Assembly: GCA_004764695.1 (NCBI GenBank)
Contig: SMSO01000032.1
Span: 4,496,483 to 4,560,482 of the forward strand
From: Schizochytrium sp. TIO01
Taxonomy: Eukaryota > Protista > Bigyra: Labyrinthulomycetes
Direction: 5' to 3'
DNA: 64,000 bases
Both the position numbers and the translations under genes were made by a program. Positions 1 through 64,000 of the stretch are shown in pieces. The notes beneath the pieces are model-generated. The model was not told the origin of the DNA. It was given only the letters and a program-made list of their open reading frames with translations, and searched no databases. Within the stretch, counting starts at the first letter, position 1; the number at the start of each line of letters is the position of its first letter.

Positions 1-1
1 T

Positions 2-385
2 GTTGTGCTATGTGTTGTTGACATTCAGAATTGTCAAACTCCTCTTATGCTACTCACCTCGCTCGCATCAGCTAATGATTTTACTGTGATCCTTTGTTGG
101 AGTCAACAAGAATGTGCTCGCTATCTTGAAACATACAAGATCTATGAACGGAAAGCGCCAAAAGCAATTCAAGAGCGCATTGACGCAGGTTACCTACCCA
201 AACTCGAGGACGCACTGACCGTTATACGGTCCGTAAACCGCACAGATGTGAAGGTCTTGTCATCAAATTTTGGGCCTCTCCGCAACATTATGTGCTCCTC
301 TATGGAGGAATTATCTTTATGTCAAGGAATTGGAGACAAGAAGCTGCGTCGATTATATGCCACGTTTAACGACCCTTTCCTGTAA
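2..385 (+). CDS. ERCC1: DNA excision repair protein ERCC1 (C-terminal part; 5' end outside window)
   Basis: Frame is open from the window edge. 'LCWSQQECARYLETYK', 'LTVIRSVNRTDV', 'LSLCQGIGDKK...FNDPF' match the ERCC1/Rad10 central domain end and HhH2 domain. Confidence 0.93.
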   Translation, partial: VVLCVVDIQNCQTPLMLLTSLASANDFTVILCWSQQECARYLETYKIYERKAPKAIQERIDAGYLPKLEDALTVIRSVNRTDVKVLSSNFGPLRNIMCSSMEELSLCQGIGDKKLRRLYATFNDPFL

Positions 386-940
386 TCAAAGTTGCTTTTC
401 TTTGAATAAGTTCAGACAATTGGTCTTCCCAAGCATTTTGACGAAACTGACGGGACAATTGAAATATTATAATATATAGGTCAGTTAACCTTTGGGAACG
501 AAGCTGCGCACGTTTCCATCTAGCTACACCAATAGCAGCAATAGTTTTTCATAGTAAAATCACGCCAATTTATAGTTTGGGACAGAGTCATTATACCTGG
601 AACATATATGTGCTATAGCATGTTATAGAGCTAAAAAATTTCCAATTTCCTCTTCCTACCTAAATCACTTCGCAGGATGTGAGGTTTTACACCTTTAAAA
701 TCCATAAGAGGTGGGCAAGCTAAACTTTCTTGCTTTAGTCTCCACTATTCATACAGGCAGTAGAATTTTGTGTGTTTGTACTGGAAGAAGTGTTCGTCCC
801 ATTTGGGAAAGCAATGACGAAGATGATAAGTGTAGATCAACAAATTGGGATGGGGGGAAATGGAGTTATATTAGCCATGGGCTGCACGGCATTTCGTGCG
901 AACTATATAGCAAGAACCTGCAAATCATGCATAAATTAGC

Positions 941-3900
941 TTACCCGAGGAGTTCTTCCAAGCCTGCCCGGAAACGAGTAACAGCCTTATCAATCTCCTC
1001 TTGTGCAGCAGCGTAGGAGAAGCGAACTCCGTACGACGCGCCAAAAGCATCACCAGGAGGGAGCGCAACGCCGTGATCCTGAATAAGGTAGCTGCAAAGG
1101 TCTGTCGTTGTATTGATTACGCGGCCACTGCGAGACTTTAGGCCCTTGGACAAATAGAACGACACATCTGGAAAGACGTAGAAGGCACCACGAGGTACGG
1201 GGCAGACAACATGCGGAATCTCGCGCAGAGCATTTACAATGCTGTCGCGTTTTACTCGAAGCTGATCGTACAGAGGTGTAAGCATCTCCTCGGGGACCTT
1301 CTCCAATGCTGCAATACCAGCAAACTGGGAGATAGATGAGGCACTCGAGTTCAACTGAGACTGCAACTTCAGCGCGGCTGAACTAATCCGGGCATCCGGA
1401 CTAGCTAAGTAGGCCAGGCGGAATCCAGTCATAGCATAGCCCTTCGAAAAGCCGTTCACGATCATTGTTCTCTCATACATGCCAGGCAGGGATGCAAACG
1501 AGACGTGTTCCAAGCCATCATAAGTGAGCCTCTCGTAAATCTCATCCGAGAGAATCAAAACATGTGCATATCGAGGTTCACGAAGCACTGCGGCCAAGGC
1601 CTCAAGCTCGTCCTTGGAGTAGGTGCAACCAGTTGGGTTACACGGATTGCAAAAAATCAGCACGCGAGTTTGAGGTGTGAGAGCATCGCGAAGTTGGTCA
1701 GGGGTGAGAATGTAATCATTACCCGGCTCTCGGTCGACAATGACAGGCTTTGCGCCACTCAAACGGACAATCTCGGGGTACGAAACCCAGTAAGGAGCTG
1801 GGATAACAACCTCGTCACCTTCTTCGCAAAGAGCCATGATCGCGCAGAAGATTGCTTGCTTTCCGCCATGAGTGATGAGAATGTCCTTGGAAGGGTTGTA
1901 CTGGACATTCTTGCGCTTTGCATAATCGTTACATACAGCCTGCTTCAATTCATGCCAGCCGCCCACAGGAGTGTAGCGAGTCTTGCCTGTATGAGCTGCT
2001 TCAACAACTGCGTCAAGAACAGGCTGAGGGGGGTCAAAGTCTGGCTCTCCAACTGTGAGAGTTGTGACAATATCTTGGCCCTGACGCTGCAACTCAATGG
2101 CAAGAGCATGCGTCTCTGAGGTTTTCGAAGGTTGAATTCTACCAACAAACTTTGTGAGGCGCGTGCCAGTGGTTTCCTTCTCCTGACTTTCCTTATCAGA
2201 AGATTGGCGAAGCTGTTCAACAATTCGATGCATAGCAGCCTCCAATCCTTCAAGCTGCGCAGAAGAATTGGGGTTGCACTTGTACAGGGCACTAAAGAGG
2301 TCGAAAGAATCCTTGCAAGTATTGTCTACCAAGGCAAGAAGGGTCTCAAATCCCTTTGTATTTATCGGCGTTGAACGCAGCTGCAGTTGTGCGAGCATAC
2401 GACCAGTGAAGTGTGTAACAAACTGGCTTCCTGCAGCAGCTTCGTCGTGCATCTCGCATGACATGTCTACCATACGACATCCCGCCTTGCGAAAGATGTC
2501 CAAGAAGGTTTCACAACGCCGGTCGGATTGCAAAAACCCATCCAGCTTGCTGCGACCCACACGCACCTTTTCGTAGACACAGGGAAGGCCTCGCCAAGAA
2601 AACTTTCCTGATTCTGGGCCAAACATTGGGTGAGTGCACAGAATGTCAGCAGAATCCGGAAGAAGAACCTGGAGAACATTCTTAGGAAGCATCTTCACAG
2701 AGAGGACATCAACAACAAGAACGTTATTAAGCAACTCAGTGGGGATAGCACGAACCACCTTTTCAAAGGACAGAATTGAAACAGAGATCACTAAACAATC
2801 AAGACCATCGGCGGCAGCAAACATTTCCTCAACAGTATGAGAAAAATGAACTCCAAGTTCCTTAGCCTGCGAGCTGTAATCGGCACGTGAGCAACCATAA
2901 ACTGAGTGATTGCGGACAAAGGTCTTTGCCAGGAATTGGCCGAAGTTACCAAAACCGATAATTCCAATCTTGAGCTTACGGGAGCCAGCGAAGGTTGCTG
3001 ATCTGCCAGAGCCGGAAGAAGCTACCTCAACCTGAGAGCTTTGAAATGCAGAATGCGTCACTCCAGATGGTACATCAACGGCCTCAGCCACATAGTCGGT
3101 AAGAATTGAGTCTCGTGGGTAGGATCCAAGCACTCGAATGTAACGCGCCATTTCTGTCACATGGCGGATAGCATTTTGGACCTTGGGATCTGACAAAGAT
3201 CCAGCAATATCAACATAGAAGATGAACTGAAACCGTTTAATGCTTGCATCTTCATCCTGCGGTGCTGTAATGCTTGACTCAGCCTCACTGTTTCCCTCCG
3301 TTGCGGACGTCACGGACAAGCGAAGTCTTGCAATTAAGTCCTGGTCTTCTGTAGGGATCATCTGCTCATCACTCTTGCCCTCAGCAACAAGCTCTAAACC
3401 CTGAAGACGAAGCTTATCCGGCCGCGACTCAAGTTTAGTGAGGCTAATGTCTCGAAAGCTGAACGCAGAGAGTGCGCGCACAAGCACCCCAGGGTAGTTT
3501 ACCAAAGAAAATACCATAGTGGTCTTCCATGCAAACGAGGAAGCTCCAGGCGATTGAAGCGGCAACCAGCGTTTTGAGAGCAGAAGGAAGCGAGTGTAAT
3601 TTTCCTCCTCATCCTCAATGCCTGACTGCAACAGTTCAAGACCGTAGTGCTCTGCTGCGAGAGTAGATGCAATAGCAGCGCAGTCGTGAAGCTGCATTTG
3701 GGCAATCATCTTGGCACTGCCTGCAGTGTCGTAGGAGGATTCGCCTGTAAGGCCATTGCTACGAAGGAAACCATCGCATTGTGCCAAAGCTTGGGGATGG
3801 CTCATGACCTTGCGAATCTGATTCATTTGCACGCCCGGGAGCACCATCAGCGAGTGACGTACACGAAAGTTGTGCTCCGCAACAGTAAAAAACTTGTGAC

Positions 3901-4114
3901 GCAGCTGCAAGTCATAATTTGCATGAATACTGCCGCCAAGGCTGTTCTCGATAGGAACAAGCGCAAATTCCACATCACCCTTTGAGACAGCTTCGAAAAC
4001 TGCGTCAAAAGAAGATAGCCCCTTGGTTAAGATGGAGGGGCCTAAGAGTTCAAGTGCAGCTTGCTCGCTGTATGCACCAGGCTCGCCTTGGTAAGCCACG
4101 CGAGGGGGGCTCAT
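941..4114 (-). CDS. Trifunctional arogenate/prephenate dehydratase (PDT+ACT) - arogenate dehydrogenase (TyrA) - class Ib aspartate/prephenate aminotransferase fusion, 1057 aa
   Basis: One uninterrupted ORF. aa ~4-335: VAYQGEPGAYSE, PIENS, SHPQALAQC, NYTRF, LESRP, LGSYP (PDT/ADT + ACT). aa ~380-635: IGIIGFGNFGQFL, HPMFGPESG, HDEAAAGSQFVTHFTGR, STPINTKGFE (plant-type TyrA). aa ~650-1057: PSKT, GEPDF, NPCNPTG, SDEIYE, NGFSKGYAMTGFRL (PLP Lys891). Confidence 0.95.
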   Translation of the reverse strand: MSPPRVAYQGEPGAYSEQAALELLGPSILTKGLSSFDAVFEAVSKGDVEFALVPIENSLGGSIHANYDLQLRHKFFTVAEHNFRVRHSLMVLPGVQMNQIRKVMSHPQALAQCDGFLRSNGLTGESSYDTAGSAKMIAQMQLHDCAAIASTLAAEHYGLELLQSGIEDEEENYTRFLLLSKRWLPLQSPGASSFAWKTTMVFSLVNYPGVLVRALSAFSFRDISLTKLESRPDKLRLQGLELVAEGKSDEQMIPTEDQDLIARLRLSVTSATEGNSEAESSITAPQDEDASIKRFQFIFYVDIAGSLSDPKVQNAIRHVTEMARYIRVLGSYPRDSILTDYVAEAVDVPSGVTHSAFQSSQVEVASSGSGRSATFAGSRKLKIGIIGFGNFGQFLAKTFVRNHSVYGCSRADYSSQAKELGVHFSHTVEEMFAAADGLDCLVISVSILSFEKVVRAIPTELLNNVLVVDVLSVKMLPKNVLQVLLPDSADILCTHPMFGPESGKFSWRGLPCVYEKVRVGRSKLDGFLQSDRRCETFLDIFRKAGCRMVDMSCEMHDEAAAGSQFVTHFTGRMLAQLQLRSTPINTKGFETLLALVDNTCKDSFDLFSALYKCNPNSSAQLEGLEAAMHRIVEQLRQSSDKESQEKETTGTRLTKFVGRIQPSKTSETHALAIELQRQGQDIVTTLTVGEPDFDPPQPVLDAVVEAAHTGKTRYTPVGGWHELKQAVCNDYAKRKNVQYNPSKDILITHGGKQAIFCAIMALCEEGDEVVIPAPYWVSYPEIVRLSGAKPVIVDREPGNDYILTPDQLRDALTPQTRVLIFCNPCNPTGCTYSKDELEALAAVLREPRYAHVLILSDEIYERLTYDGLEHVSFASLPGMYERTMIVNGFSKGYAMTGFRLAYLASPDARISSAALKLQSQLNSSASSISQFAGIAALEKVPEEMLTPLYDQLRVKRDSIVNALREIPHVVCPVPRGAFYVFPDVSFYLSKGLKSRSGRVINTTTDLCSYLIQDHGVALPPGDAFGASYGVRFSYAAAQEEIDKAVTRFRAGLEELLG

Positions 4115-7100
4115 GGTGCCTGACGCTTAAGCGAAAGCAAGTAAAAGCACTCACTAAGGAAGGCAAGCTCTAGATGTTATAGACGCAGGCAGTAGCAGAA
4201 GACAATGTTGATCTCTCAGAAGAGGTAATACTGATCTGCCTCTACTTGAGCATGATGAATCATCATCTGCTACACCACTCCCTCGCTCTTTGCATATAAG
4301 GAAATCCTTAGGATATTTAATTATCTAATACTAGCTATTCATTTACACCCTTGCTATGAGTAACTCTACACGTCAAAAGTTTAGCAGCGTAAACTTTCAT
4401 TAATAAATAGTAGTAGTCAACTACCTCTAGGTAGAATCAGCTTTTTTCTTTTTCTCTAGGCCGAGCTAGTATATTGTAATGGTGCATAGTGACAACTTTT
4501 TTTTCTTTATTATTATTATTATAAATGTATATTGATGAAATAAGGTAGGTAATACCTGCACCCAATTATAGATAGTTCGCCCTGTGTTTCTGCGGAGAAC
4601 ATTATTCGAATGCTCTCCAACATTTGAATTGAAGAGTCTTGGAAGATTACTAAGATAAACTTTGTTTGCCTTCTACTCTGCGCTCAATTGCTCTCTTTGA
4701 TTGATCAACAAGATCGTGGTTTTTTACTTTACGCGTTGAGTTTTCATGACTTCATTGTTACCTTCATTAAGATAGCTTATGACTGACTCCCCACGCCAGC
4801 GAAATCACCCATTCACATCGCATGTATAGTACATCATCATTCATTCACGAACGAACGAACGATGATTCCAGGAACAAGTCATTTGAAATAGTGAGAGAAT
4901 AGAAAAAAAGGAATTAAAACATTATATGTGTTTGCTTTTTGTTATTTACTCTTTCCCTTCTTTCCCCTCCCCCCTCTTTTTCAGTATCGACCCTTAGTAA
5001 GGCACCTTTGGAACTAAGTTATCTACTACCCTCTAATTACCACCATTAATGATGAGTTCATAATAACAGCGCTGATGTCTCCTTTTTTCTTCACTCCTTG
5101 TTCAATGAATCTAAGATGTGAAGGGAAGAGAAAGAAACCCACCAAAACAACTCAGAGCATAGATAGGAAAAGACGCAAGAAAGAGTGTTTTATCAATATA
5201 ATTCATTCCTTGGTCTATCTTAGATAATCTATCCATAGTTAGACTACCTCATCCTGGTGAAGTTTATTTTATTTAGTCTTCTTTTTTTGTTTCATATTTA
5301 ATATAGTAGTAGTAATGTCCCTAATGGTATGTTGGTTCCCAGCCCAACCTCATCTCCCTCTTACTAAATTGGTTGTTTACTTCTTTTATAGATGTATTGG
5401 GAAAATCTAGTTTTGTTTTTTTGGTCCCTAATATAGAACCATTTAGACCATGAAAATCAATAAATAAAATATTTAATACAAATAAAATATAAAATATATA
5501 ATTTACAAAATAATAATATTTGAACAAAGTAATTTTGTAATATTTCATTAATATTTTGATATATTTTGAAACATATTACAAAAATTTATGTAAATTCCTT
5601 GAAGTTTGACATTGCTAGAGTATCATGTGAGCTTATTTGGTTGATTTAAAAATTTTCGTAGAAGTTTGTTGCTGTTTCTAAGTTTATTTGATCTAATCTA
5701 TAATAGGACAATCATTGGGCTATATAGCGCTAACAGGTGCCACAAGAAATAATAAGAGATGGTAAGTAAATATATTTAATACCCTTAAAAACTAGTATAC
5801 TTTTTCCTTTTTTAGAAATAAGATATAGATTTCTAAGAATAGATAGAGTCTGATTAATCTGTTCTTTTCAAAGTAGAATATCGAATATTCATGATGTTGT
5901 GTTGTGTGTCTGTGTTTCAGAAAGATTTATCTGCCCTTTCTCTGAACGAAATACAACAAAACAAATTTAAACAATACTTACGTCGTTGGTAAGACATCAC
6001 ATCCGTACTCGATCAACATCAGCGTTAACTAATCCGATCCACCCCCCAATCCTAACAATAAATTTAGGACCCAGATCATTCTCTAAGAGTTCTTGCACAT
6101 TTTATTTTAGCCTAAATAAAACCTTGTTAATTAATTACTGTAAGTAAGGTAAGGGCGCCTGGTTAATTAATTTTCATTAAATTATTTATCTCTAACATTA
6201 GCTGGCAAGAGCAATACATCACATACATCATTATTTTATATTTATCTCCGTGGTTGAGCTCTACTTTATCTCACACAGATGTTTGATCCTTGTCTATTTT
6301 ATTATCAACGACAGTGGCAAATAAATCATATTTATGTTTTATGTTTTTTTATTCGAGGTCTCAATTAGTTAGTCGCATGCAACCAGGATGACTAAGTTAT
6401 CAATATAAACTGTTAGATCATCTTTTTCTTCAAAACAACCATTTATGATAAGTTTCAAATTTGCAGTTTTCGAATTCTTCATTTATTTATTCATTTTAAT
6501 TATAAAAACAGAGAGTTATACTGCAGTCCTAGTTAACCTCTCCAGATTATCAAACATCTCTCCTATTTTAAGTCCCGTACACAATTATTTGTAGTGAGTA
6601 ACAAACTCTTGAGGCAATAGATCACATCTCCACTATTGCTAGGTTCACTTTCTGAAGTACTTAATTGGAAGATACTTTAATAAGATATTCTCCGAGGTCT
6701 ATCTATATATGCAAAGTACTGACGATTTTAGAATCCCTTCTCTGTTTCCTACTTTTGCCATTTATGTGCACTTTAAAAAAAAATAGGTTAGCATAAATGA
6801 TAGCAACTTGCTGATTTGGTTAGATGATCTTGGTAAGTAACGTTCACTGCTAAAGTACGCAGGATTATAGATCTGAGTGGCTTGTTATGTTCATTAGGTG
6901 GCTGACTAATTTTTCAATTAACTTTCAATCGAAGAGCCGAAAGTTAAGATCCTTTCAATCTTACATCTTATCTTGCAGCTTCGTGCTGATCATGTATGTA
7001 TCTGTGGTTCGATTTTCTATGACCTAACTACTTAAGTTAATGGTATGTTTTTCCTGTTTACCCGAATGCAGAAACCAATTTCAACTATTAACGTTTTATC

Positions 7101-8843
7101 TTCTTCCAGTTAGCTATAATATTCCTATGATCCTATGATGTAAGATGCTGGTCCAAGTATCGATGTCCTTGTGATAGTTCTTCAGATATCAATGTTTTCA
7201 TCATTATAACAATAAGCTAGTATTCTCACGTTTCTTGTTGAAAACTCTCCCATCTTGTGCATGGCCGATGTGTTTACATATTTCCTTATAAATCATTTGT
7301 TGGAACAGCGGTACGAAGTCTTACTAAGTCGCTTCTTTGCATGAAAAATTGGTCAATCTTGGAATACTATGATGTAAGATGTGCAATCGATCTTCCAGCC
7401 CTACAGGAGAAGTAATCCATTAAATGCTAGACCTATATTGGGAATGAAATATTGTTCACCCTCAAATATCAATGTACTGTGCTGAGCGCTAATCCTTGAT
7501 CGGTTGGAGGTTGTTTGGGAGAAGGAAGACGAGACGCTTGGAAAGCATAATAAAGACTTATGAAGGCATTGCATACCTATACTTTTTACAGATTTATTGA
7601 TTTGCTGACCTTGAGATGAGTACTAATGTGGATTGACTAGTACTCCAGTTGAAAGACTAAAATGCAGAATTCGAGTACTAGATAAATTTGTTGCCTCGAC
7701 CACTCGTTCTTTTTTTGGCCCTTAAAGCTTCACCTAATTGTGTAGTGCACTTTCACCTCTTGAGTACCCGATGCCTCACAATTTGCCTTTTATCAGATAG
7801 ATACTCTAGTTCTTATCATATATGTTTTCGCACATTTTAGGATTCACAAGATTGTGTCCTCGTGACCCTTCATTTGGTGAGATCTCAACATGCAGAGAGA
7901 TTTCATGTCATCTTATTCAAAACAGTACGCTCATACGAACGTCATTGTAGGGAAGAGTCGGGAGACATAATGAGGCTTCAAAAACAATAATATTAAAGAT
8001 TAATTTCACGATCGATGCTCTTCGCCCAATATTGATCTGTCTGTCTGCCAAAGCTTCAATTTCATTTTATCTGTATGATCGTATTGATGTAGATTTAAGG
8101 ACTCAAGCACCTTCCGTTCACTCTCCCTGTAATGAACAAAAAGGAACCTTTCCCATTCAAGTAATGTCCTAAATCGATAAATCACGGATTTAGAGAGTGC
8201 TTCCAATGCCATACGAAGTAAACCCTAATGACTGCGACCTCGCAACTTTTTCCACATTTGTAGGTTTGATGAAATTAAAAACGAAAATATGATGAACCCA
8301 TAAGCATGGGATGAAAGTATTAAACTCCTAAATTGTGTGATGCTACTGCATCTTGCTCAAACAAGATAGGCTACGATTAGGCAAAATACGATTTTTTTTT
8401 TTTTCAGGATTGGCACATGCCAAGCTCTGAAATAATAGAGGGGACGAGCAGAGGATTCGTGTTAATCTAGGCATTCGTTTGATGACAGGTATATATTTCC
8501 AAATGTGTGTTGGATCTCGATAGGTTTATCATATTGTGAAGTAGGTGGCCAGAGGGCTAAGTCGTATCATACATTAGGAGATAAGTGGTAAAAAAAATGT
8601 GTGATACTCTTTTTATCGTTACTTTTAGAAGCCAATGTAGAAGAAAGATAATATTGGATTTCTTTGCTGCAGGACTTGACACTCCGGTCCCAAGAAGAAG
8701 AATGCTGATAAAAGAATTCAAATTTTGTGGTTACGATCATCAAAAGACGGGTTAAGGAGGAGAGAGGAGAGTACGGAGTGAAAAGTTTGATTTGAAAGCT
8801 CAGGCGCAACTCTGCACCAGAGTGACAAATAGGAGGTTTAAAT

Positions 8844-9788
8844 CTATGACGAGGACTGAAGCGCCTGCAAATGACGTTTCCAGGTCACTGCTTTCGCTTT
8901 GAGGATAAGAATTGCGCGACGAATAATTTCCATTGGCGGCAAGGATCCCACACTTTCTACGCTAAAGATGAAATGGTCCGAGACACGGTAGAGTTCGACG
9001 CAGTCTTTAAATTCGTCAAGGCGAATGCACTCGCGGCACATTGTACATCTCCGGGGATCCCGAACAGTGAGTGTGCCTGCATCTTCGATGTCGAATACAT
9101 CTCGCGGGCAGGCCTCTTTGATGGCCATTGCCACATCTCCGTTAGCGAGTTTCTGGTTTACGTCGATCTTCGGCATAATACGATATGTGGCAGTTGCAAC
9201 TGGGGACCACTTAGCATGATCTTGGCCCTTACCAACACGGCAAACAGCACGCATGTGAATTTGCTGTCCTGGCAAAAGTTTCGCGAGGAGGATATCCTTG
9301 TGCACAGGGCGAGGCTCGAACTGGGCCCAATACTCCTTTTGATCAGGGAATTTGCTTTCTGGGCTCTCATCTGGCTGGAAAATGAGATCTGAAGAGTAGA
9401 CATTCATGGGCTTACCTTTGCACGTAATGGTAAGCTCGAAGAAGAGAGGTTCGTTTGGGCGCACGTGACGGGGGTCTACGGCAAGCGGCACCATAGCTAC
9501 GCGGTGTACAAGAACTTCATCTGGGATAATCGACGTGTTTTGCATGAGACCAATCTGGTCCACAGCAACGGTTTCCACTTCTGCAATCATGATGCGGCGG
9601 AGCGCATTCGCGATAGATGGATCCGTGTTCAGAAGCTCGAACCGAACACGGAGAATCTTCTCCTCCTCCAGAACACGCTCGTCGGAATCAAAGGGCTCGA
9701 TGAATTGAACCTTGATGTCATCGAGGGATTTAAACTCAGACTCGCGGCTGAAGAGGCGGTGAGGGCCATCGTTGTCGACACGAAACAT
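8844..9788 (-). CDS. POLR1C: DNA-directed RNA polymerase I/III subunit RPAC1 (AC40)
   Basis: 'DPSIANALRRIMIAEV', 'NTSIIPDEVLVHRVAMVP', 'DILLAKLLPGQ', 'GQDHAKWSPVATATYR', 'CPRDVFDIE', 'RCTMCREC', 'DHFIFSVESVG' are RPC40/POLR1C signatures. Confidence 0.95.
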   Translation of the reverse strand: MFRVDNDGPHRLFSRESEFKSLDDIKVQFIEPFDSDERVLEEEKILRVRFELLNTDPSIANALRRIMIAEVETVAVDQIGLMQNTSIIPDEVLVHRVAMVPLAVDPRHVRPNEPLFFELTITCKGKPMNVYSSDLIFQPDESPESKFPDQKEYWAQFEPRPVHKDILLAKLLPGQQIHMRAVCRVGKGQDHAKWSPVATATYRIMPKIDVNQKLANGDVAMAIKEACPRDVFDIEDAGTLTVRDPRRCTMCRECIRLDEFKDCVELYRVSDHFIFSVESVGSLPPMEIIRRAILILKAKAVTWKRHLQALQSSS

Positions 9789-9793
9789 TGTGA

Positions 9794-10097
9794 CTTAAGT
9801 GGGTTAGCGTTGCAGTGAATGGGATGCGGAGTTTTGAGAGTTTGACAGTCTGTGCAAGGGGCCTAGCACAGGAAAACTGAGCACTGGCGTGCTAAATAGC
9901 TCGATAACCAACCCGCAAGAACAACTCGAGAGTCAAAGAGAAGTTGTCTTTATGGTGACGAACAAACAAACCACTTGCTACACGCCACTGCTCCCGAAAG
10001 GCTGGCTGGCCGATGAGAAGAGCTCGTTGACAGACACGTTGCGAGAGAAAGAGGCCGTTCGCTCAACTGAGGTTGCGCTTCGTGCAAGAGTGCCTAC
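9794..10097 (-). other. Putative 5'-UTR intron of RPAC1
   Basis: Minus strand: donor GTAGGC at 10097, branch-like GCTAAC at 9808-9803, AG acceptor 5 nt upstream of the ATG. No transcript evidence. Confidence 0.4.
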
Positions 10098-10560
10098 CCT
10101 GCGCCTCGAGGTAGGTCCAAGTATTCTGGTTTATTGGTCGGCAAACTTGGTTGAGTTCGTTCTTGTCGCACTCGGCGTTTCGTGGTGATAATGGTGGTCA
10201 GCAGAGCTTGTGCCAGTGGTGGTGGTCTTGCTTCCTGTTCTAAGCACTACTAAGTAGTAATGGATAGGTAGGTTAGGTACTTAGGTATTTGTAAAATTTA
10301 GAAATAAACAATAAACAATAAAGCCAATGAATGTTTACAAAAATAGAGGGAGGAAGGTAGTGGTTCTACCATTCAATGTTGGTCCTACTCACAAAGATGA
10401 GACGGGAAGAACTACATGTATGAACATGGATTGCTAGCATGAGCGGATGAGCCCATACTTATCACCTACCGTCTGAAGCAGTCCTTAGGTACAGCTAGGT
10501 AGGTTAGCTACCTGTGTTTCTAGCTAGCTAGGTGTTTGCATGTTTGCCTAGCCTACCAGA

Positions 10561-10597
10561 TAGCTTAGCTTAGCTTAGCTTAGCTTAACTTAGCTTA
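10561..10597. repeat. (TAGCT)n pentanucleotide microsatellite, ~7 copies
   Basis: tagcttagcttagcttagcttagcttaacttagctta. Confidence 0.9.
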
Positions 10598-10908
10598 TTA
10601 TTAATATTAAATCAATCTATCTATCTCATTACTAAGTAATCAATCCAATTCAATAGCTAAGAGTGCCTAATAGCAAGTCAAATTAGGTAGGTAGACCTAC
10701 TTAGTAGGCAGGGGTCAAAGCTCTCTCTACAATAGGTACTTATTTATCTGTCTCTATAGCCAGGTCTCTTATGAGACAAATAAATGGATAAACGAATGAC
10801 TCCAAAGAGGAGAAAACATGTGAGTAAAGAGAAAGAGTAAAGGAAGGTACTACTCGACTGATAGTACCTAGCTAGTATAGTAACTTTTTGAAGCAGAGAA
10901 GCAAGAAC

Positions 10909-10935
10909 AAGAAGAAGAAGAAGAAGAAGAAGAAG
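10909..10935. repeat. (AAG)9 microsatellite
   Basis: Directly visible tandem AAG. Confidence 0.9.
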
Positions 10936-12229
10936 AGAACCAATGAATTAGCGAGTGCCTGAACTTAGAAAGCCTGAAGAAAATTTAGTATGCAATGGTA
11001 GTATGCACCGCAGCGAAGAATTGAGTACGGTACAAGGAGTTGTTCGACAGAGTGCGCCTAAGAGAGGTTCATGCCAACCTCTGGGCACTTAACGCTAATC
11101 ACGATCTCAGTGAGTTTGCCATCTGATCAATTCAATTCATGAATAATCGGCGAATCTCCTCCATTCAGGGAGAGCTAAATAACACCTCCTTTAAAATAAA
11201 AATAAAAATTGGTCCCCTGGCAACAACTCATGTCAAAACAATCACTCACAAATTCTTTCCCACGAGTCAAACAGAGGAGACAACTCCTGCGCTCTCGCTG
11301 ATCAGGGGTAATAAGTTAGCAACTTGGGCAAAAGCCCAAGCCAAAACAATCACTCATACAACTCCTGTGTAGATAGATACTCTTTCTAAAAATGTGTACG
11401 AACTCAAGCGAAGGCCCTCACGCATTGCGAACTCAATGCAACATCAAATTAGCTAGGGTTTCAAGTTCCTTGATTGTAAACTCATCAAATGTTTCTTCAT
11501 CCCAGTTTTCATTGCTGTCTTCATTGCTTTCAGCAGGCCCTGGGCGAGAAGCAAGACTTGTAGCACTCAGCGTGTTGGTGTTGATTTTAAACCATCATCC
11601 AAACCATGCTCCCACTATGCACATCGAAAAAGACGTGTCGGGCTCGCCCGTCCGACATATCCCTCGTCGTACTTGCTTGCTTGTCTATTCGGACCCGTTT
11701 TGTTTCGAAGAACCGGAGGATGTCCCAAGTAGAGGGTCCATTAATCTTGGCAAAAAGACTTTTACTTCGAATGAAAAGAGGTCCAGCTGATATTATTTTA
11801 AAAGTCAGAAGTTGGGACTCCAGACTCGGGAGTCCTTGCCAATTAAAAAAAAAAAGGGAAAAAGAAGAAGAAGAAGGAAAGATAAAAAGACCCAAAAAGG
11901 GGGGAAAGGAAAAGGGATCACAATTCTATTTGTTTGATTCTGGGACTTAATGTTTTGCGCGAGAACAAACCTGGCTGCGTTCAAACTAAAAGTTCATGGT
12001 TCTCCCCATCTTGCTATCTCTGGAGGTGTTCTGTACACCCAAGTAAACCCCGCGAAGTCTTCTCTCATACATTCAATATCATCTTGTGAGAATAAGCTAC
12101 CAAAAAACAAAAACAACCAAGAGCACAAGTTGCTAACCGACTGGGTTGGCTTCAGCAATTCTCAAGTCATCATTATTTACTAAATTCCAAGACCGCAACT
12201 AGATATCTATCCAGGTTCGCGATTTTTTC

Positions 12230-14965
12230 TCATAAAGCCACACGCTGACTCTGCAAAGAAAAGGGCGAAGAAACTCGTAAATTGTGACCGTGCTCTGTAG
12301 CTTCGAAAATTGTGTTCTGTCTAGACTGAGGGTGCCGTGGTAAGTACTCAGGTGGGTTGATGGCCGTGTACCAAAGGTCGACCTGCGCAGCTCGCTCGTG
12401 AAACGTTTTAGAATCTAGCTTGGAGGCTGCATCTTGAAACATGGTGTTGAGGATTCCGAGGAGCGGGCGTGAGCGTTCCATAGAGTTTATCGCTGTCTTG
12501 TTAGGAAGTACATCATACAAAAAGCACCAAATGATTTTTGACCAGCCGGTGTGCAAGGGAATTCGCAAAGCTTGCAAAGTACGAGGTAGGTGAAGCATAG
12601 TATCAACGCCCATGAGCTGAATCCATGTACCATCCTTGAGCTGGATAGGTCTACTACAAGGCAGAACATACCCAGTACAGAAATCAGCAGCTTTTAGAAC
12701 AAGCATAGGGCCCATACGAAGGTCTTTATGAACCAACGAGGCAATATTTTGTGAACTCCAAATTGCAATGTTGTCAAGAAAAACACGAACAAATTGGCCT
12801 TCACTTGTTCGCTTCAAATGAAAGTATCCCAATGTGATAGCTGACGATAAGTACAAAGAAGCCAGTAAATCAAAACAATGTTGTGGGGGCACATTCGTTG
12901 TAGTTGGCGCACTTCCAATAAAAAGGTGTGCTAGCCCTGTTGCTGCAAATAAAGCTCCTGTAGTTCCTACATCCGTGCTACGGCCACGGCATTCACAAAG
13001 ATTTACAACTAAAACTTTCGGACATCGCTCTGCAAGTGATTTAGCGTCTAAATCGAGAAGCTTTAAACGACTTTGGGCAAAATTGCTTACGAATACTGAT
13101 GCACGAGTCTCAAGAAGACGTTGGAGTACGGCATTCCCTTCCATAGATAGACTTCCAACGTGAATGACCTCTTTGCCAGCATTATATAACTCGTAAAGTC
13201 CAGGGTCTTCCGTCTTCATTGGATCGCCAGAACGTGGTTCAATTCGGAGTACTGTCGCACCACGTTCCAAAAGAATTCTGCAGGCCGCAGATACACAGAT
13301 TGAAGGTTCTGGAGCATCAAAGTCAACAAGTTCTAACACGACACATCCAGCCACTGGAGGCGGTAAGTTGCCGATAAAGGCAGCAGAAGCCTTAGGTAAC
13401 AAGGCTGAACTATTCCGGGGGAGCCAGCCACGAGAAAGAATATCTCGCGTATGCGCGCCTTTCTCTGGTGCTCGAGCCTTGTCAAATGTGTGATGTTGGC
13501 TGCAGGAAAACTCATAAGGCATGCGAACGGAAAACCGGAGATCTCGAACTTCGTCCGAGGTATGCTGTAGACACTGCTTGAAAGCATCGCGTTCTTGAAG
13601 GCTGTCTAATACTCCACTCGGCGAGGGAGGCCTCCAGAGCTGCTCCTCGGACGTGAGAGAGGGTGAAAGTGTGGAAGGGAGCGAGGAAAATGCTGACTGC
13701 CCTCCCTCCTCTGCAACCCAGCTCCATATTTCTGTAAAATCTCGGACTCTTTGAAAGGCAATTTCATGCTTAGCCAGGAGATCACACACCTGCGAAGCTG
13801 TCATAGATGCAATTCGTCGTTCAGCCGCGCTGAGTAGGTCAACACTTCCTCGTGAGGGTGGGCCATCAAGAGCTAGGGCATTGGAAAAGGCTTGCTCTCC
13901 ACTTCGTACACGTCCCAGGCGGTCAGAGTTACGCTGTCGATGTCCACAAATGGCAATTTGAACGCCATCTCCAGTACGGTAAATATGCCGAAGTGGATTG
14001 CTAGAGAGATCCCTCATACGCTCCAGGCCACCAACGGCGGCATAAGGCCCGACACACCATGCTCCAGCATGAAGAAGAGACGAATCAAGAAATTGACCGC
14101 GGCCCGTTTCGGCTCGCTGCACAAGTGCTATTGCAATTCCTGTTAGCAATGCTTGCGAGGCAGTTGCATCCCCCATACCAAACGGAGTAGCTTCATATAT
14201 GTTATGCTGATGGTGCATTAGGGTAGAAAAACCTGTGGCAGCCCAAAATGATCCAATGTCGTAACCTGCCATGTTGCGACCTGCGCCATGTAAGCCCCAT
14301 GCAGTGAGTTGGGCGAAAATGACATGAGGGAATGCGTGAAGTACTGACGATGGGTCTAGGGTTAATCGCTCAAGTTTTCCTGGCCTAAGGTTGGTAATGA
14401 AAACATCGGTTTCACGGAGTAGCTGCTTCACCTGTTCGACTCCTGCAGGAGTGTCAAGGTCAACACAAAAAGAGGATTTTCCTAAATTTGAGATTTCAAA
14501 GTTAGTCCCGTATGCACGTGGTTCCTGCTCAAAATCAAGATGTGTTTTGCGGGATTGGTCACCCTCTAAGGTTTCAACTTTGATCACCTCAGCACCAAGT
14601 TCTGCAAAGATCCGACCAACATATGGGGCAGCAAGGTCAGTTGAGAGTTCAAGAACGCGAACTCCGTGAAGAAGGGGGGCTCCTTGACCTGGGGTCCAAG
14701 ATTGGCGCTCAGGATTTTCAATGCGCTCAGTTTGCGGAGACAATAGCTTGCGCTTCTCAGCATGACGCTTAGCACGGCGACGTGTAAGAACCACTACAAC
14801 TACACCTGCGCAAGCTACCACGGCACCAGCCCCAGCCCATCGAAGCAATACTGAAATGGCTGCCTTTGCCGTGCCTGCTATAGAATAGTTACCCCCAGGT
14901 GGGAGTACTCCTTTGCTATTACCATCGCAGTAATGTTGCCCACGAGTGAGCCGGACGCTCGCCAT
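12230..14965 (-). CDS. Family III (CaiB/BaiF) CoA-transferase with two tandem domains and an N-terminal transmembrane segment, 911 aa
   Basis: Domain 1 from aa ~98: LHGVRVLEL...AAPYVGRIFAELGAEVIKVE...GD, NLGKSS, DVFITNLRPG, WG..G...GYD, GD(266). Domain 2 from aa ~537: VAGCVVLEL...ERGATVLRIEPRSGDP, NAGKE, VFVSNF. A hydrophobic stretch at aa ~36-60 is followed by RRRAKR. Confidence 0.88.
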   Translation of the reverse strand: MASVRLTRGQHYCDGNSKGVLPPGGNYSIAGTAKAAISVLLRWAGAGAVVACAGVVVVVLTRRRAKRHAEKRKLLSPQTERIENPERQSWTPGQGAPLLHGVRVLELSTDLAAPYVGRIFAELGAEVIKVETLEGDQSRKTHLDFEQEPRAYGTNFEISNLGKSSFCVDLDTPAGVEQVKQLLRETDVFITNLRPGKLERLTLDPSSVLHAFPHVIFAQLTAWGLHGAGRNMAGYDIGSFWAATGFSTLMHHQHNIYEATPFGMGDATASQALLTGIAIALVQRAETGRGQFLDSSLLHAGAWCVGPYAAVGGLERMRDLSSNPLRHIYRTGDGVQIAICGHRQRNSDRLGRVRSGEQAFSNALALDGPPSRGSVDLLSAAERRIASMTASQVCDLLAKHEIAFQRVRDFTEIWSWVAEEGGQSAFSSLPSTLSPSLTSEEQLWRPPSPSGVLDSLQERDAFKQCLQHTSDEVRDLRFSVRMPYEFSCSQHHTFDKARAPEKGAHTRDILSRGWLPRNSSALLPKASAAFIGNLPPPVAGCVVLELVDFDAPEPSICVSAACRILLERGATVLRIEPRSGDPMKTEDPGLYELYNAGKEVIHVGSLSMEGNAVLQRLLETRASVFVSNFAQSRLKLLDLDAKSLAERCPKVLVVNLCECRGRSTDVGTTGALFAATGLAHLFIGSAPTTTNVPPQHCFDLLASLYLSSAITLGYFHLKRTSEGQFVRVFLDNIAIWSSQNIASLVHKDLRMGPMLVLKAADFCTGYVLPCSRPIQLKDGTWIQLMGVDTMLHLPRTLQALRIPLHTGWSKIIWCFLYDVLPNKTAINSMERSRPLLGILNTMFQDAASKLDSKTFHERAAQVDLWYTAINPPEYLPRHPQSRQNTIFEATEHGHNLRVSSPFSLQSQRVAL

Positions 14966-16467
14966 TATGCTATCTCTTCAAAGAGATTTGGTGACTCGGC
15001 AGAAAGTAATTTAGGCCTAGGTGTTAGTTGAACGACAACAGTGGTTTTCTTCGTTTTCTTCGACGACGCAGGATCCTACTAGGTGATAAAGTACTACTAC
15101 TATGCGTATACCCATTTTCTACGCACACAGGATTTCTCAAATAGATAGTAAGAGGCCCTCCTTTTTATTCTTATTATCATTTTAAAAAAAAGATTAAAAA
15201 AAAGAAAAGAAAAATATATATACATAGATTCTTCAGGTTTTGCTTATACAAGTAGGATGATGAGCCCTCGCAATATAATCTTGTACTCAAGTATGCGTAT
15301 GAGGCCCTAGTTTTAAAAAATAAAAATTTACTAGTAAAATTTAAAATTCGGGGCTAACTTAAAAAACAATTTTAGTATCTACGTACACTCTCAGGAAATA
15401 AGTTAAAATATATCTTAGCTTGGGTAAAAACTCAAGCCAACACAATCATTGAGCATAGTTGATACCTAAGTACCTAGGTTTATTCTCACTGGTCAAAGGT
15501 AAGGAGTTTGAATCTTAAAAAAACAACACTTGGCGAAGGCAAACCAGTCACTGGTGTAGATTGATAATACCTACCTAGATACTAATTAGATGAAAATAAA
15601 GATCCGAGATAGGCATCGTTGTGACATCATATATCGACGTAAGCATTTGGTATAATTATCTTCTTGCCACCATCTTTCTGTCTTGGTAGAACTGTATCAT
15701 TGTCAGTAAAAGTATGGTATGTGGTGTGGCGTGGTGGTAGCCACTATTCCAAAGGCAAAGTCTAAGAAAGATGAAGAATATATCTTCACATTATCACCTA
15801 GGCTTCAATAATGCTCGACCAAAGCCAAATTGGTTGCCTCTCAAAACTTTCAATGAAAATAAATTAAGTCATAGCATCCAAATCCCCTATTTGTGAGTGA
15901 CTTTGAGTTTTAGAGCATATTAGTAGCCTCCACTTCGAAACAAGAATTACGAGTGTGCGATGCAATGTAATGCATACTCCTCGACCTTTTTTTTTTGCAT
16001 TCTACTATGGAGTGTATTGATATTTCTATAGTAACGTAATCATTTTACCCTTTTGATAAAAAAGGTTAATCGTTTGGCTTCATAGCTCACCCTTAATGTG
16101 GTTCTAAGGTATTTTCGGGACTAAGTCGAAAGGGGTTTCGATGTGACATTATTCAAAAAGTGATATGAAGTGAGAAAAGAGTTGCAAAAGTACATTTTCA
16201 TTATCAAGAAAAGAAAATTAAAGAGGGCAAATTGTAGTAGGTAGTATAAATTAATCATTCTGCAGTGATTTCGTACTTTACCAAACAAAACCGGTAATAT
16301 AGCCCTCTCCCCCCAAGAAAATTAACTATATTTGGCTGATTAATGGCATTTTTTGGTTAAAGTTGTTCCTATCTAGATAAAACTTCACTTCCCGAGCGTC
16401 AATTCGGTCGTAGTGTTGAGTTTTTTGATGATAACATATCATATTCCTGACAAGAAGGCATGCTTTT

Positions 16468-17380
16468 TTACATGTAAAGAAGGTTCCTATCTGCTCCACG
16501 AGCCTCTCTAATTTGAGCACAAGAATTCTGAGCAGATCCGAACTCATTGAGAAAAGTGTTGTTTTGACTGTCGAACGGCTTTAAGAGAGATAGAAAAGGC
16601 TCAATTAACGCAAGCAATGTTTCACTCCCCAATTGGGACTCTCGAAGACTTAGTAAAGACACACACGTATCGATCTGCGTGTTGAATGAGCACTCGCTAA
16701 TCAACGCCGCTGTAAGGCCTGTAATTAGGTTTCCCGATTCCAAAATCTTGATTCCAAGTTTCTCAGAAAGCTCTTGGGAAGCCTCATTGGTTGCAAGGCT
16801 TCTTACAAGTGGGGGTTCACATCTTTCCCCATTGCAAAGATAATTGTAGGTGAACACTGTATCTAAGATGCAGACATGCTTCACATCACCCAATGCTTCG
16901 ATAACAGACTTGGCCCATCCCCATAAGGCATGCTCTTCAAGTCCGTCAATAGACTCAAACGCTAACCATGCAATAGTTGGAGACTCAACCCCAATATACG
17001 AAAGTTTAGCTCTACTTTTGTCTGCTACCAGATCACCTACCACATCGATAGAGTTGATTTGAACACAGGATTCTACAAATCTTGAGAGCTCCATTCCAAT
17101 GGTGACAATACCTAGCTGCAGGGTTCCTGTATGAAGGGTTCTTCCATCCTTCAGCTGAAGCAGACAAAGATAATTAGCAAACCTTGGTCAGTTGAACTGT
17201 GTCTGTAAAAGTATAGTACGAGAGATTCGCTAAAGATCTGTAGGAACTTACATGTAGCTCAGGGACGGCCTGTGGTTTGCTATGCAAAGCAAGGTGGGCT
17301 TCTTCTTCTTCGTCCTCATCCAGCGTGTTCCGTGAGCGAGGAGCGTCTCGCTCGGTCACCGACTCAACAAAAGTTGCCAT
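16468..17380 (-). CDS. PSMG1: Proteasome assembly chaperone 1 (PAC1); exons 17380-17252 and 17154-16468, ~271 aa
   Basis: Exon 1 is MATFVE...SRNTLDEDEEEE (PSMG1-like N-terminus). A phase-0 GTAAGT...GCTAAT...TTCAG intron joins it in frame. 'LESGNLITGLTAALISEC' and C-terminal 'LLYM' fit PAC1. Confidence 0.78.
17155..17251 (-). other. Spliceosomal intron (97 nt) in PSMG1
   Basis: GTAAGT donor, GCTAAT branch, pyrimidine tract and CAG acceptor; splicing restores the frame. Confidence 0.85.
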
Positions 17381-19787
17381 GATCGAACTTTGTTTACTAT
17401 ATTGAGGCTCTAGAAAGCTTCTCAAGAGATCAGCAAGTACAGCTACAGTGCGTGCTTACTGGTTGGTCTTTACACCTGGTATACTGCACGTCTATTCTTT
17501 GCTAATACCACGCAGTTTGGCTTCTGCGAACGTTTGTCTTTATCTTGCTACATAGCTTCTTCGTGTTCATTGTTGGCTAAAATTTGATACAAGTTAGTAT
17601 ATATGTATATACTTTACTTGTATTAGCTGTGAGTTGTAGTTGTTATGTTCTCACTTATTGATGCACCCAGACCCAAACACATCATATGACACTATAGGCT
17701 ATATGAGAGATCAAAATTACTCAACTCGCAAGATAAAGCACTAAATCGTTTGCCTTACTGAAGCTTCAGTAATTTCTGGCTGCTCTGCTTGTTACGGGCA
17801 ATTTTTTGAGGACAACCTCATAAATAATATACTATAACTTGGGGAAAAAGGGGTGGGAAAATCTCTATCAAATTAACTTCATTTCTTTTACATACGCAAT
17901 TTTTGAAGATATGACGATCTGAAAAATTTGAAGTACAAAATGTGCTCGCCTGGTAACACATTCAAACAATTTTGTTTAGCTGTAAAAAAGCATCCTCCTT
18001 TGGTGAAAATTATCAAATGACATATTCTCGGATCTCTACTTTGTGTAGTAATCTCGATTACTCCTTCACAAGAGACAAGAAATGCTGATCGCTAGTGGTC
18101 AATTTTCCAAAAATGAGTTGAAAATTGATGCAACAGTTATAACACGAGTAGAATGTTGTCAAACACATGATAAGCATTTCCTCAATGGTTTAAACTACTA
18201 TACAAAATACGTCTCGAAGGCATTGCTTTAACGTCAGCATATAGGATAATGATGACCTGAAGTTTTCTTTCCAGGGACAACACAGAGAGTCGCGAAAGAG
18301 GACTTTCCATAGACAGATTATGCCATAGTGCAAAAGTGTACCATGAAACCAGCCTTATAAGTATCTGTGCTTCCTTAATTGCTTATACTTCGTGGATACG
18401 AATACAAATTGCATCAAGGAGAAATCCCAGTAAGAAGTTCAATAGTTCAGCTACCTATTGCGAAATATTGAGCTACGATGCCCACGGTTAGTATCTTACA
18501 TATAATTCTGGTTTTAATAAATGAATTGGGTTGATAACATGTCGCTTTCCATTTCAAACGCTTGGCATATAACAACTTGGCAGTTATGGTGTATTATGAA
18601 ATATTTCAAATTTAGTGTTGTGGGTCAGTGTGTCATAACAACATAAAGTCCACATTCTCTTCTGAATGTGTAAAAATAGTTGATCAGTATTGTGATTGTG
18701 ATTTCATAACTTTAGGATTGGTTTGTTTCAGAGATTCTACAATCACTCATACTCAAGTATATTATAATGTATCTGATACCAGTCCCTCATCTGAATTTTC
18801 GTTTAGCGCAATGTTGTTATGATGATTGATTGTAAAGCATTCCCTTACGAGGCTGCTCATTTACTCTGACTTGGACCTTGGTAATGTGTACTTATTGGTT
18901 CAAGATAATGAACCCTATGTAGGATCAAGCTCCGCTCCAGGCATTCGTATGCGTTGGTGAGTTAAAACCTAGCTAGAGAACCCAAAACAAAAACAAAACC
19001 CCTATTGTGAATAAATCTATTCTTGTTACCAAAGTAGAAGTGCTGGATGCCTAGAGAAGAAAAAAACCACAGAAAGACAAAACCTACTAATAAAGGCCTA
19101 CTATTATTTGCAAATATATTACCTAATAGTACCCTATAGTGATTCCTACTGAACAGTAACAAGCACGCGAATAAACAAACAAAAACATTGATAACAAATG
19201 AGTGGGTGGAGGAGCGCGAGAGAAACTTGTGCTAATTTGCAACTGCACCTTCATAGTTTCGGAGTATACACAATAGCTCTTAATTTATCTGAGACTATAG
19301 CAGAAGTTGCTTCATGACTAGGAGAGACGACATTGAGAGACCAGGAGTAAAGGGGAAAAGACCTTCAATAAGAAAACCAGCAAAGTAAATCAACCGTGTT
19401 ACCTAGGTACGTACTACAAATGAAGCAGCGAGACCTTGAAAGCTAGAGTTTTTATCCAAGTTAGAGGGTTAAAAGGAGGACTAGCTTCTGGCTATTACTA
19501 TGTTAGTGGGAGTGGAAACAAAGAATTAACAAAGTAGAGACGGAGAGAATAAATAATGAATTATTTGAAAGTACTCAAATAGGTACCTACCTACTAGTTA
19601 GGCATAGCAGAATATAGAACTAGAGAAAATAAAAGGAAAGAGAATAAGAGAGAAAGAGAGTCCAACCAAGTGAACGAAGGAGGACCAGCCAAAGACCAAG
19701 CCTCCCCGTCGTCAGATTGATCGACGTGGGGTTGGGACACACATAAAGTTTAGTGAGACGCGTTCAAGGTAACGGAAGACGCGGATC

Positions 19788-22700
19788 ATGGAGTCAGATA
19801 CCGTCTTTGTGCGAGGGCTTCAACCAGGCGTGAACGACGATGAGCTCAACGAGGCGTTCTCAGACGTAGGACCCGTCAAGTCTGCCTTCATTGTTGTCGA
19901 GAAAGACGGCCCAAACAAAGGCCAGAGTCGAGGCTTTGGGTTTGTCCAATTTTCGTTGCCAGAGGATGCTGCCGCCGCTGTTCAAAAACTTCAAGGAGTT
20001 ACCATCGGCGATGGTCCAGTCAGGCTGACACTCGCTGAGAAGCGCGGCTTCAAGTTCAAGGGAGGTGCTACGACGAGCATCTCCTCGTCCTCCTCTTTTA
20101 CTGGTAATTCGGACGAAAACAACACTGCATCTTCGCTTCTAGCATCCTCGCCTGCAGAGCCTACGCAGCAAACTAAGAATGTCTTGAAGACCCAGCCACG
20201 TCCACGACGTGTTCCGGACAACTTTTTTCGAAAGCTTGCTCGCGAAGCTGTTGTAAAGACCGCAGCTTCACAGGATTCAAGCAAGGCCAAGTCCGGAAAG
20301 GCAAAGGCTGACTCAGATAATGATGAGGCTCGGGTAACCCGAACCGAGGAGCTTTTGCGTGACTCTTCGGTAATTCTCTTTAACCTCCCAGCTGGTACCA
20401 ACGCTCCTCAGGTTCGCCGCAAAGCTGGCAAGGCTGGCAAGGTCAACATGATCGAGTACCCCCTGAAGTCTCTCGACCTTGGTACTGATGGTACTGACAT
20501 GGCCCTAGTGGTATTTACTAAAAAGACTAGCGCAGCGAATGCCTTGCGAAAGCTTGACCAAAAGGTATGGCAGTCTGAAAGCGCCACGGCAAATTCTGCT
20601 GATGCTGCTGATACTAAATCAACTGTTGCGTGCCGCCGAATTAAACAAATTGCACTGGATCTCCGTGCTCGTAGTACTCGCTGTCGTCTTATTGTTCGCA
20701 ACTTGAACTTTTCAGCTGACGAATCGAAGCTTCGAGCTGCTTTTGCGCCTTTTGGTCCTGTTCTCCAGGTTTTCTTGGGAAAAGGATCTGATGAAGCACA
20801 TGGAAACAATAACAAAAAGTCAATGGGTTACGCTTTTGTTCAGTTTGCCTGCCGCTCTGATGCACAGCAAGCTGTTCAGAAAATGAACGGCGAAAAAATC
20901 AGTGGCCGCGTGGTTGCTGTAGATTGGGCCCTAGATAAACGTGACTATGAACGTCTTCGTGCGGAGGCTGAACAGGAATCGGGATCATCCTCTCAAGCGG
21001 AGACAAAAGAAGATAAAGATTCCGATGAAGGTGAGGGTGACTCTTCCGATGCTGATGACAACGCGGAGGAAGAGAACTCCGATGATGAGGCGGGCGAATC
21101 CTCCGATGAAGGTGAGAGCAGCAGCGCCAATGGTAGCGAAGATGAAGAGTCCGAGTCCGAAGATGACAAGGACGAGGACGAGGACCCCATGAGTGAAGAT
21201 GATGAAGAAGAAGAAATGGACGAGGATGAAGATGAGGAAGATAAATCCGCTCGCAGAAACCAGCGCGACGAAGACGAAAAGGCTAACACGCTCTTCATCC
21301 GGAATGTTCTCTTCGAAACCACAGAAGAAGAACTGTTCGATACTTTCAAGCAGTTTGGTGGTGTTCGCTATGTCCGTGTTGTGAAGGGACATGATGGCCG
21401 CAGCAGAGGTACAGCTTTTGTGAACTTTTACAACCATGCCTCTTTCGAGCGCGCGTTGCAGAAGGCAGCAGAGGTACCTGTGGTCCAGAAGGTTCTTAAG
21501 CGCAAGCGCAAGGAAGCTCAAGAAGCCAATACTTCGCAAGAGGGTGGCTCTGGCATCATGTGTTCAGGAAGACCTTTGTTCGTAACCCCGGCAGTGCGAC
21601 CGGAGGAAGCCCAAAAATTGGTAGAGACCCGAGACAAGATCAAGAATGAAAAAATTGACCGTCGCCATCTATACCTCAGCCGGGAAGGCCAAGTTCACGA
21701 GGGTGACGGCATTGATATTCCTCAACAAGACCTTCAGAAACGCCAACGAGCTGAACGTGAGAAACGTACGAAGTTGCGCAGCCCCATGTTCTTCGTATCT
21801 CCTACCCGTCTTTCTGTGCGTAACTTGTACCGTGGTGGTTTGGGTGAAGATGCTGCTTATCCCGAGCCCACCGAAAAGAGCCTTGCAAAGATCTTCCGTG
21901 CGGCAGCTCAAAAGGGCCTTGAGGCTGGTCTCGTGGATAGCATTGATGGCGATGAAACATTGTTTCCGCGCAATTGGCCTGATCGCAAGTTCATGAAACA
22001 AGTATCGGTGAAAAATGTTCGTATTATGCGAGAAGCCTCACCATTGGTCCATACCTCTGATATTGAAATGAGCATGTCTACAAGTGTTCAACAAGGAGGT
22101 GTCAACGGAACAACTGCACCTGAGGACCAAACCTCGGGTAAGGGTAAGGGTAAGGTCACCAGAAACAAGCAAAAGGTTTTAGGTCGCTCTACTGGATTTG
22201 CATTCGTGGAGTTTGCTGAACACGTACACGCGCTTGCAGCGTTGCGTATGCTCAACAACAACCCGGCTTATGCTTACATTGCAGCTGGTGGACCGCGCTC
22301 AATGGGTATTAAAGAGCGTGATCGGTCGCGTCTCATTGTCGAGTTTTCTGTGGAAAACACTGCTAAGCTTCGTGTTCGAGAAAAACGCATGGAAAAGCAA
22401 CGTAGAACTCAAGATATGCAGCGCAACGCCCAACTGGCTGCTGATTTTGCATCTGGCGCAACATCTAATGCAAGTGGCAATAGCTCAAAAACTGCTGAAA
22501 GAAGCCAAGAGCGGAGGAAACAGGGTGGTAAAAACTTTGATGGTAAGGGCAAGCAGATGAACGGCCACCAGGGTGGTCGTTCAAACTTTGAGCGTTCTGA
22601 TGGCTCCAGGAAGGGCCCAAACAAACGTCAAAGGCGCGACGAGCCCAGTGATCGGGATGATAACAACCGCCAGAATAAGCAACGCAGAAAGTCCCATGAT

Positions 22701-22919
22701 AATGGGTCTAAGGACACAAAATTTAATAAGAAACAAGGTCAAAGCCCGGGCGCCCAGAGATCGAAGCAGCAGCATAGCAAGCAAGGAGCTAAACCCAAGG
22801 GTGGCGACTCCAACCTTGCGCAAGTTAATGCCTCGGCATTCCGTCAGCTTGTGGACCAGTACAAGGCTGCTATTGCGCCAACCGCAGACAAGAAAAAACG
22901 CTGGTTCGAAGCCGCATGA
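19788..22919 (+). CDS. RBM28: RNA-binding protein 28 / Nop4 (four RRMs, acidic linker)
   Basis: RRMs (TVFVRGL...SRGFGFVQF; RLIVRNLNF...MGYAFVQF..VAVDWA; TLFIRNV...SRGTAFVNF; TRLSVRNL...GFAFVEFAEHVHAL). Also D/E tract, 'DRRHLYLSREG', 'ALRMLNNNP', 'RLIVEFSVEN' and C-terminal 'KRWF'. Confidence 0.93.
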   Translation: MESDTVFVRGLQPGVNDDELNEAFSDVGPVKSAFIVVEKDGPNKGQSRGFGFVQFSLPEDAAAAVQKLQGVTIGDGPVRLTLAEKRGFKFKGGATTSISSSSSFTGNSDENNTASSLLASSPAEPTQQTKNVLKTQPRPRRVPDNFFRKLAREAVVKTAASQDSSKAKSGKAKADSDNDEARVTRTEELLRDSSVILFNLPAGTNAPQVRRKAGKAGKVNMIEYPLKSLDLGTDGTDMALVVFTKKTSAANALRKLDQKVWQSESATANSADAADTKSTVACRRIKQIALDLRARSTRCRLIVRNLNFSADESKLRAAFAPFGPVLQVFLGKGSDEAHGNNNKKSMGYAFVQFACRSDAQQAVQKMNGEKISGRVVAVDWALDKRDYERLRAEAEQESGSSSQAETKEDKDSDEGEGDSSDADDNAEEENSDDEAGESSDEGESSSANGSEDEESESEDDKDEDEDPMSEDDEEEEMDEDEDEEDKSARRNQRDEDEKANTLFIRNVLFETTEEELFDTFKQFGGVRYVRVVKGHDGRSRGTAFVNFYNHASFERALQKAAEVPVVQKVLKRKRKEAQEANTSQEGGSGIMCSGRPLFVTPAVRPEEAQKLVETRDKIKNEKIDRRHLYLSREGQVHEGDGIDIPQQDLQKRQRAEREKRTKLRSPMFFVSPTRLSVRNLYRGGLGEDAAYPEPTEKSLAKIFRAAAQKGLEAGLVDSIDGDETLFPRNWPDRKFMKQVSVKNVRIMREASPLVHTSDIEMSMSTSVQQGGVNGTTAPEDQTSGKGKGKVTRNKQKVLGRSTGFAFVEFAEHVHALAALRMLNNNPAYAYIAAGGPRSMGIKERDRSRLIVEFSVENTAKLRVREKRMEKQRRTQDMQRNAQLAADFASGATSNASGNSSKTAERSQERRKQGGKNFDGKGKQMNGHQGGRSNFERSDGSRKGPNKRQRRDEPSDRDDNNRQNKQRRKSHDNGSKDTKFNKKQGQSPGAQRSKQQHSKQGAKPKGGDSNLAQVNASAFRQLVDQYKAAIAPTADKKKRWFEAA

Positions 22920-23504
22920 CTTATCTAAAACTTGCATAGATGAGGAAGTATGATTTGCTAAAATGGTAGATTTGGAAACACATTAAAATTTAAATGTTAA
23001 AGAATAAAAGACCTGTCTTGGTTTTCTGTTTTCTAAGAATTAAGTGAGAGTCTAGAGTTGGACATTTTGTGTTCAACAGATGGTCAATTTTGAAACCTTT
23101 AAAGAACAGTGTCAATATTCTTGCTGCTGATAGTTTTTTTCCGAAAGAAGAACTTCAGTAAGGAGTATACCTCAACCAAACCCGTGAAGGTTTTGTTTCC
23201 ATCAAATCTTGACTACATCCAGGCTTAGATACTTTTGTTTTAACATTTTCAAGGTAAGCGAAGTTGCAACGTTCAGAAAATTCGTATTAATATAGTTTCT
23301 CCAAAACTTTTCTTATGAAGATCTTCAAGAGAAGCAATGCGCACAGCTGAGACTGTGGTACTTTGAGGCATGCAAGATAACAAGACCTAGAAGATGCAGA
23401 AACACTTCGGAAAAGAAACAGAAATCGAAAGCCTTGCGACGAACATCAGGAACTAGAAAGCTACCATTGAGTTGCAAAAAAGAAATGGAGCTAGGCAAAA
23501 GGAG

Positions 23505-24121
23505 TTAAGCAGTGCGTTGAATGATATGGAAGCCGCTATCGGATTGAATGATTCCACTTGTCTCTCCTACGGCAAGGTTGAATGCCGCATCCTCGAAAGG
23601 TTTCTGCATCATGCCACGGCCAAATTTACCAAGATCTCCACCACGCTTGAAGCTGCTGCAATCACTCTCAGCATGGGCAATATCAGCAAACTTACTCGGA
23701 TCTTGGTCCAAGGTTTGCTGGATGGCCTCAAGACCAGCAATTGCATCTTCAGGTGTACGGCTGACACGTTCGTTGGTTCGGCGACTTACTGGGTTTCGAG
23801 ATCCTGAGTGCTTATAGAGGATGTGAGAGGCTTTCACTTGTGTCGGTAATGCTGCATCCTCAGCTGTGGGTTTTTCCCAGCGTGATACACGCGAAAACTC
23901 GTTGAAGAAGTAAATAGATCCAGGGTTGCTTCTGTTGTTGTGACGTAGGAGAAAAACCAGTAGAGTATGGGAAGGCATCGTTAGATAAATAATATGATAC
24001 GCAAGACAAGATATTGAGCATCAAAGACAGTGTAGAGTTCAAGCTTGTTTTCTGATGTAGTTCTCACTTACGTGCTTTCGCGGGCAACCCAGCCAGGCGG
24101 TAGCGAGAGTTCTTCCGACAT
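23505..24121 (-). CDS. PIN1: Peptidyl-prolyl cis-trans isomerase Pin1/Ess1 (WW + parvulin); exons 24121-24072 and 23931-23505, 158 aa
   Basis: Splicing gives MSEELSLPPGWVAREST-SNPGSIYFFNEFSRVSRWEKP (WW domain). Parvulin domain follows: VKASHILYKHSGSRNP, SDCSSFKRGGDLG, MQKPFEDAAF, SGFHII. Confidence 0.95.
23932..24071 (-). other. Spliceosomal intron (140 nt, phase 2) in PIN1
   Basis: GTAAGT donor at 24071 and CAG acceptor at 23932; removing it rebuilds an intact WW domain. Confidence 0.9.
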
Positions 24122-26038
24122 GTTTGGCTGTTGCGTGGTCGGTAGATGCTTATCCTTCGAATTATTTGCGAAGAAAGAAGACAAGGCGAGAAGGCAAGCT
24201 GGGATGCTTGGAGTTCGAGAGAAGCACCCTTACGGTCTGTCCCTGCACTGGTCTCTTGTTCAGTCGACACGTCGCAGGGCGTCGATGATGTAGATCTATT
24301 GGTTTCTTTCTCTTTCCTTTTTATTTCTAATATTATTTTATAGATACCCTACAACCTTCTACTTGAGTACGGGACTATGAAGGTAAGTACGGAGGTACAT
24401 AGGTACGTATTACTCTACTAGTAGCTTTGACTTAAGTTTTTTATGCAAGTGAAGGAGATTTCAGGGAGAGCCTTTGAATAGTAAGAGTGGAATGGCAAAG
24501 GTAACCAAACATCAATTTTCATGAACAGTATGTCAGTGACTAGTTACATCAGGAGGCCTCCACTTATGGAGTCAGCTACTATTGTTAGCAAGAAGCTCAG
24601 CAATTCTGAAACTAGCCTACATTTAACCCCATCAATGTCTAAAAACGGTGCATTACTTGATTTCCAGAACCTGAAACCTGCAGAATAGGTAGTCTCTTCT
24701 AGGACTAACATGTTTAGAGCCATGGCATATCAATTCAACAATATCTTGAAGTGGTGCGATTTCACTATAGTAGGTACTTTCAACTACGGTAACTCACCTT
24801 CATACTTTGATATTCTCTAAGCCCATTCAGCATCGCGTCCTCACCTGTTCAACTAATCTCTTACAAGTACTCTAAAAAAATTCTCTTTTGAGAACATATA
24901 TAAAGCTTGCGAGAAAGCGACCACAAAAACTAGATGAATACTGCATTCTTTTCTTTATTATTCTCTGATCTCAACATTCTGGGAGGGAGCGGCTCCCGAC
25001 CCACAAGTTAGAGTTTGGCTATAAATTAGCTATAATACTACGTCAGAATATGGCCTTATTTATTTTATCCTATGAAATCTTATTGATTGTCAAAATAGTG
25101 CAGGATCCAAGTGTCTGAGTTTAGTAACGTGGTTCTTTAGGGACACAAATTTATGTCACTGCTAAATTACCAATCGAAGAGTCATGTGGACAAGACATTA
25201 ACTATTAAGACTTGTAATTTATAAGACTGTGAATATCAGATAATAATGTGTAAGACCAAGGAAACTCAAGAGTGAAAGTATACACGTAACCCAGAGATTA
25301 TGTAAGGACAACCTAGATTTGAGGTTGACCGAACCCCTTGAAATCTATGTAATAACAGATAAAGTATGTCTTAGTCTCTTTAATAGAATATGATCTAACC
25401 CACCAGGGTGTTCATCAGTGGGTTGCTTAATCTATAAGCCTGGGTTATACAATGCCTTATCATGCTTTCAAAGCTTCTTCCCTTCACTTTCCCAGCCAAC
25501 TCTGGCTGAAAAGATAATAGCTTCCTGTAGTCCCCCAGGTCTTCAGGATTATCGGTGGGATGGTCTCATTCTCCCATACCTATAACCCAGTGCTTCCAGG
25601 CTTCTTTAAGTTTGTCAAGACCTTCAGTATTTACACGGCGCTTGGGTTGGAAATCTCAGCACGGAAACTACACGAATTTCTTTTTTCACAGACCCCCTGG
25701 ATATATATTAAAAATTCGGCACTACAACAAAACGCTTCCGAAATGATCATTTTAGTTCTGAAAATGATAAAGTATTTCCCAAACTCATACATAAATTACA
25801 TAAATAAATCTTTCTGAAAAGACAATCGATTCCATGCACTTCATCTATATCTGAATACAAATGAGAGCTTAGTAGCTTTAATCATCCTTCTTTCAGAGGT
25901 TTTCAACCATAGAGTGTAGCCTCGATCGAGGAATAACGAAGATGATGTTGGAGATCTGATTTCATAGTACGCACCCAAATGACCAATCTTCTGATATATC
26001 ATATTATTTCCATGTACATAATATATAATCGTAAATGA

Positions 26039-27067
26039 TCACGAGAAGCTTGCCTGGCTTACTACATCTAAATCTACTTCATCCATTGTGAATCCAACAC
26101 GGGTGCTTCCTCGAGTAACAGGCAGTTTTTCATTTTCGGATATGTCTTCCATAATTCGTTTTTCAAGAGCCTCTCGGGCAGCCTGTCTTGCGCGATTCAA
26201 GCGTATATTTGATGATTCAATAAATAACGGCGGTACTTCATTTCCGAGTTTGCGTCCACGCACTTGTGATTCTTCGACTGACTTCTCTTCTCTAAGTGAG
26301 ACATCAAAGTTGTTATTTTGGGCTGCACGACGAGAACGTTGGTTCTTATGTTGAGGTGATTCTTGCTTCGCTTTTCTAGGTAGCGGCGGCACTTGTGTGC
26401 CGCGAATCTTAGCCTTTTCTTGAAGTGCTTCAATAGCTCTTGCATGATCTATATCTAATAGAGTCTTGTCATGTGCGTCAAGACGGTATTTCAATTTTTG
26501 AATGCGCCGGATATGACCAGCCCGAGCATCTGCCGAAGCCTGATAGGCTACTTCACGTCGTCTAATTGAAGCTGCGAAAAGAAATGCATGTGTCCTCACT
26601 GCAAGTTTTGCTAGCAGCTCCCAACCAAGGCGAATGATACTGAAAGTTGGTGGATCAATGTAGTCTTCAGGTACTTCAATTCCTGCAGCTTCAAGCTCTT
26701 CTCGTTTATGAGCATGAACAATTGACCCCTTTGTCATAATCCGAACCCAGCGATCAAACTCGGCATCTAAAACATCATCAAAAGCTTCAATTTGCATTTG
26801 TATGTACTTTCGCCTTTTTACATTGCCATCTTTGTCTGGGTTGAGTAGGGTAAAAGCACCACGTGCTGCCTCAATCTCGTCCGGAGTTAGCTTTTCTACT
26901 TGTGTAAGAAATTCTGCGAACGATATACACCCATTCCCGCCAACATCAAGTCTATCAAACACGCTAGCAACTTTTTTGTAGCGATAGTGTCGTAGAAGGG
27001 GATCCTCTTCTTCCACGTTTTCAGTATCTCCGGTTGCAGTTGTGTCCTTACTCTCATCAGTCAGCAT
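26039..27067 (-). CDS. EF-hand domain protein of unknown function, 342 aa
   Basis: EF loop DVGGNGCISFAE and a degenerate second loop NPDKDGNVKRRK; charged helical C-terminal half; in-frame stop just before the ATG. Confidence 0.75.
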   Translation of the reverse strand: MLTDESKDTTATGDTENVEEEDPLLRHYRYKKVASVFDRLDVGGNGCISFAEFLTQVEKLTPDEIEAARGAFTLLNPDKDGNVKRRKYIQMQIEAFDDVLDAEFDRWVRIMTKGSIVHAHKREELEAAGIEVPEDYIDPPTFSIIRLGWELLAKLAVRTHAFLFAASIRRREVAYQASADARAGHIRRIQKLKYRLDAHDKTLLDIDHARAIEALQEKAKIRGTQVPPLPRKAKQESPQHKNQRSRRAAQNNNFDVSLREEKSVEESQVRGRKLGNEVPPLFIESSNIRLNRARQAAREALEKRIMEDISENEKLPVTRGSTRVGFTMDEVDLDVVSQASFS

Positions 27068-28048
27068 AGTCTAGCCTTTTGAGTCAGCCTTCCTTCTTTG
27101 CTTTGACTCTTCTTGATAGATCTGTAGTCAAGCAGCAGAAGGGGAGGAGACAAGCGTAGTAACACTAGCACCAACCTTGCTTTCTACTGCAAGCACGCTC
27201 TGACGTGGTGCAAGGACTCTTGGGCTTGCCTGTCGATTATTCAACTTAACGTTTTCTTGCTTACTATCAGTAGAAATGCTTTTTCCTTGCAATACTTTTC
27301 TCATGCACACTGACTTGGCCAATGGACTTTGAGCTCCTTGGCCACAAACCGGCTTGGTGAATATCGACTGATGCCAACAAAAGGCACGAACAAAAAGCGT
27401 GCATCAATGCGATATCAGGCACGAAAGTGAGCCGTTGAAAATAATTTTAAAAGGCTTCCACTTCTCTCTAGTAGATTCCCTAAGAGTTCAAGACAATCCT
27501 ATTAGAACCCTCGCAGACTCAGTACTACCCCATATAATACGAGTCTTTAAAACAAAGTGCCAGAACCAAAGATACAGCAATGGGAAGCTGGATGCAGTCT
27601 GCAAGACGATGTCTTAAAATTTTTGGATCCTGATAAGGAAATACACTTTAGAGAGAGGCAGACAGAGACAATTTACCCTTCATAGATACTACGTTTTTGC
27701 CCACGTTACAGTATGACATTTTGGGTATACTGCCATACATAGCATCCATTATCTTGGAGAGTTTTGAAAGTACTCCAACTCGTTAACTAAATGCAGTTTC
27801 GGGCCAGGAACAATATTTTGCTGAGCAGAAAATTCTATAAAATGCTACGCTTACACTATTTTATTAACTTCAAGCACACGCCATCAAGCCTTTGACTAGC
27901 ACTTTTTTTGTAGCCTTTAAATTTTGTTTTGCTCGTTGAAGTCTTTGCATCAAAGATGGCTATGCAAAAAAGAGTGTGAAATTATAGATGCGGGTTTATA
28001 TCGAAATTGAATATGGTTTCAATTATATTGAGACCCACACTCAATGCA

Positions 28049-28145
28049 ACTACTGAGAAGGGATACATATACATCGTCAAAAGGTGCTCCTTTTAACCTT
28101 GCAAACTCATATCGTAAAGATGTATCTGTATCCCTTTTCAGTAGT
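28049..28145. repeat. 27-bp imperfect inverted repeat (MITE-like or hairpin)
   Basis: Arm 1 ACTACTGAGAAGGGATACATATACATC (28049-28075) versus reverse complement of arm 2 (28119-28145) ACTACTGAAAAGGGATACAGATACATC: 25/27 match. Confidence 0.85.
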
Positions 28146-30913
28146 AACTTTTCTCAACAGTCGCTCTGATTATCATCGACATGGTCCTTGCATACTGTGC
28201 TGATTGTGTAGAACCTACAGGTGGCACAGAATAAACAAAACTACAATGCTGAGTTTCTAACAGACACATCCCAACACTTGAACAGGTAGGTACTAAGTAC
28301 AATCTCACTAATATGGTTTGATCCGAGTTTTCTCAACGTATGGAATTACTATGAGCAGCCTCTGACTGATGATCTCAAACTTCAAAATCATGAACCCATT
28401 ATTGCTTCAGATTTTTAGATAACGCTCAAGTAATCGGGCGTCTTTGCTATCTACGTTCTCAAAATTCCACGACAAAATGTCTTATTGATTTTGATAAGCT
28501 ACAGCTGGTTGTGAGATTGCCAATAGTCAAGGCTTGGCTTTCTCAGTCCCCGCTTCTTAAGGAGGTAACGTTTGTGTCTTCGAATCCGCGAAAATTTATG
28601 TTCTGAATTCAATGTGTGTGTTTAAAGATTATCATAATTTATCTTCCCCTGATTATTTAGCGCATTCGAGGATTTTAGTTGCATTGCTAAAGAGAGCAAT
28701 CAAGCTGTATAGTTTCTCGAAGCAATATACAGTTACTGTGGTCTCGTCTTCTTCTTTTCATTGTAATTATATTGCTGGTAGGTTGTTTAGGTCTGAGGCG
28801 ATTCGTTCAGAGAAGATATATAGGATTCCCTTTTCAAAATTTAATTTTAAAAAAGAAAACAAATTAAAGTAAAGTAAAAAGATTAAAATCATATGATATA
28901 TTATGAGGTATTTATTGAAATACTAGTATAGCTTTGAATGAGAGTACTTTTCTAAACCTATTTCAACTTTAAAAAGAGGTTGGCACTGTTGTCAGCTTGA
29001 GAAAGATCCAACGACCTGGTTTATACTAGATTGCCTGGGTGAACAACATAATTGTGGAGTTGTGCAGCATCCATAGAAGATCCCACATGGTTTGACACGA
29101 TAGATACCTGCTACCATGATAGGCATGATGATGATCATCAGATCCAAATCCAACTCGTTCAGCTTATCTGTATATTTCCTTATTCCCTAACACTTTAACC
29201 TGAATTTAATTGCCGCTCCCCAACGATCCATTTTTTGGTAGGAATGATGCACCTTGGAAGATGCTCCAAGCTATCTTAATTCCCGTACGTATGCCATCAA
29301 TCGATCATTTATGATGACAGCCAAGGTATATAAATAACGACAAAGGTACATAAGGACTGGAAAGATAATCTTGATAATTAACCAAGAAATCAACCAATCA
29401 ATAGCATAGTTGCAGACTGTTGGCAATGAACGGCCGTATATATATTTCTTATTGTAATGTTCATAGTATTATGGTGCTTTAGAGTGCGATTTAGCTGAGA
29501 GTCTGCCATTGTATCTATTTATCTATAGATATCTTTAGATAGATAGACATACAAAAGGAGAAAGGTGCCTTTAGGAATCTAGAATCGTGTTGAGGTGCTA
29601 CTTCATATAATGATGGTATTCAGAGAATGGGAATAGAGCGAGCTGTGCGTAAGTAGGTAGTCATCAGTAATATGCCACAATCTTACAGTGTTAATGCAGA
29701 TTGCGCGCTGTCCTTATTTTCGAAAGGGTATCCTTAGTAGGTTCTCAAGTAGGTTCAAGTAGCTACCTAACTGGTACTAATATATATATATATATATTAA
29801 TAATCAACGATGAAAAGATCGGACCGTGGGACTTCATTGGAAGAGGTTATTATTCTGCTTTAAAACACTTTAACAAAAAAAAGGAAAACTTACTATAACT
29901 TCATTTACCCATATTGTTCTTCATCATGCAAAATCTGCGATAATTGACCTGTCAACTTGATCATTTACATCATTATTTCCATTATAGCGCCTTTTTAAAC
30001 ACTCACGTAGGTAGGATAGTAGTGCGCCTTTTTATTTATTTTCTAGCTTATTTTAAAAAGTTATTCTGATTATTACCTTCAAGAATATGATAGTTAGTAG
30101 GATTACAGAAATGTATAGGCAGGTATACATACCTGTATAATATATGATTAATAAAACAAACTTGCAATAGAAGATTTAAAAAGAAAACTTAAGAGCCATT
30201 GGCAAAACGTGGTTTGGCCCGTCTGCGTGGTGACCTCGTTATAAAGTGGGACTATAAGGCAGTGTGTCTCAGTCCCTAGTAAATAAATCTCACTCGTTGT
30301 AAGCTTTCAGAAATTCCCTAGGCCTACCTAATACCTAGCTATGGACTAAGCTATCAATGCCTAGCTATGTACTTCGGCTAACTTCTTGAGGCGCACAACT
30401 TTTAAGGCGCAGATAAAGTTGAAAAAAACAAAAATAATAAATTAATGAAAAACAAAGTACTACTAATGATTATAGTAGTAATCTGTCTCCCGTATGATGG
30501 TTTCTAAAAAAAAGTCCACAAGAAAAGGACTATTACTACCTACTTTATTAGTTGGTAGATGACCGAATCCTACTTTATAGTCTATAGAGAGACTAGTTCC
30601 CTACGGTAGTGCCATCTAATCTATTGGCATATCAAAGAACCCATTAAAGATCCTGGGCCGAGTACCTGAGGGGATAATTAACAATATTTGCAAGCAAACT
30701 CGTAACACTCGCTGTGCCAGTCTGCGTTGAGACGAAGGGGCTGTTGCTTTGAAGCAGCGTAGCCATCTCGCTTTACGATTATAAACAGATATCTCTGTGT
30801 GAAGTCTTCTACGAAACACCAAGGAAGGGTTTACGAAACCAAGGGTTGAAGAGGTTTGAGCTTCAGGCTCACTCCAGCGCGAAGCCCGGGACGGATTGCA
30901 AACGCAAGCAACT

Positions 30914-32095
30914 ATGACGATCAAGGCAGCATCATCTTTCCTTTTCCAGAGCACCAAAAGCATTTGGTGTGAGCTAGGTTCTTCTCGGCATGTAGGGCGT
31001 GTTCTTAGTGAGGATCTCATGCTCAAGCCCAAAAGCGCAAAGACTGTAGTGGTAGTCTCAGACAAAGGTATCACCAGCCGCAATCTTGAACTACCGAGCT
31101 TTGAGAACCTCGCGGAGCATGGCTACGAAGTTGTGCTCTTCGATGATGTTGTGGCGGACCCTCCCGAAAGTGTCGTTCTTGATGCTGTTGACCTCGCCAA
31201 GAGTGTTGATGCTGCATGCGTAATCGGTTTTGGTGGTGGATCTTCTCTGGATACCGCCAAGTTAGTATCTTTCTTGGCCCATCCCAGTGCTAAGCAGAAG
31301 ATTGGGGATATCTATGGAGTTGGCAATTGCTTCGGGCCTCGTCTACCTTTAGTGCAGATCCCCACCACTGCTGGTACTGGATCAGAGGTCACTCCGATCT
31401 CCATTATCACGACTGGTGAAAACGAGAAGAAGGGTGTTGTATCCCCGGTGCTCTTGCCAGATGTTGCTGTCCTTGACGGCGAGCTCACAGCCTCTTTGCC
31501 TGCCCATGTAACTTCTGCAACTGGTGTGGACGCCATGGTGCATGCAATTGAGGCATACACCAGTCGCATTAAGAAAAACCCACTGTCAGACCTGCTGGCC
31601 CGTGAGGCACTTCGGCTGCTTGGCAAAAACATCAAAACTGTTGTTTGTTCAGAGCCAGATAACATGGAGGCACGCTCAGAGATGCTCTTGGGTTCAATGT
31701 ATGCCGGCATGGCATTTGCAAATGCCCCGGTTGGTGCCGTACATGCTCTTGCATACCCTATTGGGTCTCACTTTCATGTGCCCCATGGACTTTCTAATGC
31801 CTTGATGCTGCCACATGTTCTTCGCTTCAACATGGAATCAGCACGTGACCTCTACGCTGACCTTGCCCCGATTGTGTTTCCTGGTAGGCCGGCGAAGGCT
31901 GAAGCCTTTGTTGAAGGCATTGAAGAGCTTATTGATACCCTCAAGATGGACAATCACCTCACGCAAGTCGGTATTCAAGAGAAGGACCTTGATATGCTTG
32001 CAAAGCTTGCGATGAAGCAAACTCGTCTCTTGCCGAACAACCCTCGTGAGGTCACTGAAGCTGACGCATTCGAACTTTACAGACAAGCACTTTAA
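30914..32095 (+). CDS. Iron-containing (group III) alcohol dehydrogenase, bacterial-like, 393 aa
   Basis: GFGGGSSLDTAK, PTTAGTGSEVT, metal ligands in DAMVHAIEAY and HALAYPIGSHFHVPHG, C-terminal NNPR. First ATG is at 30914; the track start at 30896 is TTG. Confidence 0.93.
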   Translation: MTIKAASSFLFQSTKSIWCELGSSRHVGRVLSEDLMLKPKSAKTVVVVSDKGITSRNLELPSFENLAEHGYEVVLFDDVVADPPESVVLDAVDLAKSVDAACVIGFGGGSSLDTAKLVSFLAHPSAKQKIGDIYGVGNCFGPRLPLVQIPTTAGTGSEVTPISIITTGENEKKGVVSPVLLPDVAVLDGELTASLPAHVTSATGVDAMVHAIEAYTSRIKKNPLSDLLAREALRLLGKNIKTVVCSEPDNMEARSEMLLGSMYAGMAFANAPVGAVHALAYPIGSHFHVPHGLSNALMLPHVLRFNMESARDLYADLAPIVFPGRPAKAEAFVEGIEELIDTLKMDNHLTQVGIQEKDLDMLAKLAMKQTRLLPNNPREVTEADAFELYRQAL

Positions 32096-32843
32096 ATAGG
32101 GTATGTACGCAGGTATATAACCGTAGATAACTAATCACAAGATCTGATTATTTCAAAATTTGGATTCCTCAGTACCTACTTGCAAACAACCTACTTGGGT
32201 GTTGCACTGAAGGTGGGGAAAAAAAAAAGAAGGATTCGTGACTGTTTTCATCATTGGTACTATGATGAAATTTCCTCCGTGTTTCATGTGTATGCTCCGT
32301 TGTTACCATAGACGTTTTCACAAGGTGTTTTCTCTTTTCAAAGTTAATTCACTTGGTGTTCCTGATAGTGTTTTGGAAGGGGTGTTCAACGTTCCCTTTT
32401 CTATTCACTTCAATACAGGAAACCTCATACAGTTGTGTTATTAATTCAACAATTCTCGACTTGGCATTTGGTGAACCAAGTGATGCAAGTGGTTTTCCCC
32501 TCTACTTTATTAAGTAATAGAAATTAAGCAAGAATTGAAAGAAGAAAAGCAGTACTCTACCTTGTGCATGTTTTATTGAAAAGAGAGCAAACGAGAAGGA
32601 TAATCAATGGACATCGAGCAACTCTATACATAACCGCTGAAATTATGTAAAATCAGAAAGAGAGACAGTCTTGATCGGTATTCATATCTAGTTTCTTACA
32701 GAATATTCACATAAGGAAAGACAGGTCTTAGTTAAGCTTCCCCACAAAATCTTGAAGACTAATATGAATTGGTCATTCTGAATGGCAAACAGTTTAGACC
32801 AAAAAAAAGTTTAAAAAGTTAAAAAACTTCCTTTAGATGAATT

Positions 32844-35800
32844 TTAGAAATCAAAGTCTGAATCATCGTCATCACTGACATTTCGTATTTTGATTGTTTT
32901 CGGTGATACTTCTCGGGAGCGCACAAATTTCTCTGAACCCATGGTTTCCATCGTTTTTGATTTGCATGGGTCAGCATTCGGAAGGGAGTTTTGACTTGGA
33001 TACTGTGCATTGCATCTCTCTTTGTTGAAGGTATTCTGGTCTAGTTCACTCTGATGGTCCGTTTCCAAAAGGATGTTATGGTGCCGATTCTTTCCATTAT
33101 CAACATCCTCATCTTCGTCATCCTCGTCGTTGAGGAGAGCAAAGCTTGGTATCTCGGAATGATTTGAAGAATGTTTGTCACAATTTGTTTCGTGTTGAGA
33201 GTTGCCTTTTGGTGGGGGGGTATCATTTGGCACTGTCTGCTTTGATGATGCATCTTTTTCGTCATCTCCATCTATACCTATCAAATTAAACTGAGGAGAA
33301 CTTATAGATTGGTTCTGTTTAGAAGCAGATGTTGACGAGGCTCCTTCCAACGACATCCTATTTGACTTCGTATCAGGGTAATCGGCACCCGCATCAAACG
33401 CTGCCAAGATAGTTTCTTTTGCAGACACATTTTCAGAGGAAGTAGAATGCTTACTGGCGATGGGCGAGTAAAACTTATCGTCATCATCCGCAAATTCTGG
33501 ATCATTATCTTCTTCTTCGCTACTGGAGTCAAGGCTCAAAATCACAGGGCCTGGCGGAAAGCTTGGACGAGGTTTTTTCTGACATCTTGTTTTCGCTCCA
33601 GAACTGTAGCTTTGCTGCCCACTTTCGTCTCGAGGAGTACTTCCAGTAGCAGCAAAAGATGATTGAGAAGCTTGTAAAGCGTTGCTTCCGCCATCACTTT
33701 CGACCGAAGAGGAGAGAAAGGAATCGGCTGACTCAGAATTTGCACGAGGTCTTTTTTGGGAGGATGAATTTTTGGTACGGCGACTTATCGTCTTTGTTTT
33801 GGATTGCTTCGTAGAGCCTGGGGTCTCAGGAGCGAGACATTCTTGGTCTGAAATATAACGCTTCTCTGCATTGTCAAGTGGTATGTGATATTTCACTTGA
33901 CCTGAATTCGATGCTAAAGAGGATGCATAGACGCCAGGTTCAAGATATGCATTTGTTTTGTACCCCGAAGAGCGCCATTTGATTTTGAATATGTGAGACA
34001 TCAAAAGTTGCATACAGAGTTGTTCTGCTTGTGTGACTGACCAAGCTTTGTTGGAGGATGTGCGCGGTTTGAATTCCTTTCGCCATGTTTGTAAAAGTTT
34101 TGTCATTGTAATGTTAACCGATTTGCTACCTCCTCGCAAAAGGCTCTGCAAAGTCTTTAAAAGAGATTTGGCATGCGAGGTAAAGTCCACAACTTCGAAA
34201 TTAACCTTTTGTGCTGAGGAACTGCGAGCGCAAACATCACACTTACCCTTGCAAAGTTTATTTTTGTCAAACGGTTCACCGAATACTTCTGCCATGAATT
34301 TGCGGCGGCAGTAAACTTCATTCTCACAGTAGCGAACTATTTCTATGAGCTTTTCTCCTCCGTTTCTTGCATCTGAAACGAGAGCACTCACACGTAGGAC
34401 ATCCGGGCGACGGTAAAATAAAATACAATGGGCATCTTTCCCATCACGACCGGCACGGCCAGATTCTTGGCAATATGCCTCCATATTCTTAGGCATAGAC
34501 AGGTGTACAACAAATCTTACATCTGGCTTATCTATACCCATTCCAAAAGCAGAAGTTGCACAGATGAGTTGAATCTGCCCTGTGCCTGGGTGCCCTGCCG
34601 CATATGTGCTCCATTCGTAGTGAATACGCTGTTTGGTAGCAGAATCCAATTCTGCATGATAAGGCGCAGCCTTGAGGCCTAACTCCATGAGAGCCTTGGC
34701 TGTGTCTTCTGTGTCTTTGCGAGAAAAACAATACACGATTCCACACTGTTTGGGAAATCGGGATTTGATCATGTCTGCCAAAGCTGTTGTGTGCTCTGTG
34801 GCTGCAGATGATTTTTCCAAAACCTCGTAAATAAGGTTTGAGCGATTAAATGTTGTTCTGAACCGGATCCAACTATGGCGAGCTGATGCTGTCGTACCAA
34901 GGAGTGTTTCGCACACAGATTTTTCAACACTTGCTGTGGCAGTGGCTGTGACTGCTAGTATAGGGGTTTGGGGGAAGCGCTGTTTCAAAATGTGTAGCTT
35001 TTGATAGTCTGGTCTGAAGTCGTGACCCATAGTGGAACAGCAGTGAGCTTCGTCAATGACAAATCGTCCCAGCGAGTCCCGACCATAAAGTTGCTCCAAA
35101 ACACTCATGAACTGTTTGCTCTTGGTGATTTTCTCAGGAGTAACGTAGACAAGTCGTAATTGCAAATTGCGAATAGCATGCAAAGTTTCACGAGCGTCTT
35201 CTCGAGAAGTCTCTCCACATAGCATGGCTGCAGCGACGTTACGTTTTTGCAAAGACATAACTTGATCTCGACTGAGACTGAGAAGAGGAGACACGACAAC
35301 AGTGAGCTTGCGAGCTTCAAACACTGCAGGAACTTGATAGATTAGGCTTTTGCCGGCACCTGTTGGCATAACAACAAAAGTATCAACACCGCTTAGTGTA
35401 GCATTAATTGCACAAAGCTGAAGCGAACGAAAGTTGTTGTGGCCAAATTGATTTTGTAATATGTTGCGAACTTCTGTAGAATGATCGAAGTCTTCGGAAT
35501 CCCATTTTCGAGAGATTTGCGCGCCATGGGTTTGTAGTTGTATGTCTCGAAGCTCGTCCTCACATGCGTTACGCCGAGTTTCAAGGTTTTTAATTCGAGT
35601 ATTCAAAAGCTCGCGCTCGCGCTGTAAGTTATTGAGTTCATAGCGCAGCTTTTGTAGTTCCTCCTGTTTCAGAACGCGTTGCGCATTGAGCGTCTGCATA
35701 ACCTCATGATCTCTTGATATGCCCTGGTGTTTGGGGCTACGTTTTGCACCATCGTTACAGCCATTGCTGTTGTTCTTCTTGTGGCCACCGGAACTAGTGC

Positions 35801-35999
35801 TACTTTTCCTCACAGATCGGTTCCTTGTAGCTGAGAGCGCTTTAGAAGGAGACGATTTGACTTGCTTGTTGCTAGATGCTTTGCTCAGCCTCTTGGGGAA
35901 ATGCTTGCTGCCTTCAACCACTGAGTCTACCAAGGCAGGCCCACATGACTCCCCACTTAGGTCAATCGTCCACGCATCCTTCTGGCCACCAGTAGCCAT
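32844..35999 (-). CDS. RECQL: ATP-dependent DNA helicase RecQ, RECQ1/RECQL-like
   Basis: MPTGAGKSLIYQVPA, YVTPEK, IDEAHCCS..GHDFRPDY, TATAT, GIVYCFSRK, AFGMGIDKPDVRFV, QESGRAGRDG and a Zn-binding CRR...CKGKCDVC. N-terminal coiled coil as in RECQ1; long disordered C-terminus. Confidence 0.9.
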   Translation of the reverse strand: MATGGQKDAWTIDLSGESCGPALVDSVVEGSKHFPKRLSKASSNKQVKSSPSKALSATRNRSVRKSSTSSGGHKKNNSNGCNDGAKRSPKHQGISRDHEVMQTLNAQRVLKQEELQKLRYELNNLQRERELLNTRIKNLETRRNACEDELRDIQLQTHGAQISRKWDSEDFDHSTEVRNILQNQFGHNNFRSLQLCAINATLSGVDTFVVMPTGAGKSLIYQVPAVFEARKLTVVVSPLLSLSRDQVMSLQKRNVAAAMLCGETSREDARETLHAIRNLQLRLVYVTPEKITKSKQFMSVLEQLYGRDSLGRFVIDEAHCCSTMGHDFRPDYQKLHILKQRFPQTPILAVTATATASVEKSVCETLLGTTASARHSWIRFRTTFNRSNLIYEVLEKSSAATEHTTALADMIKSRFPKQCGIVYCFSRKDTEDTAKALMELGLKAAPYHAELDSATKQRIHYEWSTYAAGHPGTGQIQLICATSAFGMGIDKPDVRFVVHLSMPKNMEAYCQESGRAGRDGKDAHCILFYRRPDVLRVSALVSDARNGGEKLIEIVRYCENEVYCRRKFMAEVFGEPFDKNKLCKGKCDVCARSSSAQKVNFEVVDFTSHAKSLLKTLQSLLRGGSKSVNITMTKLLQTWRKEFKPRTSSNKAWSVTQAEQLCMQLLMSHIFKIKWRSSGYKTNAYLEPGVYASSLASNSGQVKYHIPLDNAEKRYISDQECLAPETPGSTKQSKTKTISRRTKNSSSQKRPRANSESADSFLSSSVESDGGSNALQASQSSFAATGSTPRDESGQQSYSSGAKTRCQKKPRPSFPPGPVILSLDSSSEEEDNDPEFADDDDKFYSPIASKHSTSSENVSAKETILAAFDAGADYPDTKSNRMSLEGASSTSASKQNQSISSPQFNLIGIDGDDEKDASSKQTVPNDTPPPKGNSQHETNCDKHSSNHSEIPSFALLNDEDDEDEDVDNGKNRHHNILLETDHQSELDQNTFNKERCNAQYPSQNSLPNADPCKSKTMETMGSEKFVRSREVSPKTIKIRNVSDDDDSDFDF

Positions 36000-37563
36000 T
36001 TCCTCTCATGCAGGTTTGGTTCAACATCGCGAAAGCGAAGATTAATACTAGAGACAGCGTTTTCTATGTAATGATTTTAAGAAGAATCCTATCTGCTGCT
36101 ATATAGAGGTTCTGCTTTTTTTTTCAATGTTAGTGATTTAGGAGTCTGTTCCTAGCTATAACTATTGTTCCCTTATAAGGTAGTTAGATTGTTTCAAGAG
36201 TTTTGGCTACCACTACTACCTACCTACTACCTAGGGAAATAATACAAAGTTAGGCAATGTAGGTATCTAAACTTTCCTACCTTAACCTACTATAAGTACT
36301 TAACCACCGAAGCAATAGGTGCTGACTATTAAGTCCAAGTTGTTAACACTCTCCGCTCATTTATATGACGTACGAGAACGGTGCTCAAAATTTCCTTCTC
36401 AATCAAAATAAAATTGACATGTGAGATTTAAGTCTGTAGTTACCGCGCCACATCATAATTCTCATTGATTAAAAACATAAGAAAATTGTAGAGAAGGCCC
36501 AATTCAGGTTGATGGAGGCAACCAGTAAAAAGGAGAGCTTTCCAAAGTAAATTGGTAGCTCCGATTAATGCGAGGCTTGCGCAGACTGGTTCTGGTACTT
36601 TCATTAAACTACTATCTATGATGTTGCACAAAATTGTCAAAGAACTTGGTACAGGGAATTGTAACCACGGTAAATCAACACCGCAGTCCAAATTAAATTT
36701 TGGATACCTTGTTGGTCCTTAGATTTCTATTTAGGATTTATACTTTCGAATTTACAAAATCCACCGGTCGATAACTCTAACAGTGGTCAACAATATAGCT
36801 CACATTAACATGTTTGTATAAAAGGATTCATAGGATGGTAGAATTGAACCTCTTTACATTTGCGAAAGGTCAATATGAAGAGTTATTTTGTATTTTTCTG
36901 CTTTCAAAGATTGATGAAAATAAATTCTTGAAGTAGTTCGTACTGTGTATTAATAGATGCAGCCTTGAACTGGTAAGGTATGGTTTCTATATCTTTGAAG
37001 AATGCAAGAGACTGCGCCTATCTGGGAGGATGAGAAATAGAAGCACCACACTATTTATAGAAGACCTATCTAAAGCAAAGAGCTAGGACCTACTCAAAAA
37101 TTGCCTAAACTAATTCTGGAGAGTCTGCACAAAAATTTTGCTTTAAATTGCGAAATCTGAACCGCGTTAAGCTTTATTTTATCCAGCTAATTCGTGCAAG
37201 TCACACAGATAATATCAAGATTACACATCTTGTCACGATGTACTTGATTATATCAGGTAGGTGCCTAGGTAGGTGGATAGGTGGAGATCCGGCTGGAAGA
37301 AAAAAGAAAATTGTCTCGAAGATGTACACACTACCTAGGTACTACTACCAGGACTAGAATATATCAACTTATTAAACTTCTAGCCAACTTTTCTTTAACT
37401 GCTCTAGGCCTTCTTGTAGACAATTGCGCGGGCGGGACGCAGGAGCTCAAATGAAGGGAGCAAACCTATCACAGGGACAGGATCAAGCATAGCAACGTGG
37501 TCCGTAGGTAGACATCACTAAGCAAGGACGCTCGCCGAATCAAGGAGATCTACCAAATAAAAG

Positions 37564-37938
37564 ATGTCTATTGCAAAAGTTGCTGCACAAACGTGCGGTC
37601 TTCTGATCATGGTGATCGTGCCAGTATCTTTCGTTTTTGCACTATTATCTCGGGTCAGGTTCTTCACAAACACTCAGGGTAACTTCGACGCCGAATGGGA
37701 GGACATTGGGCTGCATGCAACTCGCTATAAAATGTATCCAAGCCGGACTCCTACAACTATCCGCAGAATCAGAACTTTGACCCCTCGCCAGCTTTTTGTT
37801 CGTGGCATTCGTGACCCAGCTTTTGATCTTGAACCTTGGGAGCTTGCCGTTCTCATCAGCTTGTCTTGTGTGACCATCTACGGGTGGGTGTATTGCTGTG
37901 TATGTACGCGGAGTAAGTCAAAGCTTAAAGCTCATTAG
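37564..37938 (+). CDS. Small hypothetical protein with two hydrophobic segments, 124 aa
   Basis: ATG-initiated, GC-richer than its flanks, TM-like segments at aa ~11-29 and ~92-113, TAGGTA cluster upstream. No recognisable family. Confidence 0.6.
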   Translation: MSIAKVAAQTCGLLIMVIVPVSFVFALLSRVRFFTNTQGNFDAEWEDIGLHATRYKMYPSRTPTTIRRIRTLTPRQLFVRGIRDPAFDLEPWELAVLISLSCVTIYGWVYCCVCTRSKSKLKAH

Positions 37939-40900
37939 ATGCTGTTGTGAATACTGGCTCCCTCTATTTAAGGCGCCAGAACTAGCTTGTAGGCTTGTCC
38001 AAATAACATACCACTGAGTCAATCAATGACCTGGAAAATGTTATGAAAGAACCTTGATGACATTTCCCTATTACATGCAACTTCTTCTTTAAAGACGCAG
38101 AGTTCCAAAGCGTATGATGCAAGAATATGCATTTCGATGTCCTCACGTCTAGTTCAATGGAGGTCCTCTTACCTCTTCACTGTTGTATCAAACCTCGGTG
38201 TCGTGAAAAATCATGAGTGATTCGTACTTCTCAAACGAAGCATAACCACCTAACCTTTTGTGTCTTGTCCAAGTTCTATGCAATCCTGGAATTTAGATTC
38301 TGGATTTTAATCTTATAAAAATAAATATCGGGTATTTGTAGTATTTGTAGCTTTCCATTATAACTAAGATACAATTTTAGATGGGAATGGATATATTGGC
38401 GACATTATGCCACAAAGCCAACTCAAAGCAAAGTTGCATAAGTCACTCTCATTGCGTCAGTGTAAACATATTTAGAACGAAATACATTGATCACAAAATT
38501 CATTGACCTGAAAATAAGAAAACCCGTTTTTCAAATTTAGCATTGTGTTTCTACAAGTAATGTTTTCGTGATGTCTGAATCAAATTTAATGATTGTATGC
38601 AGTATATTAGTACTCCATTTTGCCATTTGATATGAATATAGAAATGAAACAAGATGCCCATATAATACGAGTCTTACTTTTTAAAGTCGAGGCCTAACAT
38701 ATTTTTATGGCAGAAGTAATGTAAGCATGGCAAAGATGTCGTGGACGGGTCCTTAAAGAGAGTAGGAATATGATGACAAAGATTGTAAGCAAACTAGCAT
38801 TTGCACTCGGTAGATGAAAATCTAAACCTCTGACTTCGAGCAAAAACCTAAACCTCTGAGGCGTTACTCCGTACAATTTAAACCTTTAAAGGTAGTCCTT
38901 ACTATCGTTTTATTCGAGATATTCTGCAATCATAAGAGCTATTTCTTGGAACTAGACTTTCAAATTTCAAAACTCATCATCAAAGCACTTGTGTTAAGTA
39001 CCCATACGAACTCTTTTGCGGAGTAGCATTGCCAAGAAGCAACTGTCCTTCATCCTCACGTCATCAGATATATGTTTTCCTACAATTTTCACAATATCAA
39101 TTCAAAATTCGAAATATTGCTAACCTCAGATATATTTCCGTTGATAAAGACGCGCGGAAATCTCAGTGATAGGTGTTGCTGAAACAACCTGTTGCATATT
39201 ATCGAGATAAGGTCTTCCTAGTTATACAAAGACAAGTTGATTAGCTGGCATGATTTTCATTGATTATATGAAGTATATGAAGTATACTAATTCAACACAG
39301 AAACAATTAATCATGGTGGGTACTAGGTACAGATATAGTTAGTGTGTATTTTTATTAAATAGTGTTTACTTAAAGATAATGCTAAAGATAGGTTATAAAT
39401 CATAGCTATGATTATAATATCATGAAATTAAAAGAAGTTAAATTTAATAAATAGACGAGGAAATAAAAAAGGGAAGGAAAAGTACTGAGCGAGGGTAGGT
39501 AGGTTAAGGTAGGAGTCCAATTAGGTAATATGCCTGCGTGACCAGAGAAGGCCACACAATACTAAGCTTTGCAACCTCTGATCTAAGCACTGTCACCAAT
39601 CGTGACTCATATTCTGAAAAGTCAAAGATAGGTCATTGATAGCGTCAGGATTAAACTCCCAGTGGTCGATGAAGGAAGGAACAGAAGCTTCGCAGCCAGG
39701 AGAAAGGGGGAAACGTCAGAGAGTCAGAGACAAATGCACGTATATTGACAATAATGGCAAGTCCAGGGTCTAATAGGTAGAAGAGAGCGACTGATCAAAA
39801 GAACAAGCGAGGAAGAAAAGAACGTGCAGCAGCCGCGAACGAACCCGCTCCAGGCGAAGTGACGCAGCGATATCAGGGTACCTCTTTCACCAGGCTCCCC
39901 TTCCTGATGATGGGATAATGAATTAAACTACCTCACCAGGCATTCCGCAAGATCATAGGCTTGAAGTCGGCGATGCGCAAGATTGCCACCAGGTTTGATT
40001 GCTAATGAGCCTGCCGCAGGCTATTTTTTTTTGGGCCAAACTTTTTTTTAATTTGAAACGTTTTCTAATTATTTAAAAAAAATATATATACTTTTAATTA
40101 TTTGAAAAGGTTTCATTTTGGAAGATGAAAGTTAGTGTTTTCGCTGGAATAGGCATTTTTTTCTTACATGATCAAAAAGGATAACTTTCAAATTCTCTAA
40201 CACATATATATATGGAGAGAGGTAATTACTGCCTATGATTAAGCTCTGCTCACCTCATGTTACAGGCGATACACAGAATATAGGCCAGATCGTGAACAGG
40301 TAAGTTGGGCTAATTATGTTTAATTCAGAACGGGACACCTTTTGAGGACCAATATCAACGTTTCTAGTGGTTGTTTCTCAGAGACATTAACTAGATAACA
40401 GTTCCAAGTTATCAGTTTCAACACAATTTCGATACACTTTGAGAGATAGCTAAGACACAATCATTAGGTTGCTCTCTGTCTATATATGTTTAATCCATAA
40501 CCTGTGACGTGTTGACGCATCACAAGTATCGCGCTGGGAAAAAAATAAGCTCAACGTCGTTTATTTAGTGAAGAGTGAAGCATAATAGTGACTCAAGTCT
40601 AAAAGCGTACACATATTGCAGTTTGTTTTTGACAGTCGCTACGGAGTTGAGGCCTCCACATACACCTTGAAAATGATGCGAAGATCGTACACAAGTCTTT
40701 CTTCTTTAGGAAGAACTTGCATAAACCAAATGCAACACATTCGAAACAATTGAACTTAAGACTTCCCTTCCTAATCTTCTATTCGTCCTAGAAGCATAAC
40801 TCATTTCCATGAAAAGAAGCAGCTGTTCCATTCTCTCCATTTTTGTTCGCAAGGATCAATATGATGAAGGCTGTTAGATTCTAGACAGTTAAATAAACGT

Positions 40901-43900
40901 GGTTACTGCGAATTTATTGTAGCAGAACGTTATGCTTATTTCTGACACCATGTTAGTGAATTTGTTGTTGATTTCACTAACATGGGTGAGGGATCCAATG
41001 TCACAGCAAGAACCTCTTATCCTATTATCTATCAAATGTGTAATTATACGTTGTCAAATGATTTGACTACCTTTAGAAAGCTATTCAATTCAGACAAATA
41101 AATGTAAATTTATTTATTTGCTGCATTCCCCAAAATGTCTAATGGTGTGGTAAATTGTGGATATTTTGACTTCAACATGACGTTTATCTACCACGACCGC
41201 ATATACATGTTATTATCTGGATGAGGGAAACCAATGAATTTCAAGATAGCCTCACGAGAGAAGCAGGCCAATCGTCCTTTAACAATGAGAGGGAGTGTCC
41301 AGGTATGTATGTCGAACACACAGTCCCTCTGAACGCATTTATTGGCTTCACTTTAAGATTTATGAGAATCCCTCGTCATGGGTAGGGTAACACGAAAGGT
41401 TTATAGTCATCAAATAGGGATCTTAATCCAAATCTCTAACAAATACTGTATTTTTCAAAAATGTGTCTTCATTTCTTCAAAACAGAATCGGATGAGAATG
41501 TTCGCAGATGGACAGTTAAGAGAGTTTGTGCGTTTTACATGATGCTCTCAAACTTATCGATTCTTCAAATGAAAGTTTCGAAGCAACTACACTCTGCAAG
41601 CAAAATTCTTCTAAATTTTAAGGAAATTGCAGGTGAAGATCACTTTTTCGATTTTAAAGACTCTCGAGTCAAGGATACTACTATTTGTATGATCTCATTA
41701 TCGAACAGCTTATTAGTGGCGATAGGAAATCAGGCATACATAGCCTTTTTCTTATTATTGATCCTATGGTTTCAAGGATTGATTTAACGATGCTCTTTCA
41801 TGCGTGCAAATATCATACCAGATTAAAGAGCCTCCAAATTTCGTGCGTGTTCACTCTTCGTGCTTGCGAATGTGGTCATGAAATTAAAATCATAAATATT
41901 TCTTTAAAATAAGTTAAAAATATTTTTTACTATAAACTAGTGAAAACAGTATTGCTAAAGTAAAAAAAAAAAAAGGGACGTGGGACTCTTGACAAATCCC
42001 TGGGGCTATTGCAGGGTACTAGTATTGGGCCTATATAGACTTGCTTCCATCACCTAAACTTCAAATGAGTGGTTTTAGATAAATTGAATGATATGTCCTT
42101 GAGCAAATTACGGTAATGCGTGATTCTTGCCACATATATAAATTATTTGGTTATGTGCATTCTGTTGAATGATTGGAGCCTGTCGTAATCTTGCAAACTT
42201 CACCCAAAATACACTCCATAACAGTAAAGTACGCTCGTATCCTCTTTGCATGCAACTCTAGAACGTACTAGGTAGCACTTTCATATATATATACATATAT
42301 ATATTCTTGTATTTGTTCTCGAAATAAGGAGAAGAAAATAATAAATGAAAATATAGATTTTAACTTTTTTGTTTTTCTAAAAAACTAAAATTCAGGAACA
42401 TAATTAAAAATTTAAAATAAAAAGCAAAAAAGCAGCGTATATAATTTCAAGGCTAAGAAAGGCTTTTTGTTTTTATGGGGGAATGATAGGAGGGAGGGTG
42501 GATTGAGAATATGACCCAGGGAATCATAATATATACTTAGAGGAAACAAGGAGTTTAGCTTGGATTCTTCTACAAAAAAGAAAGTCAGAACTCTGGTGTG
42601 GTTCTATTTCTATTCAATGTTATCAAGATGTTCAATGTGACTCGGTAGCAAAACTAAAATGCTAGAGCGTTTCTTTTCTTTTAATCAAACTGTTTTGAAC
42701 TTGCAGCATTTGACAACTCCGTGGCTAGTGCTCAAGCAATTCCATCTTTAATTCAATTTAGTTAGCAAAATATTTGAAAGTACTCTCAATTTATTTATTT
42801 TTTAAAATATATATAATAAATATCAAATAGCAGTTTTCCATAAACAGCAGTGGTGTTAATAATAATAACATTTTAAAACTCCCATTCTTACGTTCTATTT
42901 GTTTCTGTTTTTATCATTTATCAGCTCTTAAGGTCATTTACTTTGAATGATCAAAATTATATGAAGTTTGATGGCAGCTTCTTAAACTAGTGTGAATGGC
43001 AAACTATTGTAGCGATTAATATCCGGCTATATAACTCTGGAATAAGCTCGATGGTGAAAAGGTTATCAAGTCCCGTTTTTTTTGTTTTTTTTTTAAATAA
43101 ACTGTCAAAGGCTTAGAGCCCAAGACATTCACCGTATGAGTGCCAGATCAACGGCATTAATAGTGAAAGAAGTGGTTCATATTCTTGTATTCTTTAAAAC
43201 TGACGATGATTGAATACGATAATTGATGAATTCTATGGTGTGGTATTTATTGGCACATAGACACGAGTGTATTAATGATTTTTTCTCCAAGTTTCTGGCT
43301 ACTATAGCAGGCGCAAGGAGCAGCAGGAATAGCAACAAAAAGATTTCAGGATGTGTTTCTTTATTTGAATTAGCCAAAGAATCTCATCTTTATGCTGTGC
43401 CGGTATTTTCAACTTCAGCTCAGTATGGGACTAATCACAGTTTCAAACAACACCTATAATCGATGCTTGCATAATCTCGCGATCTAATGCTTTCCAACTT
43501 AACTAATTATGCCTGAACAGAACCATTTCTGGTTTGTCTACGCAGTGTCCAATTCTGACAATCATGTGTATCTAAGAGCTGCGAAGTTCATGTGGCGGCG
43601 AAATATAACCAAATAGAGACTTGCAACCTTTTTGAGAAACAAGGATGATTGAGTTACAGGTTAATTCAATGATAATTTGTGATGTGCGTAAACACAAAGT
43701 GAAAAGCAGCAAGTCTTGTATATCTGATTTACAATCAAATTTCTTTTTCCTGCAACCAGTGATACTATTATCACAAGCCAGCGACAATTTGCACTTAAGC
43801 AAACAAATCATAGACCACCATACTAGTTTAATTTTACGCGCCTGGCCAGGTGATGTAGTTATATACAACTTCTATATGTTATAAAGAGAGTCCAGACTCG

Positions 43901-46900
43901 CTAGTGGATAGAGAAGTTTTATTCACTAAGGGTAGACTGCTTAGATATAATGAAGAGGAGACCAGGCCTGCTACTCACATAAACCATGGTGACGAGAGGA
44001 CTTGATTTTTCCTTTGTTCTAATCTCTCATGAACTTGTTTAAAGAAGACACGGCTGGCAGATCTAGCAATAAATGCAGCCTGAAGTTTTAATGACAGGTA
44101 TTGCATGACACCAAAGGAGTAGCTTCTGCTACCGTGTCCTCTTCCCAAGGTGTCCAAGTCTTTTTTTAATTTTTTATATCGAGCATTGTGAAAAATAAGA
44201 GAAGTCTTAATTTACCTTAGGTAGAATATGTGTCCCAGAGGTTCCTTTCGGGGTGTCGGGAGGATGAATTACAAACAAAGCCCCTTTTTTGGAAGGTACT
44301 GAAGAAGGTTTTAAAGCAATCGGTCTTTACAATAATAATTTTAAAGTTCAAAGATAAGGAAGAAGCATTTTTAGAAAAAGCAAAAAAACGAGTAGTAGCC
44401 CTTCGTTTTTTTTTTTTTTTTTTTTCTATAAAAGTATATTTTCAAACTTTAACAATGATGCTAGTGGTAAATTGTAAAAGAAGTATTAAAACCTTTATTT
44501 AAGATTAAAAATTATATATTTTATGCTTCTGTTGTCCCGTTCATGTTTCCACGTTCGTGTCCCGGGATACCCGTGAAAGCGAAGAAAAAGCAGCCTGATT
44601 ATTCATTTAAAAAAGCTATATTCTCTTTCTACAATTTTATTTTACTTTCAAACAGAAAACAACAAATAAAAATTAAGCAAGCAAGCAAACTTTTTATTCT
44701 GCACAGACCTTATTGTTCGGTTATAACTAAATAAATTTAGAGTGTCCCGGCTTTGATTTCTGATTTATTCTGCCAGTGTCCCGCATTCGAGCAAGCCTAG
44801 AATAGTAACTGGAATAGTAACTCTAATAAGAAGAAGTAGCATATGTATATATATATACATAAACAAAACATCGACAAATATATTTTGAGTTGGTGATAGA
44901 AAACCATCTTTGAGTATTTTCTGATTTAATACTACTATTATTGCTATCAGCATTCACGGCAATTCGTAGGTCCACAGCAAAAGTGGCCCGCCAAATAGTC
45001 TTGTTGAAATTGTGAACACAGACCAATCCAAGTCTCAAGGACCGGGTTGCCTACAATAACGCATTCCTGTGCTGCCATTGTTAACTTGCGACGCAACGGG
45101 GGAGGAACATGAGAATCAATTAGATGACTCGTTGGTCGCTTTCCTGAGTGTATGTTTATGCTATGACTAAGAGGGAAGTGTGTCTAATGTATTCAGGCGG
45201 TGATTCGTCTTATTGCCGGAGGTTGCCGGGCTAATTAAGAATATGTACTGTATCTCTAGAGGTTTCTATCTACCTGTCTGGCTACCATAGGAAAAGAACT
45301 TTCAAGTTGTTTGCTTCTAAAAGCTGAACTCAAGCAATTCTTTCTTTTGAAAAAGAAAAGAAAAAGCTTTAAATGCATAAGATAATATAGTGGAACAAAG
45401 AGAGGGACAAGATTGCAATAGGTAGGTACCTAGGTAATCTAAAGAAAGGAAGATCTCATTTCTAATGCAGATTCATCCATTTCTGTCATCGGTGGCTAGT
45501 GAAGCAACTGATCTTTAATTCAATAAATAGTACCTAGGTATTGAGAGTGAGACAAAACAGACAACAAACCCATCGTGTTTACCTAAAATTGAATAGATTG
45601 ATCTATTATTTTAGATGAGGCTCCTGCGAGGTTGATCGATGTATCGATAGATATACCCACTGCCGAACGATGCTGGTCCTATAATTTATTATTATCAGAG
45701 TCACGGTCTAGCAATACTTATATAATGTACGTAAGGAATGCAACAATGGTAGCGGTAGCAGCTCTGTGAACAACTGAGCTGAGGCCCGACTCCCGAGGGA
45801 CTCGCTTGTAGGCAGTACCATAGATTTTACAGTTTAGAATGCTGTTAGAATGTGTCCAGGTAGCCAGTATTTGGCACCAAAATATAATAAAAACTATTGG
45901 CTAATCATCAATCAACAAACTTGATAATCTTCGCTTTGTTTCTTCACAGGTTCTCTACAAGTCTCGCATTTCCTCTTCAAGTACGTGTGTCCTCGTCTCT
46001 AATCAACTGCTGAGACCAGCCTGGCCATACCTTCGCAGAGGCTCTTTTTGGTGAAAATTACGACATTGCTTTTGACATACTAGTAGCAACAGTAGTATTT
46101 CTTTCTGGATACCACCACTATAACTTTAAAATAGAATAGGTGTAGACAGAGAAACCTACAGGGCTATGTTAGATAAAATAGCCAATATTCGCCCAAGGCC
46201 CAAGGCGCATGAGGATGGATGTTCTCCTTTAGTCGTCTTATTATTATTGCCCTCCGAAGACCTCTGAAGTTTCATCCCACATTTGAATCAGACACATGAT
46301 GGTGACGCGACAACCTCTTAAAGAGTTAAGTGACGTACATATAATTTCCGTCACGTCTCCTAAAAAGTGTTTATGGCATCGTCAGAAGGTTATTTAGACC
46401 CTTATAAGTAAGCACTAGATAGTTGTTCTCATGGTACCAAAAATACATTTGTATGCCACTAGCAACCTGATCGCTAGGAGAGGTCTTCCTACATAGTACT
46501 GGTATAAGTAACGACATGAATATGTTCTTTTTATATTCTTCTCTCTTTAAGAAAAGAATAGAAAAGCCCGAGACTAATTTTAAAAGTAAAAAAATGAGAG
46601 ACGACTGATTTTTATGTATTAATGCATAACAGTCGTCTTCATTCAGTTTAGTACCAAACAGTAGTAAACGAGCGCCCAGGATAATAGGTTTTTCTTCTTT
46701 CTATTTTTTCTCTGTTTGTTTTCACATGATGTATTTTATTCTTTCCTCAAATTCGTAGAAGGTACGTAGTTACCAAGGTTGCTTATATTCAACAACAGGC
46801 GTTCGTACTATGCTCTCACCATCGTAATAATAAGTCATCGAGAGCGGCCTGCTACTCAACTTGCACTCAACTTGCAGCACGTTCAAACTAGCAGCACTAG

Positions 46901-49900
46901 ATATCACTTGCAAAATGCCAACCAAAAAACAAAACTTATCAACTCATTTACAAAAGATAAATAGGGGATGACCAAGGTATTATGATAGAAATCCATTATA
47001 TTCTTGATATACAACATAAAAGGAACAAATCTAAAATCGAAAAATTAATATTATCATGATTGGGATTAATCCCGTCGTAGTCACTCGTCATTCCGTTTGA
47101 TACTGAATGGCTGGATGCAAATACCTTCGAAGTAGGCTTGCGTAAAGATTACAGAGTAATTCGAAGAGCATCCCATCTAATTTCAAAAGCCAAGGCTTCA
47201 AAATAAATTTAGATTGAATTATAAAACCGGATGGTGCGTCCCACTCAAGTAGAGTCCAGTTTTCATTTTTTGAATCAATTAAAAAACCAATTAAAATTTA
47301 ATTAAAATATATAAATAAAAATTAGGGGAAACTTTTGTATTCATGTTATTTAACCTTAATTGTTCTTTATTTCTCTATAAGTTGCACGTCTATACTGAAG
47401 AAGAAACTATAGATTCCAGGCAATACAATGAATCTCTGAAAAGGTAAATAACTCTAAAGTGAAGCTGTCGAACCAGATAGGCGCCAGTATCTACTCACCA
47501 CCACCCTCGCACCTGCTCCAGGCCATGTTCTACAGGTGAAGAAAGAAGGAAATGTTTCATTTGAGAAAAAATTAACTAGCTCCTTAGCACTACTTTATAA
47601 AATTAATTTATTTAAAGACATATTTTACACACATATATGTAATATAGTAGGATCGAGTTTATTTCTATAGTATTTAGCTGAGAGGGACAGGTCGAACTGT
47701 CATATGAAGTGTGGGGGTGGGACGCAAGATGGCTGTGACAACCTCTCACCCAATAAAGATAACTAGTAGAGACCATCGCCTCTAGGATTTCTTTTGCCAA
47801 ATTAATGCAAGTAAATTAAATCTACAAAAATGTGTGCTTGTGTATGGTACTAAACGCCATTGTAATACTTTATGACTATGAACGTATGGTTCCGTTGATT
47901 GAAAGTCCCAACCTTCAGTCTCCTATTATGCTTGAACAACGTCCCCTTTTCCTTTCTTGCCTTTGCTTTTCTTTCACACGTATTTTAATAGAAGTTGATT
48001 GAACAGGAGTAGGTACCCTAGGTAGCCTGTGACTAGTGATGAAAAGCTGAAAAGTAAATTTTGTGCAATATATATCTTCTTCCCAGTATCAGACTGTATT
48101 TATATGCTCTTTACTCTTTAGGTATCTTAAAAATATTCTATTTACTATGAATACAATTTACTACCTAGATGTACCTCTGGCATTGTGTATGTTTTTTCGT
48201 TTCTTGTTCCAGAGAATCATATTTGATACCATATAATTGCTATTACTGTCATTATCATTGTTAATATTTCTATTATTAATATTTCTATTATTGCTTTTCA
48301 TTACTTTAAAGAAGAAACTGGTGGGAAGCCTGTGAGCACCTGTGAAACGACTACGCATATAGCGAGCAGGAATGATTTGTCTGTCATCAAATCCATGAAT
48401 GATTTCAATTAGGCATGTCAAAATATGCTTAGCGAATATGTGATTAAGATAATAGTCATGAATTTATTGGTATTTTCAACTTCTGTAGCACTGTGGCTTT
48501 CTCTTTTCCCTCGAGTAATAAAATATATTTCTGTTTTAATATATATTTAAAAAAAGAAACAAACAGTAAAAGAACCTGAATAAATAAAGTTTTGCTAAAA
48601 TATTCAGCTTATACTTAGTTGAGCTGTTCTATCACTGATTGAACATTTGAATATATTTGAAAACATACATATATACTAATTCGGTAAAGTGGTGTGGAAA
48701 GAATATGGTGTGCACTATAATATTTTAAAAGGCCCGAAGGTAAAAGTGTTCTTTGGGTGTTCTTATGCTGTTACTTTTCTAAACCTTGATGATAGATTTT
48801 CACTTTTTCGAATGATGAGAGGAATGTTCAATTGTCGGGGAGAAAGCACACAAGTAGGTGCCGATACAGAACTCTTATGTCAAATCAAATTGAAGTAAGA
48901 CGCCGCAAGATTGCGAATACGCACAGTCGATAGTATGATATAATTAAAATTAGATTTATCATAAGCAGTGGGCACACGTGTAATTTTACTAGCACGACGT
49001 CGAACAGTGACATTTTACTGGATCGAAAGATCGTTCTGCATTTTCATGTTGCACCTCTGGGTCAGAGAGATTCATCACAGTGCTTCTTCAATACTAAGTA
49101 GGAATAAGTATGTTGTGATGAAGTGCCATTTTGAAGGTGTCTCAATGACAGAGGCTAGCAGGATGCGCTAACTGGACCTTCAAAGGTGATTTGAGTGGTA
49201 AGTTTAGCATCTTCAATCGATGTAGCTCTGCCCAAAGCCCGTGTCCGTTCCGATGTCATCAATAGTCAGGTCCATGCAAAGAAAAGCGAAAGTAGGTAGG
49301 TAGTAGTTAGTAGCACCAAACTGATAGGTATCGCGCCATCAATTCTTGTTTATTTACAAAAAAAAAGAGTGTTCAAAGTTGGCCACCAGCCTTGGCTATT
49401 TGGAATCATGGAGCCTCTAGTGGATATCAGTAGGCTTATTATCCCAATGCAGTAGAACAATACTGAAAAATACAGTTTTGACTATTTCCTGATGCGAATG
49501 TTCCTCTCTAAACCTTGTTAACAAGCAGGAACCAAGAAGATTGCAAACAACTCCATAGCGCAAAACAACCTCATCTTATATCATATCCACGACTGCGATC
49601 ATCACGAATTTAAAGGTAATAAATAGTCCTTAAGACTACTTCGGCTAGTAACACTGAAGAATCTTCATCATCAGAGAGCGTCAAAAGCTAGGCAAACTTC
49701 CGAGATACAACTGAGAGATTACCCAGAGGGTTAAAAGACACCTAGGCTTGCTATGCTACTTATCTCGTGATTTTTGTATTGCTTTGCGCAATAGAAAGTA
49801 TATGCGAAACCAATCTTATCACTGCCTCCCATGCTTTTATATTTCTTTACCACATGGGACTCTCATCGTGTAAAGGTTTTGTCCTGTTGTACCTTGTATA

Positions 49901-51769
49901 TCAGCTAGGTGGTGGGCTTACTACCACTCCTACTAGCGAGCCAAAGTGTTTACGATTTGGATAATAGATTACCACATTCATAATTAGTTGTCTACACTTT
50001 GGAATCACCATAACAACCTAAGCCCAAAGAAATACCAGGATTAGGGCAAAGGCTAGCTCTTAATACTTTATAGCCCTCCAGGTAGTTCCCAATACCACAT
50101 TCTAAGAGTCTGTATTTCAACAATGGCATTTCCTGTCCCACTTTGCGGATCGCTTTGCGGATAGAGCTCAATCTGCTGCGCAGCCACTAGCATACTTTAA
50201 ATGGCTCCCGTCGTAGTGTCTACACACCTGTCCAAGAATGACGTGGGTTTACGTTTTAAAGGCTCAGAAACGATTGTACCTTTGTAAGCCCCTGCACTCT
50301 GGAGTCAAAAGAACTGCAAGCTGGACTTGGATTTGCAACTTTTAAAAGAAGAACTCTTTTTGAAAAATTAGCTCAGCCTTCGTCTATTCATTGCAACCAC
50401 GTTATACAAGCAAAATATCTTGCGCCTGTGCTTCTGTGGTTGAATGTGGCATCAAAGATCTTTTATCCTAATATTGTCAACTGAAAGGATTTCTTGAAGT
50501 TGGGTCCCAAGGTATACTAAGGAAAGGGCAGTTCTTCCAATTGGGTTTGACGTGCGCCAATCTTTTTTCAATGCTACAATCATCATATACACCTGGTGAT
50601 GATATTACTTCTCTATAAAGAATAAAGTATTTCCAAGGACTCGGAAAGGAATGAATTGGCGTTCTTTCGAATTATTAACAAAAATAACACTGATGTTCCG
50701 GGAAGTAGCTCAAGAACACTTTCATTATTCTATGTTTTTGTTTTTGCCTTTTAACAATATAAAGGATTAGTTTTTTTCTTTTTTTTTGGGGGGGGGGGAG
50801 TTAATCTTCTTTTACTCTTTTCTTTTATCTACTTCTTTTTAACTTGGCCTGCTCACCATTTTTAAATTTAAAAAAGAAAGCATACATTGTATTTTAAGTT
50901 TAGATCTTTTAATTTAAATTAAGAATTAGAATAAGAGTGGTAGTAATAACATCAACAGTACTACTAGTAGTGAAAATAATATAAAACAGTCAGATCGTAT
51001 TCTTTAAAATAGTAGAAGAAGAAGGAGAAGAAGGAGAAGGAAGAGTAAAAATTGAATATATATATTTTTTTAAAATATAATAAATTAATATAGTGTTTTT
51101 AGTTGGAATGACTTTCAAGCTATTATATTTAGTATATATACTATTTCAATCGCTGTGTTTTGTGTTGTAGTGTCTTTGTACTTTTTATTAAAAAAAAAAA
51201 TATATATATATATATTAATATAATGATTTTCTTCGCAATCCAAAGTCGACGACGATGCGCCGTTCTCGGACGTGTGAGGAACAATGCCTATTAATAGTAG
51301 GAAAAATAAAAAATAATTTAAGCAGAGGCAGAACGAGCAGTAGCAGCTAGCAGCAATACTGATACTTCGTCACCGCCATCACCGTCATCACCGTGGAAGA
51401 AGCCCGTGGTAACTTGCACAGACTGGAAATTGATGCTTATAAGTGAGATCGTACGAAGGCTTTGAGACCCTTGCATCTTTTCTTCCCCAAACCAAACAAT
51501 CATATTTTGCCACACAGATCATCTTCGTTGGTAAAAAGGCATTGCGCATCGTGCATCGGCGGACTCCCCTTCCTCCTTCCCCCTCTTCAGACCTCTTAGA
51601 GTATTTGCCAAGGTCTTTGTCTTTGGCAGCTGATCGTTACATATCGAATTCAAGAGTCCAAAAGTTTATTAGAGGTGACCCACTTGTCTTGACTGGTGAA
51701 AAGACACGTACGGAAATATACTATTCTCAAGGAGCGAGTTGAATTCATAAAATTAACCAGAAAGGAAAT

Positions 51770-53638
51770 ATGACAGCCGCTGTGCTTTCGGCTAGGCAGC
51801 AGAAGCAAGAACAAGGGTCGCATACCATTTCAAACAACTGGCAATCAGATGCAAACAACACTACTGAACCTGCCATCGAAAATAGTTCATCATCTGACCT
51901 GCCATCGACTAACTTTCCACAAGAAGCTCTGGATAAGAAGCGCCCAGCGTTGGAGAGTTTACAATGTCTCAGCGAATCTGAACAACAGGCTGTTAGGGTC
52001 CTTCAAGGCCTTCTCCCTACCACTGATACTGAGACTGTGCGATCGCAGTTTGTGCGCACCTTTGTAGAGCAAAATGGTCTTTCAAATCTTCTTGCAGAGT
52101 CGCAATCCCAATTATCATCAGCACCTTCTGTCTCATCAATGCCCATTACTCTCAATCCCTCTAATATTCTAGGAAATTTGGATGCTACCCGTCCTCATAA
52201 GATCCCTCGCATCGCATCCGCTGGGTTTGCGGCTGCATTAGCCGCAGCGGCGTCCTTTTCGTCTCAAGCAACCCCTGAGAGCAATGTGGTTGAAAATGAC
52301 AACAACAATGGCTTAACTGGTAGCAAAATGCAAGCTGCTTTGAAAAAGAATCGGGATGATGAATGCGGAGAAAACGAGGAACGGCTATCTAGAAGTTCTT
52401 CACAATCACCTGCGTCATCTCCCTCACCGAATGTGCGCAATCAACGTACCCAACGTGGTCACTCTACAGCATGGCGGCGAAAGAGCAAATGCCATTATTG
52501 TGAGCCGCTTGGGCAAAATTGTGGTCTTGTTGCTGGGAAATGTCCCAATCGACCTTGCAACCGCTGTAATCAAAGACATAGACTTGGCCGTTGCAGACGT
52601 AATCCCAACAAACAGACAAAGCGGCGTACACCACAACAGCAAAACAATGAACCTATGTCGGATGAATCAAAAGATTCCATCTCTCGTTCTGAATCTTCGA
52701 AATCTTTGCCTGGGCCAGTCCCTACTGATACACCTGTTCTTCGTAACTTTCAAAACGCCATGAATTTAGCCGGCAATTCGAGTATAGTAAAAGGGAAGAA
52801 GGTAAAAACTAAGGTAGAGGCACAACCTTCATCTCCAGTGCCTTCAATGATCACAGATAGACACTCTAGCGACAGCGATGTCGATATCTCCCGCCCACCT
52901 AGCCCGAATCAACAAGTATATACACTAGTACCACATCAGTTGCGCCCACCTGCGCTTGACACAACAGAGAACACCCTTGCTATAATGCAAGCGTTCCAAC
53001 CGACTATTGCCAGCATCCGCCAGAAGCTTGGCCTTCCGCAATCCTCTATTCAAACTTCTGATGTCTCAAATTCATCATTCTCTGTCATTACAAATGAACA
53101 GGAGAAGCGACCAGGTTTTTGCCTTCCGTTATCTCATGCTTTAGAGACGCCTCCTGGTGGTAATACAATCACAAATCAACAAGGTTCTCCTGGCCTTAAT
53201 GCAACTGCATCCAGTTCTCTACCACCACTTGGTCTTTGGGCAAGTCAAGTTATGTCACTACGGACACCAACTTCCCTTACTGTTCAACCTTCGAATGTAG
53301 CAGCCGCAGGCGGGATTTCGCCGAAAAGCTCCCGCAGTGCACGACGAGCCGTGCGAGGTAATTCATCTCCACAGAAACCTTCATCGAAGGCAACATCCTC
53401 TCCCTCATCACTTCCTTCTTCACCGAAGCCTAAACAAGCCAATCAACAACAACAGCGTCAATACACTATGATGCGAAAGCGCAGCGAATGCCATTTTTGC
53501 AAGCAAATTGGGCAAAATTGTGGACGCGTAGCTGGTAAATGTCCAAACCGTCCTTGTAGTGACTGCGGCGGACGCCATCGCCATGGCCGCTGCAGGCTTA
53601 AACGAATTGCTCGAGTTTTTGCTAACGACCAAGCCTGA
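51770..53638 (+). CDS. Low-complexity protein with two Cx2Cx6Cx6Cx4Cx2Cx3Hx4C modules; putative nucleic-acid-binding regulator, 622 aa
   Basis: Long single-exon ORF rich in S/P/Q/N. Two 35-aa Cys/His repeats (52490-52594 and 53489-53593) are flanked by basic residues. Confidence 0.85.
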   Translation: MTAAVLSARQQKQEQGSHTISNNWQSDANNTTEPAIENSSSSDLPSTNFPQEALDKKRPALESLQCLSESEQQAVRVLQGLLPTTDTETVRSQFVRTFVEQNGLSNLLAESQSQLSSAPSVSSMPITLNPSNILGNLDATRPHKIPRIASAGFAAALAAAASFSSQATPESNVVENDNNNGLTGSKMQAALKKNRDDECGENEERLSRSSSQSPASSPSPNVRNQRTQRGHSTAWRRKSKCHYCEPLGQNCGLVAGKCPNRPCNRCNQRHRLGRCRRNPNKQTKRRTPQQQNNEPMSDESKDSISRSESSKSLPGPVPTDTPVLRNFQNAMNLAGNSSIVKGKKVKTKVEAQPSSPVPSMITDRHSSDSDVDISRPPSPNQQVYTLVPHQLRPPALDTTENTLAIMQAFQPTIASIRQKLGLPQSSIQTSDVSNSSFSVITNEQEKRPGFCLPLSHALETPPGGNTITNQQGSPGLNATASSSLPPLGLWASQVMSLRTPTSLTVQPSNVAAAGGISPKSSRSARRAVRGNSSPQKPSSKATSSPSSLPSSPKPKQANQQQQRQYTMMRKRSECHFCKQIGQNCGRVAGKCPNRPCSDCGGRHRHGRCRLKRIARVFANDQA

Positions 53639-54145
53639 GTCATAAGCTTATTAACCTGCTATTCCTTCTGAAAATGAACCCTTACTCACTTTTGATAGTA
53701 CATGCCAACCCCAATATATTATTCTGTGTTTTCCATTTATTCTGTGCTTTCTTTACACTGCTGTATGTTCATCGCATCGCTCCAAGTGAATTCTTACTTT
53801 ATGAGCACATGGTCACTATAATGATGATCGTGATCATGAGCCCCTTTCCATTCATTCGTTTCAATGTATTATTTGGGGAGTTGGGAAAGCTAATTCACAG
53901 AATAAAAACATGAACAATGATTAACACAGTTTAGGTACCAAATTTGAAAGCGGCGCGAGACCCTACTCTTATTGGTAAAAGATTCTCCTATTAACCATTT
54001 ACTCTGGTAGTAAAAACCAAGTCATAAAATGAACATCACTCATATATATGTACGTAAAACCCTTAAAACAGATAAAACAGAAGCTAATAATGGATCACAG
54101 CATGAGGAACAAATAATAAACTAGGCATCTTTTCAAGCGTAAGCT

Positions 54146-57100
54146 TTACTCAAATTCAAATGTTTGTTTACACATGGGACACTCATTCTTATGGGAGGTT
54201 CTGAACCACTTCACGAGGCACCGAGAATGATACGAATTCTTACACACTGAGCACTTGAGGCGTGGAAATGATTGGTCATTTGCATGCACCACGGCGTAAC
54301 AAATTGGGCAAGGCTCCATACCCTCAAGCTCCTTATCCATGTTCAGCTTCCATAATAACAGAGCATCCAGCAATGTACCATTTTGGTTGGTTAACAAAGT
54401 GTTAATTTGCATGACCCAACGCCGCCAACGGTCACGAGAAATGCCTACTTGGCCAACACACTCGACCTGCACATTTTCCAGTGGATAGCAATTTGGAATT
54501 CGTACCTCCATTTCAACTGAACAGTCTTCCTTTTCATACAAAGCCGTCACTACTCGGGCACCCAAGCTTGCACGAACTGTAATTTTACCAAAATCCTCCA
54601 TATCGTCATGGTCATGTTCTCTATTCTTACTCGAGCTGACATGGTTGACCGCATCGAATGCATGTTCACGATTAGCTCGATCAATATCTGCAATTTCAAT
54701 ATTGACAATCCGTGGGGTGATAGATTTGGCCATAAGCATACGAATTCGTGAATACTCCGCGCGATTCACGCGAGTGCTGTCCATGAACCACTTCCTAGAA
54801 AGTGCTGGCAGCACACGCAGCGTTTGAGCGGCCACCTCCCTGTGAATGGAATCATCAAATTCGTCTTCCATTCCAAGTAAACTCCAGCGTAAAGCTACTC
54901 CCACAAGCTCGTGATCTTCCAGACTTTGCGTTAATGCATCACGCTCCTCAGCATCGGCTTCGCGATTCTCGTGAATCAATGATACAAGACTACACCAAGC
55001 TGCATCAGCGAAGGGGGCTTCATCACTAAATTCCCTTTGGTGAGACGAGCTTGTAGCAATAACACCCTCCAGAAGGATTACACGATGTTGCCACCAAGCC
55101 TTCGCCAGTTCATGATCCTTCCCAGCGCACGATTCTACAATACTTGCAAGAACACGAGCAGTTTCTTCTGATCGGTTGACAATGGCTCTGAGCATAGATT
55201 CTGCGTTTTCATTCTCCCGCAGGATGTGCGTTGGAACACTTTTAAAGAGATCCAAGACCTCCTTCGGAATAGGAGTGTCATAAGTATTGCGGCTAAGCAC
55301 CATCTCAGCACATTTTTCTAAGATCTTGTGCATACCTTCATCATCAGTATCCATACAAGCAGCCGTTAGGGCAGTTGCTTGTAATAATTCAATGTCTTTT
55401 CCTGCAAACAATGCACAGTTCACCAGAACCCGAGTCAGGTAATCATGTAAAGATCCTGGCAAAGCAGTAGATGGAACATTCTCCAGTACGCTGCGCATGA
55501 CATGGATAGAGGCCATCAATATCTTCCGAAAAGAAGATGAAGATGAGGACTTGGATGATGACAAAGATGCTTGACGGAAATACGCCGCCACGGCACGGGG
55601 TTGGGCAATGGCCTCTAGTGCAGCAGCCACACAAAGCAGGCGGCGAAGCTCTTCGGGACCTAGCCTAGCCCCTCGACCAGAGCCAGTCAGAACACCAAAC
55701 TGCTCCAGGTTGTGGCACAAGCTTGCCTTTGAGGATGGGCTCGAAAGCTGCGAGAACTGCGAACTTGGTTGCTCTGTAGCACTTGCAACAAGCTCATGCG
55801 CATACCCCCCCTTCTCGGAACCAGAAACCGCAGTAGCCGACTGCCGGCGCTGCGCCTGAGCTTCTGCCATTTGTTCTAAAGCACGCTGCCTCCGTGCCTT
55901 GGCTGCTGCGAGCGCTTCCTTACGTTGCTGATCAGAATCAACTGGTTTAGGGGTGAGGCTCGGAAGCAATTTCATCAAACGAAGGGATTCTTTGTGATCA
56001 CCTGCCTTGCGGGCTTGTGCAAGCATTTCATTCAGCTCCGAAAGTGTTTCAGGTACTCGATGTTTCGGCTGGAGGTACTTTTCAGTAGTTTGAACCTCGC
56101 GACTGTCCATCGCAATTGTATAGTAAGGTTCGCTTGGGTCATCCAAATGCACCTTACTCACAACGCCAGGAGTAGCTGGATCAGTCTTCGTGTACAGAAT
56201 CTCTTCACCTTCATTGAATGAAGGCAATTTAACTCCCGAAGTGTTGACTGCAGTAGCGTTCTTTGTGGAAGGCTCCGTCTCACGTGCTTCACTCACATCC
56301 TCTGCAGATGGAAAAGTGGACTGCATTTTAGACAAATTCAGGTTTTCTTCCTCCACGCTGGCTTCGTGACCCTTCATGACAGAAATGAACGCATCTGCTG
56401 TGGCCATTGCTTCATCTCGGACCGAATCTGGAACTTGGTTCATCAACTGTTCAGCACAAGATGCCACTAGATCATCAAACTTCACACCTAAATCTTGCAG
56501 AATTGTAGACATCGTCTTCACCAAGGTTTCCAGTGCTGGAAGAGCGAGTTTGAGATGTTGAATATCTGGCACAAGCCTTGTTTTAACCACCTGAAGGACA
56601 ACATTATCCCGAGAAAGAGAAGCAACACCCGCGGCATATTGGAATAGCTCAATCGCTGCAATAGTGTTCATTTGATTTTGCAGATTTGTTGAATTGTCCA
56701 CGGCCGCTTCTACAAATGCATCAAACTGAGCGTGGACAATATATGGAACAAGAACTGCACTGCGCCAGTCTCTGTGTTCGTCAGAACTAAGTAGCAATTT
56801 CCACAAGAGTAACGCAGGCTCAGCAAAGCCTAGACACTCACCTTCAGGAACTTCTTCACTCACATGCATTGCAACATGGACTAGGCGTCGCGATTGGGAA
56901 GTTGTCTTTAGTGCCGTAAACACTGCTTCTGATCGGCCATTTCCTCGGGCAAGGTGAGCCCATGCAAGCTTCGCACGTTCGCTCCAAAGTTTGCTACTGG
57001 AATCAACTTTATCATTTTCAAAAGATGACACAAGCCACGTTTGAAGCCAAGATTCAACCACTGCCGGCGTATTGAGAGCAGTTGGCGCCCGAGGCTGTAA

Positions 57101-59350
57101 AAGAGCTTTGGTTATTAATGCTAGCCCTGCACTCTCCGGCCTCATACGCGTGGGGAGGTGCATAATGACCTCAGCTAATGTGCCTAAAGACTGCTCATCC
57201 ATGTGGCTATCTTCTACGCGCAAAGCATTAATCTTGCTAAATTCTTCCCGACCAAAGTACTCTTCTACAAAAGACAAAAGAGGACCACAGCAAGATTTTT
57301 CGAGATACTCAATTGCATGGTCATCAAGCCAGCCCAGTTGTGAAAGAGCACCCACAGAGTTTGGGGTGGGGCAACCTAGGACAGATTCAACAAGGCTTTG
57401 CAGAACTCCTTCGGAACAAACTTTGTCAGAGCCCTCCAAGCGAGAGAGGTCGCCCATCTTGAAAATACTCTTGGAGCCAGAAAGGGCATCGGCAAGATAC
57501 TGTTGGGCTTGTGAATCACGTTGAAGACCCTCGAAGTAGTGACGCCACATTTGATCGCGCTCATGCAAAGACTGTGGGCCGCATAAACATACACGAAGTG
57601 CCAAACGAAAGCTGGCTGCACCCTCAGCACCATCGCGGCGTAATCGAGCTGTTCTCAAGAGAGCTTCCGCTTGGCCATTTACAACGCCACAAACACTAAC
57701 AAGAACATCTAAAGCTGACAAGGAAGGACAGCGTCGTGTATCATTTAAGGCAGTATCCACCAATGTCTTCGCGAGAGCCGCAATTGTAGGTTTTGCGTTG
57801 CTTCCCGCCCCAGCTGCTTCAACAATCTCAGCAACGCGTTCTGCACGTGTAGCGTCCTCTAGAAAATGAGCTTCCATAGTCTGCTGAAGAGCGCGCCATG
57901 CTTCATTATCGGTTGGAGGAACCTGATTCAGAGCTAATGCGAGTGTTGCTGGGAGGTCACGACCTAAACGGAAGCGACGGTTCTCACATATGTACACCTC
58001 GATTGGACGCAAAAGGTGCTCAGTTGAGAAGCTGCGTTTGTGTTTCAAAAGAAATGCAGCACACTCCAGCTGTGCGTGGAGTAGAGCAGGAGTGCCGTGA
58101 GGTCCAAGATCCTCTTCAGCAGACATGCCACTCCAGAGTTCCTCAAGCCATTTATTTGCCAAGGACTCAGAGCCCATTTCATCCCAAACCTCAGTAGGAA
58201 TCAAAGAAAGGATAGGAAGAAGCATCGGATATGCTAGTCTGCCAGCTCCACGTGCGCCGCGACGCATAAAAGACCACATACTTGCAAAAAATGTCTTCCG
58301 ATAATCCTTCAATATACTGAAGAATTGTCCTCCTTGCATCATTGTAACAATAGCTTCAGCAACTCCTCCCACAAGGCGGGACTCTTGTTCAGTGGAAAGT
58401 GCCCGCGCCATCAGGCTACAGGCTTCTTCTGCATTAAGGCTTGAATCAAGAAGGTGCTCTTTTGACAGCATCGCTACGAGCTCATAAGTTGCGCCACGTA
58501 CGAGGGAACTACTATGGGTAAAGATAGTTTTCCATCGTGGGTTTTGGCCAACTGCAGACAGCACGAAGGATTCAGCTAGTCCACCTTTAACACGCGATTC
58601 GCAGCGCAAGAGTTCTGGCAATCTGGCAAGTGCGCCTAAGGAACTCGCCTGGAGTCTCTCTTTGACTTCGTCTTCCATACCATCCAGAGAAAGCGCATAC
58701 ATACGATCTTTAAGAAACGCCATTATAATTCCTTCATTCTTTTGAATAAGCGACTCAAGATTTTCCACAAGGTCGATACTCTCTATTGTTCGCAAAACTT
58801 CGCGAGCAGCGCGATTCACATCAGCATTTGTTGGATCACCAACACAACAAAACGTCTCGCCAAGGAAATCGCTACTTGAGCGAATAACAACCTTTGGCAC
58901 GCGTCTCAGAAACACGCAAAGCGTAACATTTGCCCGCTCACGCACACGGTGATCTACTTCTCGAGAGCATATGCGAAGGTAATGGTACAGGAAATGTGGT
59001 AAAGCTTCGCGAACATCCTCACGACTGGTCAGTTGCTCACTCTCCACAAGCTTGGAGAGCTCTGCAAGAGCCTTGAATTTCGTCTGCGCATCTTTCTTCG
59101 ACAAGCTCTTGTAGGTCTGTTTGATGTCATTATGACTGCCTGCATAATAAGATGTAGTATTGTCCTCTACCCCGCGTTTCCTGTCCGCTAAGCTAGTTTG
59201 AGGCGCTGTGGCGCTTGCGCTGGAGGTGGAGGCAGAGCTCGTCGTAGCTGTTGCAAAGGCATCAAAGCCTACAAAGGTCGAGGTATTGAAACCTGCCTTA
59301 TGCATGGCTGCGGCCGAGGCGGCAGCAGACGCCTTACGAGCCTTGCCCAT
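54146..59350 (-). CDS. LTN1: E3 ubiquitin ligase Listerin (ribosome quality control), 1734 aa
   Basis: N-terminal FVGF and '[13 protein letters not shown]'. C-terminal RWD-like '[20 protein letters not shown]', '[28 protein letters not shown]' and RING 'C..[13 protein letters not shown].TS....CPMC'. Confidence 0.95.
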   Translation of the reverse strand: [1734 protein letters not shown]

Positions 59351-61040
59351 GGTGTCCTTATTATATTTTGGTTTGGGTCTATCTGCGTTCGATGTGGTTT
59401 GGTTGTTCCTTGCTCGTTTAGTTCAATTGTTTGATCGAAAGAGAGGATTTTACTCTTCTTTTCTGCAGCCAGTGAGTGACTTTCTTACCTTTTCTTTTCA
59501 TATTTGAAAAGCGTAGCTATGAGTACTTAGCTGCCTACTTAGTACAAACGAAGAGCATTATTAGTTAAGTGCTAATACCGTCATATAGTACTTCTCATTT
59601 CCCATGTGGTTTCCAGCAAATCTTCAGCAGACCTCAAACTACAGAACCTCAACCTAAAGTAAAACATCCTTACGAGCCCCTGTCGCTCATCAGCATTCAA
59701 CAAAATCCCATGCTTGTTTTCTGCCCTTTATAATTTTACAAACCTGTGGCGACCGTGCAATTTCTGATGGCTCTGTCCTTTTGATTTCATTGAGAAAGCG
59801 AAGCGCCCACTCTAACAAATTGCACATAGTAGTCTGTTCGTACTAATCTCTAACTTATACAAACGCTGCACCCAGTAGGTAATATGCTTCCGATTCCCAT
59901 ATTCATATATCCCTCAACACATAGCTTTCAATTCCACCTCAAGTTATGGCATACACCTCGAAAAAATGAGGCACCCACATCAGCCAACGTGTGTAAATTT
60001 TTCTTCGTATCATAGTAATATGATAAATCCAAAACATTCGACACGACCTTTTCAAAAGTTATTGGAAGCTAACCTTAGAACGTTACAAACTTGCCTGGCC
60101 CTGATGTTTTCGCAGCTATTTCATCCATGAAATAATGGATATTTAAAATTGACTCTGACAACCCTATTCATAGAGATACAAATGAAGATGCCACTGATCG
60201 TCGATGTTGATAGAAGCGAGTTAGAGCTTAGACTTCGTAGTGCGAAATTAGGCCTTACCAAAATCAAATGTACGGATGATTTAACAACCGTATCCTTCTT
60301 CCAAGCTGGTGGATAAAATCATCTACATTTGCAATACAAGCAAAATAAAGCTAGCATCAAGTCACCAAAACACCCATCTAATCTGTCTATTCCAACGAAG
60401 CGCCCTTTTCAATTGTTCGACAGACTCCTCTTATTTTACCAATACACATACTTTGAATTTCGGCGACAAGGTGTGAAACTTCAAAGAAACAGCTCACCAT
60501 GAGTTAAAATAAAATTCGAAATCAATCTTGAAACACAACACCGGGATACACCAGGTTAGAAACTTTCACTTTATGATTGTCTGCGCTTAAACGCTGAATT
60601 GTTGGTGCTCTGATAATCCATTTATACTTATGCAATTTTGCTAGCTAGAAGCTTGGCCAGCATTACGTTGGACTTCATTTGACCTAATTGCAGATGGAGT
60701 CAATGACTTAATCTGCTCCAAGAAACAATAGATAAGAAAATCGCAACTTCGAATTACATTTTATATGTTTGTATATGAGGCGTCATTTTAAACCTCTTGC
60801 AGATTCTTTATGGCCTAGCCTAGCCTAAGTACTACCCGAAGAAGGTTCGGAATCAAGGGTGCGGCACACTATATCCTTAAATTGGAAAACTCGAGGTTCA
60901 CGCTCTCAGGAAATAGGATCCCAGAACTCCGAATTCCACACAGCAACTCACTCTCTTTTCAATATACTCATATACGCAGTTTGTTGTCCAGCTAAACAGT
61001 TCTCATTGTTCGATCTTACCATATATCAATTAGCAAAAGC

Positions 61041-61090
61041 TTTTGAGAGCGACAAGATCTTTTGAGAGCGAGCAAACGTTTTTGAGAGCG
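61041..61090. repeat. Three direct copies of TTTTGAGAGCG at a 19-20 nt period
   Basis: Copies at 61041, 61060 and 61080. Confidence 0.85.
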
Positions 61091-62969
61091 TCTTTCATTC
61101 TTGCTTTTGTGAGTGTAGCTCTCTGTTTTTATTCGATGTAGGACAATGGAACGAATCAAACTCCTTTTCTTATTTTGCTTTGGCTATTTGTCTGAGAGCA
61201 GGCATTGCCTCCACGCCTAAACTTATTCACTCTAGGTTTGTCTTATTTGAGCAAAGTCTCAGGGTGCAGTCTATAAAAAGGGTTCAGCAGGCAAGAAATA
61301 CCGGGACGTCCCCCTAAGCGTGGATATGCATTTGGTACTTGCCATTACATAGGAATCCTCAGAGTGATCGTGGAAAAGTAACGCACAACAGGATGTGATA
61401 CCATGGGATCTGTACAGTCTGCAACTTTTGTTCTGCTCCCCTAGGCTGAAAGGTTGTATTTTAACACATTTCCTTCACCGATAGTATACTCACGTGTGAG
61501 CCTGCTCAAGAGGGCAATGTTTGATTTTGAGAATCAGAGACAGCGACTAATCACAACCATCGTTTTAGTAATTTTCAAGTTACTTCAAGTCTTGAAAGTA
61601 AACTGAATATAAAATAGCAATAAACAAAAATAAATGGATTGATTGATACACGATAGTAATACTAAAAGTCTAAAGCAGATTTTTCCCACAGGGTATTAGG
61701 TCAAGTACATAGGTACCCTTAGTCAATACATTTGTTGTGTAGGCCTTAAAAAACATTAATGGTTAGCAATCACTTAAAATATATTGAACGAGGATGGTTT
61801 ATTAGAATTGTTTAGTTCACTGCACTATAGTGGCTTCAAGACTTGCCTCTTTTTCAACTTTGATATCTATCTGCTGTGACTCTAAAAGTAAGATCGCATC
61901 TACAATTTGAGCTGCAGCTTTTTCATTCCTTTTTCTTTCAATTTTCAAGCTCAAGTTATAGTTAGAATCGGAAAAAGGAAAAAGAAAAAAGAAACTGCTT
62001 TACTAACTGTATAGGTAGGTACCTACATAGCAAAAATAGAGATTGGCAAGAAGTAGTGCTAGCTAGGTACTACACCTCCTCTAGAGACACCTTATTCCTA
62101 TTCGTTGCCCCTTTAGTACAAGGTATCTAGCATTACTTGCCTACCTACTACTCACTAGTCAGAGGTAATAAGAAGTCAAAATCTTTTAGCAACGTGGGTA
62201 AAAACTCAGGTCCAAATAATCACTCTTTACATTGCTAAGGTAGCAGCTACTTACCTTGAGAGTGAGTTGATAAAATTAGAGATATATAGGCTAGCTAGTC
62301 ATCTACGCGTTTTTACAGTTTCGAAACTATGAATGTGAAGTGCTATTAATTCTGGAGTCTTTTCTCATGATTTATGTTTTTTCTCCCTTTTGCCCAACTA
62401 TATACGTACCTTTATTCCCTTTATCAGGTAAAGAAGCACTTCCTCGCTAGCTAGCTGATTAGCAATTTTCTACGCATGAGAAATTCTCTTATCGATAGTA
62501 GTTAGTTAGCGCTTCATCCGATTTCATAGTATACCGTAAGTAACTATTAAACAGGGTACATAGATATCTAGCATTGACTACTAGGCACTGTAGGAGCATC
62601 ACCTCGACAACGACAATAACTACAGCAAGTCTTACTACTCCTGCCACTGAAGGTAGAAACCAAACTGATTCGACGGAACGGCGTGGACTCTCGAGCGCTC
62701 TCAACAGAGCTGCTGAGCAACAGTGGGCGGAAAGAACGGCGCAGGCAGAACCCTCTCGGGCCCTGGTCCGCTCCGCCCGCATTTTCCGTCTATCTGATTC
62801 ACTCGGCCGTTCTTCTCGCTCTCGGTTTCACTCTGATTTTCTGTTCTTTCTTTGCTAAACACCCTGCTGAGACAACGGTGACAGAAGGCAAAAGGCAACG
62901 AGGTGTCAACAGCCAAGACTCAATCGAGACTGTAGGTACAGGCAGAGGCTTCATCAATCAAACTCTTAG

Positions 62970-63070
62970 GTAAGAATTCTATTCTTCTCTCTGTGTTTCT
63001 ATAGTTGATTTCGATCTTTATCTTTTTAAGATTTCAAACCTGCACGAGCAAAAGATTCAGATCTGAGCAG
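62970..63070 (+). other. Putative 5'-UTR intron of the last gene
   Basis: AG|GTAAGA donor at 62970; CAG acceptors at 63060 or 63070, just before the ATG at 63072. Confidence 0.5.
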
Positions 63071-63071
63071 G

Positions 63072-63421
63072 ATGAACCGGCAGCAAAACCAAAACTACAT
63101 GGTGGGTCCCAACGGAGCACCTGTCCCTAACATGCCCATGTACAACACTGGAATGAATAGCACAATCGCTGCTAATAATACCAGCAACAACGCCATGATG
63201 GGAAACATGAATAACATGAACACTGGTCAGCATCACAGCCATCCTGTCAACTTTACACCTGTCAGTATTAACAATGGTGGGCAACCATACGGCACGTACA
63301 ACCACTTTTATCAAAGTTATACTATGCCCGGAACTGCACCAAACGGAAGCAGAGCTGCAGGCAACGATGATGATGACGAGGACGAGGAAGGGGAAGGGGA
63401 AGAAGAGGAAGAGGAGGACAA

Positions 63422-63472
<51 letters not shown>

Positions 63473-64000
63473 CAGCGAAGACGACGAGAAACCTCAGGCC
63501 CCAGCTCCATCACTATTCCACGCCCCAGTTTACTTCCAAAGCCAGGCGCCGATCCAACTTCGGAATCAGGCACCAGTCCCTTTTCAAAGCCAGCCTCTAG
63601 CCAGTGTTACTCTACCTTCTACGACCTATCACAATAGCACAGCTCAACACCATGTTCAGGCTGTAGCGTCCGTAAACAGTAACGCGAACAACACATTTTC
63701 CACCATGGCTAACAACAACGGGCAAATTTACCCCAGCAAACCTCAGGATGACAATGTGGATGGAGATGAAGATGAGGATGAAGACGAAGATGAAGACGAA
63801 GGCGACGATGATGGTAGCAATGAAGAAAATAACAACAAGGACACCAGTATTAATGATCTAGACAATAATGGTAACATGGGTGACGTCCCTGCTACAAACA
63901 GCGGCAACGAAGCTGTTGTTGCCGACGGGGGAAACACTGCCATTGTCGTCGATAATCAAGAAAGCGAGAATATTGCAGATGAAGACGACAAGGAACAGGA
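63072..64000 (+). CDS. Partial ORF (runs off the window): N/M/Q/Y-rich N-terminus plus poly-acidic tracts
   Basis: Read by hand; absent from the ORF track because there is no stop. MNRQQNQNYMVGPNGAPVPNMPMYNTGMN...DDDDEDEEGEGEEEEEEDNDDDD... stays open to base 64000. Confidence 0.8.
63423..63473 (+). repeat. (GAC)14-GAT-(GAC)2 coding microsatellite (poly-Asp17)
   Basis: Directly visible. Confidence 0.9.

What the first reader, a model, noticed from the sequence alone, without database searches (positions are those of the whole stretch)
941..4114. Entire post-prephenate Phe/Tyr (arogenate) pathway on one polypeptide: ADT-ACT / ADH / prephenate aminotransferase
Seen: three complete enzyme domains in one stop-free ORF, with the PDT domain starting at residue 4, so no signal or plastid presequence. 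Established: PAT turns prephenate into arogenate, ADT turns arogenate into Phe and ADH turns it into Tyr; in plants these are separate plastid enzymes. Specificity residues point to the arogenate route. Gln661 precedes PSKT, the K/R/Q position-12 signature (Thermus numbering) of prephenate-competent 1-beta AATs. Asp602 in 'KDSFDL' is the acidic residue equivalent to position 222 of plant TyrA, linked to arogenate specificity and Tyr inhibition. Inference: a cytosolic branch-point enzyme that makes arogenate and splits it between Phe and Tyr, possibly with channelling. I recall related fusions in other stramenopiles such as oomycetes but cannot verify this, so novelty may lie in biochemistry rather than architecture.
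Basis: partly seen in the sequence, partly recalled or inferred. Interest (0 to 1): 0.85.

Follow-up and report, generated by a model that had tools for sequence, protein, structure and literature searches.

The report
Three-enzyme Phe/Tyr fusion protein, thraustochytrid
This is a real, expressed single gene that joins the last three enzymes of phenylalanine and tyrosine synthesis into one cytosolic protein, but the same fusion is already catalogued in many protists (and, as found here, in marine giant viruses), so only its biochemistry is new ground.

Summary
Window 941-4114 (-) is one stop-free, intron-less ORF of 1057 aa. It carries a prephenate/arogenate dehydratase plus ACT domain, a plant-type TyrA dehydrogenase and a class-Ib Asp/prephenate aminotransferase. 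Contigs from three probable RNA studies cover it without joints and end 75-98 nt upstream of the ATG. A near-identical complete MMETSP transcript also exists.

Both residue claims hold. Asp602 aligns with position 222 of soybean PDH1, and Gln661 aligns with Lys80 of Arabidopsis PPA-AT. Asp602 is conserved in 99 of 101 family members. Position 661 is K/R/Q in only 22 of 101, so it is a weak marker. The Thr84 and Lys169 equivalents are better conserved (99 and 100 of 101).

The host is a plastid-less thraustochytrid (78% identity to Hondaea), so the missing presequence is expected. This gene holds the genome's only competent PDT, only TyrA and only PPA-AT-type aminotransferase.

The architecture is not new. 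Same-length fusions occur in oomycetes, labyrinthulomycetes, Emiliania, Chromera, dinoflagellates, Arcella and giant-virus MAGs, and several are annotated as such. I found no biochemical characterisation. Whether the dehydratase uses arogenate or prephenate, and whether arogenate is channelled, remain untested. The scan had not noted this feature elsewhere.

The parts
941..4114 (-). Complete CDS, 1057 codons plus the stop at 941-943; single exon
   Evidence: ORF. RNA-type contigs X1, X5 and X12 cover it with no joints; complete 1057-aa MMETSP ORF, 1055/1057 identical to P0001.
4115..4212 (-). 5' UTR. The three RNA-type contigs end at 4189, 4204 and 4212; an in-frame stop lies 5 codons upstream of the ATG
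   Evidence: The DNA-type run X21 continues through to 6000.
507..940 (-). 3' UTR (minimum extent; the X1 contig ends at 507). It converges on the 3' end of an ERCC1/Rad10 gene
3569..4102 (-). Prephenate/arogenate dehydratase catalytic domain, residues 5-182. The T-R-F motif (T174) is at 3587-3595
   Evidence: (2QMX, E 6e-62)
3113..3532 (-). ACT regulatory domain, residues 195-334, with G-V-L-V (209-212) and E-S-R-P (229-232; 3419-3430) motifs
   Evidence: ESRP conserved in at least 100 of 101 members
3239..3412 (-). Lineage-variable loop insertion in the ACT domain, residues 235-292; part helical, part disordered (pLDDT below 50 at 275-289)
   Evidence: gap against 2QMX; the surrounding segment (window residues 233-296) measures 5-91 aa across the family, and 50-72 aa in the thraustochytrid clade..
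2996..3112 (-). Linker 1, residues 335-373; pLDDT below 50 at 366-377
2207..2995 (-). Plant-type (clade I) TyrA dehydrogenase, residues 374-636. Rossmann G-F-G-N-F-G at 387-392, H-P-M-F-G-P at 495-500, Thr599 (2318-2320), Asp602 (2309-2311)
   Evidence: soybean PDH1, E 3e-72; best score against the N222D mutant chains. D602 conserved in 99/101 and T599 in 96/101. (invariant columns).
2159..2206 (-). Linker 2, residues 637-652; pLDDT below 50 at 643-649
944..2158 (-). Class-Ib aspartate/prephenate aminotransferase, residues 653-1057. Gln661 (2132-2134), Thr665 (2120-2122), Lys752 (1859-1861), PLP lysine Lys891 (1442-1444)
   Evidence: Arabidopsis PPA-AT 5WMH, E 4e-97; NCBIfam AspAT models

Best explanation
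A nuclear, intron-less gene of a thraustochytrid (Labyrinthulomycetes, a stramenopile group without plastids) encodes one cytosolic polypeptide of about 115 kDa made of three independently folded enzymes joined by two short flexible linkers. The order from N to C is: (1) a prephenate/arogenate dehydratase with its Phe-sensing ACT domain; (2) an arogenate-type (Asp222) TyrA dehydrogenase, probably NADP-dependent; (3) a PLP-dependent class-Ib aminotransferase of the prephenate-aminotransferase type. Prephenate comes from the genome's single chorismate mutase, which is itself fused to a degenerate PDT/ACT sensor. The C-terminal module transaminates prephenate to arogenate. The middle module oxidatively decarboxylates arogenate to Tyr. 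The N-terminal module dehydrates and decarboxylates arogenate, and/or prephenate, towards Phe. Control is expected from Phe binding at the ACT domain and from Tyr competing at the Asp602 site. Shown here: the gene, its transcript, the domain identities, the catalytic and diagnostic residues, uniqueness in the genome, and wide conservation of the architecture. Inferred: substrate preferences, cofactor, regulation, cytosolic location and any channelling.
For: ORF and domains. Best solved relatives: Arabidopsis PPA-AT (329 bits, against 238 bits for Thermus AspAT), soybean PDH1 (246 bits, highest against the N222D mutants) and Chlorobium PDT. Diagnostic residues are present and nearly invariant in 101 full-length relatives: D602 99/101, T599 96/101, T665 99/101, K752 100/101, K891 99/101, ESRP at least 100/101. 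The Asp222 rule for arogenate specificity was read in PMC5681985. Single transcript with no upstream exon. Complete MMETSP ORF. AF2 model with mean pLDDT 90.8 shows three confident modules, with low confidence only in the two linkers and the ACT loop. Own-genome census: one strong PDT hit, one PDH_N hit, both this gene; the next aminotransferase is only 31% identical; a single CM at C24 carries a truncated PDT remnant; chorismate synthase is present. Architecture conserved across many protist lineages.
Against: No enzymology exists for any member that I could find. ADT versus PDT preference is not predictable from sequence (PMC13217925). The position-12 K/R/Q marker is present here but varies in the family, so it cannot carry the PAT assignment alone. 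pTM of 0.48 means the inter-domain geometry is unknown, and therefore so is channelling. A phenylalanine hydroxylase gene offers a second route to Tyr, so the ADH module need not be essential. The RNA nature of the runs is the tool's guess; it is supported by their contigs ending at the gene boundary while the DNA-type run continues.
Confidence: 0.8

Rival explanations
1. Mixed-route enzyme. Tyr is made through arogenate (AT then ADH). The N-terminal module is a true prephenate dehydratase that makes phenylpyruvate, which the same or another aminotransferase converts to Phe. Only half of the arogenate reading would then hold.
For: The dehydratase's best solved relative is a bacterial PDT (Chlorobium 2QMX), and NCBIfam names it prephenate dehydratase. 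Specificity determinants lie in the ACT 'PAC' region and differ between families, so PDT activity cannot be excluded. The fused aminotransferase is needed by the Asp222-type ADH regardless of what the dehydratase uses.
Against: Plant ADTs are reported as sister to Chlorobi/Bacteroidetes PDTs (stated in PMC5681985), so similarity to 2QMX does not separate ADT from PDT. Fusion of all three modules is most economical if arogenate is the shared intermediate.
Confidence: 0.3
2. The aminotransferase module is a general aspartate aminotransferase with no useful prephenate activity, and the fusion serves another purpose such as nitrogen supply or stability.
For: NCBIfam top hits are generic AspAT models, all below their curated cut-offs. 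Position 12 is not conserved as K/R/Q in the family.
Against: The best PDB match is the bifunctional Asp/prephenate aminotransferase of Arabidopsis, with the Thr84 and Lys169 equivalents conserved. It is permanently fused to an Asp222-type TyrA, which needs arogenate. There is no other PPA-AT-like gene in the genome.
Confidence: 0.06
3. Artefact: three adjacent genes merged by assembly or by read-through, or a polyprotein that is never functional as one chain.
For: None specific. Contigs cannot prove a single mRNA molecule, and proteolytic processing at the linkers is untested.
Against: The frame is continuous with no stops. Identical structure is seen in contigs from four independent studies, including a DNA-type run, and in a complete MMETSP ORF. 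More than 100 same-length orthologues come from genomes and transcriptomes of distant lineages.
Confidence: 0.03

Closest known systems
Orthologous PDT-ACT / TyrA / aminotransferase proteins of Hondaea fermentalgiana, oomycetes (Phytophthora, Pythium, Albugo, Bremia and others), Emiliania, Chromera, Prorocentrum, Amorphochlora and Arcella (database entries)
   Same: Same three domains in the same order and about the same length (roughly 950-1100 aa). Identity is 78% to Hondaea and 41-44% to oomycetes. The same diagnostic residues are present.
   Different: The thraustochytrid clade has the longest ACT-loop insertion (50-72 aa against about 30 in oomycetes) and carries Q/R/S at position 661 where oomycetes carry T/A/S/K. 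I found no characterisation of any member.
Arabidopsis prephenate aminotransferase PPA-AT (PDB 5WMH, 6F5V)
   Same: Class-Ib fold, E 4e-97. The PLP lysine and the Thr84 and Lys169 equivalents are conserved. Gln is present where Arabidopsis has Lys80.
   Different: The plant enzyme is stand-alone and carries a plastid transit peptide (the alignment starts at chain residue 72). Here it is the C-terminal module of a cytosolic fusion.
Plant TyrA arogenate dehydrogenases / soybean PDH1 (PDB 5T95, 5T9F, 5T9E)
   Same: Alignable end to end, E 3e-72. Asp is at position 222 and Thr at 219, as in arogenate-specific plant enzymes and as in the engineered N222D and M219T/N222D soybean mutants (PMC5681985).
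   Different: Wild-type soybean PDH1 has Asn222 and uses prephenate. The plant enzymes are not fused to a dehydratase or an aminotransferase.
Chlorobium tepidum prephenate dehydratase (PDB 2QMX) and plant arogenate dehydratases
   Same: PDT catalytic domain plus ACT domain, with T-R-F and E-S-R-P motifs.
   Different: A 58-residue insertion follows E-S-R-P. Substrate preference is unknown.
Bacterial bifunctional P-protein (CM-PDT) and T-protein (CM-PDH)
   Same: Fusion of consecutive or branch-point enzymes of Phe/Tyr synthesis, with allosteric control.
   Different: There is no chorismate mutase module in this ORF. The partners differ and the route goes through arogenate. The genome's CM is a separate gene carrying only a dead PDT remnant.
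Nannochloropsis oceanica ADT-ADH fused gene (PMC3499364, Fig. S5C)
   Same: Dehydratase and dehydrogenase fused in another stramenopile.
   Different: It is described as a two-enzyme fusion, with the aminotransferase left unassigned in that paper.

Membership tests
Prephenate/arogenate dehydratase with ACT domain (Pfam PF00800 + PF01842) | PDT domain above the curated cut-off | tested here: met
   195-198 bits against a cut-off of 25.2
Prephenate/arogenate dehydratase with ACT domain (Pfam PF00800 + PF01842) | Catalytic Thr of the T-R-F motif | tested here: met
   T174-R175-F176. R175 is invariant and T174 nearly invariant in alignment A2.
Prephenate/arogenate dehydratase with ACT domain (Pfam PF00800 + PF01842) | ACT domain with G-x-L-x and E-S-R-P effector-site motifs | tested here: met
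   G209-V-L-V and E229-S-R-P. ESRP is conserved in at least 100 of 101 members. Both ACT halves align to 2QMX around the insertion. The Pfam ACT score alone is below its cut-off (19.2 against 27).
Prephenate/arogenate dehydratase with ACT domain (Pfam PF00800 + PF01842) | Preference for arogenate (ADT) over prephenate (PDT) | not testable with these tools
   The determinants are family-specific residues of the PAC region, and no structure with substrate exists (PMC13217925).
Clade I (plant-type) TyrA arogenate dehydrogenase | Full-length similarity to plant TyrA, with the Rossmann glycine motif and the H-P-M-F-G-P catalytic His | tested here: met
   E 3e-72 to soybean PDH1 over 271 residues. 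G387, G392 and H495 are invariant in alignment A2.
Clade I (plant-type) TyrA arogenate dehydrogenase | Acidic residue at position 222 (arogenate specificity, Tyr sensitivity) | tested here: met
   Asp602 aligns with position 222. The query scores higher against the N222D chains than against wild type. Conserved in 99/101 members. The rule was read in PMC5681985.
Clade I (plant-type) TyrA arogenate dehydrogenase | NADP+ dependence and measured ADH activity | not testable with these tools
   Inferred only from homology.
Class-Ib aspartate/prephenate aminotransferase (PPA-AT type) | Aminotran_1_2 fold with the PLP-binding Lys | tested here: met
   209 bits. Lys891 aligns with At Lys306, the residue changed in the K306A chain 5WML. 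Conserved in 99/101.
Class-Ib aspartate/prephenate aminotransferase (PPA-AT type) | Thr84 and Lys169 equivalents (the residues mutated in the Arabidopsis structures 5WMI and 5WMK) | tested here: met
   Thr665 and Lys752, conserved in 99/101 and 100/101. Their role in prephenate recognition is recalled from Dornfeld 2014 and Holland 2018, which I could not read here.
Class-Ib aspartate/prephenate aminotransferase (PPA-AT type) | Lys/Arg/Gln at Thermus position 12 | tested here: met
   Gln661 aligns with At Lys80. By offset it equals Thermus residue 12 (query 9 pairs with chain 4). Only 22/101 fusion proteins have K/R/Q, so it is a poor family marker. The rule's source (Graindorge 2014, Giustini 2019) is recalled and was not read here.
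Class-Ib aspartate/prephenate aminotransferase (PPA-AT type) | Measured prephenate aminotransferase activity | not testable with these tools
   Needs an enzyme assay.
Bacterial P-protein / T-protein (CM-fused PDT or PDH) | Chorismate mutase domain on the same chain | tested here: not met
   There is no CM_2 hit in the ORF. The only CM in the genome is on contig C24.

The most novel reading that the evidence does not exclude
The fusion is a true branch-point metabolon. Arogenate made by the C-terminal module would be handed directly to the two competing modules, with Phe (at the ACT domain) and Tyr (at the Asp602 site) setting the split, possibly in complex with the CM-pseudoPDT-ACT protein. 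In addition, the patchy spread of the fusion over stramenopiles, alveolates, haptophytes, rhizarians and Amoebozoa could owe something to giant viruses, which carry an intact copy.
Probability: 0.12. Interest if true: 0.65.

Novelty: new member of a known kind. Interest (0 to 1): 0.3.

Why it matters
**Natural test system.** All three catalytic types are well known, and the fused architecture already sits in public databases for many protists, so the gene itself is not a discovery. Its value is as a single-chain version of the plant arogenate branch point. It could be used to measure channelling, to probe ADT versus PDT specificity, and to study how Phe and Tyr feedback partition flux.

**Pathway reconstruction.** Published reconstructions for diatoms and Pythium concluded that Tyr can come only from Phe hydroxylation (PMC3901274, PMC6598237). 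Those may have missed a TyrA domain hidden inside a protein named 'aminotransferase'.

**Applied angle.** In thraustochytrids this one gene, together with the CM fusion, is the obvious engineering handle for aromatic products.

**Giant viruses.** Intact copies in mimivirid-like giant-virus bins add to the evidence that such viruses carry host amino-acid metabolism genes.

Tried and rejected
- my first two PDB searches used out-of-frame coordinates. I corrected them.
- **Literature on the triple fusion:** searches found no paper describing or assaying it. Dornfeld 2014 (PMC4145135) and Graindorge 2014 (tried as PMC3916524, an id recalled from memory) are not held, so the Thr84/Lys169 and position-12 rules rest on my recall plus the mutant PDB chains.
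- **Prokaryotic origin of the ~935-aa marine clade:** no relative was found in 185,579 species genomes using P0098. A single-protein scan of viral contigs also found nothing. The alignment-based scan succeeded.
- **AT-domain tree:** the backbone is unresolved and stand-alone algal and Rhodothermales enzymes interleave with fused ones. It neither supports nor rejects a single origin of the fusion, so I draw no donor or direction from it.
- **MMETSP header TAXON_ID 87120:** it resolves to a basidiomycete, so I rejected it as a label.
- **Earlier scan notes:** nothing on this gene or pathway.
- **Not run:** Complex prediction (I make no binding claim) and fold search (sequence matches to solved structures were already decisive).
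Full report
**Observation.** It spans window 941..4114 on the minus strand, starts with ATG and encodes 1057 codons. An in-frame stop lies five codons upstream of the ATG. GC drops from about 0.50 in the CDS to about 0.36 in the upstream spacer.

Pfam finds PDT at 6-182 (E 1e-57), PDH_N at 400-502 (3e-11) and Aminotran_1_2 at 682-1047 (1e-61). NCBIfam agrees, with prephenate dehydratase and aspartate aminotransferase models. The ACT domain scores weakly in Pfam. The reason is a 58-residue loop at residues 235-292, just after the E-S-R-P motif, that interrupts it. Both halves align to the ACT domain of Chlorobium PDT 2QMX.

**Gene model and expression.** I laid contigs from four public runs over window 1-6000. 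Three runs of transcriptome size, from three different studies, each give one contig across the whole ORF with no joints. Those contigs end at 4212, 4204 and 4189, which is 75-98 nt upstream of the ATG. The run of genome size continues through the AT-rich spacer to 6000.

The tool labels the RNA status of these runs as a guess. The shared ends at the gene boundary argue that they are RNA.

Independently, the 90%-identity cluster of the window's protein contains a complete 1057-aa ORF from an MMETSP transcriptome, 1055/1057 identical to P0001. The message is therefore single and unspliced, and no upstream exon could add a targeting peptide.

In the AlphaFold2 model the first strand is residues 5-9, so there is no N-terminal extension. 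The C-terminus (…E-E-L-L-G) is not a PTS1-like tripeptide by my reading. Cytosolic location is the default inference, but it has not been shown.

**Organism and genomic context.**
- The closest named full-length relative is from Hondaea fermentalgiana, at 78% identity.
- In the AT-domain tree the protein sits in a starred clade (SH-aLRT 96-97) of Hondaea-like and MMETSP sequences.
- The window therefore comes from a thraustochytrid. I recall MMETSP0960 as Aurantiochytrium limacinum, but I did not verify this, and the header's taxon id is wrong.
- Labyrinthulomycetes have no plastid (my own knowledge), so the missing plastid presequence is expected.
- The neighbouring genes are unrelated: a convergent ERCC1/Rad10 3' end at 5-385 and an Rpb3-like subunit at 8844-9788.

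A census of the 64-Mb assembly gave these results:
- **PDT:** one strong hit, which is this gene.
- **PDH_N:** one hit, also this gene.
- **Aminotransferases:** the next most similar one is only 31% identical.
- **Chorismate synthase:** present.
- **Chorismate mutase:** one gene, on contig C24.
- **Phenylalanine hydroxylase:** present, so Tyr can also be made from Phe.

The chorismate mutase is of the eukaryotic type (TIGR01802, 241 bits). It carries a C-terminal PDT remnant and an ACT domain. The remnant lacks about 100 residues of the catalytic core. The trifunctional gene is therefore the only credible dehydratase in the genome. Two genes together would cover chorismate to Phe and Tyr.

**Specificity residues: aminotransferase module.** Its best solved relative is the bifunctional Asp/prephenate aminotransferase of Arabidopsis (5WMH, 329 bits), compared with 238 bits for Thermus AspAT.
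- Gln661 aligns with At Lys80. By offset this is Thermus residue 12.
- Thr665, Lys752 and Lys891 align with Thr84, Lys169 and Lys306. These are exactly the positions altered in the deposited mutant chains 5WMI, 5WMK and 5WML.
- Across 101 full-length fusion proteins, Thr665 is conserved in 99, Lys752 in 100 and Lys891 in 99.
- Position 661 is K/R/Q in only 22 of the 101. Oomycetes carry T, A or S there.
- The local alignment around 661 is in register.

Gln661 is correctly identified, but it is weak evidence on its own. The literature behind the position-12 rule and the Thr84/Lys169 rule could not be read here, so I cite it from memory.

**Specificity residues: dehydrogenase module.** It aligns end to end with soybean PDH1 (E 3e-72).
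- Asp602 falls on position 222 and Thr599 on position 219.
- The query scores best against the N222D and M219T/N222D mutant chains and lowest against the Asn222 wild type.
- Asp602 is conserved in 99/101 members.
- The rule that an acidic residue at 222 confers arogenate specificity in plant and related microbial TyrAs is stated in PMC5681985.

**Specificity residues: dehydratase module.** The T-R-F and E-S-R-P motifs are intact. However, a 2026 study concludes that ADT versus PDT preference depends on family-specific residues of the ACT 'PAC' region and cannot be predicted from sequence (PMC13217925). I leave that point open.

**Structure.** AlphaFold2 run on a 60-sequence alignment gives mean pLDDT 90.8. 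Confidence is low only at 275-289 (the ACT loop), 366-377 (linker 1) and 643-649 (linker 2). The protein is three well-folded modules on flexible tethers. pTM of 0.48 means the relative placement of the modules is unknown, so the model says nothing about channelling.

**How it most likely works.** The C-terminal module makes arogenate from prephenate and Glu or Asp. The middle module turns arogenate into Tyr. The N-terminal module makes Phe from arogenate, or phenylpyruvate from prephenate. Phe acts on the ACT domain, and Tyr competes at the Asp602 site. The domain identities and key residues are shown; substrates, cofactor and regulation are inferred.

I put 0.8 on 'one cytosolic trifunctional PAT/ADH/dehydratase chain'. 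I put about 0.55-0.6 on the stricter claim that both branches run through arogenate.

**Comparison with what is known.** The architecture is not new. The full-length search returned more than 100 proteins of about 950-1100 aa with the same three domains. They come from oomycetes (Phytophthora, Pythium, Globisporangium, Albugo, Bremia, Peronospora, Lagenidium), labyrinthulomycetes, Emiliania, Chromera, Prorocentrum, Amorphochlora and Arcella. Some are already named 'prephenate dehydratase, prephenate dehydrogenase, aminotransferase'.

In the papers I could search, only a two-enzyme ADT-ADH fusion in Nannochloropsis is mentioned. I found no biochemical study.

The AT module's nearest stand-alone relatives are brown-algal, haptophyte and green-algal enzymes and Rhodothermales/Bacteroidota aminotransferases, at about 50% identity. 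This fits the published placement of plant PPA-AT next to Chlorobi/Bacteroidetes (stated in PMC5681985). My AT tree is too poorly resolved to say whether the fusion arose once.

**Side findings.**
- **Giant viruses.** A ~930-aa clade of the same fusion lies on giant-virus MAG contigs. One contig (L005) is 24% GC and densely packed. Its neighbours are a mitochondrial carrier, an IBR/Ariadne ligase, DUF5759 and topoisomerase IA. No close relative of this clade's representative P0098 was found in 185,579 prokaryotic species genomes. Shikimate and TyrA genes in giant-virus MAGs have been noted before (PMC8005611).
- **Companion CM fusion.** The CM-PDT-like-ACT fusion co-occurs in thraustochytrids, oomycetes, chromerids, Balamuthia and Diplonema. 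It looks catalytically dead in the two stramenopile groups.

**Verdict.** Novelty is low: it is a new member of a catalogued but uncharacterised fusion family. Interest is modest, and it rises only if channelling or an unusual control mechanism is demonstrated.

Noticed in passing
L005:4085-6892 (+) (IMG/VR GVMAG-S-ERX556043-36); also L004:640-3438 and L006:5616-7217: An intact ~935-aa copy of the same PDT-ACT/TyrA/aminotransferase fusion sits on giant-virus MAG contigs. L005 is 24% GC, dense and intron-less, and carries a mitochondrial carrier, an IBR/Ariadne E3 ligase, DUF5759 and topoisomerase IA. The clade is 35-37% identical to the window protein and keeps the Asp222 equivalent. Scanning 185,579 prokaryotic species genomes with its representative P0098 found no relative.
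   Followed up: partly
L002:1168-2370 (-) = G000 contig C24, about 3805541-3806743: This is the genome's only chorismate mutase (eukaryotic type, TIGR01802 241 bits). It is fused to a truncated PDT remnant plus an ACT domain. A 100% identical complete 399-aa MMETSP ORF exists. The same CM-PDT-like-ACT architecture occurs in oomycetes, Vitrella, Chromera, Balamuthia and Diplonema. Thraustochytrid copies lack about 100 aa of the PDT core, oomycete copies have lost the catalytic Thr, and Balamuthia looks intact. It is probably an amino-acid sensor on CM.
   Followed up: partly
window 2132-2134 (codon 661) and its alignment column in 101 relatives: The Thermus position-12 residue, proposed as a K/R/Q marker of prephenate-competent class-Ib aminotransferases, is A/S/T/E/P/N in most members of this fusion family (22/101 have K/R/Q). 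Either the rule does not transfer to this family or many members use another residue.
   Followed up: partly
literature: PMC3901274 (diatoms) and PMC6598237 (Pythium irregulare): Both pathway reconstructions state that Tyr is made only by hydroxylating Phe because no arogenate or prephenate dehydrogenase gene was found. Several Pythium and Globisporangium species do encode the fusion with a TyrA module. For Pythium at least, that conclusion may therefore be an annotation artefact caused by the protein being named 'aminotransferase'; I did not check diatoms.
   Followed up: no
database labels of relatives: Several labels look wrong. Fusion proteins are named 'exosome complex component RRP43' in JGI. 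A virus-clade member is labelled Methylobacterium sp. (WP_286964811.1). An entry labelled Batrachochytrium salamandrivorans BASA81 groups next to the thraustochytrid clade in the AT tree. The MMETSP0960 header carries TAXON_ID 87120, which is a Rhizopogon mushroom.
   Followed up: no
L007:10001-10810 (266-kb GVMAG-M-3300023184-16 contig): A large giant-virus contig has a match to the TyrA module only (residues 277-538 of the viral query, 44% identity). This suggests a stand-alone or differently fused viral TyrA.
   Followed up: no
window 5-385 (+) and 8844-9788 (-): The neighbours are an ERCC1/Rad10 C-terminal exon and an Rpb3-like RNA polymerase subunit. The ERCC1/Rad10 exon converges on the fusion gene, and RNA-type contigs X5 and X12 run across both 3' ends, so the transcripts may overlap. 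There is no clustering of pathway genes.
   Followed up: partly
G000 contig C3:119204-120154 (+): There is a strong phenylalanine hydroxylase (Biopterin_H) match (465 bits), so this thraustochytrid can probably also make Tyr from Phe.
   Followed up: no
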